A program made the translations under genes and the position numbers. The notes under the pieces were generated by a model. It was given only the letters and a program-made list of their open reading frames with translations, had not been told where the DNA came from and ran no database searches. From contig CM126225.1 of NCBI GenBank assembly GCA_052327205.1, positions 38,068,001 to 38,132,000 on the forward strand: 64,000 bases of DNA. Direction: 5' to 3'. Source of the DNA: Somniosus microcephalus (Eukaryota). Positions 1 to 64,000 of the stretch are shown in pieces. The first letter of the stretch is position 1. The number at the start of each line of letters is the position of its first letter.

Positions 1-59
1 GCAGCAGCATTGCTGTCTCCAAAGTCACTGACAAAACCATGTTGGCAAGAGGCAGCAGA

Positions 60-235
60 ACCGCCTCTCTTAACAGATTATCTGGTCATGTATCTCATTG
101 CCGTTTGTGGGTTCTTGCTGTGCACAAATTGGCTGCCACGTTTCCTACAGCACTTCCAAAAGTACTTAATTGGCTGTAAAGTGCTTTTGGACGTCCTGAG
201 GTTGTGAAAGGAGCTATGTAAACGTAAGTCTTTCT
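60..235 (+). mobile_element. 3' part of DeuSINE-type SINE with L2-like tail
   Basis: AACAGATTATCTGGTCAT...GTTTGTGGG...TGGCTGTAAAGTGCTTTTGGACGTCCTGAGGTTGTGAAAGG matches the 3' half of the copy at 16105-16560. Confidence 0.8.
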
Positions 236-2641
236 TAGTGCTGATGCAGTGCTGTTCTTGAAATTGGGTCTGCCACTGGCAGCAGTGCTATGAGGTAGAT
301 GTACCATTAGGCTGATATTTCCTTCTTGCTGTGGGGATCCACTTGGCATCTACCCACCACGATACAGTTGTAGTCAGGAACTTAGTGCGGGATAGAACCC
401 TACCATGCTGCAACACTGCACTGCACTTTGGCGAAATGTGTTTTGAGAGTATAAATACCATAACATTAAAAGACACCAGCAGACCACAGTTGGACTAGCA
501 ACTCCTGCCATTATTGAAACAAAGTTTCTTCCAGTCAGAATATTAATTGTTTTATCAACACAAGGCTGTGCTGTGCTTCAGGTAGGATTAACACAAGGTC
601 CTCTTAGCACCACAGACACACATATCATGATCCAGGCAGCACCTTATGAATGAGATGAATGCAATTTAATAAGAACTTCAGGAAAATGAAATTGAGGATA
701 ATGGATATCTCTAAATGAATTACAAGGTAGTAATCCATCAGAGCACGTCGTGGATTGCTGTCTTCAATTCACTTGCAGCTGTCCATTGTCTGTTTTTAAA
801 AAAATAAAATAATGTTTCATCAAAAATAAATATAAGATGTACAAGGGGTGTTTTCTTCCAGTCACTATTGTGAGCAAAAACTGTTGGTACGAGTATAAAA
901 CGAGGAGACTTGTTGTATACTCGCACTGACTTGTTTTGCCAGATTAGAGACGGGAGGTATATATACCTAAAGGATCCAGATAGCTGTAAATCAGATCATT
1001 TGTAATGTAGAACAGGTGTGGAATTTTTGTTTCAAATTATCTTTTGTACTGTTATGGTGATGCATTTCTATCAAATGGAGGCCTTGGCTGAAGATGAAAG
1101 TAGTTCCATATGGTGTAGGACTAAGTGCGTGTAATTTTTAATTAGTTTTTTTATGTGGCCTTCGCACTAATTAAGGTGAGGGATGTTAATGTTGGAGAAT
1201 GGAATTCTTTCCAGTGTCGGTACCTGGTTTTCAGCATTAGGCACTCCCAGGTTGCATGCAGAATCCTTAGATGCAAAGTGAAGCGCCGTTTACTCGTCCA
1301 ATAAGGTATGGTTCCAATCTCATAAGAGCATCCCTGATTGGACCAGTGTAACGTTTTGCCATTACTCACTCCAGGCACCTCTGAGCAACATTTGCCTATT
1401 ATTGCCAGTAAATGCCCAATTATGGGCAGCTTTGTGCTGTGGGCCCAAGTCCAATCGGAACTCGTTTGAAAGTCATCGCACATAGGATCCATACAGCCAA
1501 CATACATCGGAGACTTTCATCCCATCAGAAAGGACTGAACTCAAATCCAAGTCCCATGGGTGAAAGTGTCTAATCCAATGCACCATGACTAACATATTAT
1601 AATAACTATAAAATGGAAGGCATCCTATTAGCAGAACCTGTCTTTTTTTTAATTGTATAGTTATAGCAAAATTCACTGCCTAATAAGTGTATTTTCAAAA
1701 TAATTAGCAGGCAAAAGCAACATTAAGAAAGAACTTCACAATAAGCAGAGTTTTATTCTGTTCAGAGAGAATCTGCACAAAAACACAGTGAAAAGGTGAA
1801 AAGCCCTATTTATAGCGTGATTATTGTTTCAGAGTGAATGCAGGGTGGTGTCAGTTTGGAGCACAAATACACCTGTGTAAATGCACCAACTCAAATAAAC
1901 CACATTCTCTCTGGATTTATAAACTCAACTCTCCTTTAAAAAAAAGCGTACTATTTCAGACATGCAGTTTTCACACGGTCAACAACGCTTGACGTAAACG
2001 CCCTCCCTCCACAGAGACGTTCGCAGTGGGGGCTCGCTTTACGTTGGTCTTGTGATTTTATCCTCATCCAGCCAGCTAAATGCAGCAAGCTGGTTCTAGA
2101 TGCCCGTGTGCTTCCATTATAACGTAAGTACGCAGGCACACACAACCAGCTCAGCATTGCTTTTTGCCCTGCAGCATTCACAGAATTAGCTGTAGAATTA
2201 TGTTCGATTTTATATATCAATCGATAATATAGAAAGCTATAATTAGTTTGGGATCTTTTATTTCTATATGATGTACTCTTCTTGTGCGTATGCCTTTGCT
2301 CCATATTTTTAAGTTCCTTTTTTAAAAAAAGTATTTCTTCCGTCTATCCCAGTGCACCAGCCTCTATGTAAATTGCGGGGGGAGGGCATACAAACCAGTT
2401 GCAGGAAGTCAGGAATGGTTAGAGGGAGGGAGAGGGTGACAGACATTTTCCTAGGTATATGGAATTCCGACTGCAGACGGTGTATGTGCACAAACCAGGG
2501 CTCTGATCAAGACCTGAGGTGAATTAAAGCCAAATTGGGGTTGGAAATTCACATTGTTTAAGGCTTCAGATCAATGTCCGATTCAGCAGAATTAACAGGC
2601 AAATTGGACTTCCATTCCCACAGTAGACAAAGTATAACAGT

Positions 2642-3410
2642 GGGCGCAATCTTGCCAGCCCTGGGGAGGCTGGTTTGGAGGCGGGGCTGCTGAGAAAATG
2701 GCAGAATCTGGGGGTGGGTACCCATCCCGCCTCCGTGCCATCTTCCCAGGAGGCGGGTAGCTGACCTGCACTGGGTCCCGTCTCCTGGAGGCGGGAAAGG
2801 GATTACAGCCACTTAACTGCCTGTTAACAGGTAGTTAACAGGCAGTTAAAAGGATTATCCCCATTTTTCCACCAGAGGCGCGGGCTTCCCGACATCGGGA
2901 AACCCCGCCAGGGTCACCGAGGCGAGCAGTGGGTTTGCGGGGGTCGGAGGGGTGCAAAAGTGCGCTGTGGAGGTGAGTGATGGGTGCATGTGTGTGAGGT
3001 GAGTGGAAAATGATAGAAAATGTTTACTTACCTTTGTTTCTTCCTGCAGGCTTCAACAGTTGGGGATGCGGAAACTCTCGCATCTCACCGGCAGAGATGA
3101 CAGATGACTGCTGCATTCTCCGATGCAACATCCATCTAATTTCTGCTCACAAGAGGTTTGATGAGTCTTGAATACAAGAACTCATCAAACAACAGAGAAT
3201 GTCAGTGTTTGACAGCTTCACAGAACTGTCAAACCATGACAATTCATCTGTCAAATATTTTTGACATGAAACATCATACGCTGATGTTCTCTGTAACCGG
3301 CTTCCCCTTAATTGGCCTGCTAAGCTCGCTTGGTGGGCTTAACAAGGTCAAATCGAGGGAAAATAGCGTGGATTGGCCACAAGTTGATGGAGGCGGGATT
3401 AAATTCTGAC
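2642..3410. mobile_element. Degenerate Harbinger-like non-autonomous element (right end uncertain)
   Basis: AGT|GGGCGCAATCTT left terminus, GC-rich palindromic segments (CTGCCTGTTAAC...GTTAACAGGCAG; GGGCTTCCCGACATCGGGAAACCC) resembling the element at 12176. Confidence 0.45.
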
Positions 3411-3958
3411 AAGCAGCAATCCCGCTTCCAACATGCTCCCATTGACAAAATCGTCCCCAGTGAATCAGGACAGAGCTTGGAGTCTGCCTCAATGTGGCTT
3501 GTGTCTAGGGAATGGAAGTCCTTCTTTGTTATCTTTCACTGTCGGAATGTTTTCCTAATTTTCTTACTGACTGTACTTTCTTTTTATCCCCTCTCTTTTG
3601 AAGGGGATAACCCCAGTTGCAGTACAGTTCACTGAACAGCCCTCCAGTATCTTACTCAAGTGGTTGTTCTTCACATTGAGTGTAGGCAGGCATCACAGCT
3701 GAGCCCCACCTTGTCCTTATCTGACATTCACAGACAGCACACTTGCTAACAGAGGCTACTGGATAGTGATCAGGAGAGGGAACCTTAACTGATTTTACCC
3801 TTTCTTAGCAAGAGATACTGTGTGCATGTGGGTAATTTCCCTTCTAGTACCTCAGCTGAGATCAGCACGGAGCAGGGAATGACCCTGAGCGAACCCACTG
3901 TTTGTGTTTCTTGCTTTCTTCTGCAAGTCAGTACTTTGTAAAAGGACGGTATAATAAT

Positions 3959-4719
3959 GGCTCGTAATTTTGCGGTCAGCGGCAAAGCAAAAGCGTTCGC
4001 CGCTGGCCCTGAAGTAAGCTTCCCACAAAGATCTTGCGATCTCTGTGGCGAGAAGTTTGGCTTTTCCGAAGTACAGTTGAAATCTGTGTCGTTTAGTGGG
4101 AATCCCATAGCGCAAGCTGCTGTGACGTCAACAAGTTGTCTGAACAGCCAATCACGTTGCAGAATTCTCATAGGCAGAGAACCAGGAAATAGAAAGCACT
4201 AAGAATCAGTCACTTTTTAAAAAATTTACAGTGTGAAATAAAGATTGGTACATACACATTGGGTTACGGTAGAAGCTGAAATATCATGAATAAACTTTTA
4301 AACATTTTTTTTAATTGATTTTAAAATCTTAATTTTTAAATTTGGCATTCCACCAATATAAAATTAGTTTTTCAGGGTCAGTACGGTTGTTTGTCAGTAG
4401 TTATTACTCAGATCGACGTTAAAAACCCAGTTGCACCTTATTTGAATGTGTCTAACTTTTTATGTCGTTTCTAACAGCGATATTTGTTCGGAAAAGGGGA
4501 AGTTTTTGTCAGATCAGTGATTTCACTGATTGCCGGCTCTGGGTGGGGATGGGGGTGTCCAACGGGCAGCCTGTGGAGGAGCAGTGAATGACAGACCGCA
4601 ACTTCAGGATTTTCGCGTTAGGCTGCGCATGCGCTAAATCCTGAAGCTGTGGTCAGTTTCAAAAGCGAAATGAAAAAACGCTGCCAGTTCGCCGTCATCA
4701 GGACTGTAATTTCCGGGCC
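3959..4719. mobile_element. PIF/Harbinger-like MITE, 761 bp, AAT TSD
   Basis: AAT|GGCTCGTAATTTTGCGGTC ... GACTGTAATTTCCGGGCC|AAT; imperfect TIRs, CpG-rich arms, AT-rich centre. Confidence 0.8.
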
Positions 4720-6154
4720 AATCTGTTGACATTTTCAGCCGTTCGATGGTTTGAAATTCTTTTGTTAATTTTTTTTCTCAGCAATTTTTGCTTCCCCTCC
4801 CTCACCTGTCTTGAAGATATAGACTTCTGCTGAGATATGCTTTCCTACAAATTGTCCTTCGGTTCCTTGCCCTAATGGTTAAAAGCACCGTGGGACATTT
4901 TACTACGCTAAAGGCGCTATATAAATGCACGTTATTGTTGTTATGTGCCATGACAATGAGTGTTGGTGGCTATTAGACCATGGGAGATATCACAGCTGAT
5001 GCTGCTCCCAGCCTCATTCAGCATTCACAGATGCATACTTCCAGAAGTTGTTACTGAATAGTAATTTGGAGAAGGAACCCAGGCGGTTTTTCCCCCTTCC
5101 CTCACCCAGGGTCGGTGTGGTCAGACACAGGACCCTTACCTGTTGAAGGGCTATTTAGGGGCTTCATGAAACCTGGCTGAATTTGATAAAAATTGAGTTT
5201 GCCTGACAAACAAAATCTGGTTAATCCAGGGAGATGGGAGTTTCCCTGAATCAGCCAAGATCCTTAAGGATTAACAATGAACAAAAAAAAATCCATCACC
5301 TGATGCAGTATTAAGCAACATAAACAAGGAAGTCCCAGGTTCAATCCCTTATTTGTGCTGAATTAGCTGATTTCACCCTGGGCAATCTTTAGGGCACCAC
5401 AACTTACCTCACTGTGAGGAGGGGAGAAAATTGGAAGGAAGAAAAAAAGCAGATTTTTCTGTTGCTTAATTTAAAGACAAACAGTTTCCCAGTTTTAACT
5501 TTAACTGGGAATCATGATATGTTGTACTGATACTTTACCTCTCACTGATACTGTTACAGAGTGATTATATCCACAGTTAAGGTCACATACATACGGGGAA
5601 ACCATGTCTTCTTAAGGTATTTAGGGGCTTCATGAAGCTCAGCTTGCTTTCGGAACCACACTGTGATTTTATTTTATGTGTGTCAGTCAATATAACGATG
5701 ATTTATTTGTAGATATTTTCACAGATTTATAAAATCAATTTTTCTTTTTTAATAAGTTAAATGTCAAGATTGTCTGGACAATGGGCGTCCTCCCACCTAC
5801 TGTTTTTGCCTCAGGCATCTGCTTAAGAGAATAATGGAATCCATGATAGATGGTGCTTTCCAATTGTCAATAATGGTGGAAGGAACCTGGTGTTTATCCA
5901 AGAAGATTAAAGCTCGGAGCACATGCTTGATGAAAATAAAAGCTAGGAAATTGCTCTCTTTGCCAGGAAGCAAGGAATCTAGGATACCTAACCATGTGTC
6001 TCCAATGTCCTTATGAGAACTGTTCAAACTGTTGTGCCAGCTTGTTGAATGTCAGATACTGTATTAAGATTCAGCATTAAAGGTGCTCGCACACCGATGG
6101 CTTATCATTGACAGTAGACACGAGTCACTTCCTCTGCCGATCCTGCACTATATA

Positions 6155-6487
6155 CAGGAAACTTTGTGATATCCGGCACCGACGGGACCGAGCTGTTGCC
6201 GATCTATCAAAACTGCCGGACATACAAAGTTAATGTTGAAGCATACGGAGGTTTTCATCTCCGTATCTGACAACAAACACTGTTGCTTAGCAACAGCTTG
6301 TAAACAGTCGGCCCGTACCTTGGAAGCGTCTCTGTAGCTTAGCAACAGCTTCAGAGAGACTTTCCAGAGCCCGACTGTTGAAAACAAAGCCACGAGAAGA
6401 AAAAAAACCTAACAAAACGGCTCCTGATTTCTGCCAGTAGATCGAGGTTTCCGGACATACAACCTCCGGATAAACCAAAGTTTCCTG
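6155..6487. mobile_element. Tigger/pogo-like MITE copy 1 (TA TSD)
   Basis: TA|CAGGAAACTTTGTGATATCCGG ... CCGGATAAACCAAAGTTTCCTG|TA; homologous copies at 35738 and 40756. Confidence 0.85.
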
Positions 6488-8049
6488 TAATATAAAGGAA
6501 CTGACAGCCACAGAGACACAAGTTTTCTTGGGTTCTGACAGTTGGGGTTGGAGCTCTTTTCATCCTTGAATGGAGACTGGTGGCACATCGGAGACAGTAA
6601 AAAGAGAAGAGCAGTGTTCATTTAGAGGTTTTGGGTCTCTTTGAGCACCATTTTCCCTGAACTCTGACCACTGTACAAAAGTGCTCTTAGTTAGCTTAAC
6701 AGTCAGGTGCATCTGCTGTTTTCAAAGCTTTTCCACAGACTGGTGTTTGTTGTGGGTTGAAGTTATTGTGCCAAAACTTTTATTTTAAGAGATAATGGAG
6801 ATTTGAAAATGTTAACGTAGGTTTTAACATATGTTTTAGTAGGTTCTTGACCACCAGTTAGGAATACCTGCGATGAATACAATGTGGGCTTACACATCAC
6901 TGAATCTGCTGTCAACTGCTTAATTTTGTAGTACAGATTCAGAACTAGAAAAAAATGCACTGTGTTGCCCTGATTGGGTAACGCTAATACCCTGTATCAA
7001 GAACTTCAAATTAGATTATAGCTTCAGCTGACATTTTGCACTCAGGTTTTCCCCAGATAGAGCTTCTGACCACAGTTTTGTGGTGGGAAGTTGCTATGTG
7101 GTCTACAAACTGGGCCGATAAACACTGTAGACAACAATCGGGTAGTCTGCAAATGAGCATCTAAGCAAAACATATTTTGGGCGAAATGTTGGACTGGAAG
7201 AGGTTAATCCAGCTTCAATCCCAAATGAAACCTTTGTGTGTAAACAGGGCTCCGGGAGGCTGCGGGCTGAAGAGTTTCATTATGTTGCAGTATCTGAAAG
7301 CTGACAGTGATGGAGGGCAGCATAAAGAAAGCACATTTGGAAGTCTTTAAAAAACAAGGCTGGATTTGCAATATTCTGTGATCGAGTGAAGTGGCTGGAG
7401 GGTACGCCTTGCCGAGATGTCTTATCAGATGGATGACACACTCCAGACGCAAGAAAAGGAAAATCATATAGGCAGTATACTTCTGTACATAACTAGCAAT
7501 AAAGAGGCAAGCAGCAGTTGCGAGAGGGGAAGAGGGCGCGGAAGCAAAATAAATGAAGCGTGGTGTGCAATAAAGCCATCTCGATAGCTTTATTTTGTTT
7601 ACCATAGCTGGGTTGAATGGGCAGTAGTCAGTGGATTCAGCAACCTCCCACCTTAGAGCCGAGTTGACAAGTATAGAAAGGATTATTGGAACTGTACTGC
7701 TTTAGGCAGGGCAGGCGTGAAAGGCTGCTCTTGACTCGTAATGATGCAATGAACATAAATTTCCCATTGGGAAGTATTTGTGCATATAAGTTTATACAAT
7801 TTGGACACCTGCCAAGATATTTGTTCTTTAATGCAATGGGCGGCGATATCTTGAAGGGATCCCAGTAATATCTCTGATCAGTCTTGTTCAGATTTGAGTG
7901 AATCAGTTCATACCGTGGTGAGGAAAATGGCACACGGCTCTTATGGGTTAACCCCCCCCCCCCCCCCACTGCAAACAAAAGAAGGTTTGTCAAGCACTTT
8001 ATCATGAAGTCTGTAGCCCTTTAATAGGCACAGCTCAAATAAACTTTTT

Positions 8050-8232
8050 GGATGAGACATTAAACCGAGGTCCCATCTGCTCTCTCAGATGGAGGTGAAA
8101 GAGTGTATGGCACAATTTGAAGAAGAGCAGGGGAGTTCTCGTAGTGTCTTGGCTAAGGTTCATGTCTCAACCAAAATCATGAAAACAATTACCAGGTTAT
8201 TTATCTCATTGCTGTTTGTGGGATCTTGCTAA
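8050..8232 (+). mobile_element. DeuSINE fragment (Deu domain)
   Basis: GATGAGACATTAAACCGAGGTCCCATCTGCTCTCTCAG...GAAGAAGAGCAGGGGAGTTCTC. Confidence 0.75.
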
Positions 8233-9404
8233 ATTGTACTTTGTCTACAAGGCAGATGCCCCTAATCATGCCATCACTAGGGTAAGTAGTTTGACATGGA
8301 GTCTAATCCTGCAATAATTTCCATGAATTTCTATACTTAAAGAGAAAAGAAAGAATTTGCATTTATATAGCACCTTTCATAACCTCAGGACATCCAAAAG
8401 TACTTTGCAGCCAATGAAGTATTTTTGAAGTGTAGTCACTGTTGTAATATAGATAATGTAGACTTACCACAGGTAGCCTGATTTACTGCCTGAGTACTTC
8501 ATAATTTTGCATTAAAAACCCTAGATGCAGTGAAAGTGACAGTTTTCTGAATGTCTCTGAGTGATAACAAAAAATATACTCAAAGATCAACAGAAAGCAG
8601 AAATAATCGCAGGGGTGGTAAAGTTGATGGCAGTCATTCTGGGTTTTGTTTTGAAAAAGGGGGTTCTGATTGCCAACTCAGTCTGATGTCGACACGGCCT
8701 GACGATCCAAGTTCCCAGTGTTAGACATTATCGATTTGGCATACAGCCCCCTGCCTTGCTCACCACTTCCAGCTTGCGTCAATGGAGGACTGTTGCAGTG
8801 TTTAGCCAGATGCAGAGTTGCAAAAATCTCAGTGTCTGGATTCACATTTGTTTAGAGTGAGCCTGCAGAATTGTTTTCACCCCAGAAAAGCCACAGCCTT
8901 GGATTCCAGCACCCACAGAGAAATTATGAAACAAGTGCACGATTTTGCATGAAAATTGATACTGCTGTGGCAGATGCTGAGGGCACACACCTTCAGACAC
9001 CAAGTACATGGGCAACATTTGTTTTGAGATAGGGTGCACAGAAGAAAGCAAATTTGGGCAGGAAATCGGTGACTTTTTACATTGCAGTGCCTGCAGATTG
9101 ACCCTGATGTGAAACCTGCCCTGGAAGTGGGTTTACTTCAAGCTGGTGCTGATTAGAAGCACAGAATTCAATGAGTTTATATTAGTGTTAGGTAATCAGA
9201 TTCAGGGGAATTCTCGATATACTCTAACCTCTGACAGCAAGCGTAAGTAGGATGTTAAATTATTCTGTAAGGGACAAAAAAAAAATTACTTCTACAATGT
9301 TTCCATGAACCCATGTCAGCCATTTTGGAGTGTGCACAGATGAACATTGGACAGATCATTTTTTGTACCTGCTTAGTTACTGGTCTTTGTAATTATTTGT
9401 GTAT

Positions 9405-9620
9405 GAGGTTCCTGGTCTGTGCTGAGTTAGCTGATCTCACCTGGGGTAGCATTTGACCTGATCACCACCCAGCAATTCTTGCTGAAAAGTGCGCATGTGT
9501 GGATATCAAACCTGAGGACGGGATATGGTGGTGCCTTCCATCGGTGAATAAGCCGCTGACACTCCCATGTTTTGGCTCACATAAAGAATGCCCATTTGGG
9601 CAAAATGATAGATGGTATCT
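9405..9620 (+). mobile_element. Older tRNA-like SINE family B fragment
   Basis: GGTCTGTGCTGAGTTAGCTGATCTC...GGCTCACATAAAGAATGCCCATTTGGG, shared with many copies in the window. Confidence 0.65.
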
Positions 9621-9840
9621 TAGCTCAGTGGTAGCACTTGTGCCTCCGAGTCAGAAAGTTGTGGGTTCAAGTCCCACTCCAGAGACTTGAACACTCCAGT
9701 GCAGTACTGAGGGAGTGCTGCACTGACAGAGGTGCCATCTTCGGTTGAGATGTTAAACCGAGGCGCCATCTGCTCTCTCAGGTGGACGTAAAAGTACCCA
9801 TGGTACTATTCGAAAAAGAGCAGGACGTTCTCCCTGGTGT
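9621..9840 (+). mobile_element. DeuSINE 5' half (tRNA head + Deu domain) abutting a family-B SINE
   Basis: A box TAGCTCAGTGG, B box GGTTCAAGTCCC, then CTCCAGTGCAGTACTGAGGGAGTGCTGCACTG. Confidence 0.8.
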
Positions 9841-11454
9841 TAAGGTATTGAAGTGATATTGTATCACCAATAAATTTAGAGTATTTCTACAACATTGTTG
9901 CACAATGGCAGTTAAAGAAAGGGTCCCCATGTGAAGCAGTCGGCAAGATTAGGGTCTCTGGGCAGGATAGTGAAGTGCAATTTTATTACAACTCCTCCTG
10001 AGCTTGATTCAATTACTTTTTTCAGTTGAGACCAGGCTGAAACTGTAGTGGAAGCATTAATTCAGCCAATCAACCTACATGATTGAATGATCCCATAATG
10101 ATGTCAGGTTTGAGTGGGGTAAGTCAGGTTTTAGTGTGCTGCATGACTGGTTCGAAGTTAATTCTACTCTTACTGGCAAAAAGAGTAGTCGCTTTCACAT
10201 GAAAGGATAAGTCCTGCTGCACGCAAGGAAAACTGGAAGTCACTTGTTTACCTAAAGCTCATTGGCTCCTAGATGTCCTGAATTGGACTTGGACTGCAAT
10301 AAGTGCCCTCACATTCGGATGGTGCCTTTTGCCCAGCCCAGAGATAGACACGAACGGGACATTTAAAAACAACTGTTTGTGTAATAGTCCAATCACGCAT
10401 GCATGTGCAAAAGCAAAACCAGTTATCTGCGAAAGGACTTCCTTGTGCATGCATTTATCTTCAGGAAGCAATTGAAAGCTAGACTGCCTGACTCAAAAGT
10501 GAACAAGTGGTCACCCATCCTCACTCTCAGCCTCTGTACCAGGACATTTGCACTAACGAGCCCAATCATAATTTTTCATGAAAAAAAACCAGAATCCTCT
10601 CTCCCATAGAATGGTACAACAGTAGTGGATCTGTATGCCTATGGTATACTGGCCCTATTAAAGAACCAGACCTATATGGGATGACCCGCCCAGTTGAATG
10701 GACTATTCTCACCACCTCCTTTCCACTGTAATACAGCTTGCCTTATTATACAATTCAGTTCTTATATTTGTATTTTCGAAGTTGACCGCTCTTGTTTGTT
10801 ACGGGGGACAGAAGTTTGATTGAGGATATCTTGTTGATGATGCACTGGAATGACCCATAGGCAAGAGAGAGCGTACAATGCACACTTCATCTTGCTGATA
10901 TTTAAAAAAAGTTAAAAGTTATAGAAAGACCAAAAGAGAACTGAATGTGAAGATCTATTGAGGAAGAATCAAATCGAAATAACGGAGTTTATATGAACTC
11001 GGGTCTTCATATTGTGAATTACACCAAGTATTCCTGTCTGATGATGCTGTGCACTATGCGTGTGTCTTCTATCTATGTAATATTCCATGTTGTGTAGAAC
11101 CTTATCTCTCTCCTTTGATCTCTCCACCCCCCGCCACACTGTGACAATCTATCATCTATGGAGGGTGTTCTTCTCCTGCTTATTCAAATTACATGATTGA
11201 GTCACATCCACTACAGTTCAAATATTGCTGACAATGGAATTGTTTCCTGGTTGCCAACTTATTATTGAGCCAGAAATATTTAACAATATACATAGACAGA
11301 CATCAGGGGGAGGCTTATTCAGCGAATATTTTGAGTGACAATCTGCTGTGTGGTTTTGTGTATCACTTTTCACTGTGCTGTTTCTTTTTCAATTAATAAT
11401 ATACAAGATAAATGGCTCTGCAGTTGTTCTGTGTTAAGGAATGTGAATATTGTG

Positions 11455-11896
11455 AAGCCAGGATAGTCAATAGAATACAGAATTACACAGCCAGAACAGT
11501 GGGTTACAATTTGGAGGATGCTATGCTCAAATTGTATAATACTCTGGTCAGACGTGCACCTTGAATGTTGTGTCAAGTTTTTGGTCTTCAAGACACAATG
11601 GAGATATTGAAGTCCTGGAGGTGGTGCAGAGAAGAGCCATAAGGTAGTTATCTAACATCAAAGGATTGAGTTTTAAGGAAAGTTTGAAAAACTTGGGCTA
11701 TTTGGTCACTCCAAGCTAAACTATGACAGTAAAACAACAGGAAACAGGTTCAAATTGGTGAAAGACAAATTTATAACTGTTCGCCACACACACTGATCAA
11801 CACATGAAATTGATTTTTAGGTAGCATAGTGGAAGCAAAAGTGCTGGAATTATTTAAGAAACAAGTCGATTCTATGATAGGGTGCCTGTAGCTTCT
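11455..11896 (+). mobile_element. Degenerate CR1 LINE 3' ORF2 fragment, resuming at about 12899-12950
   Basis: Remnant LLKLYNTLVRxHLECCVxFW-like coding sequence and ACAACAGGAAACAGGTTCAAATTG (TRGH-like). The 3' UTR GATGAGCTGATATGGGACAAATGTCCTG resumes after the insertion. Confidence 0.7.
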
Positions 11897-11904
11897 TTCT
11901 AGAT

Positions 11905-12898
11905 CAGGACTGTCCAATTTTAGCCCCTAAATCCTGGCAATCTGGCCCTCAAAGCCCAGGCAACTTGGTCTATTTGCACTTAAATGCCTTATTTGTCCTA
12001 TTTGAGTTTCTTGAGCCTGGGGTTTGGAAATGGATCATCTTAGAAGTGATCAATAATTCCTAAATCAGATCATCAAGCAAATTGAGATATATGCAAATCA
12101 ACAGGAACGCGAATTAAAACTTTATATTTGGCCCCTCACTTTATGGTATGCATCTGTGTGGCTCACAAAGACAATGGAGGTAATTTTAACCCCCAAAAAC
12201 AGGTGGGTTTGGGTCAGGTGGGAAGTTTAAAAAAAAAAAAATTCAAACCCAAACCCAACCCGTCTCAAACCCGCCCACTTCCAGTTTTAATGGGACGGGG
12301 CACGGATGACCAATCCGCTCTCAGGAGGTGGGCCGGTCATTGAAAGCTTTTAAGGCGGCTGCGTGCCACCATTTTAACAGGCTTTCTATTTTTAACTCTT
12401 GTCAACCTGGCTTCGGGAAACCCGGCAGGTCAAAGATAAATGAAGGTGAGAAGGGCTGGATCCATAAGGTAAGTGCCTTTACAGCACTACTTGTGGGCCA
12501 GGAGGAGTGGGAGTGTTTCCTCCTGGCCCAAAAAGCTACCCTGTAAACCAAACCCCCCACCCCCACAATCACCGACCAACCCTCCGCAATCACAGACAAC
12601 CGCCACCCCCCTCCCCCCCCCCCCCCCCCCCCCCCCCGTGCTCAGCAGCTCTTCCCGAGCCCCCTGTGATCTTGCGACCGCCATCTCACCCCTCCCCGGC
12701 CACGTTCTACCCCCTTGATCATCACCCCCACCACTGCTAGACCTACCTGCTCCTCCGCTGCGTCCTTCTACTGCAGGCTTTCCCGTCCGATAGGCGAACT
12801 GTCGGCCAGGAAACCTGGAGGAAAAAATTAAAAAGGCGTACTTTTGGGTTTTCCATCCATAACCCCCCAGCTTCGAACAATATGTTTAAACACCCCTG
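11905..12898. mobile_element. hAT-Charlie-like DNA transposon remnant
   Basis: TIRs CAGGACTGTCCAA ... TTAAACACCCCTG; 8-bp flanks TTCTAGAT / CTCTAGGT with the central CTAG typical of Charlie targets. Confidence 0.65.
12176..12850. mobile_element. Harbinger-like element nested in the hAT element (right end truncated or uncertain)
   Basis: AAT|GGAGGTAATTTTAACCCCC terminus, internal palindromes (GTGGGTTTGGG...AAACCCGCCCAC; GGGCCAGGAGG...CCTCCTGGCCC), C-rich tract. Confidence 0.6.
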
Positions 12899-13904
12899 CT
12901 CTAGGTGGATGAGCTGATATGGGACAAATGTCCTGTCTCATCCGTATTTGTCTCACGAAACCTGAAATGAAATTCAGTGAATGACGAGTTGTTTCCATTT
13001 TTCAAGACCCAACACTAATCCCTGCTTGTACTTCCTTCTGATGGCCAGGAACTTTAACAGTTTCAGTTAATTTCTGATTACGGAGTCTCTACTTTGGAGC
13101 GGTTAAACTAGCCCATTTTCTGGTTTTAGGACACGGAACTGGATCACCCCATAAAGCTTAGGCATTGACCCACTGCATTATTATTGTACATTTGTGGAGG
13201 CACACAGTCCAAAAACTGAACTGGCTTGCACTAATGCTGCAGTTGGATTCATGTGACACCAGAAAATTTGTTAGGAAATGGAGAGCCAGTGGAGATTTTC
13301 AAGGATGTGGATGATAGAAGGATGAGGACACTTCTGGGCCATGCTGTTCTGAATGAAATCTAGTCCGTGAAGGCAGAGGCTAGTAAAGAAGGCATTTGTG
13401 AAGTTGAGCCGTAAGCAGATAATGGTGTCGATTATGATTTCAGCAGCAGTGGGGAAGGGAAGGGACGAAAGTGGATGATCACTCGAGGATGAAAGAGTCC
13501 CTGGATATTGGATTATACATCGAGAAAGAATGGACTATTACATAGACCTGATTTGCTTTTGTGTTCTCTACCAGATACACACATGCAAACATTAAACAGT
13601 AACAAAGTTTTAAAGTACAAAGTTTACTTGTTAGGCAAGTATTTCATGCCAACCAGATAACACTTATCAGTGCAGTTTGAATCATGTAGTCACAGGAGCC
13701 CTTCAGTTTGAACCACTTGTACACTTGTGTGTTTCATTCACATGAACTAAGACGTCTGAGAAGACACTCCGAGCTATCTGTTTTCCTGGCTATTTATTAC
13801 CCTGTATGTAATGCATTACTGGCTGCCTGTTATCTTGTATGTAATTCCTGGCCGTATGTTATCATGTAAATAGAATTAGCTATGATACTTGTGTTTAACA
13901 CATT

Positions 13905-14066
13905 GGGGTGAAACTGGTCTTGGGAGCTAGCGCAAACGGGCGATAGCAAACGTCATTTACACCCCGACCAGTTTTCTTTTCCAAATGGAAATCGGGCAGG
14001 CTGTAAAACGAGCTGCTGATTCGCTATCACATGTTTTGCGCTAGCTCCCAAGACCAGTTTCATCCC
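13905..14066. mobile_element. Short fold-back MITE (162 bp)
   Basis: GGGGTGAAACTGGTCTTGGGAGCTAGCGCAAA ... TTTGCGCTAGCTCCCAAGACCAGTTTCATCCC; about 32-bp near-perfect TIR, flanks ATT/AAT. Confidence 0.85.
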
Positions 14067-14619
14067 AATGTTTCATAGATAGTTTGCATTGAGCCAAAAA
14101 AAAATAGATTTAGCTGGTAAGGCAAAAAAGTAACCCGTTCCTGGCTTTGACTGTTTTGAAGTCTTGTTTATTTTACAGCACAGATTTACTTGGTTTTGCT
14201 GTTGCCTTTTCTATTTTTTTTTCCTCCCAACATTTTCCTTCCATGCACTGGGTTTGTGGTTGGCAAGTATGTGATGCATCAGAAAGTCTCTTGACATTTA
14301 TGATTACAAAAACTGAATGTGGCCACAAAACAAATACATTCAAACCAGATATGAGCAATGAAAGTTGTAAAAAGTATTTTATGAAAAACAAGAAGAATCA
14401 CTGGGGAGTAAGTCGCAGAGGTTAAGGCAGTCCTCTCATTAACACTGCATATGTTGTAAAAGCTGCCCTCCATTATGAGGAAATGCTTCCCCAGGCACAG
14501 TTTAAAAGAAAATATATAGCACATTAATATTTAATCCAAGTCTCCTGGCCAATTTTCTTTCCCTACAACATAATAGGAAATTTTATTTTTAATGCCAGTC
14601 CTTTTTTTATGCCAATTTT

Positions 14620-15020
14620 CTTGTCCTCCCCTCCTTTCCTGAAGGCATTGATTCCTTGCTTTCGTAACTCCTTACTGGCACATGGTTTCACTGGTCCTGG
14701 GTGTGTTCTTTTACTTCACCCAAGTGGCCATTATGCGATAGCCAAGCTAGTGAGTGTTGGCAGGCCATTGAGTCACGGGGTGGGGAGGGGGGCATTACAA
14801 CCGAGTCCAATCCACTCCTCATCTGACATCACGTGTGCACTTCCAGCAAGAGCCAATAGATATCACTCGAGAGTGGGAATCGTAGTCAGTGTTCCCCTCT
14901 TAACCTGGAGAAGCTACGGCCAATTGTACCCGCCCCACAACAACGGAATGAGATCTGCCGAGTTAGGACAGGCGAGGAATTGAATCTGGGGCCGCCTTGG
15001 TCTCGCCGCTACTCACTGGA
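14620..15020 (-). mobile_element. Older tRNA-like SINE family B
   Basis: Reverse complement of family-B motifs (CCTTTCCTGAAGGCATTGA, CCCAAGTGGCCATT, CACGTGTGCACTTCCAGCA, GGAATTGAATCTGGGG). Confidence 0.65.
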
Positions 15021-15944
15021 TTAATCATCGGGAGCCAACGAAGAAATCGTTTTTTTTTTAAATTGAAACAAAGCCACGGTGCACTGTTGCAACCAGACAC
15101 GGTGCTTTTTGTGTGCCTATTTTTAAATCCTTTTACTTTGAGCAATTTCAGGAATTTCTGTTATTTTTAATGGTAATTGACCAGCCCATTTTAATCTTCA
15201 TAGGGAAGCAAAATTTTGAATCAAACTATACATAATGTGATGTGTTTAATACAGCAGGGATCAGGAATCACTCAAGTTTATCAGTGTCTGTTGTTATTAA
15301 ACTGATCCAGCATGGCGCCACATTCCTTACAACATTTATCCTGGATAGAGGCCCACAGGTAATGAGGGATGCTGCCAGTGTACAGTATGTAGCAGAACTG
15401 GAATTAGAATGGGAAGTTTGGCTTCACGTACCTTGAGATGTTTTATGTGCAGTTTACAGCCTAAAAACATAATTAAAATATAGATCAGGATTTCTGTACT
15501 TTGGAAGTGAATTGGACTGGAACACTGAAATTTGATCCAGTGCCAGGTGAAGCCCAGTACCCGCACAGCTCTAAGCAGGTGTACGGCAAGAAAAGACAGC
15601 GTGTGCGCCACTGAATTTAACTCTTTGAGTACTGAGTTTGGGTTTGTAAAATAATTTTTTTTCTTTCATGTGACTTTGGCATGTTGGAGCATTGGAGCTA
15701 AGTTGTGGTACGCATTTAAGTGGTAGAAGAAAGCTTGATGTCTGAAATTCCCCAAAGACCAAACTCCCAACCGCAAGCCTTACATTGTATTTACAGCTCA
15801 GAAATAGGCCATTTGACCCAACAGGTCCATGCCAGTGTTTATGCTCCACAGAAAGCATAAACGCCTTGACTCAAAGAAACATGCAGAACGCGGGTGGCGG
15901 GTGGGAGAGAATCGGGGGGCTGAGTAACTCCAGACTATTCTTCC

Positions 15945-16104
15945 CTCTGTAACTTCCTCCAGCCCTACAACCCTCAGAGATGTTTGTGCTCCTTCAATTC
16001 CTTGCACATCCCCAATTTTCATCACTCCGCCGTTGGCGGCCGTACCTTCAGCTGCCTAAGCCGTCAGCTCTGGAAATCCCTCTAAACCACTCTGCCCCTC
16101 TACC
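15945..16104 (+). mobile_element. L2 LINE 3' fragment
   Basis: CCTCCAGCCCTACAACCCTC...GGCGGCCGTACCTTCAGCTGCCTAAGCC...CTCTGGAA (GGRAFS..APxLWN motif). Confidence 0.8.
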
Positions 16105-16560
16105 TGTTTCAACCGTGGCTCAGATGGTAGCACCTTCGCCTCTGAGTCAGAAGGTTGTGGGTTCAAGTCCCACTCCAGAAACTTGAGCACGAAAATCCAG
16201 GCTGACACTCCAGTGCAGTACTGAGGGAGTGCTGCACTGTTGGAGGTGCAGTCTTTCGAATTAGATGTTCAACTGAGGCCCCGTCTGCTCTCTCAGGCGG
16301 ATGTAAAAGATCCCACGGCACTATTCCGAAGAAGCGCAGGGGAGTTATCCCCGGTGTCCTGGCCAATATTTATCCCTCAATCAACATCAATAAAAAACAG
16401 ATTATCTGGTCATTATCACATTGCTGCCTGTGGGAGCTTGCTGTGTTTCCTACATTACAACGGTGACTACACTTCAAACAGTATTTCATTGGCTGTAAAG
16501 TGCTTTGGGACGTTTGGTGGTCGTGAAAGGCGCTGTATAAATGCAAGTTGTTGTTGTTAG
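16105..16560 (+). mobile_element. Full-length DeuSINE (SacSINE1-like): tRNA head, Deu domain, L2-like tail
   Basis: GTGGCTCAGATGGTAGC A box, GGTTCAAGTCCC B box, Deu core AAAGATCCCACGGCACTATT...CCCCGGTGTCCTGGCCAA, tail GTGAAAGGCGCTGTATAAATGCAAG(TTG)n. Confidence 0.85.
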
Positions 16561-16721
16561 TTACACCTCCTGGCTACAGATTGGCAGAAAAATGCTTGCC
16601 AAGCATTTTATTGGACTCTTTGTTGTCTGGCACAGAGACCCAAGCACAGGAATGGGGAATAAGATGTAAGGTATCTTACAAATTTGTGATTGTTTTACAA
16701 ATTATTTCTTGCTTGGAATGT

Positions 16722-16932
16722 ATCAATAGAATGTGATTAGAATGTGGAATTTGCTACCACAGGGAGTAATTGAGGTGACTGCATTTAAGGGGAAGCTAGA
16801 TAAGCACATGAGGGAGAAAGGAATAGAAGGATATGTTGATGGGGTTAGATGAAGGGTGGGAGGAGGCTTGTGTGACGCATAAATGCCAGCATCGTTCTTT
16901 TGGGCCAAATGGCCTGTTTCTGTGCTGTAAAT
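16722..16932 (+). mobile_element. CR1 LINE 3' end
   Basis: AGAATGTGGAATTTGCTACCACAGGGAG...TTTAAGGGGAAGCTAGATAAG...TGGGCCAAATGGCCTGTTTCTGTGCTGTA. Confidence 0.8.
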
Positions 16933-17384
16933 AGTTCATAGTACTTGTACATCAAATGGTGATGATGTTGGATGTAGAAAGGCATATCCACCGTCTTTAA
17001 TTTCAAACAAATATAACTCAACATTGGTTTCCCTGCTGCTGCTGTCAGTCAGAGGGATTCAGAGAGTGACTTGAGCGGAGCTGTTTTTTTTGCTCTAATA
17101 GGAAAATCAGCTCCCAAAATTTTTAGTGATGCAAGTTGATCTCCCATGACATTGTATACAGGAAGTCACAACCAAGTATAGTCTTCTGGTGAAACGGGGT
17201 TAAAGGGCAGAGTTAATTGGATCAGGGCGTGTAGATATAATTCAGATCCCAGTTTAAAGCCATACGTTCTGTCTTTATTTTTTATGTAACACTTTGATTT
17301 TATATCATTGTCTCTAATTAAATAGCAAAACTTCTGGGGGAAAGCAGAGAAGTGGAGTTGGTTGAAACATAGGAGTTTCCTAGC

Positions 17385-17527
17385 AGATAAGGGAATTAGG
17401 GGTTACGGGGAGAGGGCAGGGAAGTGGACGTGAGTCTAGATTCGGATCAGCCATGATCCTATTGAATGGCGGAGCAGGCCCGAGGGGCCGTATGGCCTAC
17501 TCCTGCTCCTACTTCTTATGTTCTTAG
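17385..17527 (+). mobile_element. CR1 (HER1-type) 3' UTR
   Basis: GATCAGCCATGATCCTATTGAATGGCGGAGCAGGCCCGAGGGGCCGTATGGCCTACTCCTGCTCCTACTTCTTATGTTCTTA. Confidence 0.85.
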
Positions 17528-19771
17528 ATGCAAAACTGAGGCAGTGCAAAGCCATCACTGCCAGGGGGATGTAATTACAGTGTAACAAGTCTACTAGGGC
17601 AGTTGCCATTATAAATGTGGACGTAGGAATATATAATGGAATAAGGTTGCAGGAAGTAGGTGCAGATGTAAATGTTTAATGTGTTAGTAGATGTAGTTAG
17701 CCAAAACAGTTAGGTGACCAAATAATGCATGAAAAATACAAGTGACTGAATCAGAGCACTGTATAAGACCAGTGTTCAAGGAAATCCCAAAATGTTCCTG
17801 TTGGTTCTATAAGAAACTTGAGCTGAAAATGCAACGTGTGATTGTTCAATTAAATAAATTTGGACTTACTAGGCAAAATAATCCAGTTCCAGGGATGAGA
17901 TCAAATGATGGATGGAACGGGCATGTCTCTGGTGCTGCCACTTGCAGAGGGTCGTTGTGGGGGGCCTGTACTGGGCGTAGCAATTATTGGCCATGTGTTG
18001 CTATGGGAGCACTGAAAGGAAGTCTTCTGAGTGATACTCTGTGCTTTCGTACCTTGTTGGAACCATTATGAAGTCAATAATTGGTTTATGTGCAAGTTTG
18101 TCAACAGGAAGTTCTTGCCTGCGATAGACTCCTGACTAATGGAGCCTTTAACTGGTAGTATTCTTTGGTTATACCTAACATATTGAATTTTGGTGGAAGA
18201 ATGCTGCTGCAGTCCTCAAAGGGTTAAAGGTCATTGAAGGATTGTTAACATTTCAGTGAAAATTCAGATGTTATTTTAGATATTACAGTAAGGAGTTGAA
18301 GGACAAGCCAATAGCTATTTAGTTTCAAAAGGTTAAGAATTTTTCTTTTAATGAAAGGAGTCTGTAGTTGGGATTGTCTCTTGTCTAGTCCGTCTGCGCC
18401 ATTCATCTTCTCCATTACTTTGCGCTGCTTGTCACATCTCATTCCCTTTGTTGTTGTAACAGATGGGTTTGATGAATCTCTCCTCCACTCAAGAAGGTCA
18501 CATTTGATTAAGGGTTCAGACTTAACTCCTTTAATCAACAGAAACATGAGGATATTGATTTTTTTTAAAAATAAGATAATTCAGAAAATCTAATAGTTTG
18601 TCACCTGGCATGTGGTTTTATGTTTCTGTCCCTCTGTTTTGTATTTCAGTAGAAATGCAAGGGATTCTGTAGTAGTTGAACTCCTTAGTACAGCAATAAT
18701 ACATGTGTGTGTGTTTAAAACAGAATGATGGACATCTTAATATGTTCACTTAAATTAAAAACACTCAACAATGCTGTTAGTTTGTAAAATGTTGTCTTTT
18801 CAAGCTTGTGTTTTGTCTAGAGACACTGGAAGTACCGGTGCCTACAGATCTGTTACTGGTGGTAGTTGTACTGGGAGCAATTTGAGTTGATGAATTAAGA
18901 CCATCACACAAGAACCATATTAGCACAACACTAAGAGATTTTGACTTAAGTGTATTTTTTTCTATACAGCAGTGACGACACTGAGATAAGTTTTAAAAGA
19001 AATAATACATTTAACCCAATTTCAACACCCAACAAGAAGGGATTTTGTTTTCCTGGTCGGAGAGACAGGCGAGGAAAAGGTTGTGTTAAGAGTGAAAACG
19101 TGTACACTGGAGGTGGAGGGTTCACAGATCCCTTTCAAGTCAGACTGTACAATTCCTCAATCTATGATGTAAAATCTATGAGGACTGATGCAGTGTTACT
19201 GCATTGTTCCCTGTAGCTATCTATCCCTTGGTGTCCATACATCCTGGTAATGGATGTAATTAGGAACTCCTGCCTCAGTCAGTTTAGCAGCAATATTTTT
19301 TTCAAAATGAGCCCTTATCATCTCCTGTGCGCTGTGGGACATTTCTGGCTTATTGCTTTGATATACACCAGTGCCTGTTGCGACAGGTAGTAGCTGAACC
19401 ACACTTGTCTGGCTGTGAGATTTACCTATTCAATGTCAAAAGGCATTTTCAAAAAAAAAAATGTTTTAATTTGGCAACTTCCCACTCCGCAGGGCTCCAT
19501 GCATAAGGAGCACAAGGGAAGCTGTTCTCCAGCCTGTCTAAATGAAAAATGACTGATGATTGCAAATTCCTGTAAATAGTAGTCTCCATCCCTGAACTCC
19601 TTCTGTCATGACGGTGCACACTAGTCAGATTTGAAATATTTTCTCAACTGAAGCAAATGAAAGTTTTTGGATCCGTCTCTTGTTGCAGTACGTAAATACC
19701 CTAACCTGATAAGCTAATTCCTGAGCTGTTTGGACGGGTCTGCTCCAGGCCAGGGATGGCGTTACCAAGAG

Positions 19772-19956
19772 TCATGGTGTGGAGATGCCGGTGTTGGACT
19801 GGGGTGGACAAATGTAAGAAGTCACACAACACCAGGTTATAGTCCAACAGTTTTATTTGAAATCACAAGCTGTCGGAGGAAGGAGCAGCGCTCCGAAAGC
19901 TTGTGATTTCAAATAAAACTGTTGGACTATAACCTGGTGTTGTGTGACTTCTTACA
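19772..19956. mobile_element. Penelope-type pseudo-LTR remnant folded into a 66-bp inverted repeat
   Basis: Arms 19813-19878 and 19891-19956 with 1 mismatch; flanks GTTACCAAGAG / GTTATCAAGAG; partial hammerhead GAGGA-A-GGAGC-AGC-GCTCC-GAAA-GCTT. Confidence 0.75.
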
Positions 19957-20199
19957 GTTATCAAGAGCAGCAGAGTGACATGCTGTACAGTACAATTTAA
20001 TGGAAAGCTCCTTGCAATTTGCATGCGGAGTATTTCATCGTACAGCTTTGTGTGGAACGGATTGTTGGCAGTATCACCAGGAAATGTTCTGTGTGGTAAT
20101 TTAATATAATTACATCTGATCCTGGTCCTGGGTGAAGTACTGGAGGCACCCAGTACCTGTGGAAATGTATCTCAGCAGGAATTAACTGCTCTTGGCCAG

Positions 20200-20440
20200 G
20201 GTGGCAATAGGTGTGCTGTGATTGACACTTTGGCTCGGGAGAAGAAAAATCAGCCAAGCTTCCTGCTTGCTATCCAGTGACCCCTGCTGGAAAGTATGCC
20301 TGCAGGGATGTTGGAGGAGGATGTTTGCTGTCTAGGTTCACACATGAAGAATGGTTACTTGGACGAAGTACAAAAGGAACCCAGTCCCGTGGAAATGTAC
20401 CCCAGCTGGAGCCAGCACCCCCAGGAGAGGAGGAGAGAAG
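20200..20440 (+). mobile_element. SINE family B 3' part
   Basis: AAATCAGCCAAGCTTCCTGC...TATCCAGTGACCCCTGCTGGAAAG...CACACATGAAGAATGG...CAGGAGAGGAGGAGAG. Confidence 0.7.
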
Positions 20441-21749
20441 ATATCTTTAAATAATATGCAAGCCACATAAGCTGTGGTAGTGTCTCCAGAACCAGCTCAT
20501 TACAGTATAGGGGTAAAGTGTAACAGGTTTTCTACCTTCTGTGACTAAAATCCTTAACTTTTTGTGAAGTGTAATCCACAAATATCTGTAGAAGTGCTCA
20601 TCCTGTCACAAAAGTGTTCCTTAGTATTATCTGTAAACATTTCCATATGGATTACTGGCGGTAATGGTTATAGTATGTGGAATATCTCGACTGGCTTGGT
20701 TAGTGTCTATAGCCCGGTATAACCTTCCAGAACTTCTGTTTGGCAGCAATCCTGTTTATTTTCTCCTCTCCTTTCCTCAAGGCACTGGCTTGTACTCAGC
20801 TATGGCTAGATAGGTGCCGGACACTCTCAGTAACTCACCCAAGGGACATCAAAGCTGAGCCCAAGCCTGTTTTCATTTGATATCCATATACATGCACTTT
20901 CCAGTGGGGCTATGGATGGCAATCGAGAGTGGAAACCTTGGATGGGGCCCCTGCTGCTGTGTAAACCCCAGGAAGTGTACCTTTCCCAACTTAACATTTT
21001 GCAAAAGCATCCATAGCTTCCTGGTGACCAGTACCTCCTTCAAGGCAACTGTACTATACTGATTCTCCAATTTGCCCCAGTTCTGCTTGCAGTCTGATTT
21101 AGTGACTGTTCTGACCCCACACTCAGCTGTGACCTTCTGGGATTCGTCCTCCTCAAGCCTCTGAAATGCCTCTGGTTTTATCTCAAATGTTACTTTTCTC
21201 CCCCTTTTGCCCTTGCTACTATGGGATGAAGGCAACAAAGGCATAGAAGATGAGGATTGGGAGGGCGACATCTTGTTGCTTAGGAGGCAAGATCCATAAT
21301 AAAATGAGTGTATGCATGATGCTTGCAGGTAATGGAGCCCTGAAGGATAGGGCAGGGTCCTACTCTAATTAGTATTGATATAGTGAAGGAAAAATCCTTA
21401 ATGAAAGAGTGCTGAATTTTGAACACCTTCATTTGTCTCTCATTGGATATCTCCAGCCAGGCTTGGGAAATTGTTGGGAAGGAATGCATGGTTTGAACCT
21501 GCAGTCCTAACTCTCTATTCTGCAATGTGACAGCATAGTAACCCACTATGCCACAAAGCTGTTTAATATATTTATTATATAAAGAAAATGCACATGCCAA
21601 AATTCTGAGTCTGGGCCGCCTGCAAGACACCACGCCCACCGCCAGTATATATTGGAAGATCACGGGCCTACTGCTCATGATTTCCAGCCATTAAAGTCAA
21701 TGGACAGAAAATCATGGACAATGGGCATGTGTTTTTCTTGTAAGTGTTG

Positions 21750-22008
21750 GCAGTGGATGAGATCCCTAACTGGTGGTCCACACTCCGAATTTACCAATCA
21801 ATACCAGTGACTCTTGGATGTGTGGACTTTGGGCATGGGCAGGCTCAGGTTTTGTCTGCGGTGCCTTCCACAGTGAAACAGCCCGCTGCTGCTCACAGCC
21901 TGGGCTCACGCATGAAGAATGCCCTTTGGGTAGGGCATTGGAGGTCTGCCAGTGCCCATGCAACCACAGTCAAGAATTGGTGCCTTCACAAGAGGAGGAA
22001 AGAAAATT
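21750..22008 (+). mobile_element. SINE family B 3' part
   Basis: GGCTCACGCATGAAGAATGCCCTTTGGG...GCCTTCACAAGAGGAGGAAAGAAAATTG. Confidence 0.65.
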
Positions 22009-23357
22009 GTATTTAAAAAATGCACATCGCGCACTAAGTGAAGTTTTAACTTTTTAATGTAGTGCATGTTTGTGGGTCACAGAAGATGGTTATTACTGTG
22101 GACATTTTCCAGCATATTTAAATCCTCTAACAATTTAACTCCCACACTAAAGACATTCTAGGGGCACGTGACTATGAAAGGATTTACTTTGCTATAATTC
22201 TTGTGACGGTTCAGATTAAAAAACCTACAATCCTGTGAGAGCAAGAGAAGTAAGGGAGCGCAGCAGAAGGTAAGAACACAGAACAGAGACAAAAAGCCAC
22301 AGAAACAGGTGACAGGATAGAGAGAAAAAGGAGGAAAAGAAAGGAAATGGAAGAGCTGAATAGGGAAAATAGGAAAAGTAACAGTATGTGAATGAAATCC
22401 TGCAGTCTGTGTGGTCTTTCTGTGAAAATGTGAATGTGCTTTTTGATTTGTAGTCATGCAGAAGACTTGCAGGGTTGGAATGATCTTAGGAATATCGCGT
22501 GTGTGTTGAGGAGGACTGCTTGGAACCTGATGAAAAAAGAGAACAACTGTTTTTATTTTAGGCTTGCTGTCTGGATCCTGGTCCTCATGCCGCCCTTCAT
22601 CAAGTATTGCATTTTTTTAGAGGGAGATTTCCTGAATCCTAGACTCGGCACTGTTTTTCCAGATTACTTTACTTCATTAATTAATAATAATATTTCATAC
22701 TGTCACCCGCCTAGTTCGTGTTTTCCAATAGGAACTAATGGAGACTCCGACCAGTCAGCAGTGTAGTCTCAAGCTTTTCCTGCCTGTGTGCAGCTGTACT
22801 CTTGTTTTCTGGAGCAGTGAGGTAACCGTCTTATGTGTTTAACCCATATTATTAATCTGTGAGGCCTAAATGTTGATTTGACCTCTACAATATCCAACTG
22901 TTCCAAGGCCAGTAATTTAACCAGCAACAATCAGATGGCTGCACAACATCCGGTCATTTTTATACTGAGTAAACTTTGCAACCATTTGCCCACAAGAACT
23001 GCTGAACTGTTAAATAAAATCATGGGAAGCATTAAAGAGTGTTGCCCTGGGACAGATCGAAGATGATAAAGAAAAAGCTGAGGGAACTTAGATCTAGTTG
23101 TGAGAGAGCATGGAGCTTGTGAAGAAAGGCCACATATATTAATAACCGTGTTAACATGAGTTTGTTTGAGCCAATGGTTGTTACCCCAGTCATTGTGGTT
23201 TGAGCCTGACCACTTCCAGGCCAGCAAAGACTAATACCCTCTCAATTGATGTCATTGCTATATCGCTGGTCTGGGGCTCTGACCTAATACAGCACTCAGA
23301 AATAATGTGGCAGTACATATGGAGGCCATGACAGCATTTTTTTCTGCTTCCTAATTC

Positions 23358-23730
23358 TACCAATTTTCTCCCCACCACCACTCCTCTCCTGAAGGCAGTG
23401 ACTTTTTGGCTGGGGTACAATTCCATGGGCACCATTTGCCTTCCGGTTCCTTGCTCCAGTGGATCAACATTCACTGTGTGTGAACCTAGATAGTGAGCAA
23501 GATGTTTGACCATAGGGGACACCACAGTTGAGCACGACCGTGTCCTCATCCAATGTCACTCCACAGTCACTGGAGAGGAATGGGGACCCTGGATGAGTTC
23601 CTCTCCCCAGCCCAGCAACACGAAAGGTGATTGCAGCATCCTAGCTGCTGTCCCAGGTGAGATCAGTTAGCTCATCACAGACCGGGAACTAAATCTGAGT
23701 CTGTCTGGTTTAGTACTACACTGGGTGGCC
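23358..23730 (-). mobile_element. SINE family B
   Basis: CAATTTTCTCCCC...CTCTCCTGAAGGCAGTGACT...GCTGGGGTACAATTCCATGGG...GAGATCAGTTAGCTCATCACAGACCGGG. Confidence 0.7.
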
Positions 23731-26524
23731 CCTTCATCTACTAGATTATATAGCGAGTGTGGCTGTTTTAACCGTACAGTCAGGCCTAACCTGAGCTCTA
23801 AAATAATGGGAGATCAAGAAAATATTTTCATTAATTAAAGTACCTCTCATGGAAAGTCCAATTTTATAAAATGTTAAATGCATAAATATTGAAGATCAAC
23901 TTTGTTCTACTTATTTAAAAAAATACTGCAATTCAGTGGTGATCCATGGAGCAGTGTGTCAATGAATGATGTACTGGGGCAGACATTCCTATTACTGCAC
24001 ATATTGTGTATTGAATTGCATAGAGGAAAACTGAGTGGGTAGGATTGCATGGTGGTAATGGAGCCAGCCCAATTATCGAGCAGTGCAATCCTCCCCACCT
24101 GATTTATCTCTATGCCCTGTGTCCAGGTGATTCAAAGCATCCAGGCATAATTTTCTCCACTGTGTTTGGGACTGAAATACTGTATTAAGGATACCTGTCA
24201 ATCTGCGGTATTATTAAAAGGGTAGAATTTAGTTTGGTCCCTTCGGTGTCAGTTCCAGAGTTTGCACGCTGCTGCTCTCAGTGCTATCTAATACTTGGAT
24301 GGCATTATTAAACTAGAGCAGATGAAAGATACATCAGTGTCCTTTCAACATTAATGGCTGGCTACTATCAGCAGCTGGTTGGTTGATATTCAGTGGTCAG
24401 TGAGGCATGTTCCTATCAGCTACCACTGTGCATTCTACATCCCCATAATGGAGTGCGAGGCAGTCTACATCAGCATGGGCTGTGAAAGAGCTTCAGTATT
24501 CTAAACAAACTAACAACAGTTGAAGCTGCTGATACAGCACATCACCGCTGCAAATGATAGATAAAATGACAAAACAAAATCCTGTGAGAGCTTCTACCGC
24601 CCTTGTTGGAACCGTGCATTGAGAGAAGCTTGTATTCTTGTTTAAAAATATAGCAGTTTTAAAAATAACAATGTATTTGGTGATTTGCCAAAAATAAAAA
24701 TTTTCAGGACAGAAAATAAAATAAAGAACTTAGCATACTTTGTGACTATGTTTAAACATTGGTAAAATGATTTGAAAATGAAAACCATTGACAAGTTTTG
24801 TATTCCTAATTAGAAAATTACAAATGCTGCCAATTTTAATTAGAGTACAGAACAATTATGTTGAAGACAGTAACGTGTCAGTTAACAACCTGACTCTTAT
24901 TTTGTGTACACAACATAATGTCAGAAATCCTAATGTTAAGAAAGGACAAAGTTTCTGAGAGTCTTGCAAGTTTGTGACTGAAAGCCATAGTTATCGAGTC
25001 ATAACAGCACAGAAGGAGGCCATTCGGCCCATTGAGTCCATGCCGGGGTTCACACAAAGGAACGTGTGCCCTTTTAAAAAAATTTAAATGTAATTATCTG
25101 CATCACTTTTGGCAGTACTGTGATGTTAATCTCACTTTTTTGTTTACTCTCAGGGTGAAACCAGCCTTCAAAAAAAAATATCTATGTTTCAGTCATTCCC
25201 TTGAAATTATCCTCATTGAATCTGGGTATATTGCATGTTTCCTGGGAAGCAACATTGGGCTGCAAATAGGTGAGAACATGCAGCTGACGTTTCCTCAGTC
25301 TCCCTATGTCCAAAATAACAGGCCCTGGGACTGGGGAGTATCTTTTTTAATTTCCATCGCACTCAGTTTTCTTCCATCCCCTCCTGCTGACGCTGACTCA
25401 TGCTAGGATACTGTTTTACTGGCACGAGCTACAATCCAATACTTTGTTCAAGTGACCGATGTTTATCTGTGAGCCTCGGCGGAGTGGTAGCTGGCAATTC
25501 GACCTCAGGGTGCGTCACAGCTGAGCCCGATCCTCTCCCATTCTCCACATTTGCCCTTTCCATGATTAGCCACTGAATAGCAATCAAAAGTTAATAACCT
25601 GGCTCTTTTTTCCCTCTTCCTAGTCAGTTGTACTGAGGCCCATTGTGGCTACGCAATGTGGAGCACCATTGAAGACCCAAGGGAAGGGGTACAGCTACGC
25701 TTATCAATCAGTATCATTTTCCAATTGTTGCATCATACCATGATTAATTAAACCAAATGTTTGTAGTAACTCATAGGGGATAGTACATTGAAACTTTGGA
25801 GGTATAACAGCATTTGTGTGAATGAACAACACAATTTCATCCCAAAGGATTGAGTTATATGCTGCGAGGCATTGGGTTTTACAACGCCCATGTTCATCTT
25901 ATGAGGCTTATTCTGGAGTGAACCTGCTGTGGGTTAAGTTTGAAAATGAATTTGCTTTATAAATTCTCCTGGAGTATGGACCCGTGATATGGTCCAGGAT
26001 ATAAAGTCCCACTTCCAGGCGCGGGATTTATCCCAGATTGACTCTGAAATTAGTGATCAGGTGTAAAGTGTTTCTGGATTTAGGATTTTGTAGTTGGTAT
26101 GATTTAGCAGAGCAGTTGCAGAAACCTTTACAAGGTAAACAGCTAGAAATGTTTCTGTTTCAAAGCTCTCCCCTCTTCCCCCTTGGTTTCTGTTGAGCTG
26201 TGGAGTGGAGATTTGCATCAGTCTGTGAGAAATGGTTGATGTAAATCTGTGGATTGAGACCGAAGTGCAACGGTGCACTGGCAGGTAATTAGCACCTCCT
26301 GGCATGTAAACCGACTGAAGGCTGCCTTCACTTGACCCAAACGGAATGTGATAGTGCAGAGTGCACAGGAACCTGTCTATGGTCCAACTGCAGGAAGTTC
26401 TGATGTGAATTCCTAATCCATTTCAATATGGTCTCCCACCTAGACTTCAAATCCACTTGCTAAAGCATTTGCAACGATTAGGGTTACCTGTGGAAAGATG
26501 GATTTAACTACATGGATTTAGATG

Positions 26525-27660
26525 CAACAACAACTTTCATTTATATAGCATCTTTAAAGTAGTAAAACATCCCAAGGTGCTTCACAGGAGCGTTATCAAA
26601 CAAAATTTGACTCTGAGCCACATTGAGATATTAGGACAGATGACCAAAAGCTTACGGAGATAGGGAGGGGCGAGGCCATGGAGAGATTTGAAAACTAGGA
26701 GGAGAATTTCAAAATCGAGGTGTTGCCAGACCGGGAGCCAATGTAGGTCAATGAGCACAGGGGTGATGGGTGAACGGGACATGGTGCGAGTTAGGATACG
26801 GGGCAGTGAGCACAGGGGTGATGGGTGAACGGGACTTGGTGCGAGTTAGGATACGGGGCAGTGAGCACAGGGGTGGTGGGTGAACGGGACTTGGTGCGAG
26901 TTAGGATACGGGGCAGTGAGCACAGGGGTGGTGGGTGAACGGGACTTGGTGCGAGTTAGGATACGGGGCAGTGAGCACAGGGGTGGTGGGTGAACGGGAC
27001 TTGGTGCGAGTTAGGATACGGGGCAGTGAGCACAGGGGTGGTGGGTGAACGGGACTTGGTGCGAGTTAGGATACGGGGCAGTGAGCACAGGGGTGGTGGG
27101 TGAACGGGACTTGGTGCGAGTTAGGATATGGGGCAGTGAGCACAGGGGTGATGGGTGAACGGGACATGGTGCGAGTTAGGATACGGGGCAGTGAGCACAG
27201 GGGTGGTGGGTGAACGGGACTTGGTGCGAGTTAGGATACGGGGCAGTGAGCACAGGGGTGATGGGTGAACGGGACTTGGTGCGAGTTAGGATACGGGGCA
27301 GTGAGCACAGGGGTGGTGGGTGAACGGGACTTGGTGCGAGTTAGGATACGGGGCAGTGAGCACAGGGGTGGTGGGTGAACGGGACTTGGTGCGAGTTAGG
27401 ATACGGGGCAGTGAGCACAGGGGTGGTGGGTGAACGGGACTTGGTGCGAGTTAGGATACGGGGCAGTGAGCACAGGGGTGGTGGGTGAACGGGACTTGGT
27501 GCGAGTTAGGATACGGGGCAGTGAGCACAGGGGTGATGGGTGAACGGGACTTGGTGCGAGTTAGGACCCGGGCAGCAGAGTTTTGGATGAGCTCAATTTT
27601 ATGAAGGGTAGAACATGGGAGGCCGGCCAGGAGTGTGTTGGAATAGCCAAGTCTAGAGGT
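26525..27660 (-). mobile_element. L2 LINE 3' fragment containing an internal minisatellite
   Basis: Minus-strand ORFs give [14 protein letters not shown]...[22 protein letters not shown] and PITPVLIDLHWLPV...FEILLLVFKSLHGLAPPYL (L2 ORF2 C-terminus); tail GCTATATAAATGAAAGTTGTTG. Confidence 0.9.
26751..27574. repeat. Minisatellite, 15 copies of a 55-bp unit
   Basis: Unit GTGAGCACAGGGGTG(G/A)TGGGTGAACGGGAC(T/A)TGGTGCGAGTTAGGATACGGGGCA starting at 26751, 26806, ... 27521. Confidence 0.95.
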
Positions 27661-27775
27661 AATCGGGGACCCCAGGGGTGGGGGGGGGAAGGCGGATGGG
27701 GGGCGGGGTGATCGGGGACCTAGGGGGGGAGGCAGGGGGGAAATCAGGGACCCAGGGTGGGGGGGGGAGGGGAAA
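27661..27775 (+). repeat. G-rich degenerate triplicate, G-quadruplex-prone
   Basis: Three ATC(G/A)GGGACC(C/T)...AGGG(G/T)GG motifs with many G3-G9 runs. Confidence 0.7.
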
Positions 27776-28579
27776 CGACAAACCTGAAAGACAAAACTAA
27801 ACTTCATTGAAGTGACCAGCTGCTTTTAGTCTCCTCCGTTTGTTTTTATCAGAAGATTGTCATATCCTTCTGATCCAAACGTGCCAGGCGCTTGTAGAAA
27901 TGTACTTTTGGTGGCAAATTGCTGTCCAACTTAATAACGTATTCTAAAATGTGCATGTCAAAATGTGTTGGGGTTGTTTCTGCTTTTCCCTTTGCCTCTG
28001 TACTGTATTATCATTTTTTCCTATCAACTGAACAGTTATAGTTCATATAGCTTTCTTTGATTGCGTTTGCAGACAATGAAGTAGCATCTTCGAAAAGCCC
28101 ATGAACTAAGTTTCCCAACCGGATATAGACAGCAGTGTTGGATTTGTGGAGTTTAATGCATTTTATTTCACAACTTCAGCTTACTGTTGGTGATTGTAAT
28201 AAGTTAACAGAAATTCCAAAGGCTTATTTGCCAGCATGCCCCTCATCATGAAAGAAACCGTGTTAAAATGACGTTGAGGCTGTCCATAGAGGAGTGGTCA
28301 TATTCCTTATTTCACACTCCTGTGATTGTAAGTTGAGCCCCAGTGGAAGCTGATGTCCCTGTGTCAGGAACAGAATGCCTTAAGTTTATTTTGAATCCTG
28401 GATTTCTCTGTTGTTAACCTGAATGGAAAAAAAACCTGAGACATCCCAAAAGCGTGTGTGAAATTTATTGTTGTATATCACGTTGTATATTATATATTTC
28501 CACTATTCCCTGCTTTAACTGGAAGGGAAGGAAGGACAGTCTGTAGAAAAGGGCAGACTTTCCACACACTAGAGCAGAG

Positions 28580-28945
28580 ATGGCTAAGGGGAGATTTAAT
28601 AGAGGTTTGATAAAGTAAATAAGGAGACACTATTTCCACTGGCAGGAGGGTTGGTAACCAGAGGACACAGATTTAAGGTAATTGACAGAAGAACCAGAGG
28701 TGACATGATGAGACATTTTTTTACGCAGCGAGTTATTATGATCTGGAATGCACTGCCTGAAAGGGCGGTGGAAGCAGATTCGTTGGCAACTTTCAAAAGG
28801 GAGTTGGATAAATACTTGAAGGGGAGAAAATTGCAGGACTAATGGGAAAGAGCAGGGGAGTGGGACTAATTGGATTGCACTTTCAAAGAGCTGGCACAGA
28901 CAGGATGGGCCAAATGGCCTCCTCCTGTGCTCTACGATTCCATGT
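28580..28945 (+). mobile_element. CR1 LINE 3' fragment
   Basis: ORF 28651-28842 TRGHRFKV...RHFFTQRVIMIWNALPERAVEADSLATFKRELD; 3' UTR GATGGGCCAAATGGCCTCCTCCTGTGCT. Confidence 0.9.
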
Positions 28946-29911
28946 TTCTGTAATTCTTCAGTATTGCTGTTTGACTGCCTGGCAAGGAGAGGCTGCCTTG
29001 GGTAGACGTTCTCAGACCCTGTCAATGCTGATTCAGAGATTAGAGCAGCCTTGGCTAGATGTCCCCACAGGTTCTGTCAATGCTGGTCAGTGTCGACTAG
29101 GCGAGAGGGTCAGTCTCAGCATTGCAGACCTCTCTGAAGGTCCCATCAATGGGGTGTGTGAGCAGCTAACGGAAGAGAGACTTCAGTTGCATGGAAATGC
29201 TGGTTTGCTCTGCTGCTGGCACTTGCTCAATGGTGGCAGCCAAGTTTGTGCAGCCAGCAACAAAGGTTCAGGCTCACACCTTCCGCACCAGACTTATGAG
29301 GTTGCACTAAGTGGGTGGGCTGTTTATCTTTTAAAAAGTCTTCTTTGAGCAAGGGGATGTATAGTGTTTTTTTGCAATCGAAAAATCCTGATCAGATTTT
29401 GACTAAATTGTATAATTTGTTTCCCATCATCAGACACTATTGCTTTTGGAAACAAAAGTGACCATTATGTGTTCTATATGCCTAGAAATACTGATACCAC
29501 TGCTTAAAGTTCTTCCCAGCAATATGTGGAGGTGGTGGGTGGGTAGGAGGAGGGGGGTAGTAGAAATTCATATCAAACTCTTATTTTTAAGAAGCCTCTT
29601 TCAATTTTTGCACATTTTAATTTGTACAAGCTAGGTCTGGTGTGTTTTTAAATCAAATGTTTCAGGACAAGAGGAATAATTATTTTAAAGACTGTAATGC
29701 AGCTCGACAAACCCCCCCCCCTCACAGACACACACACACATACACTCTTATCCTTCTTCCCGCCCCTCCACCATTCCTCCTCCTCATTTTCTGGGGAGGG
29801 CCCAGATGATTCTGCCTGCCTTTTCTACTGTAAGATTCAATTTTAAAGCTGTGGTTATTTACTGTTTCTCAACAAGTTTTCCTCTGCTCTTACAATTATG
29901 TTCTTTTCCAG

Positions 29912-30290
29912 TGTAAGCACACCCAGTCTGGCCCAGATTTAGAGGAGAAGAACGCCTACTCAAGGAGTCTCTGAGGACGTGAAGAGCATTTATCCCACAA
30001 GAGTTCAGCTGCAATGTGCGTTAGGATAGTACTTGGATAGATTCATACGGAACCAATGGTTGACCGTCAGGCTTGCCACCCATAAGGAATACAGACTGCC
30101 TTTTTAATTTTTCTATTGAACTGGTTTTATATAATTTTTTTTTGTATGAACCCTGCTTGTTTCTGAAATCAATTCTACACGCAAGGCTGTAATTGCCTTG
30201 GGTTTCTCTTGACGTTTCTCCTATTCGATATGCACTGATCAGCTTCGTGGTGCACATGTGAAGACCATCCTGCACACGTCTTGCTCCACC
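29912..30290 (+). other. RARA: Probable 5' UTR portion of the RARA alpha-1 coding exon
   Basis: Polypyrimidine acceptor TTCTTTTCCAG ending at 29911 gives a 554-nt exon with a 379-nt leader. Mammalian RARA exon 2 likewise has a long untranslated part. The acceptor is inferred, not demonstrated. Confidence 0.65.
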
Positions 30291-30465
30291 ATGTCAACCA
30301 ACAGCAGTTCGTGCACACCGCCTGGTAATGGACATGTAAATGGTTATCCAGTGCCCCATTACCCATTCTTCTTCCCACCGGTCCTCGGGGGCCTTTCACC
30401 ACCATCCATAAACGGATTGCAGCACCAGCTTCCAGTCAGTGGCTACAGTACCCCCTCACCTGCCA
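30291..30465 (+). CDS. RARA: Retinoic acid receptor alpha, isoform alpha-1 first coding exon (A region, 58 codons + 1 nt, phase 1)
   Basis: CCACC-ATG at 30291 translates [58 protein letters not shown]. This closely matches human RARalpha1 ([59 protein letters not shown]) and matches RARbeta1 less well. It ends at GCC A|GTAAGT, a perfect donor at the conserved A/B-region junction. Confidence 0.95.
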
Positions 30466-32139
30466 GTAAGTAACACGCCATCATTCATGTTTCAGATCTG
30501 TGTTTTTAACGGTATATAGTTTGCGTGTGTTTAAAAAGTACGCTTGAAGTTTGCCTTGTCTGGAATACAACTGCGGAGGTTTTGACTTGACATAATGCAT
30601 CTGTTGCAGCACACATGGCTGTACTCCCCATCCTTAGTGAATCACCAATTTGTTAGCTTTCAATTTATTTTATATTTGAAACAGTTTAGCAATGTATTTG
30701 GTTTGGGGATGCAAAATTAGGGACAGTAGGTGAAACTAACGAGGACAGTACAGGCTTCTGAAACTCTCGGGCAGGCTGGTGAACTGATTCCAAATGAAGT
30801 GTAATTGAATCTGCTGTTACGTTCTTATGCTGTCAGTGCTGCTAGTTACCAACACACAGGTCTTGTGCATCCAACGCTAACTTGCTGAATACACTAAAGC
30901 TGGCAGACAGGAACTTCATTTTGGGATTTTTGCTGGCTGTGCGACCCACACATTGGGAACGACTCGCCTTAACACAATACAAAATCAATGTGAAAGCAAC
31001 TTTTTGTATTGTCCCGTGTCTGAGTGTGTTTACCTTTAGTCGTTCAGTAATCAGGATTATCAGTTTTGCTTACCCTTATTCCTAAACACAGACTAGCACA
31101 TTTCAGTATTTTAACCAGATTTAACACTGATAAAACTGGACTCAAGGACAGTGAAATCTTCAATGGAGGACTTTTCTAAATATTAATGAAGTTCTACATT
31201 TCTACTGCTGCAGATGTTTGACCCGAGTAGTTTAGGGGTTAAAGCCTGTAGCCAAGATCCACTAACAGACAAGAATTGTTTCTAATGAGCCCTGTTTGGT
31301 GTTCATTTCAATGGGAAATGGAGTGTGTTCTGTTTGTTTGTTTATCTTTTAAGATATTTCATCAGCCCTGTAGGTAGCACAGTGAGACTGCACTTCTCGT
31401 TTGCATTGGGGCCCTGGGAGAAGCAGGGGGCTTCCTTCAGTTGCATTTATATTACAGAAGCTGTTCTATAATAACCTAGGCTGGCTATGTTGTTGAATTA
31501 GGTTCCCTGATCACTGATGAAGGTCTGTACACAATAGTGAAGATAAAACTGCACTGGTGCCTGTTAGGGATGGGCTTTACGCTCAGCCTCCGCATGCCCA
31601 GAAAGCTCCAAATGGCAGTGTTTACACTGCTGCCCTAGATGCAACAGGGAAAAGCATCTCTTCCATGTGGGTCTTAGCAACTCTGGAAGCAATAAAGCCA
31701 TCTTGTTTACCGTACAATGCTGCTGTCAAAGACAAGACTGCCAACACTGGCAGCACTAAGTGTAATCATTAGAGGAATATTGGACAGGACAAGGGAGTTA
31801 ACCCCTGCTGTTTGAAATTAATACCCTGAGATCTCTCTTGTCAACTAGGACAAAGAGGCAGAACTCCTATTTAATCCTTATTATCCAGATACTGTCAGAT
31901 TAGCACTAGTTTAGAATTTTGTGAGGCTGTTTGAGACTGCTGCTTTTATTACTGATTTTTTTATTGAACAGCAGCTATCGCACTCGCTAAAGATTGCATA
32001 GTATTGTTTAAACTAAAATGATAAGATTTGGATGCAAATAGAAATGTAAATAACATTGTGCGGAGTGTAGCTTGTTTCAAACTGTAAATTTTTGCTGGTG
32101 AAAGGGTATTGAAGCACTTACCACTGAACTGTGCTGCCT

Positions 32140-32342
32140 GGAAGAGTAGTGGAAATCTGCAACTCTCTCTCCAAATAGCTAGGTCAATTGAAAATTTCAA
32201 AACTTGAGATTGATAGGTTTTTGTTAGGTAAGGGATGTGGAGCCAAGGCGGGTAAATGGAGTTCAGTTAGATCAAGACTGATCTGTATCTTAATGGCGGA
32301 ATAGGCTCAAGGGGCTGAATGGCCTACTCCTGTTCCTATGTA
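32140..32342 (+). mobile_element. CR1 LINE 3' end
   Basis: TTCAAAACTTGAGATTGATAGG...AATGGCGGAATAGGCTCAAGGGGCTGAATGGCCTACTCCTGTTCCTATG. Confidence 0.8.
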
Positions 32343-32716
32343 ATAGATGTTTTGAAGTTCCCATGGAGGGCAATGAATGCACAGGTGCAGTGCTGTGGGT
32401 GATATGGACAGCATGCAGAAAGCGTATTGGGAAGGGGAGACCCTATCGCTGCTGTTTTATATTAGCTCTTTCTCCATGTGCATAAATCCATACATCAATG
32501 AACACCTCAGCCCTGTAGTTAATTCAGTACGGTTTCAAATCTGCAGGGATAGAAATGTACATTTTCAGTGTCAGCAGACCAGATATCCTCCTTCCACCTA
32601 CCCCTAGCTGTCTCCTAGCGAGGCCCATTTTATTTTTAAAATTTCATATTGCAGTAATTTAAAGGGCTTGTCCACTGCTCCCTATGTTCACCTTTCCAAT
32701 TGAGCAAACAGTGTTG

Positions 32717-33632
32717 AAACATAGCAACATAGAAGATAGGAGCAGGAGTAGGCCATTCGGCCCCTCAAGCCTGTTCCGCCATTTAATGAGATCGTGGCTG
32801 ATCATCCAAATCACCCTGTGATCACCCTGTCCCTGCTTTCTCCCCATATCCCTTGATCCCTTTAGTCTTAAGAGATATATCTAACTCCCTTCTTGAATAT
32901 ATTAAATGAATTGGCCTCAATTGCCTTCTGGGTGAAGAAATTCCTCCTCATCTCTGTTCTAAATGGCTTACCCCTTATCCTTAGCCTGTGACCCGCCATC
33001 GGGAACATCCTTCCTGCATCTAGTCTGTCTAGTCCTGTTAGAATTTTATAAGTTTCAATGAGATCCCCTCTCATTCTTCTAAACTCTAGTGAATATAAGC
33101 CTAATCGACCCAATCTCTCTCCATACGTCATTCCTGCCATCCCAGGTATCAGTCTGGTGAATCTTCGCTGCACTCCCTCCATGGCAAGAACATCCTTCCT
33201 CAGATAAGGTGACCAAAACTGCACACAATACTCAAGTTGTGGTCTCACCAAGGCCCTGTACAACTGCAGCAAGACATCCTTGCTCCTGCACTCGATTCCT
33301 CTCGCTATGAAGGCCAACATACCATTTGCCTTCTTTAACCGCCTGCTGCACCTGCATGCTTACCTTCAGCGACTGGTGCACAAGGACACCCAGGTCTCGT
33401 TGCACTTCCCCTTTTCCCAATCTATTGCCGTTCAGATAATAATCTGCCTTCCTGTTTTTGCCACCAAAGTGGATAACCTCGCATTTATCCACATTGGGCA
33501 GATGCAGTATAATCACCCAACCTGTCCAAATCATACTGGAGTTTCTCGGCATCCTCCTCACAGCACACACGCCCACCCAGCTTTGTGTCATCTGCAAACT
33601 TGGGGATATTACATCTAGTTCCCTTGTCTAGA
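32717..33632 (-). mobile_element. CR1 LINE 3' fragment (RT C-terminus, frameshifted)
   Basis: ORFs 33232-33597 (NVDKCEVIHFGGKN...QRDLGVLVHQSLKVSMQVQQAVK) and 32868-33320 (LYRALVRPQLEYCVQFWSPYLRKD...RGDLIETYKIL). Confidence 0.95.
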
Positions 33633-33807
33633 TCGTGAAGTAACGTCCTTTTGTAGACCTCTTCTTCCTGCTACCATTAAAGAAATGAATGTAAAAAATA
33701 AAGCTATCTGGGACACATCAGCAAGTAAGCACTACTCCATGGAGGACCCTGATTTTTCGCTCCTTCGCCCTCCCTTTTCCTGATTGTGACAACTCATATT
33801 GGGGTAC

Positions 33808-33842
33808 AGTTCTGACGAAGGGTTCGACCCGAAACGTTGACT
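33808..33842 (+). ncRNA. Minimal type I hammerhead ribozyme motif (Penelope-type); activity untested
   Basis: AGUU-CUGACGA-A-GGGU(UCG)ACCC-GAAA-CG-UU-GACU: intact core, stem II, palindromic ACGU in place of stem III, 4-bp stem I. Confidence 0.7.
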
Positions 33843-33891
33843 CTGTTTCTCTCCGATGCTGCCTGATCCACTGAGCATTATTTTGTTATTG
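33813..33891 (+). mobile_element. Tiny Penelope-derived insertion starting at a hammerhead motif, 16-bp TSD, inside a family-B SINE
   Basis: TATTGGGGTACAGTTC at 33797-33812 and 33892-33907; body homologous to the pseudo-LTR copies at 53987-54175 and 60407-60945. Confidence 0.8.
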
Positions 33892-33907
33892 TATTGGGGT
33901 ACAGTTC

Positions 33908-34212
33908 CATGAGTAATTAAACCTCCCCACAGCTCATCCACATTAACGGTCTTCTGGTACGAAACTTAATAACGAACAACAGAAGAATATTCAATCGTGG
34001 GGAGCATTGCAGCCAAACTTGATCCTGTTCCTGCTTGTTATCCACTATCGATAATGATCAGAAGAGGAAACCCAATTAATTGTTTCCCACTCTTCTATAG
34101 TCCAGAGAAGCTGAACCCAACTGTGCCCAGGTTAGGGATCAAGCCTGAACGCTCCAGGTCTGCGTGGCTCAGTATTGAATCTCGCAGTGTGTTTACCTGC
34201 TGAGCCATCAGT
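33908..34212 (-). mobile_element. SINE family B (continues left to about 33750)
   Basis: GGGGAGCATTGCAGCCAAACTTGATCCTG...GGGATCAAGCCTG...GGTCTGCGTGGCTCAGT...CTGCTGAGCCATC. Confidence 0.65.
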
Positions 34213-35737
34213 AGATTGCAACCATCTCCAAAATTGAAAGTTAACATCTTCGCTGAAGTGGTGGCCACCTACTGGTGCTGCATGTTTTGCCCCCTGCGTT
34301 CAGTGAATGAAGAACATGTGCGACAGCGACAGTTCAGCAAAGCATTCAAAAAATGCTCGTGGATTAAAGGATTACAAACAATCTGGGCATAATTGCACAG
34401 TGAGCCAGAACCTTGTACCACATTGAGAGAGGCGGAGCATATCTTTTAATAACACGGGAATTTAGAGCAAAGGCCTCATCTAATCTGATATAAAAGCAAG
34501 TTGTCGGCGTTGATCTGAACAATTTGAAGGAGCTCATCCTGAATCCAATTTTTTTTTTTTGATATAAACCTCGTACTTTTTTCCCTGCCTGTCTTTTAGA
34601 TTTACAACATCACATCTTAAATAAAAGAAGTTGTCTCCCAGAACATCAATGTTCAGTTTGCTGTTGTGCTGCATTGTAATATGACAAGCAGCTCACTGTA
34701 AAATGAGACACCTCCAGGGTCCCACTTGTCCTCCTCAATGCTGATGAAAATTAAAGGTACCATTAAGAGTTACAGAATGCCTGTCGGCTCAGGTTGCAGA
34801 GCTAACACAATTACATTAATGTCTCTCCCGGTGCTACAGTGATTCCTTAAAGGTCAAGGGACAAGGTTTCCCTCTTTTTCTGGTGACGTGTCCTTCATAG
34901 TTCCCTGTAGACTGTGTTCAAGAGCTTTATTGTTTTGCCATCTTGGAATGTGCACTGATGATTATTTTTAGTGGTGCTAATTTTAGATTTCTGTCAAGTC
35001 TTTACACTGGTAGATTTGCTTAAAAAAAATTAAACCAGCAGTTTTGACACTAATAATCTTTCAGTCACCTCGTGCCTGTCACTGGTGCAGATTTTACAAA
35101 TCGCTGATCTCTGCATCAGGAGGGCAGCGTCCTAAAATGTACCTTTGTGTGTCTTGTCTGTTTAAGGATTCACACTGCTGTGTCTGTTGTGCTGAGTGTG
35201 AGGTGGACTCCTTCCCCCCCCCTGCGGGTACAGGACATTCCTCCTCCTCCTCTGGGCCTCCTCCACCAGGACCTCCAGTGCTGCGTCCGAGAACCTGTGC
35301 GCCATTTCCCTCGGACCCTGAGCCATCCTGAAACATGCCGCTGTGTGTCAGCCAGCGCATTTCACACCATCAGTGGAAGTGGGTGCGTGGGTCCACAGAC
35401 ACTGCTCTGCGAAAATTGCTTCTAATCGGCGCTTGAGTGCTAAACCTGCAGGTGTCTGTTCTAACGCCTCCAGGCAAGTTCAAATTATGGTAATCAGCAA
35501 TTAGGACCAAAATTGTGTGCCTAAAACCAGACTTTCAACCAGGCATGTCTTATTGGCACAGCACCCATTTAACGCTTGTTTTCACCCTGCCATCAAAATA
35601 ACCCCCACTGTCTTTTGGTTACTCATTGATCCCAGAACTGATCCATGGGGATGAACTATGTCCTTATATAAGTGGAGAAATCTACAAAATACAGAAATAA
35701 AATCTATTACTTAATAGTTAGACATCTCACTGAGATA

Positions 35738-36065
35738 CAGGAAACTTTCTGGTATCCGGCACTGACGGGACCGAGCTGGTGCCGTACCATCAAAACTGCC
35801 GTACAAACCAGCGCTAATGTTAAAACATACGGAGCTTTTGAGCTCCGTATGAATCAACAAACCCTGTTGCAACAGCTTCAAAACGGTCGTCCGCAGCTTA
35901 AAAGCGTCTCTGTAGCTAAGCAACAGCTTCAGCTAGACCTTGCAGAGCCTGACTGGAAAAAAAAGCAACGAAAACTAAAAAAAACTTATAGGAAGCGGCT
36001 CCTGAATTTTGCCGGTAGATAGAGCTTTCCGGACATTTAACCTCCAGTTAAATGAAAGTTTCCTG
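35738..36065. mobile_element. Tigger/pogo-like MITE copy 2 (TA TSD)
   Basis: TA|CAGGAAACTTTCTGGTATCCGG ... AAAGTTTCCTG|TA. Confidence 0.85.
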
Positions 36066-36084
36066 TATTCCAAGTTTTCCTACC

Positions 36085-36191
36085 TTCACCACACGGACTG
36101 CGGCGGCTCAGCACCACCTTCTCGAGGGCAATTAGGGATGGGCAATAAATGCTGGCCTTGCCAGCGACGCCCACATCCCATAAAAACAAAA
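36085..36191 (+). mobile_element. Short 3' end of a shark non-LTR retroelement
   Basis: CACCACCTTCTCGAGGGCAATTAGGGATGGGCAATAAATGCTGGCCTTGCCAGCGACGCCCACATCCC followed by an A-rich tail. Confidence 0.65.
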
Positions 36192-36257
36192 GCCTCTAAT
36201 AGAACTGAAGAAATACTTGTTTACAAGTCAAAGTAGTTTGCTTAGAGCAGAAACCTG

Positions 36258-36469
36258 AGGGGTAATATTACATATTTGCATTCCTGGCACAGAGCTGCGC
36301 CCAGCAGGAGCATATCAGGAACTCGGGGCCCCACTCCACTCCCGTGATCTTACCTCTATTAAAATTATGGCCGGATATCTTAGGTGGAGCACACCCGAAT
36401 TCCTGATGTACGCTCCTGCTAGCTCAACATAGCTCTGTGCCAGGATCACAAATTCATAAAATTACTCCT
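36258..36469. mobile_element. Fold-back MITE
   Basis: AGGGGTAAT...TCCTGGCACAGAGCT...ATCAGGAA / TTCCTGAT...AGCTCTGTGCCAGGA...ATTACTCCT. Confidence 0.75.
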
Positions 36470-37574
36470 ATGATTCCATTTTTTTGAAAAAAGCAATAGG
36501 GGGTAGGGAACAATTTTGCAACTGATTTCAGGAAAATGTAATAGCTTGCATATGAAATGTTCATACTACTTGGACTTTGAAGAACGTCTACCAGTGCAGT
36601 TATTCTGTCCTTCCAAATTTGGGTTATGTCTGGACACAGCATTTTTGGCTAAAGCAGTTTTATGTTGACAAGGCGTGCCATTGACAGATGTGTGGGTTCC
36701 CTGCCGCTGACTGTGCTAGATCTCTAGCCTCAAGATGAGCCACCATAAGCCTTCACTTATTTTCAGATAAGAGGTCCTTGATTAGGAATGGAATCGAGAA
36801 CAAAGATCGAGTAGGGGAGAGCAGGCATATGGAGGCTGTGAGTGTCCATTTGAGCATCGCTCTTGTGTCTGCCATGCCTAATTAAACGTAAAGTTCTCCC
36901 TGTAACACACGGGTGAATTACTGGCAGTTACAGGTCTGACTGGTAGTGATTGCAGCAACTTGAAAAGAAAAGAAAGACTTGTATTTATATAGCGCCTTTC
37001 ACGACCTCCAGACTTCCCAAAGCGCTTTACAGGCAATGATGTAAGTTTGTAGTGTCGTCACTGTTGTTATGTAGGTGCATGAGACATAAAGCATATTGGT
37101 TTGGATGCAAGTTTTCTAAACCTTATTGCAGGGTACCAATTTGGTAATTATGCCTAATAATCAGTCAGGGGAACATATAGAATAAACTGTTATCGGGATT
37201 TTTCTAAAGTGGAACCTTTATATAAAAAGACCACAGTTAGCTGGTTGAGGGCTTGTTTGCGGTTTTGTACAGTAATGTAATCTTGTCACTGAGTGAGCTC
37301 CAGCTTATTTTAAATATCCGTTTTCAACTATCGTGCCGACTCGTTGCTGAGGTGACGGCTAAAGAGCTGAAACACATTTTCACTGTTTGTTATGTTATCA
37401 CAATACTGTCAGTTGTCTGCAGGAGAATGAGATCTGATGATTAAATCAGAATGTACACAACACTGTACTATGCCAATACTTAGAAATGGTTATTTGAGCA
37501 GTAATTAATTCAGTTTTAAGCCTTAGTGCAAACTTTTTTGATAAGTAGATAAGTAGATTTCCCCTGATAGCGTA

Positions 37575-37975
37575 GCCATTCATTCAATGAGCTGCTGAGC
37601 CACACAGAGCAGGAAGGCCCCGGGTTTGAGCCTCGGTCTGTGTTGAGATAGCTGATTAGCCAGAGCTGTGGTAGGGCATGACAATTGTGTTCAGCACCCC
37701 AGGTTACAATGGGAAGAATTGGGCAGGGTTCCTGCTCCTGATTGCTATCCAGTAATTCCTTTGTGATGTGCACGTGTGTATGGACATCAGGTGAGGACAG
37801 GAGAGAGGTCAGCTGTGATGCCTTCCTCCCTCTCCACAACAGCCTGCCTCACTGATTGCCGAGGGTCACGCGGGAATTACGGTCACTTGGTATCAAATGT
37901 GCCCAGGATCTGTGGCATCGTACTCCAGCAAGGAATGAGCTGCTTCAAAAGAGGAGGGCTGCAAGGGAAGGAGGG
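37575..37975 (+). mobile_element. Near full-length SINE family B
   Basis: CTGAGCCACACAGAGCAGGAAGGCCCCGGGTTTGAGCC (B-box-like) followed by all the family motifs through to the purine-rich end. Confidence 0.7.
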
Positions 37976-38313
37976 GAAAAAAGACATAAGTGATAAATAT
38001 TTCACTGTTAGAGAGAATTTGCATTTATATAGTGCCTTTCATGACCTCCGGATGTCCCAAAGTACTTCACAGCCAATGAAGTACTTTTTGAAGCGTAGTC
38101 ACTGTTGTTATGTAGGGAAATGCAACAGCCAATTTGTAATGAGATAAGTGACCAGATAATCTGTTTTAGTGATGATAGTTGAGGGATAAATGTTGGCCAG
38201 GGCCTCGTCGTCTGAGCTCACTTATGAAGAACGGCCATTTGACCAAGGTACCAGGGAATTTCATACCCAGCAAATGTCAGGAGAGCGGGACAAAAGAAAG
38301 TAGGAATCTATTT

Positions 38314-38356
38314 AAAACAACAACAGAAAATGCTGGAAAAACTCAGCAGGCCAGGC
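38314..38356 (-). mobile_element. 43-bp Penelope pseudo-LTR fragment with 12-bp TSD
   Basis: AGGAATCTATTT at 38302-38313 and 38357-38368 flanking AAAACAACAACAGAAAATGCTGGAAAAACTCAGCAGGCCAGGC. Confidence 0.75.
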
Positions 38357-38564
38357 AGGAATCTATTTGTTGCCCTTGTTGTGCAAATAGAGCTGAGTCG
38401 ATGTATTTTCTCGTTGCAAATCGATTTCAGCAGCAAAATAACAACTGGATCCAAAAAATATTTGTTTGCCTGCTCCAAGACTCTCGTCAATTAATAAATG
38501 ACGGTATGGCTCCAGTCATTGCTGCAATTTAATCTCGAAGGGATGGTAGATTACATCGAGTTGC

Positions 38565-38765
38565 ATCGAGCCTACAACACAGAAACAGGCCATTTGACCT
38601 AACTGGACCATGCCAGCGTTTTATGCTCCACATGAGCTTCCTTTCACTGTTCTTCATCTAACCCTATCAGCGTAACCTTCTATTCCTTTCTCCCCTGTGT
38701 GCTTATCCAGCTTCCCCTTAAATCCATCCATGCTGTGTGCCTCAAGTACTCCTTGTGGTCAAAAG
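38565..38765 (-). mobile_element. CR1 LINE 3' end
   Basis: ACAACACAGAAACAGGCCATTTG...TTATCCAGCTTCCCCTTAAAT. Confidence 0.75.
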
Positions 38766-39674
38766 TGTTCAGCAAACCTGGTGTGTTTTTTTGCAAACAT
38801 TTAACAGTCGACACATTGAGTATTTAATTTGCAAACATTTGGTTCGACACAGTGACGTAGTTCACACTGATACACCTTTGCCAGTGTTCTCCCTTCTTCT
38901 GATAGCACCCTGTGGTACCTTTCCCAAGTGGCCATTATTCATGTTTGAACCTTGACATTGTCAGCAGCCTATTTGACTGGCATGGAGGGAGACGGGCATT
39001 ATAACTGATGTCACAGCCGCCTTCTCACCCGATATCCTCCACATTCGCACTTACATCAGGGCCTCACTGGATAGCGATCAGAAGCGGGACCCCCTTCCCA
39101 ATTGTAGATCAGCTAACTCATCGCAAACTAGGGATTGAATCTGGGACCTTCCTGGGCTGTGTGATGTAGCTATTAACGTGACAAACCCACCAATCTGTCA
39201 GGGGAGCCAGCTGTTCTTAATCTACTCTCTAATTTTCAGTGAAGGTGAAACATATACTTGCTCTTTTGAAATGTATGTTAGCAATGTCAGAGTATGTGAC
39301 TGGGAACATGTGCAGGTTCTGAAAGTTGCCAAGAGCATTCAGTCCTTGGAGGATATAGGTTACATATACAGCCAACAAGGATTCCATTTCCTCATAGCAG
39401 ATCTTCAGTGGGCTTTGCTGTGGTCCAGGCACTGTACTGTACTTGGCAGAGTGGCCTCTTAAGTTTGGGTGATGTTTCCATAATAAGAAAGTTTGTCTTG
39501 GCAGATTCTTTATTTTTCCCCACGTCTTCCAGTCCTTCTATGCCATGCACAGGACGAGTGGGCAACCCTCTTCCTCTTGTATTTATGGCAGTGATACTTA
39601 TTCTATTCTATGAAATCGGTTTATTTGTTTTCTCCCTTTTCTTTGTTTAGGGTTCCTTGTATTTCACAACACCA

Positions 39675-40066
39675 ACAACGACAACTTGCATTTATATAGC
39701 ACCGTTAATGTAGTAAAATGCCCTAAGGCACTTCACAGGACTGTTATCAAATATAAATTTGACACTCAGCCACATAAGGAGATATTAGGACAGATGACCA
39801 AAAGCTTGGTCAAAGAGGTAGGTTTTTAAAGAGCGTGTTGAAGGAGGAGAGAGAAGCGGAGAGGCTTACGGAGGGAATTCCAGAGCCTAGGGCCTAGGTA
39901 ACTGAAGACATGGCTGCCAATAGTGGGCCAAAGGAAATCGAGGATGCGTGAGGCCATAATTGGAGGAGCGCAGAGATCTCGGAGGGTTGTAGGGCTGGAG
40001 AAGGTTACAGAGGTAGGGAGGGACGACGCCATGGAGGGATTTGAAAACTAGGATGATCATTTTAAA
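39675..40066 (-). mobile_element. L2 LINE 3' fragment
   Basis: Minus-strand FKMIILVFKSLHGVVPPYLCNLLQPYNPPRSLRSS; tail ACAACTTGCATTTATATAGC on the plus strand. Confidence 0.9.
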
Positions 40067-40519
40067 GTCAACACCCTTGGCAGAAACTGCAGGTAGATGT
40101 CCTGCTTGGAGGTGCAAGAGGGTGCTTGATAATTACTTGGGCTTCTGATTTTCTTCTCATTGGCCAAGAGCCTGGCTTTGCATAGTGCTTCCAAATGATA
40201 GAACTGCTGGGATCAGTAATCCGTGTCTTAACCCTCAGTGCCATAACATGTGTGAAACTTGTACTCGCCTGCGCTAATCTTGAACCGAGCATTTGCAAGA
40301 GTGGTTTAAGGTGATTTGCTGCCAATTTTCCCTCCTCAACTGTCTGCAAGTATTTGTTCTGTAAGTGGCACCTCTCTTTCACCATCTGGCTCAGTTTCCA
40401 GATTCACAGCCTGAACAATAGCATTTCACTCTGGTCCACTGTGCATCGTAATACCGTGGGAAATTCTTACAAATGTAGTTGATCTGTCTCAGTAAACTAA
40501 CAGTGTCTGCTTGTGATCT

Positions 40520-41172
40520 AGAATCATAGAGCACAGAAGGAGGCCATTTGGCCCATCGTGCCTGTGCCGGCTCTTTGAACGAGCCATTCAACCAGTCCCA
40601 CTCCCCTACTCATTCCCCATAGCTCTGCAAATTTCCCCCTTCAAGCATATATGGAATTCCCTTTCGAAAGTTACTATCCCACCACCTTTTCAGGCAATGC
40701 ATTCCAGATCATAAGAACTCGCTGCTTAAAAAAATGTCACCTCATCTCCCTACTACAGGAAACTTTGTGCTATCCGGCACCGACGGGACCGAGCTGTTGC
40801 CGTTCCCTCAAAACTGCCGGACACTCCAGCGCTAATGTTGAAAGATACGGAGATTTTCAGCTCCATGTGAATCAACAAACCCTGTTGCTTAGCAACAGCT
40901 TCTAAACAGTTGGCAAGCGTCTCTGTAGCATCTCTAGCTGAAGCTGTTGCTTAGCTACAGACCTTGCAGAGCTTGATTGTTGAGAAAAAAGCAACGAAAA
41001 GAAAAAAAACGGCTCCTGATTTGTGCCGGTGGCTCGAGCTTGCCGGACATTTAGCCTCCGGATAACACACAGTTTCCTTTAGTTCTTTTGCCAATTACCT
41101 TAAAAATGTGTCCACTGGTTACTGACCCTGCTGCCAGTGGAAACAGTTCCTCCCTGTTTACTCTATCCAAAA
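40520..41172 (-). mobile_element. CR1 3' fragment split by a Tigger-like MITE
   Basis: GCACAGAAGGAGGCCATTTGGCCCATC...CTCATCTCCC, resuming TAGTTCTTTTGCCAATTACCTTAAAAATGTGTCC. Confidence 0.8.
40756..41079. mobile_element. Tigger/pogo-like MITE copy 3
   Basis: TA|CAGGAAACTTTGTGCTATCCGG ... CCGGATAACACACAGTTTCCTT|TA. Confidence 0.85.
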
Positions 41173-41534
41173 TATGTCAATCGTTATTGTGGACCAATGG
41201 CAGGTTAGATGGGAGATAAATCTGCTGTATTCCAGCATACAGATCATGCCCAGATAGGTTATAGTACCCTGCTACCACCCTCTGAGTAGTTTACAGTTTG
41301 TTTCTATAAGAGTAGAGCACCTCACTTTGTCTTTGTCCGGTCTAATGTCAGATTTGGGGCAGGCTCCTAAAATGGGCTTTTGGAAGTTCATTTATATGCT
41401 AAACTTTCCCTCTTAAATTCTAATTGTATTAAAGGTATGCCTTTTAATGGAATGAGACCCAGTTTCATCCAACTGTAGCAATTGTGTGAAGCACTAAGAA
41501 TTATAAACCCCAGTGTTCCTAGTCCAGCAAAAAT

Positions 41535-42010
41535 GGGCTTCAGCTCGTCACGAGTGCAGGCTTGCCCAAATTGGGCGGTGTGCGGTGGGAGTCCCGCTGC
41601 CAATTTGTATAAATTATTAGTACATGAAAAGTTTGTCTGGGGAGCTAGGCCTGTTGCACACTTGTTTGGGGAGTGCAAAATTTGATGAGGCAGCAGCACT
41701 TAAAGGGCTGCAGCTCGGCAAATAAAAGACAAATTGTGTTCTTGGCTGAAGGATAGGAGATCCTGCAGCAGGAGGTGCACCAAAGGAAGGAGGAACCTAT
41801 TCGGTGCTGAAAGCCACCCCTCCAGTAAAAAAGTTGCACGGAGGGAGGTTGCTGTCTGAATTAATGCAGTCACCCAGATCCAAATGAGTAAATGTTTGCG
41901 GGTGTCAGGAAGAAGACAGAAGTAGCTGGACTGCCCAATGTCACAATATTTGTGGGGGCTCACCAATTTGTGGAACTGCTGCCGATGGACCCTCAGAAAA
42001 TCAAGTCCAC
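41535..42010 (+). mobile_element. Harbinger remnant with decayed Myb/SANT-like ORF
   Basis: 41739-41893 reads FLAEG*EILQQEVHQRKEE/LFGAESHPSSKKVARREVAV*INAVTQ with one frameshift; termini AAT|GGGCTT ... GAAAATCAAGTCC. Confidence 0.6.
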
Positions 42011-43184
42011 AGTGTATATATGGAGTCTTTAGCAATTGCTGCGAAGACGAACCATTTTGCACCAAAGTAGTGTAAGCGCACCCTGAGGTGCTTTACTCTC
42101 GAGAGGAAGGAGTGGAAGAATCACATAGTTGAGCAATGAATGCCCTGCTTTGATTTTGTTATGTGAAGGAACATTACAATTTAGGATTGTATTGAGGCCT
42201 TACTGTGACAAGTTCTGTGCTAAATATTAAAATTCCTGGCATGTGACTTTTGATTCTGTAGATTCTTGTAACACTTCCCCGCAATATTCTGGCATGTTGC
42301 TGTTCTGCTTTACGGTTGATAGCAGGTTTGGCCAACAGCTCTGACATTGTAGAGCCTTGCCAGCTGTGGAGGAGGAACGGCTGTTAGAGAACATTGCAAG
42401 AGCTCCAGACCAGCTCCACCAGTGTTTAGAATTAAAACTAATGACGCTGTTGCAGGCTCGGCACGAAAACAAAAATAAGGTCTTGGCCCAAACTTTACTT
42501 TTTCCCATTTGTAAAACAACACAGCTGATCTGTAAAACTTAAATGCTGCCCGCAGGCTTACATCTTAGGAAGGACTGAAAGGCTTCCCATTGTGTCTGTG
42601 CTTTCATAGCCACCTCCACGAGCAGCGGGATGCACAATGAACAGATCTTGAAACCAAATATCTTCATAATAATCTTGGACCAAAAAAATGATTTTGCTTT
42701 TAGCACGGCTTTTCCATCATTGACTTGAAACTGCCTGGTTAGACTGAAAGGCCTGAGAAATGCACTGTTAACTTTGAACGGTCTAATCTCTTTGGTAAAC
42801 CCCGAGGCATTAAAAACAGCGTGAGCTTGTTTATCTGCTTGGTCCAAGAGAGAGGAAAGGTGTGTAGAGCCATTATTGTGTTTATCTTCTGGCATGGCAG
42901 CCCTTCCTCGAGGGAACAAAAAGTTCCTGATTGTGCTCTGTAAATATCTTACAGCTTTTTAGCTTCATGGGCAGGAAGGGAGAGACAGAGATGCACAGCA
43001 AATGATCTGTGCACACGTTAACTGTTTGTTTATTTAGTGCTTATCTCTGTTTGCGTTTGGATTGAGGGTTTCAAATTGTATTTTTTTTGGGCCCATGTCA
43101 TTCCATTGGGCAGGCCTTTAAAATAGTTTCTGATAACAATGGGTACTACAGGCATTAAATTGCGAAGGAGCACAGAGGGCAAAT

Positions 43185-43437
43185 AATGAGGAGAATTCTC
43201 TTCACTCAGAGGGTTGTGAATCTTTGGAATTCTCTGCCCCAGAGGACTGTGGATGTTCAGTCATTGAGTATATTCAAGGCTGAGATCGATAGATTTTTGT
43301 ACTCTAAGGGAATTAAGGGATATGGGGATTGGACGGGAAAGTGGAGTTGAGGTCGAAGATCAGCCACGATATTGAATGGCGGAGCAGGCTCGAAGGGCCG
43401 TATGGCCTACTTCTGCTCCTATTTCTTATATTCTTAT
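43185..43437 (+). mobile_element. CR1 LINE 3' end
   Basis: TTCACTCAGAGGGTTGTGAATCTTTGGAATTCTCTGCCCCAGAGG...GAATGGCGGAGCAGGCTCGAAGGGCC. Confidence 0.9.
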
Positions 43438-44118
43438 TGTTCAAAGCTCTAATGGCACATTTATAACGACGCTGTGGTAAGACTGCTGACGTTCCAAATT
43501 TGCTCCTTATACATTGAGAACATCGGAGCGACGTTGCAGCAGCCACATGTGTCAGATTGTTCATGTGCAGTCGTTCAGAAGTCGAAATTGTGATATTAAA
43601 TGTCTACCTTTGTTTTTATTTTGCAGTGGGGTTGTGTGCTGGGGGTGAGAGGAGGTCTTTACAAGCAAGCAATGTAAAAACTGTATTGCTGGCCTGTACT
43701 GGCAGGACAAGAGTTCAGCTTTGCTGTAGCCAGAAGAAATCTGGCCAGCAGCATCTGGCAGTAGCCTTTTGGAATCCACCATGTGAAATAGGTCTCGCTG
43801 CCGCCACAGGCAGTGCTGTGATGTGAAGTTGGGTTTAGTAGAGTTGCCAGCTCCTGACTTTGGTGTCTTGGGTTGCTGGTGATAAACCCCAAAGCAAACT
43901 TGCCAGATTTGTTCAGTCCGGCAGCTGGCCGTAGTGACCTGGCAAGTTTACTTTAGCATTGCTGCTGGCTGTGCGACACCCACACAGGTGGGTGCCCTAA
44001 GCACCCCACTAAATCCAATGTTAAAGCAGCTTCAATGCCACATAAAAGGACAAAGGCCTGGTTATGTTAATTCCCGCTTTCCAGTTTCGTTAACCCAAAA
44101 CTGGGACTTGAAAGACTT

Positions 44119-44586
44119 GAAAGAAAGACTTGTATTTATATAACGTCTTTCACAACCACCAGACGTCCCAAAGCGCTTTATGGACAATGAAGTACTTTTT
44201 TGAAGTGTACCCACTGTTGTGATGTAGGAAACGTGGCAGCCAATTTGCGCACAGCAAGCTCCCACAAACAGCAATGTGATAATGGCCAGATAATCTGTAT
44301 TTGTTATGTTATTGAGGGATAAATATTGGCCAGGACACCGGCGATAACTCCCCAGCTCCTCTTCGAAATCGTGCCGTAGGATCTTTTACGTCCACTTGAG
44401 AGAGCAGACGGGGCCTCGGTTTAACGTCTCATCCGAAAGACGGCACCTCCGACAGTGCAGCGCTCCCTCAGCACTGCGCTGGAGTGTCAGCCTTGATTTT
44501 TGTGCTCAAGTCTCTGGAGTGGGACTTGAACCCACGACCTTCTGACTCCGAGGCGAGGGTGCTGCCCACTGAGCCACGGCCGACAC
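44119..44586 (-). mobile_element. Full-length, little-diverged DeuSINE
   Basis: Reverse complement of 16105-16560 with many CpGs retained; plus-strand GGGACTTGAACCC (B box) and CCCACTGAGCCAC (A box). Confidence 0.9.
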
Positions 44587-44877
44587 ACTTGAGGTATCCA
44601 TACATCATAACACAACGCACATGCAGATTTGCCCCTTTAATGCTGCACACGGAAGAGACTCTTGATTTTGGCTGCGATGCCGAGACGAACCTGCTGAGTG
44701 GAAGATGGGTGCTTCCCTCGGGAAGGAGGAGATATTTCCTGAGCAGGTTACTTGCTTTTGGATGCCTCCAACTAACTGATTACAGATTGGCATGGGTAAA
44801 GCCACAGGAGTGGGTTCATCCACTCGACCCTCATAGCAGGTGATTGGTACGGGACATGGAGCCACCTAAACTGGTAA

Positions 44878-45088
44878 ATGGTAGCACCCTCGCCTCTGAG
44901 TCAAAAGTTTGTGCGTTTGAGTCCCAATCCAGAGACTTGAGCACAAAACCCTAGGCTGACACTCCAGTCACCTGTCCTACTATTTCCTTATGTGGCTCGG
45001 TGGCTAATTTTGTTTGATAACGCTCCTGTGAAGTGTCGTGAGACGTTTTACTACGTTAAAGGCGCTATATAAATGCATGTTGTTGTTG
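44878..45088 (+). mobile_element. Chimera: DeuSINE tRNA head joined directly to an L2 3' end
   Basis: GGTAGCACCCTCGCCTCTGAGTC...GGCTGACACTCCAGT|CACCTGTCCTAC...AAAGGCGCTATATAAATGCATG(TTG)n. Confidence 0.7.
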
Positions 45089-46914
45089 GGGCCAGCAGCA
45101 TGCTGGTAAATGTAAAAAGGGGAAAGCGGCTCCCAGAGGTTGCTGTCCTCCACTTGAGCACTTCTTAATACACCAGCAGCATCGGTATAAAAACACCTTT
45201 CCAGCTTTGTCTTCCAGCTGCCATTCTCCTTTTACATAATTTGATTGATAACGGTAGTGTGTTGTTGATTGGGATCCCGCATAACTAAAATGACTAGAAA
45301 AGGAATATTTTCCTTTAACATTTTGCCCATGGAGGAATTCAATAATATGAACAAACCAAGCGAGACAAGTTTGCACCCTGTCCAACGGCATTACATTACC
45401 TTATGGCAGCAAGTGCGAAGAGCCGACCACATCTTATTTTAACAGATGGAATGAAAATGTCTTCTGGAGCAGATCTGACAGACATAGGAGCTACAAATGT
45501 TTAGAGAATTTCATGCAAGTACAGATCCATGAGAAATTGAAAGACTGGTGTCTGTTTTCACTGTGGCGATCAGAGGTGCAGTTTGACTGTCCTGAACCCA
45601 TCCCGAAATGGCCACTCTCTGGACAAGTTAAACTCTCTCATTGTAGCCAGTTGCCTGCTTTCTTATAACAGTGACTTTAAACACACATTTCACCAGACGT
45701 GCAGGAAAACCTAGGGGAGATGTACAGGATCTAATTTACCCAACAGTGTTGCCTGTCAGCAACGTGTGTATTCTGCAGAATGATATTTTCTTGCTTCGTG
45801 TAACCCAATTCATGAGAGAGTTCGAGTGGACAGCACATTCTGTTCAAATGGTCTCGGATGGACTGTCAATTAGAGTCCATCAGGATTTAACTCCCTAATG
45901 AGTGAAGGGGCGGTCGCAATGAAAATCCGAAGGCTTGATATTTAAAATCCAACTATGGAAAAGCATGACTTCATCGTACTCAGTAGAAGGTTTCCATAGG
46001 AAAACTAAAAGTAGTACCTAAATACCCCACTTATTTTACAGGGTCTCTCATGGCAAAAGTGCAGCTCTGTAAAGTTAACAACTTGTGGATAAAAATTCCA
46101 GTGTGTGCGCTCCTGGTGCACGGCGAGAGTGCGTTTTGTAAATTTAGGTGCCAGTGGTGGCATTTACACCCAATGTTCTCTTTAAGCTGGGCGGCCACGC
46201 ACCACTCCAGGGGACCCGCGCAACGAGTGAACCGGCTTTTAAATTGTAAAAACCGCGCACGAGCGGACTTTTGAATGGGCTACACAGCCTGTTAAAGGGG
46301 CCACACGGCCCAAAAACAATTACGGGGAACATTGTTTACACCATTGATGTAATTGTGGGTCAGTTTGCGTGTATAGAACAAATAAACAGAATCATAAATG
46401 CGACTTTATACTAACTGCTGAAGACTTCCACATGCGCAATTGCTTTAAATTTGTGACCACGGCTTCTGAATAACTGCGCGTCCACAGTTCTTCCTTTGTT
46501 GCCGAAAACGCTCCATGGTATAAACAAACGTGCAAACCACATTTTGATTGCTTTGTTCTGGACACTAATGCCCAATGATATTTCAGTTAAGCCGTCCTGT
46601 CCATTCAGGAGAAGGCTTCTTGACTGCACATAATCTTGGCAAAAACTTATTTTTTTTGGCGTATTTTCAAATGAAGTCCATACAGCATTAGCAATAGGCT
46701 ATGAAACAGATCCATCACCTTGTCACAGTATGTTTATGAATAAACAACATGAGGAAACCAGTGTCTGGAAGAAATGAATAATGTCAGAGTTCAGGCAATC
46801 TTAATCTATCAGCAAGCAGCCTAATAATTTTGGACCACTTTTCTAACGAACTGGATGGAACTGGAAGGTGTAGATTGACTGTGGGGAATCCTTAGAAGTA
46901 TGAAGGGTCAGCTC

Positions 46915-47135
46915 CCTTGATGGCTAAGTGGATAAAGCCACACTGCCTGGTGTATTAGTAAGTCAGACAGACTAGAAGCCCAAGTTCATTAGCTGATTTC
47001 AGCCAGGACAGCAATAAATCGCTACAATTGGCCTCAGTGCCTCTCGGCTAAGGAGAGGAAGAATCAGCCAAGGTTCCTGCTCCTGAGCGCTATCCAGTGC
47101 ATGTGGGAGGATAGGATTCAGCTCGGCTCTGAAGT
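46915..47135 (+). mobile_element. SINE family B 5' part (3' part resumes at about 47590-47700)
   Basis: GATGGCTAAGTGGATAAAG...TAGCTGATTTCAGCC...GGTTCCTGCTCCTGAGCGCTATCCAG; after the L2: GGCTCATACGTGAAGAAAGGC. Confidence 0.65.
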
Positions 47136-47147
47136 TCTTCCAGTGTA

Positions 47148-47586
47148 TCATAACTCGCACCAAGTCCCGTTCACCCATCACCCCTATGCGCGCTGACCTA
47201 CAGTGGCTCCCGGTCTGACAATGACTTGATTTTAAAATTCTCATCCTTGTTTTCAAATCCCTCCATGGACTCGACCCTCTCTATCTCGTTCATCTCCTCC
47301 AGCCCTACAACCCTCCCAGATCTCTGTGCTCCTCCAATTCTGTTTCTTGCACATACCCAATTTTCTTCGCTCCACCATTGGTGGCCGTGCCCAGCTGCCT
47401 AGGACCTAAGCTCTGGAATTCCCTCCCTAAACCTCTCTGCCTCTCTACCTCTCTTTCCTCCTTTAAGACGCTCCTTAAAATTTACCTCTTTGTCCGAGCT
47501 TTTGGTCACCTGTCCTAATATCTCATGTGGCTCACCTTGGGACGTTTTACTTTGTTAAAGGCGCTAAATAAATGCAAATTGTTGTT
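47148..47586 (+). mobile_element. L2 LINE 3' fragment inserted in SINE B
   Basis: TAACTCGCACCAAGTCCCGTTCACCCATCACCCC...TTCAAATCCCTCCATGG...AAAGGCGCTAAATAAATGCAAATTGTTG. Confidence 0.9.
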
Positions 47587-47922
47587 CTGTGAGCCTGTCA
47601 ACAATAACTGCTTGGCTCATACGTGAAGAAAGGCAACTTAGGTGAGGCCCCGGAGAGGTATGTTTACTTTACAATGCTGATGCCACCGGCACCAACTATG
47701 CAAACACCAAAAAATAAATGGTGCCCCGTTGCTTCTGGAGGCATGAGACCCACCTGAAGAGGGTAGCTCTTTGCTGGTGCCTGGAGGCAGCATTCCTGTA
47801 AGAATAATGTAAACCCTGCTTCTAGTGATAGCAGTTACCATTTCTTCTGATCACGGGTGGGTTGGGCCCACCTATGCACATCAGTGCTGCGTTTTCCAAC
47901 TCAAAACTAGGCAAAAAACATT

Positions 47923-48588
47923 GGCCCGTAATTTCCGAACGGAGGCTTCCTGCGTGCAGATGCCTCCTATCAGGAAAAAAAATCTACGAACTTACCTGAG
48001 GGCCCCCGAGGTGCGTACACTTCCGCTCCTGGGCCTCTCCAAACTCGAAATGCGCAGGGCCCACGTATCCCAGAGGCGCAGGCAGTTCCCAAGCGTCGCT
48101 GGGATCACGTGGGCCAAGCCAGCCAACAGGAGAAGGGAATCTCCCTTCATACACTTGACAGATAGACCTGTCAAATATATGAATGTCGATCACCCCAAAA
48201 ACACTAAATACATTTTTAAAAAGCAATCACGTTTTTAAAATGAGTTAAAATTAATTTTGAAAAAAATAATTAAAGTTTTTTACAGGGCTAAAAAATAAAC
48301 TTAACATTTTTAAAAGCATTTTAAAATTATAAATGAGTGAAAACATTTTTTTTAACTTTTTTCAACTCTTATGCTGGTAAAAGCAGGCCTTACGCCTCCT
48401 TTTACCAGACGTAAGATTTCTAAGGGTTTTCTGCGGGCGGAGGTTCTCCAGAGAGCGGAACTATCCGCCCGCAGAGGCCCTTCTCCAGGGCAGACGTCCG
48501 ATCTGTCAAGAGGCTTCGCATGCCTGAAACCGGCATTTCTGATGTCCCTACAGCGCGTACACTCCTGTGGGCATCGGAATATACAGCC
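47923..48588. mobile_element. PIF/Harbinger-like MITE, ATT TSD
   Basis: ATT|GGCCCGTAATTTCCGA ... TCGGAATATACAGCC|ATT; internal blocks shared with 51256-52019. Confidence 0.8.
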
Positions 48589-50399
48589 ATTACCATGAAT
48601 AGTGACTTTCAAGCAACTGTACATTCGTAACCAATGTAAACAAAGCAGATTCCACAGCACCGGAAGCCTGAAGAATTGCAGAACTGCTTTTTGAAGAGGT
48701 TAAGTAATATAAACACAACATTAAACCTGCAAGTTTGTGGGCCCACCAGTGTCTTTGGTGTTAACTAAGGCCACATTCGTGCTTCCCAAGTTCAGCATCA
48801 GCGTGAAACTGAAACTGCTTCACACTGACCTAAACTTGGGAGTGTAAGTCGGGTGCCAAGGCCCAAACTAGCTCCTGAGCGAAGTGGAGTGAGATTACCA
48901 CCTTCAGCAAGTCTCACTCTGCTTCGCCTTGATGTCGTCATCTGAATTCCTGAGGCTAGATTCAGGCTGCATTTACACTGTGAAGCCGAACCACTTGGCA
49001 CCAATGCTACAGCTGTAGTAGGAATGCTCCCCCAATAACATTTCCATCTTTTAGTAAAGTTTTGTATGAAGAAGAATAGTCAGTTGTGGTGGATCTTTTG
49101 CTAAAGAAGGTGGATGGAAAACAGCGCTAACTTCACAGTTTCTGTTAAATGAATCTCAGTGTAGTTCTATGAGGCTATTAGCTACAGATCCCTTAGTCAG
49201 GGAATTCTTGCTCATATTCTCGGAAGGTACTGTGATTGAAATTTCTCAATCACTTCCTCTGTGAAAGTCTATCATTAGGTCATGACTAAAAAATGCAGTA
49301 AAATGCCTTGCTACTTGATTAGAAAACTGAAGTTAAAATATAAGAGAAAATAATGTCTAGTTCACTCAGTAAGTGTTTTGCATCAGTAGGTCTGTTAAAT
49401 AGATTGTGGCCATTTGGGACATGAGCTTTATTTCAATGCAGTGCAATTTTTTAACTTCTGAAATGGAATGGAATGGAAATCATGCACGGTATATGTTTCT
49501 GTCTGTATGTCAACTTAGAAATGTATAGCATTCCATTGCAACTAGCTTTATGTTTGTAGGGATAAGTGATGTGACAGTGTGACGCTTTTGCAGATGGCTG
49601 TCAAGTTGCAACTATTCTACTAATAAAAGATGCTGTAAAATCTGCAGTGGGTTGTGTTTAAAGTCTTTCAAAGTAAAATGTTGGGAAGTAATGTACACAC
49701 CAATGTGGTTGTGTCCGTGCGATTGGTTTAACTTGCTGGAAGGAGCTCTGTTTGTCCATTTTTTTTAATGTACCCACATCACTCCCAAGGGTGCTTTTTT
49801 TTTTAAAGGGTTAGGAAATTGATCCTCCATCCCAGCTGGTCCCACATCCCTCTGTGCTGCCTCTGTAACAAATGCCATAACAAACCTATCACATCTGGCA
49901 CTTTATCATGCATCATGTCTGGGAAGTAGCTGCTGGCTACAAGTTGGTGGGGGTGTGCAACTACACCTCATTCGGCTCCCCGACGTTCAAAATGGCAGCT
50001 CTGGCAAGACAGCAGGAACACTGCTGTGTGTGTGTGTATTATTTGGATTGACAATTTTACACACTTGTATACTTGTGGGGCAGGTTATGTTTTATAATTG
50101 AAGCATTAATATTGAGGAAAATTTCTGTTTTAGAAACATGCATCCTGCCCTTGTTATAGGCTCACAGTTACAATGCAAAAAAAATACACTGAACATAGAA
50201 TTTCCAACATCGTTTGTACTCCCGCGTCAACATCATAAGACACTGCTTCTAGCTCTCAAATGTACTGCAGAAGATACTGATCAACCACTATCTCAAAAAT
50301 TATAGCCCCAATTTCAACTCTGGGCTGGAGATGTGCATGCGGAGGTCGAGGAGGGGGTGTTGTTTATCACTGAGAATTTGTTAAATTGTTGTTCCAACG

Positions 50400-50660
50400 T
50401 AGGCAATGCTAACAAGCAAGTATTTCTTGCCTATCCCCAGTTGCCCTGAGCAGCTATTGGTGGACCCGCTTCTTGAGTAGCAGTTGTTTTTTTTTAACAA
50501 CTGAGTGGCTTGTGGGCCACTTCACAGGGTCAACCATATAACGTGGGACTGGAGTTGCATGTAGGCCAGACCATGTAGGGGTGACCGGTTCCCTTCCCTG
50601 AAGAGACATTAGTGAACCAGTTGGGTTTTTACAACAATCCGACAGCTTTCATGGTCAACA
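50400..50660. mobile_element. Degenerate shark retroelement fragment related to 36085-36191
   Basis: TTGCCTATCCCCAGTTGCCCTGAG is the reverse complement of that tail; followed by GGACTGGAGTTGCATGTAGGCCAGACC...ACATTAGTGAACCAGTTGGGTTTTTACAACAATC. Confidence 0.55.
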
Positions 50661-51255
50661 GAAGAATGTGAAGGAGAGTATTAGAGGCATCAGATTCATA
50701 ATCAAAAACAGCAGCGAAGAGAGAGAGAGAATCAAACGCAGCAGAGAATGAAACAAATTAAGGCATCAGTGGTATAGTAAGTATTAGAGGCTGCAGAAAG
50801 GATCAAAGCAACAGAGGGACACACAGAGAGAGCATGAACATTTACATATTGCAGGAGAGTATCAACAGAGAATTAGAGCAGAGAGAGATTAAGAACATCA
50901 GGCTTATTAATTTGGCAAAGCTGGAAAAACAGTTCAGTCTATTACAGGAAACAATCTAAACATATTTAACAGAGCAGTAACTCCCATAGTTTTTTAAAGG
51001 CTGGTTGTGCCTCCCTGTTTGGAATTATTGCATTTCTTTGAAGATGTAACATAGTTAGTGGATAATCATTATGTTTTTAGAAATTATACATTTTGACTTT
51101 CAGGATGTATTTAATAAGATCCCTCAGGATTGGAGAGTCGTGGCTCAAGTGAAATCCCATGCTTAAAGAAGGTGGTGTGATTGGCTAATGAATTGACTGG
51201 ATAATAGGAAATATCAATAAGGAAAAAGAGGCTTGAATTTATATAGTGCCTTATT

Positions 51256-52019
51256 GGCCCAGAAATTCGGGTCGGGGGCTTCCCGCGGATGCAAGCCCCC
51301 GACCTGCACTTACCTTGCGCGCCGGCTGTTGAGCTGTGGGCCCCTGTGGAATTCCGATCCTGGGCCTCCTCCAACTGCCGGCGCGCAGTCCTTGCGTATC
51401 CCGGGGCGCAGTTAGTTCGATGCATCCCCTGGGATCACGTGGGCCATGGAGAGCCAATGGTAGCAGGGAATGCTTCATTCATAAGTTTGACAGGACCTGT
51501 CAAATGTTTAAATACTATAAGCCCCAAAACATCACTAAACCTTCAAATAATTTTTTTTTTAAATCACATTTTTTAAATAAACTATAAATTACATGAAATA
51601 ACTATTTTAAACAATAATTTAAATTTTTGAAAAAAATAATTTTATTTTCTAACGGGGCTAAAAAATAAACTTACCTTGCTTTAAAGTATTTAAAAATAAT
51701 AAACCTGTGGGAAAAAATGTTTTAATTTTAATTAATTCACCACTTACCTTGTAAAAAGCAGGCCTTACGACTGCTTTTTACATGTCTAACTTCTGGAGGC
51801 TTACCCTCCTGGGAAAACCTGCAAAAAAAACCCATAAGTTTGATGCGCACGCGCAGCCTCTCCTGCGCACGCGTTCCACCTCTTAACCCTTTCTTTCAGG
51901 GGAGCGGAAGTGCCGGTTTCCCGTGCATGCGCAGTGCATGCACGAAACCGGCACTTCCATTGGGCTTACGGGTGAGTACCCAGTGCGTACTCACCCGTGG
52001 AGACCCGAATTTCTGGGCC
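51256..52019. mobile_element. PIF/Harbinger-like MITE, perfect 18-bp TIR, ATT TSD, inserted in a SINE/L2 tail
   Basis: ATT|GGCCCAGAAATTCGGGTC ... GACCCGAATTTCTGGGCC|ATT; host tail TTTATATAGTGCCTT ... GTCAAAGCGATTCACA resumes afterwards. Confidence 0.9.
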
Positions 52020-52829
52020 ATTATGTTTCTCAGAAAGGTGTCAAAGCGATTCACATACAATGAATTACTTTGAAGTGCAATGGTACTAGGATCTAATATT
52101 ACCAATGATTATGATTGGAATGAGTAATAATACCCAGGGTTCTGTGACCATAATATTGATACTATTTATAGATTACCTTGGTGGGACTATTGTACATCGC
52201 ATGTCTAAGTTTGTGGGTGGCACTGGACACAGCTTTATGGAGTGGGTAGATGCAGGTTCAGTTTACCCACTCCGCTCAGTTTCTGATCTGAACTATGCTG
52301 TACAGGTGGTGTCAAGTGGAGCAGGAATAAGGGCAATTTGAATAGAGAGTGCTCCCAGAGCAGTCAAGCACATCTCTTGGTGGCTGGCCATAAAGTGGTA
52401 TTATTGGCAGTCATGTGGAAACAGGCTACCTCTGCCTGGCCTGTAACATACCCTTGATATGGAGAAAATAGGAAGTAAATCTGATGGGCAAGACTTTCTT
52501 TGGAGGTTAGATATCCTCATTTTAAAAAAAATCTAAGTTGGCGGATGCCACTAAATTGTATGGGGAAAACAGGATGTTCTGAGTAAAGAAATAAAATTCA
52601 AAGAGCTGCCATTATGTAGGCGACATGGCAGATGATGTTTAACATTGAGAAGCGTGAGATCATGTGATGCTAAAAATAGCAGATTGCAAAGTGCACTATG
52701 TCATGTAATAGGTGGTTGAGACAAAGAGAACGCAAATTTAAGAAAATGGTACCACTTTAAAGGATTAGTGACGTGGCACATGAGGGCACCATCCTTACAA
52801 AAAGTTCAGAGGCATCAGAAAGGATTCAA

Positions 52830-53335
52830 AGAAAAGACTTGCATTTTTTTATTGTGCCTCATCACATCTCATAAATAACTCGCTTCACATGGAATGAATT
52901 ACTTTGGTGTACTGTAGTTATAGGCAAAGGTAGCAACTATTTGTGTACAGAAAGATCTCACAAGCAACAATGAGATGAATGACCAGTTGAAGTGCTTTTT
53001 GGTGGTGGTAGTTGAGGGAGGTGTGTTGGATAGACCAGGAATCACCCTGAAAGGGAAAGACTTGCCTTTATTAGCATCTTATCATGCCCTCAGGACATTC
53101 CAAAGCACTTAACAACCAATGAATTACTTTTGAAGTGTAGTTGCTGTCATTATGTAGGGAAACGTGGCAGCCAGTTTGCACACAGCAAGATCCCACAAAC
53201 GGAAAATGAGAAGAACGACCCATCAATATGTTTTGGTAAATTTGGCTGAGGGTTGAATTTTGGCCAGGTACCAGGAGACCTCCCTTTCTCTTCAAATAGT
53301 GCCGGGGTCTTTTACATCTATTTGAACAGGCAGAG
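52830..53335 (-). mobile_element. Two tandem degenerate DeuSINE 3' parts
   Basis: AAAGACTTGCA... and AAAGACTTGCC...GTGGCAGCCAGTTTGCACACAGCAAGATCCCACAAAC...CTTCAAATAGTGCC. Confidence 0.7.
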
Positions 53336-53460
53336 CCTTGATGTAGAGTGAATCCACAAACTTCTAACTAAGACACAAGAGTCACCACTGAGGTATGAAG
53401 AGAGATACAAGGAACTAGATTGGAGATGAAAGAAAAGGTGAAAAACATGGTTCAAGTTCT

Positions 53461-53877
53461 GAAAGAAATAAAGACTTGCATTTGTATAGTGCCTTTCACA
53501 ACCTCAGGACATCCTAACAGCCAATCAAGTACTTTTGAAGTGTAGTCACGTTGTAATGTAGGAAACGCAAGCTCCTACAAACAGCAATGTGATCATGACC
53601 AGATAATCTGTTTTTTGTTATGTTGATTGAGGGATAAATATTGGTCAGGACACCGGGGATAACTCCCTCAAAATAGTGCCATAGGATCTTTTACGTTAGA
53701 GGGCAGACAGGGGCTCAGTTAAACGTCTCATTTGAAGCACCTCTGACAGTGCAGCACTCCCTCAGTGCTGCATTGGAGTGTCAGCCTAGATTTGTGCTCA
53801 AGTCTCTGGAGTGGGATTTGAACCCACAACCTTCTGACTCAGAGGCGAGAGTGCTACCCACTGAGCCACAGCTGACA
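53461..53877 (-). mobile_element. Full-length DeuSINE
   Basis: Tail AAAGACTTGCATTTGTATAG through GGGATTTGAACCC and CCCACTGAGCCACAGCTGACA. Confidence 0.9.
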
Positions 53878-53986
53878 TGGTTCTAATGAAGAGAGTTGAT
53901 AAATGTAAGGATGCATTTTGTGAAAGCAAGATTGCAGAGCTTGGGGATGCAATTATTACATGAGCTAAATATAAGTGCAGGAGTAA

Positions 53987-54175
53987 AAATTGAAAAGGCT
54001 GAACACACTCAGCCGCTCAGGCAGCATCTGTGGAGAGAGAAACAGAGTTGACATTTCAGGTTGATAACGTTAACTCTGTTTTTCCCTCTCCACAGATGTT
54101 GCCTGACCTGCTAAGTGTTTCCAGCATTTTCTGTTTCAATTTCAGATTTCCAGCATCTGCAGTATTTTGTTTTTG
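53987..54175. mobile_element. Penelope pseudo-LTR collapsed inverted repeat, 17-bp TSD with 1 mismatch
   Basis: TATAAGTGCAGGAGTAA (53970-53986) / TATAAGTTCAGGAGTAA (54176-54192); arms GGCAGCATCTGTGGAGAG..AAACAGAGTT / AACTCTGTTT..CTCTCCACAGATGTTGCC. Confidence 0.8.
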
Positions 54176-55774
54176 TATAAGTTCAGGAGTAACTTGTTTG
54201 AATTCTGGAATAGACTGCCATTTTGATGCAGGCTCCTGCGCTCATTGTCAGGGCTCACATATGAAGTAGGACCAGTTGAGTTAACAAAGGGCAGCTGGCA
54301 CCCATACAACCTTTGCGCCGCCCCCCCCCCCCCCCCGCATCAGTCAGGAGGAGAGGGAAAAAATTGTGTGGGAAGAAATTACTGGATAATTTAACGGCTG
54401 TAGCAATTTACTGCCATGCTGTGACTAATTATCTCTTTAAGGAATCTAAATTGAAGACCAGCATAGAATGATAATTTTGCAGTCATCCTGGCAGTCCAAT
54501 TGGGTAGAAGAGCTGCGACCATCTATGGGACACCTGGAAACCATCTGGCAAGCAGTACTGCAGCAGTTTCAGTATCTCCGATATAAGGAGGAACCATTGT
54601 TCTATTTACTCTTGAGTGTTCAAAAGGCATGGTTTTACGATTTCACGAGAGCTGCTCGCCAGAGGAAATATTCCTGAACATATTTAGGAAGCCATTAAAA
54701 ATAGCCTCCAGAGCTGTCTCCAATGGTGTCCCCTTCATTGCAGTGAAAAATCATGAATAGGAAGTATTTTAAAAAAAACCTGTGTCTCTCCCTCCACTGC
54801 ACTGGCTTTGGAAATGAGTATATTTTTCCACTGTTTTTTGACCCATGGTTTTTCATCATAGCAATACAGGAGACACCACAGTGCAACTCAAGTAAAAATA
54901 CTATGAAGGAAAGAAGTAGGGGGAGGCTACAGATAATCCGGCTATGTGCCACCATATTTTTGGCTGCTTATACAGCAGCTAAAAGGTCTGAAACCTGTGA
55001 GGAGAGATTTTCACCTCTGCACCATTTGTAGCAAAATTAGCAATGTTTTTGTGAAGGAGATGTCCAATTTTACTACAAGTACTAAAGGCATTTCCACTCG
55101 CTCCCCTGTGTGGCACCTTTTTATAAGGTAAGTTTCTGAAGAGTGGGCTGTTTGAAAATTGTGGCATTTATGGGAACAAACAGAACAAAGCAACATAGTC
55201 GTCATGCTCCCTTTTATATTACGATAGAAGGGTAGACGACGTCAATCCACTTCAAAAGCTAAACTTAACCCACAAGAGCAGCCTGGTTCCATTCCCACCT
55301 TGCTTCAAAAGCTTATTCTGAACGTAAAATGAATATCAGACATTTCCTGGTCTACATAAATAAAGGACAATACCTACTTAACTCCGGCATTGTCAGCCAG
55401 GTCCTGACAATGTGTAATAATTCTAAATAATTAATTCAATGGTTCCTACATCAAACTCGCATTCACAGAGATGTTAGTAATCTATCACCACACAATAGCC
55501 TTGGACAACACCAGGTACTTTAATTGCTTTAGTGGGGGCAATCTGTCTCTTAAGTTTGCCTCATAAAATTCCCTTTTTACTCATTGCTGCTTGAAGTGTT
55601 CTGAACTTTATTGTATGTTTGTTCTTGCTTTGGGGCTCAGTAAAGGAGACCATAAAAGATATTTAACACAGACAGACATTAAGATGGAAAGCTATTACAG
55701 TTTCTATTTATTAAAAACATTGAGCAATAGCTCTGATGGCAAATTGAGTTTGTCCACTGAATTGATGGCCACAA

Positions 55775-56070
55775 AGACAACAGAGGTCTTGGGTTCACCC
55801 CCTGGGTTGCGCTGAGTTAGCTGATTTTAGAAAAGACCGTGTCAGGGGTGCTAACGCTGGCTTCAGCACCCCGAGGTGGGCGTGTGCGTCTACATATGTT
55901 GGGTGAGCACTGGAATGGCCTCCGCTTGTGATTCTTTCCGTGATCCAATAGGCTACTGACACTCACTATTCACATGAATAATGGCCAAAGTAGTGGAGGG
56001 TGACTGCCACTTGCGGAATGTATCCCAGCAAGCAGTCAATAACTTAAGAAGAGGATGGGAGAAAAATTGG
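55775..56070 (+). mobile_element. SINE family B
   Basis: GGTCTTGGGTTCACCCCC...GCTGAGTTAGCTGAT...CACATGAATAATGGCC...GAGGATGGGAGAAAAATTGG. Confidence 0.65.
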
Positions 56071-59000
56071 TGAATTACTTGTATCAGATTCACCACTTGA
56101 GGATGCCTTAGTTGTACAGCTCAGTAAGTCAGGGGTGCTATACTGATCTCAGCTGCATCAATAGGAGCGCAAAAATGAGCCAGGACTTCCATTCCTGATC
56201 TCTGTTCACTCATGTCACATCTGATGTCTGTGCCTTCATCCACCTAGTCCCTGCGCTCTGCAATTGCACCTCTGCCCTCCTTAAAACCCACCTCTTTTAC
56301 TAAGCTTTTGGCCACCCCTGCTAATCTCTCCTTCTGACTCGGTGTTCATTTCTCCCCACACCTCTGTGAGTTGACTTTGCATGGTTTTCTGTGTTAAATG
56401 CAGGTTGTTGTTGGGTTGACGGGACAGTGATCGGGAATGGGAACCATGGCTGATTTTTTTTCCCCCCTTCCCTAAGAGAACTGTGGCCAATTGTAGTGCC
56501 CCTACCAGTGCCCAGCTAACTCGGCACAGGCTCGAGATCAAACCTATGACCTTCCTGGACTTTATGGATTAAAGATGGTGAATTTACTTCAGAGCCATCA
56601 GATAAGCGGCAGTGTATCTTCAAATAAAATCTCTGCTTTTCTTTCTCACAATAAAAACTGTAATGGGTTTCTTTAAGTACCCAGCATTGCATGTTGTAAA
56701 TCTATTGCTGCTTATAGTCAACCTACAGGAAATTAAAAGTCCATGCATTATTTTATTATAAGCACTAGTGGAATATTAAACATAACAGTGCTGATCATCC
56801 CTTGACTTAGGAGTTTCTGCATTCTCAGAAGTGCCTCACAGCTGGAAACTGTTTGACTACTTCAGTGCAATAAATCACTACCTACAGTATAACAACTTTA
56901 TGTTCTCTTATTAATGCATTTGCTGCACGCACACACTGAATTATAAGCTGCTGGTAACTGAATCCAGACAGGTCAGGGATTGCCTTTTCAGTGAAGAGGA
57001 ACCGTCCCGTATGTGGGTTTAATAGTCTGGGTTTGAGGCAGAATAGGCATTGGATTTTAATAAAACTAGTCTTCAGATAAGATAGTGATCTGAATGTTAA
57101 ATGCGTAGAGGCTATGGAATTGAGGCGCTTGAGCTGAATTCATTTTCTGAGAGTTCTGGATTTTTGCATATTTAGGTAAAGGAAGTAATTGCTGAGGAAG
57201 AAGTCACTACTTGGAGGTTAAAATTTCTGTCTCAGTTAACATTAGTGTTAAAAAAACCCAGATATGAATATAAAATAGCGAAATGGTAATTTCATCCCCT
57301 TGATGAGTAAGTGGTGAACAATACTTGGATTTTATTTTAATGCATCAGAAAAAGATAGCTTGTTGTGGATAAAATGCAAACCTGAAAATATTGCAAATAA
57401 AAAACAAATACCGGTACTTCAGAGATTAGCAAGGTGAAAGCCCTAAATGTAAAATTGAGCACAAGCTGCTCCTGCGTTTCTGTTTGTTACAATGGATGGA
57501 TGGAAACTTGTCAGCAGCTGCTGCCCAATTTTGTGATCAGGTCTTTTGGCTCACCGACTTCTTGCACCCTGGCACCGAAGAGGAAGAAGTACCTCCTTCA
57601 CAGCTCCATCAGCATCCAAAACACACAAAACCCCGGTTAATATTCCTGGTCGAGACCCTTGCATCAGAATGAGAGAGAAAGTTATTGAAATCTGTAACTT
57701 TGGAGGAGTTTAAAGCACTTTCATTTTGACTACCCTGTAGCTGCAAATTGATGCTGATTATCAGAAGCAAATATCCTCCATCCACTTCAATAAGACAAGA
57801 AAGCATTTTCAGGGTTAACGATGCACAATAAAATAATTAAGTTCATTCCACTAAACAATTATAATTATAATTTGACGATGACATGCTTTGCCACATATGC
57901 ATAAGTATACCGTGTTAGTTAATAACACGTGAAATCTCATTACCACTTCATTACTAGTCTTGTGTTGCACTAAGGGCAGGCAATCCAATTAAGTGTGTAG
58001 AAAAAAAACACATTTAAAAAAAAAAACCTTCGAAAGGGTACAGGCATTTTTAGGTGCTTGTCCTGGAAGAGAGGCACTCAAGTGGATTCCTGGTGCCTCT
58101 GTGCACCCGCATACACGCTCTCCTTCAGCCAACTTGCCCTCACGCATCAGAACTTGCTTATGAACCTTTCTGCCTTGTTAAATCACTGCTCACCTTCAAA
58201 AGCCTCCTTAAAGCCTTGCTTAATTTAGTTCCTACTTCCGCTGAAGCCTGACCTCCAACTGTGACGCTCTAGGCATGTATTTCTATGTTAAAGGCACTAT
58301 ATAAATGTACGTTTATTGGTGATGTTGGTCGACAGGATTGGGCTCATCTCTGATGCTCTTCATACTCAAATAGTCTGTTGGAACCCATGAAGAAGAGCGA
58401 TTTAGACAAGATACTGGAGGGCTACCAGAATCCATGGAACTGTACCCAGCTTAAGTTGCTGCCTTCAGGAGCAGATATGGGAGTAAATTGAGGATGATCA
58501 AGGCAAAGATCAATAAAACAAGGAAAACAGAGAAGGAAAGCAAGGCCGTGAGAGGCAGGCAGCCTAGCAGTTGCCATTTTTATTTGTCCTGGACAATTCT
58601 ACCTCTGACAGTGCCATTCTTACTCAAATAAATGAAAACTAAAAAAGTGATATTTTTGACATAAGTTTGGAAGCTGTATGCGTGTATGGTGCAGGGCTAG
58701 AGACAGAGATAGGGCCAAGGGGACTAGACTGGAGCACAAAAGATTGAAAGTGTAGTAAAGGCTGGGAAGGGGTGAGAACAGTGGTTAGTTTAATAGCTTT
58801 CATTGTGACTTTTGGACCCAATTGAACCTCCAAAGCTTTATTACAGCCCTAAAATCTGCTGACTGACTCACATATAGGTCGACTGTTAGCCATTGTCATC
58901 TCACCAGGGTTTCTACTTTCTCTCTATCTTTGTATGAAGTTAGGTTCTTTAGGCTAGTCTTCTGCTAACAAAGCCCGAGTATATGTAACTCCAAAAACCT

Positions 59001-60406
59001 TCAGTCCTACCGGAATCTGTTAATTTTTTTTAATTAATTACTTTTCTAAAAATGATGAGGATGATGTGAGATTCCATCCCTTGCCCTACCCCTATCCGGT
59101 TTTGGACAGGACAAAAAGTGGCAACTTGAAACCCATCAGCTAAGCAATCTGGAGACCGTTGGAGGGGCCCGATTTTGAAATAATCCTGATCATGCTGATT
59201 CCATCAGTTGGTCCATTTTCAGCTTTTGACAGATTTTGCAAAATAGCTATAGGAGGTTTCGCTGATGGTTTCACATTTCTAAGTTATAGATGAAAGCATT
59301 TTTTATTTCTTCCAGCCACATAGTTTGCGCTGGAACCTTAATTCCACAATACCATTAGAAATGGATGAAATTTGTAATTGGTAACATTCGGATTAAGTGT
59401 ACAGCGCTGAAAGGTCTTAATTGAGCCAGTGCTGCTTTACATAAAAACCAGCAGGGATTTTTAGTAGTGTATAAAAGGTATCATTATCAAATATGTTTTC
59501 AAATGGAAAGCAATTATCGAGCAATGTAACTGCATATTTGAAACTCCCTGCAGGCAAATTTTAATAGTCTGAATAATGTGCACCAGTTTATTTAAAAAGC
59601 ATTTCCCCAAAAGATAATTTTTTTAAAAAGTGAAATTATTTCTTTCAAACATACAGGGAAGTATTTCTACAATGCTAATGCTTGAAGGGAGGTGGTGGAG
59701 GCTTGCTCTACCCCCTTCTCCTAAAATAAATTCCTCCACATTAGTTAACATTTTCGTCCTGTATATTTATGTATATGTTATATACAAGTCTTGCATCTAG
59801 TGCACATCTATCACATCTCAAGTGTCACACTTTGTTACAAATGCTAACAGCAACAAATCACAGTGGAAGTCTTTACAGGAGTATTTTTTTTTAAAAAGCC
59901 AATCATTGCTTGCTGCATTCTCTGACCTTGATAACCTGGCTTCTTCCAAGGGCAGGAGCCAGGAATTTACAAGCAGTTGCCAATCTAGAGAAACCTCCCT
60001 CAGCAATTTGCCTCTAATTGACCTCGTGATGTGCCAACTTAGATCATTTCCCCACAGGGAATGGCTTTGAAGGGATAAGCCAAGTTAAACACACTTCCAT
60101 TCTATCAGCTAAACATCAAAACCTTCAGACCAAAGACCATTCATGAGCAATGCCACAGGAGATCGAGTTAGTGTTAAATATGTAGCTAGAGGAAATCTGG
60201 AAGTGATTCCATTCTGGTGTAAGCTCACTCAAAACAGAGCTAGATGTTTTGCCCCTTCTTTCCTGAAGTTGCTGACTCGTGTTGTTCAATATTATAGGCA
60301 CCCAGTAACTGCAGTATCTTTCTCAAGAGACCATTCTTTGCGTGAGCCTAGATGGTGAGCATCAGCAGACTATTTGTCTGTGAAGGACAGCATAGCTTAG
60401 CCCACT

Positions 60407-60945
60407 AAAATAACAACAGAAAACACTGGAAAAACTCAGCAGGCCAGGCAGCATCCGTGGAGCGAGAAACAGAGTTAACATTTCAGGTCTGGGACCCTTC
60501 ATCAGAACTGGAAAAAGCTGGAGATGTAACAGGTGCAGAGACAGGAGTGGATGAAGGAATATACTGTGCTTTTGTAAGAGGCAGGAAAGGTAAAATGTTG
60601 CAAATGGGAATGGCAAAATCATACAGCATGAAAAATGGGGGTAGGGGTTATAGTTTGAAATTGTTGAACTCAGTGTTGAGGCCAGAAGGCTTTAAAGTGC
60701 CTAATCAAAAGATGAGGTGCTGTTCCTCGACCTTACATTGAGCTACATTGGAACAATGTAATAGGCCGAGGACAGAGATCAGAGTGGGAGTGAAGCAGTG
60801 AATTAAAGTGACAGGCGACCGGACTGAACGGAGGTGTTCCACAAAGCACCTCTCTCCATGGATGCTGCCTGGCCTGCTGATTTTTTTCCAGCGTTTTCTG
60901 TTGTTATTTCAGATTTCCAGCATCCGCAGTATTTTGCTATTGTAT
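60407..60945 (-). mobile_element. Penelope-like retroelement remnant: GIY-YIG endonuclease C-terminus, hammerhead motif, inverted pseudo-LTR, 14-bp TSD
   Basis: TAGCTTAGCCCACT at 60393-60406 and 60946-60959. Minus strand 60655-60848 reads CFVEHLRSV/PVACHFNSLLHSHS/ISVLGLLHCSNVAQCKVEEQHLIF*LGTLKPSGLNTEFNNFK. Confidence 0.85.
60473..60509 (-). ncRNA. Degenerate minimal hammerhead ribozyme motif
   Basis: Minus strand AGUU-CUGAUGA-A-GGGUC(CCA)GACCU-GAAA-UG-UU-AACU; CpG decay breaks the ACGU palindrome. Confidence 0.6.
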
Positions 60946-63685
60946 TAGCTTAGCCCACTTCTGTTTTCATCTAACAGGCACACACTTTCTAGCAGTAGTA
61001 ACTAGATAGCAGTCAACAGCAGGAATATTGGCTGATGTTTCCCCTACCTGCCCAGCAACGGATGCTGATAATTGTAGTACCTGTACCGCTGAACAGACTG
61101 GGAATCAAACCTGGAACCTGTATGACTCAGTTACATGCTATTTACCAAATGAGCCATTAGGGGAGCAACTCATACTTGTACTTCTTGCTCAATTCAACTA
61201 TTTTTATTTTTTTTAAAGGTAAGCTACCGTTCTATTAATGCCAAGACCATGTTGGTTGACGGAGCCTTGTCTTATGGGTATTGTAGTTCATAGGATTGAA
61301 AATGTGGCAGCTAATCACAATGTTGCTGGCAAATTTTTCAAAAGAGTTCAGTGTTGTGATGTAGGTTCAACTAAACATCTTCTCGTGTTTCATTGTTTAG
61401 ACGAGAGCTTCCTTTACAATGAGGCTGTTCATTCAGATCTAATCCGCATTAACAATTATTTTAAACTAAACATCCCATTGAGTGTTAGCTGATATGAACT
61501 GTGGAAACATTTTGGGGGTGCTACAAATGGCCTTGACACCTCTGGCCTAGATTGGGGGGGGGAAAGCAATCTCTGTGCAGTGACTCCCACTGGAAAGCGT
61601 ACCCTCACTGGGTTTGTTCATGGAAAATGACCACTTGCAAGAGGCACTGAAGTGTTGCCACACTTGTGGAACTGTACCCAGAGGATGGATAATTAGGATT
61701 TGTCTGATTTGAACTTGGCCCATTCTGCTCCCGAAATCGACTCATCATGATCATAAAAACCTGAAGAATTTCTTTTAATCCCCAGCTCTGGGCAAACTTT
61801 TAGTGTGTCAACACGGGAATAAATCATTATCTACAGTTCCCTTATCACTCTGTTGACATACTTTCTGTCCACTGTCCAGTGTCCACTTCCACAGTTAATA
61901 ATTAATGGCTGACAGAGTCCATTTCGTTGCAATAAATAGGCCAGATTCCTTTACTCTATCTCACCAGGTAGTATTTAAAAAGAAATCAAACTATTTCCTG
62001 TGCTTTGTGTTGGCTGATTATGTTCCAATTATTTCACCCAATGATTTTTCTTTTATATTTTACAATGCTTGACCTGCTCTTATTTTCTTTCCCTGCATGT
62101 ACCGCCACAAAATCCATAAGAGATCAAGTGAAGTCAATATCTAAATGGCATTCACGGTGGCACTTTACAAATTACGTTGGTGTAATAGCACATCACAGCC
62201 ATGAAGGGATAGCATGGCAGTAAAGTTACACCTTTTGTGAGTCGAAGACCAGACCAGGGCAGGATAGGGATGTGACAGAGGTGGGATCAAGTTCATGGGT
62301 CGAGTTCTGAGGATTGTCTTTGGCTATGATGAAAATTTATTGCAAAACTTAATACATTTTAATCTCGCCATGCCATGAAGAGAGAAGTAAGTGGAGAAAA
62401 TTGACTTTTATTTTAAAATCCAGATATTAAGACGCTGATAATCAAATAGTGGGCAGCCAGTGTAGGCGATGAGCAGAGGGGCCTTGGAGGCAGCTCATGA
62501 GTTGTGACCTAAGCTCATTAGACCCTTGAGTTGTATTTAAATGAGATGCCTACCTTAATGTGGCTGGAGTGCCTGAGCAGCACTCAAGCTGAACAATACT
62601 TGTTTTGAACAGTTATTGAAGAGAAGCCCAATTTTTTTTAAAAAATCTGCCTGATGCTCCTTCTGTCCCCAACCCCCTGCCCGGTGCCCTCCCGTGCTGG
62701 GAAAGTGCTCTGCCAGCAATGGGAAACCAGTAGTCCTTCGCTGGTTTTAGCGCCTAATAATGCAGCCCTGATGCTCGCAGCACGTTGAGAGAGATAGGCG
62801 TGAAGCACCAGCACATTTGTACATGGATTGGCCTTGCATCGTCAGGCAAGGTCACTTGTGCACGGGTGCAAGTACCACAGACATCGGTGGCGCGACACTT
62901 GGCCTCATTATCACCCCCTGGACGTCTAGTTTAAATTTGAAGAAATTCCAAGAAAAGCCAACTCAAGAAAAGAGCTTTGCAGATGGATAGTGATCTTAAC
63001 CACCCAACTGGTCAGTTTTCTGCTTTATATTGGGCCTTTTGAGGCAGATGGCAAACAGAGGAGGCAGGAGGCATTTATACTGGCCTGATGCAAACCTCCT
63101 GTATTTCAGCCTAAACTAACTTGGGAGGTCAAGAGGTGAGAATCTGTATATGGAAATACAAATGGAATTAAATAACTCAACATTGCTTATGGTTAAACAC
63201 ACAGTGTAATACCAGCTATAAATGTACAAATCCAGATTTGTGCCTTAAATGTGATGAACGGTTTTATTCCCACTTTAACATCAGAACAAATGTAAATTTA
63301 TAGCTGTGGTGTAAACAGGGCTTTTGCAGTGACCAGCTTTACTGTTTATTGACCAGATGTCAGACGAGGCTGGTAAATAATCTTGGCAGCAGCTATTGTC
63401 CTGGGTGCTGCGAGTGGTGTGTGAATTCCTTTATCTCAGGTAATTCTGCACATTCCTGTCAATCACTTTATGGTGGCCTGGAGGATATGGGCCTGTTAAC
63501 TGTCTGTCTGGACTGCTATCCCAACACAAAGGCAGGATTGTTTTATTGAAGCGGTGGAGAACAAAAGCCCCCCAGAATGTAAATACTGCAAATAAAAGGT
63601 GCTAACGCAAGCGCCTTCATACTGGTTTAGTTCAGATCCTTGGAGAGTGGCATCCTTGAGCCAGTTCCCTGCCATTGCACTACTA

Positions 63686-64000
63686 AACCCTCATCCTTGT
63701 TTTCAAATCCCTCCATGGTCTCGCCCCTCCCTATCTGTGTAATCTCCTCCAGCCCCACAACCCTCCGTGATATCTGCGCCGCTCTAATTCTGGCCTCTTG
63801 AGCATCCCCGATTTCAGCCGCTCCACCATTGGCGGCCGTGCCTTCAGCTGCCGAGGCCCTAAGCTCTGGAATTCCCTGCCTAAACACCTCCACCTCGCTA
63901 CCTCTCTCTCCTCCTTTAAGATGCTCCTTAAAACTTTCCTCTTTGAGCTTTTGGTCAACTGCCCTAATATCTCATGATGTGACTCCGTGTCAAATTTTGT
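63686..64000 (+). mobile_element. L2 LINE 3' fragment running off the window
   Basis: CTCATCCTTGTTTTCAAATCCCTCCATGGTCTCGCCCCTCCCTATCTG...GGCGGCCGTGCCTTCAGC...CTCTGGAATTCCCTGCC. Confidence 0.9.

Follow-up and report, generated by a model that had tools for sequence, protein, structure and literature searches.

Minimal type I hammerhead ribozymes (min-HHRs) are a described feature of metazoan Penelope-like elements (PLEs). They have a short helix I, an extra base between positions 9 and 10.1, a G10.1-C11.1 pair and palindromic positions 15.2-16.2, and lack helix III; they occur mostly as scattered single motifs from truncated elements, and the genomes of coelacanth and Xenopus are reported to have thousands each (Cervera and de la Pena 2014, PMC4209133). 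The monomer was without detectable activity and dimers were weak even in cis (PMC4209133), and a dimer model for these hammerheads has been reviewed (PMC6765202). In PAc, the Poseidon element of Anolis carolinensis, the hammerhead lies at the junction of pseudo-LTR and ORF, short genomic tail copies are found, and there are two classes of 3' end, both inside the start of the ORF and separated by 30-40 bases (Frangieh et al. 2024, PMC11167929). The PAc motif cleaves only with the element protein, is dispensable for insertion in vitro, and has no RNA-seq ends at its site (PMC11167929). Two other systems are related. The amniote intronic type I hammerheads of RECK, CTCL and DTNB lie in introns of protein-coding genes, and are proposed to be of retroelement origin; their conservation extends over whole classes, and they are depicted with tertiary contacts (PMC6155905). 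Non-LTR retrozymes are non-coding, carry type I hammerheads and derive from Penelope-like pseudo-LTRs, and one cartilaginous fish is among the genomes that bear them (bioRxiv 10.64898/2026.07.22.740005).

In this study, we analysed a window of 64,000 nucleotides from Somniosus microcephalus, which contains a hammerhead motif in an intron of a retinoic acid receptor gene. The motif has every structural feature listed above for the PLE min-HHRs, with the CUGANGA and GAAA..UH boxes and helices I and II, albeit with a shorter helix II (4 bp with a 3-base loop) than the schistosome examples of PMC4209133. Its parent family resembles PAc in the position of the hammerhead, the short tail copies and the two 3' end classes, but differs in having a cysteine linker between reverse transcriptase (RT) and endonuclease. 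Unlike the RECK, CTCL and DTNB hammerheads, it is a minimal motif within a recognisable repeat copy that has hundreds of equals, and unlike active retrozymes, whose definition asks for two or more tandem units with complete hammerheads (10.64898/2026.07.22.740005), it is a single unit. Motifs of this class, scattered through vertebrate genomes, have thus been published before, although no cartilaginous fish is named in the part of PMC4209133 used here. A search of a limited set of papers found no publication that treats such motifs in sharks, nor one on the pile-up of 5' ends that we describe below. We consider it very probable that the locus is a short piece of an abundant PLE, its hammerhead-plus-tail end, which was inserted long ago, and that the lone hammerhead is inert in the sense that it makes no useful cut in the RARA pre-mRNA.

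Structure of the insertion

An exact 16-bp direct repeat is present at 33797-33812 and 33892-33907, with a spacing of 95 bases and 79 bases between the copies, and the 79-bp insertion described in the first-pass annotation therefore holds at its coordinates. Homology to the element extends over 33807-33895 (plus strand, as are all features below), and covers a pseudo-LTR end, the hammerhead and a long tail with internal deletions of 4 and 44 bases. This homology overlaps both copies of the putative target-site duplication: the last 6 bases of the left copy are also the element's own 5' end, and the first 4 bases of the right copy also match the end of the element tail.

Read from the sequence after the scheme of PMC4209133, the motif starts with the helix I 5' strand AGUU (33808-33811), identical in the long family copies, followed by the core CUGACGA (33812-33818) and the extra A (33819). 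Helix II (33820-33830) has 4 bp, formed by GGGU (33820-33823) and ACCC (33827-33830), with a G10.1-C11.1 pair and the 3-base loop UCG. It is followed by GAAA (33831-33834), by the palindrome ACGU (33834-33837) in place of helix III and by U17 (U33838), these together spanning 33831-33838, and the helix I 3' strand GACU (33839-33842) closes the motif with one G.U pair. From hammerhead numbering, the predicted cut lies between 33838 and 33839. The complete set of catalytic-core nucleotides, the 4-bp stem II and the ACGU palindrome in place of stem III, all claimed earlier, can thus be read in the window. A strict hammerhead descriptor matched the window once and matched none of 200 block-shuffled windows. 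An Rfam scan (E<=5) gave four weak matches with no hammerhead family among them, presumably because helix III is missing. Two features of canonical intronic type I hammerheads are absent: there is no helix III, and helix I has 4 bp rather than 6 bp with loop contacts.

It had also been suggested that the motif was completed by microhomology with the target. This is misleading, since in the long family copies the helix I 5' strand and the core C are part of the element itself, and for the same reason the host did not create the motif. The window copy starts at -5 relative to the core nucleotide C3, where many family copies start, and the overlap at its left junction is ordinary junction microhomology with no host-made motif.

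Host gene and age of the insertion

A retinoic acid receptor gene, with RAR-alpha as best match, has its first coding exon, which encodes the A region, at 30291-30465 on the plus strand, followed by a GT donor at 30466. It joins in frame, across an intron of 117 kb, with a zinc-finger exon on the same strand (acceptor G000:C24:38215856). Against solved structures, this DNA-binding exon scored 99.4 bits with RAR-alpha and 98.7, 96.3 and 95.3 bits with other RAR entries. The host gene is thus best matched, by sequence, to a retinoic acid receptor, with RAR-alpha preferred by a narrow margin, and the preference for RARA comes partly from what we take to be a likeness of the A region. The hammerhead is in the sense orientation of this gene, and the distance of 3.3 kb from the coding exon given earlier is borne out by the donor, which lies 3.34 kb upstream. 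No alternative RARA first exon was found in the intron with the motifs used for the search, and six frames from the window gave no Pfam match. Minus-strand frames at 32868-33627, ending about 170 bases before the insertion, have similar sequence in loci L062 and L099; they gave no Pfam match, and we take them to be like the 3' end of a CR1-type LINE.

Contigs of a related organism, B, cover 33825-34700, with no change listed in 33825-33907. Those of a second one, C, span 33645-33823 and 33875-34700 and differ from the window at 34 of about 826 bases; its flanks are about 4% diverged, and the core at 33824-33874 lies outside the coverage of its locus-specific contigs. As the contigs of organism C cover both junctions, the insertion is old and shared; it is present in two related organisms.

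Family pieces are frequent over the gene. In the window and the next 200 kb (264 kb in total) we found 22 of them, 10 sense and 12 antisense, and a relaxed descriptor found six places. Apart from the motif itself, just one of these is in sense orientation; it is situated 187 kb downstream, with a G.U at 10.1-11.1. With 22 pieces over this one gene and 787 strict motifs genome-wide, a special link of the hammerhead to RARA is unsupported. Several of the pieces have arrangements of their own. At 53993-54176, two tail copies stand head to head, joined near the hammerhead palindrome, an inverted arrangement typical of Penelope-like insertions. The region 60405-60949 contains an antisense hammerhead-bearing copy (60515-60405) whose palindrome has lost its CpG, a fragment of the GIY-YIG end (60823-60648) and a piece of the tail in sense orientation (60861-60949), and these three are probably one inverted insertion. 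A short antisense tail fragment is present at 38315-38358, and in a later intron of the same gene two near-intact family hammerheads lie on opposite strands 2.1 kb apart (L200:6712, plus; L200:4602, minus).

Parent family

The strict full-motif pattern has at least 787 matches in the genome, the 27-base core 89 exact copies and a 38-base stretch of the tail 305 exact copies, with no match for the reversed pattern in any of the three cases. A first look by repeat search returned 1239 candidates, 40 of which were scored. Six long copies share 1.4-2.1 kb of upstream sequence that codes for RT motifs, a Cys-x4-Cys-x2-Cys linker and GIY-YIG, all in broken natural copies. Three of seven frames matched Pfam, with GIY-YIG at E=0.0004 and 0.0008 and RVT_1 at E=0.007, all under the curated cut-offs, and Atlas neighbours carry GIY-YIG at 0.96-0.97. 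The linker, of the type CKRRRCNTC, was found in loci L061, L063 and L065. In the long copies the hammerhead lies about 300 bases after the GIY-YIG stop, and in ORF-bearing copies it lies just before the ORF start, where the sequence downstream of the tail runs on into the element ORF. The hammerhead thus sits in the pseudo-LTR of a PLE, and the parent family has a single ORF with RT and C-terminal GIY-YIG, a coding part that the window copy lacks. With RT, cysteine linker and GIY-YIG in the long copies, the earlier assignment to the minimal type I hammerheads of PLEs (PMC4209133) is well founded, and the parent layout is, from its coding sequence, that of an endonuclease-bearing PLE. A cysteine linker between RT and endonuclease, in Neptune of the form Cys-x2-5-Cys-x2-Cys, marks Neptune and Nematis (PMC8557442), and by this feature the sequence points to one of these two for the parent family.

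The copies also show other traits of endonuclease-bearing PLEs, namely 5' truncation, inverted 5' copies and an optional tail of 30-40 bases. Among 87 copies, the 3' ends fall into two classes, 39 long and 48 short, and the window copy belongs to the long one. Among the short copies, 10 of 23 ends have an inverted piece upstream and 17 a flanking repeat of at least 9 bases. Among 48 copies sampled by their tail and spanning the motif, the 35-base motif is letter-perfect in 2, and all core bases and both helices are retained in 8. Within the family, helix I position 1.1 is G in some copies and A in others, with the same U as pairing partner, and loop II is 3 to 5 bases long depending on the subfamily.

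Two clusters of copies deserve separate mention. At G000:C3:228788000-228835000 (L099), eight family matches lie exactly 5700 bases apart, with one family copy per unit; this 5.7-kb array was rejected as a tandem Penelope array, being a duplicated mix of LINE pieces. On G000:C35 at 155.9-162.2 Mb (L157-L167, L173-L176, L184) and on G000:C42, many near-identical loci have one element junction in common, which suggests that a larger repeat unit or a gene cluster has been amplified on each contig.

Distribution of 5' ends

For 85 loci, selected only for a match to the tail pattern from the first 100 matches listed of 305, we mapped the 5' ends of 87 copies. Eight tandem duplicates and five previously examined loci, four of which also start at the hot spot, were left out. 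Relative to C3, 23 of the 87 ends fall at -8 to 0, a 9-base stretch where helix I starts. The next 20 bases upstream (-28 to -9) have no ends; 18 fall at -203 to -29 and 24 at +1 to +40, and 22 run past the analysed range. The number expected in the 9-base hot spot is 1.5 from the upstream rate (P 2e-19) or 4.2 from the downstream rate (P 2e-10). The window copy, at -5, is a typical member of this class.

The D. virilis Penelope has an internal promoter in its pseudo-LTR (PMC2377424). There is about an even chance, on our analysis, that the pile-up likewise marks the start of the element RNA, in which case the stubs would be complete start-to-tail products rather than random truncations; a stop of the RT or a bias in joining is a possible alternative. 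In a hand count of 5' junctions made with a cap-derived G in mind, G precedes 7 of 14 ends at -4 but only 9 of 26 at -3, and numerous ends reach as far as -5. The hot-spot sequence resembles an initiator, and a 3' splice site as well.

Other explanations of the short copies found no support. Cleaved RNA as the insertion template does not fit, as none of the 85 loci starts exactly at the cut site and only 3 within 3 bases. Nor is there support for splicing into the acceptor-like stretch that precedes helix I, of the kind known from D. virilis Penelope: short copies have no upstream exon in common, and no GT..AG joint to this stretch was listed in the two RNA runs, whose reads come mostly from passenger copies. 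Snap-back of the cDNA on helix I was dismissed because the inverted pieces do not end at the predicted place. The sharp boundary at helix I, together with almost no ends at the predicted cut, suggests that the RNA template is uncleaved, which fits the in vitro data for PAc.

Predicted activity

By nearest-neighbour folding, which ignores the tertiary energy of the core, a fold with a mispaired core (-7.9 kcal/mol) is favoured over the hammerhead fold (-5.3 kcal/mol). Within the intron, helix I is predicted to pair with a probability of 0.01, and the insert as a whole is no more stable than its shuffles (z -0.16). Two copies of the motif are predicted to pair at -8.4 kcal/mol relative to the monomers, including via the palindrome, but in the predicted dimer the two strands form a nearly complete duplex with a mispaired core, which is not the catalytic fold. 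The first-pass annotation counted the short stem I and the GUU site as weaknesses of this copy. Both are traits of the family rather than defects, and GUU is listed among active hammerhead sites (PMC3138052); the expectation of weak or no activity is the right one. Our literature search found no source with quantitative cleavage rates for GUU against GUC.

RNA data came from two runs under the same species label, of which 24% and 31% were read. All of the 512 mapped reads in one run and 779 of 780 in the other fit the locus only partly, and thus derive from other family copies. Family RNA is abundant on both strands in both runs, with a level depth across the predicted cut and no pile-up of ends there, and the depth in the flanks of the locus itself is only 0 to 1, so that these runs speak for the family and not for this locus. 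A look-up by locus listed no RNA data set for it, which carries no weight as evidence. In one of the two runs only, 133 RNA molecules start at one place about 35 bases before the hammerhead at L180:1331, a cluster that could be due to duplicates or to one host transcript.

Proposed origin and function of the insertion

We propose the following origin for the insertion. The GIY-YIG endonuclease of the element would have nicked the intron, and reverse transcription may have begun inside the element RNA at the distal tail site, as it does in vitro for PAc. Synthesis of cDNA would then have stopped at the 5' strand of helix I, a very frequent end of family copies, and the cDNA was probably joined via the 6-base microhomology, leaving the 16-bp duplication. 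The copy would be inert since it needs a second one to form helix III via the ACGU palindrome, and since PAc needed the element protein too. Three findings do not sit easily with this reading. The 35-base motif of the window is letter-perfect and the insertion is old enough to be shared with organism C, both of which speak against pure decay, and family RNA on both strands means that partners in trans exist in principle.

It is conceivable, albeit unlikely, that the motif has an accidental and occasional activity, in which pairing in trans with family RNAs or folding by the element protein leads to cutting of a minor fraction of the RARA pre-mRNA without any selected function. Nothing is missing from the core or the two helices, both RNA runs are rich in family RNA, pairing between motifs is predicted to be favourable, the palindrome included, and the PAc hammerhead is assisted by protein (PMC11167929). 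Against these stand the mispaired core of the predicted dimer, the weakness of published dimers even in cis (PMC4209133) and the lack of an end pile-up at the site in family RNA. Less credible still is a selected version of the same events, in which a core kept by selection would pair via its palindrome with family RNAs from elsewhere, or fold with the element protein, and cut RARA pre-mRNA early in the intron. If this were true, expression of the retroelement would act in trans on hundreds of host introns, and mobile-element RNA would control a developmental regulator through ribozyme pairing. The perfect core, however, argues only weakly for selection, because hundreds of copies are intact and the first-pass annotation picked this one for its intactness. 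Similarly improbable is a domesticated intronic ribozyme that tunes RARA pre-mRNA processing, like the amniote RECK or DTNB hammerheads: although the motif is sense and near the 5' end of a long intron, has a perfect core (2 of 48 sampled copies) beside a tail with two deletions, and belongs to an insertion common to three organisms, and although conserved intronic hammerheads are known from amniotes (PMC6155905), it lacks helix III and a nearby partner, intact sense copies in introns are expected among 787 strict motifs from which this one was picked for intactness, and conservation of its core is seen only against a relative that is 99.6% identical.

In summary, an old Penelope-like insertion with a predicted inert hammerhead remains our preferred reading, and the locus itself matters little, being one more copy of a described retroelement motif. 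The more useful lead is the pile-up of family 5' ends at helix I, of which the part of PMC11167929 used here makes no mention for PAc, and which gives a precise place at which to seek the transcription start of the element.
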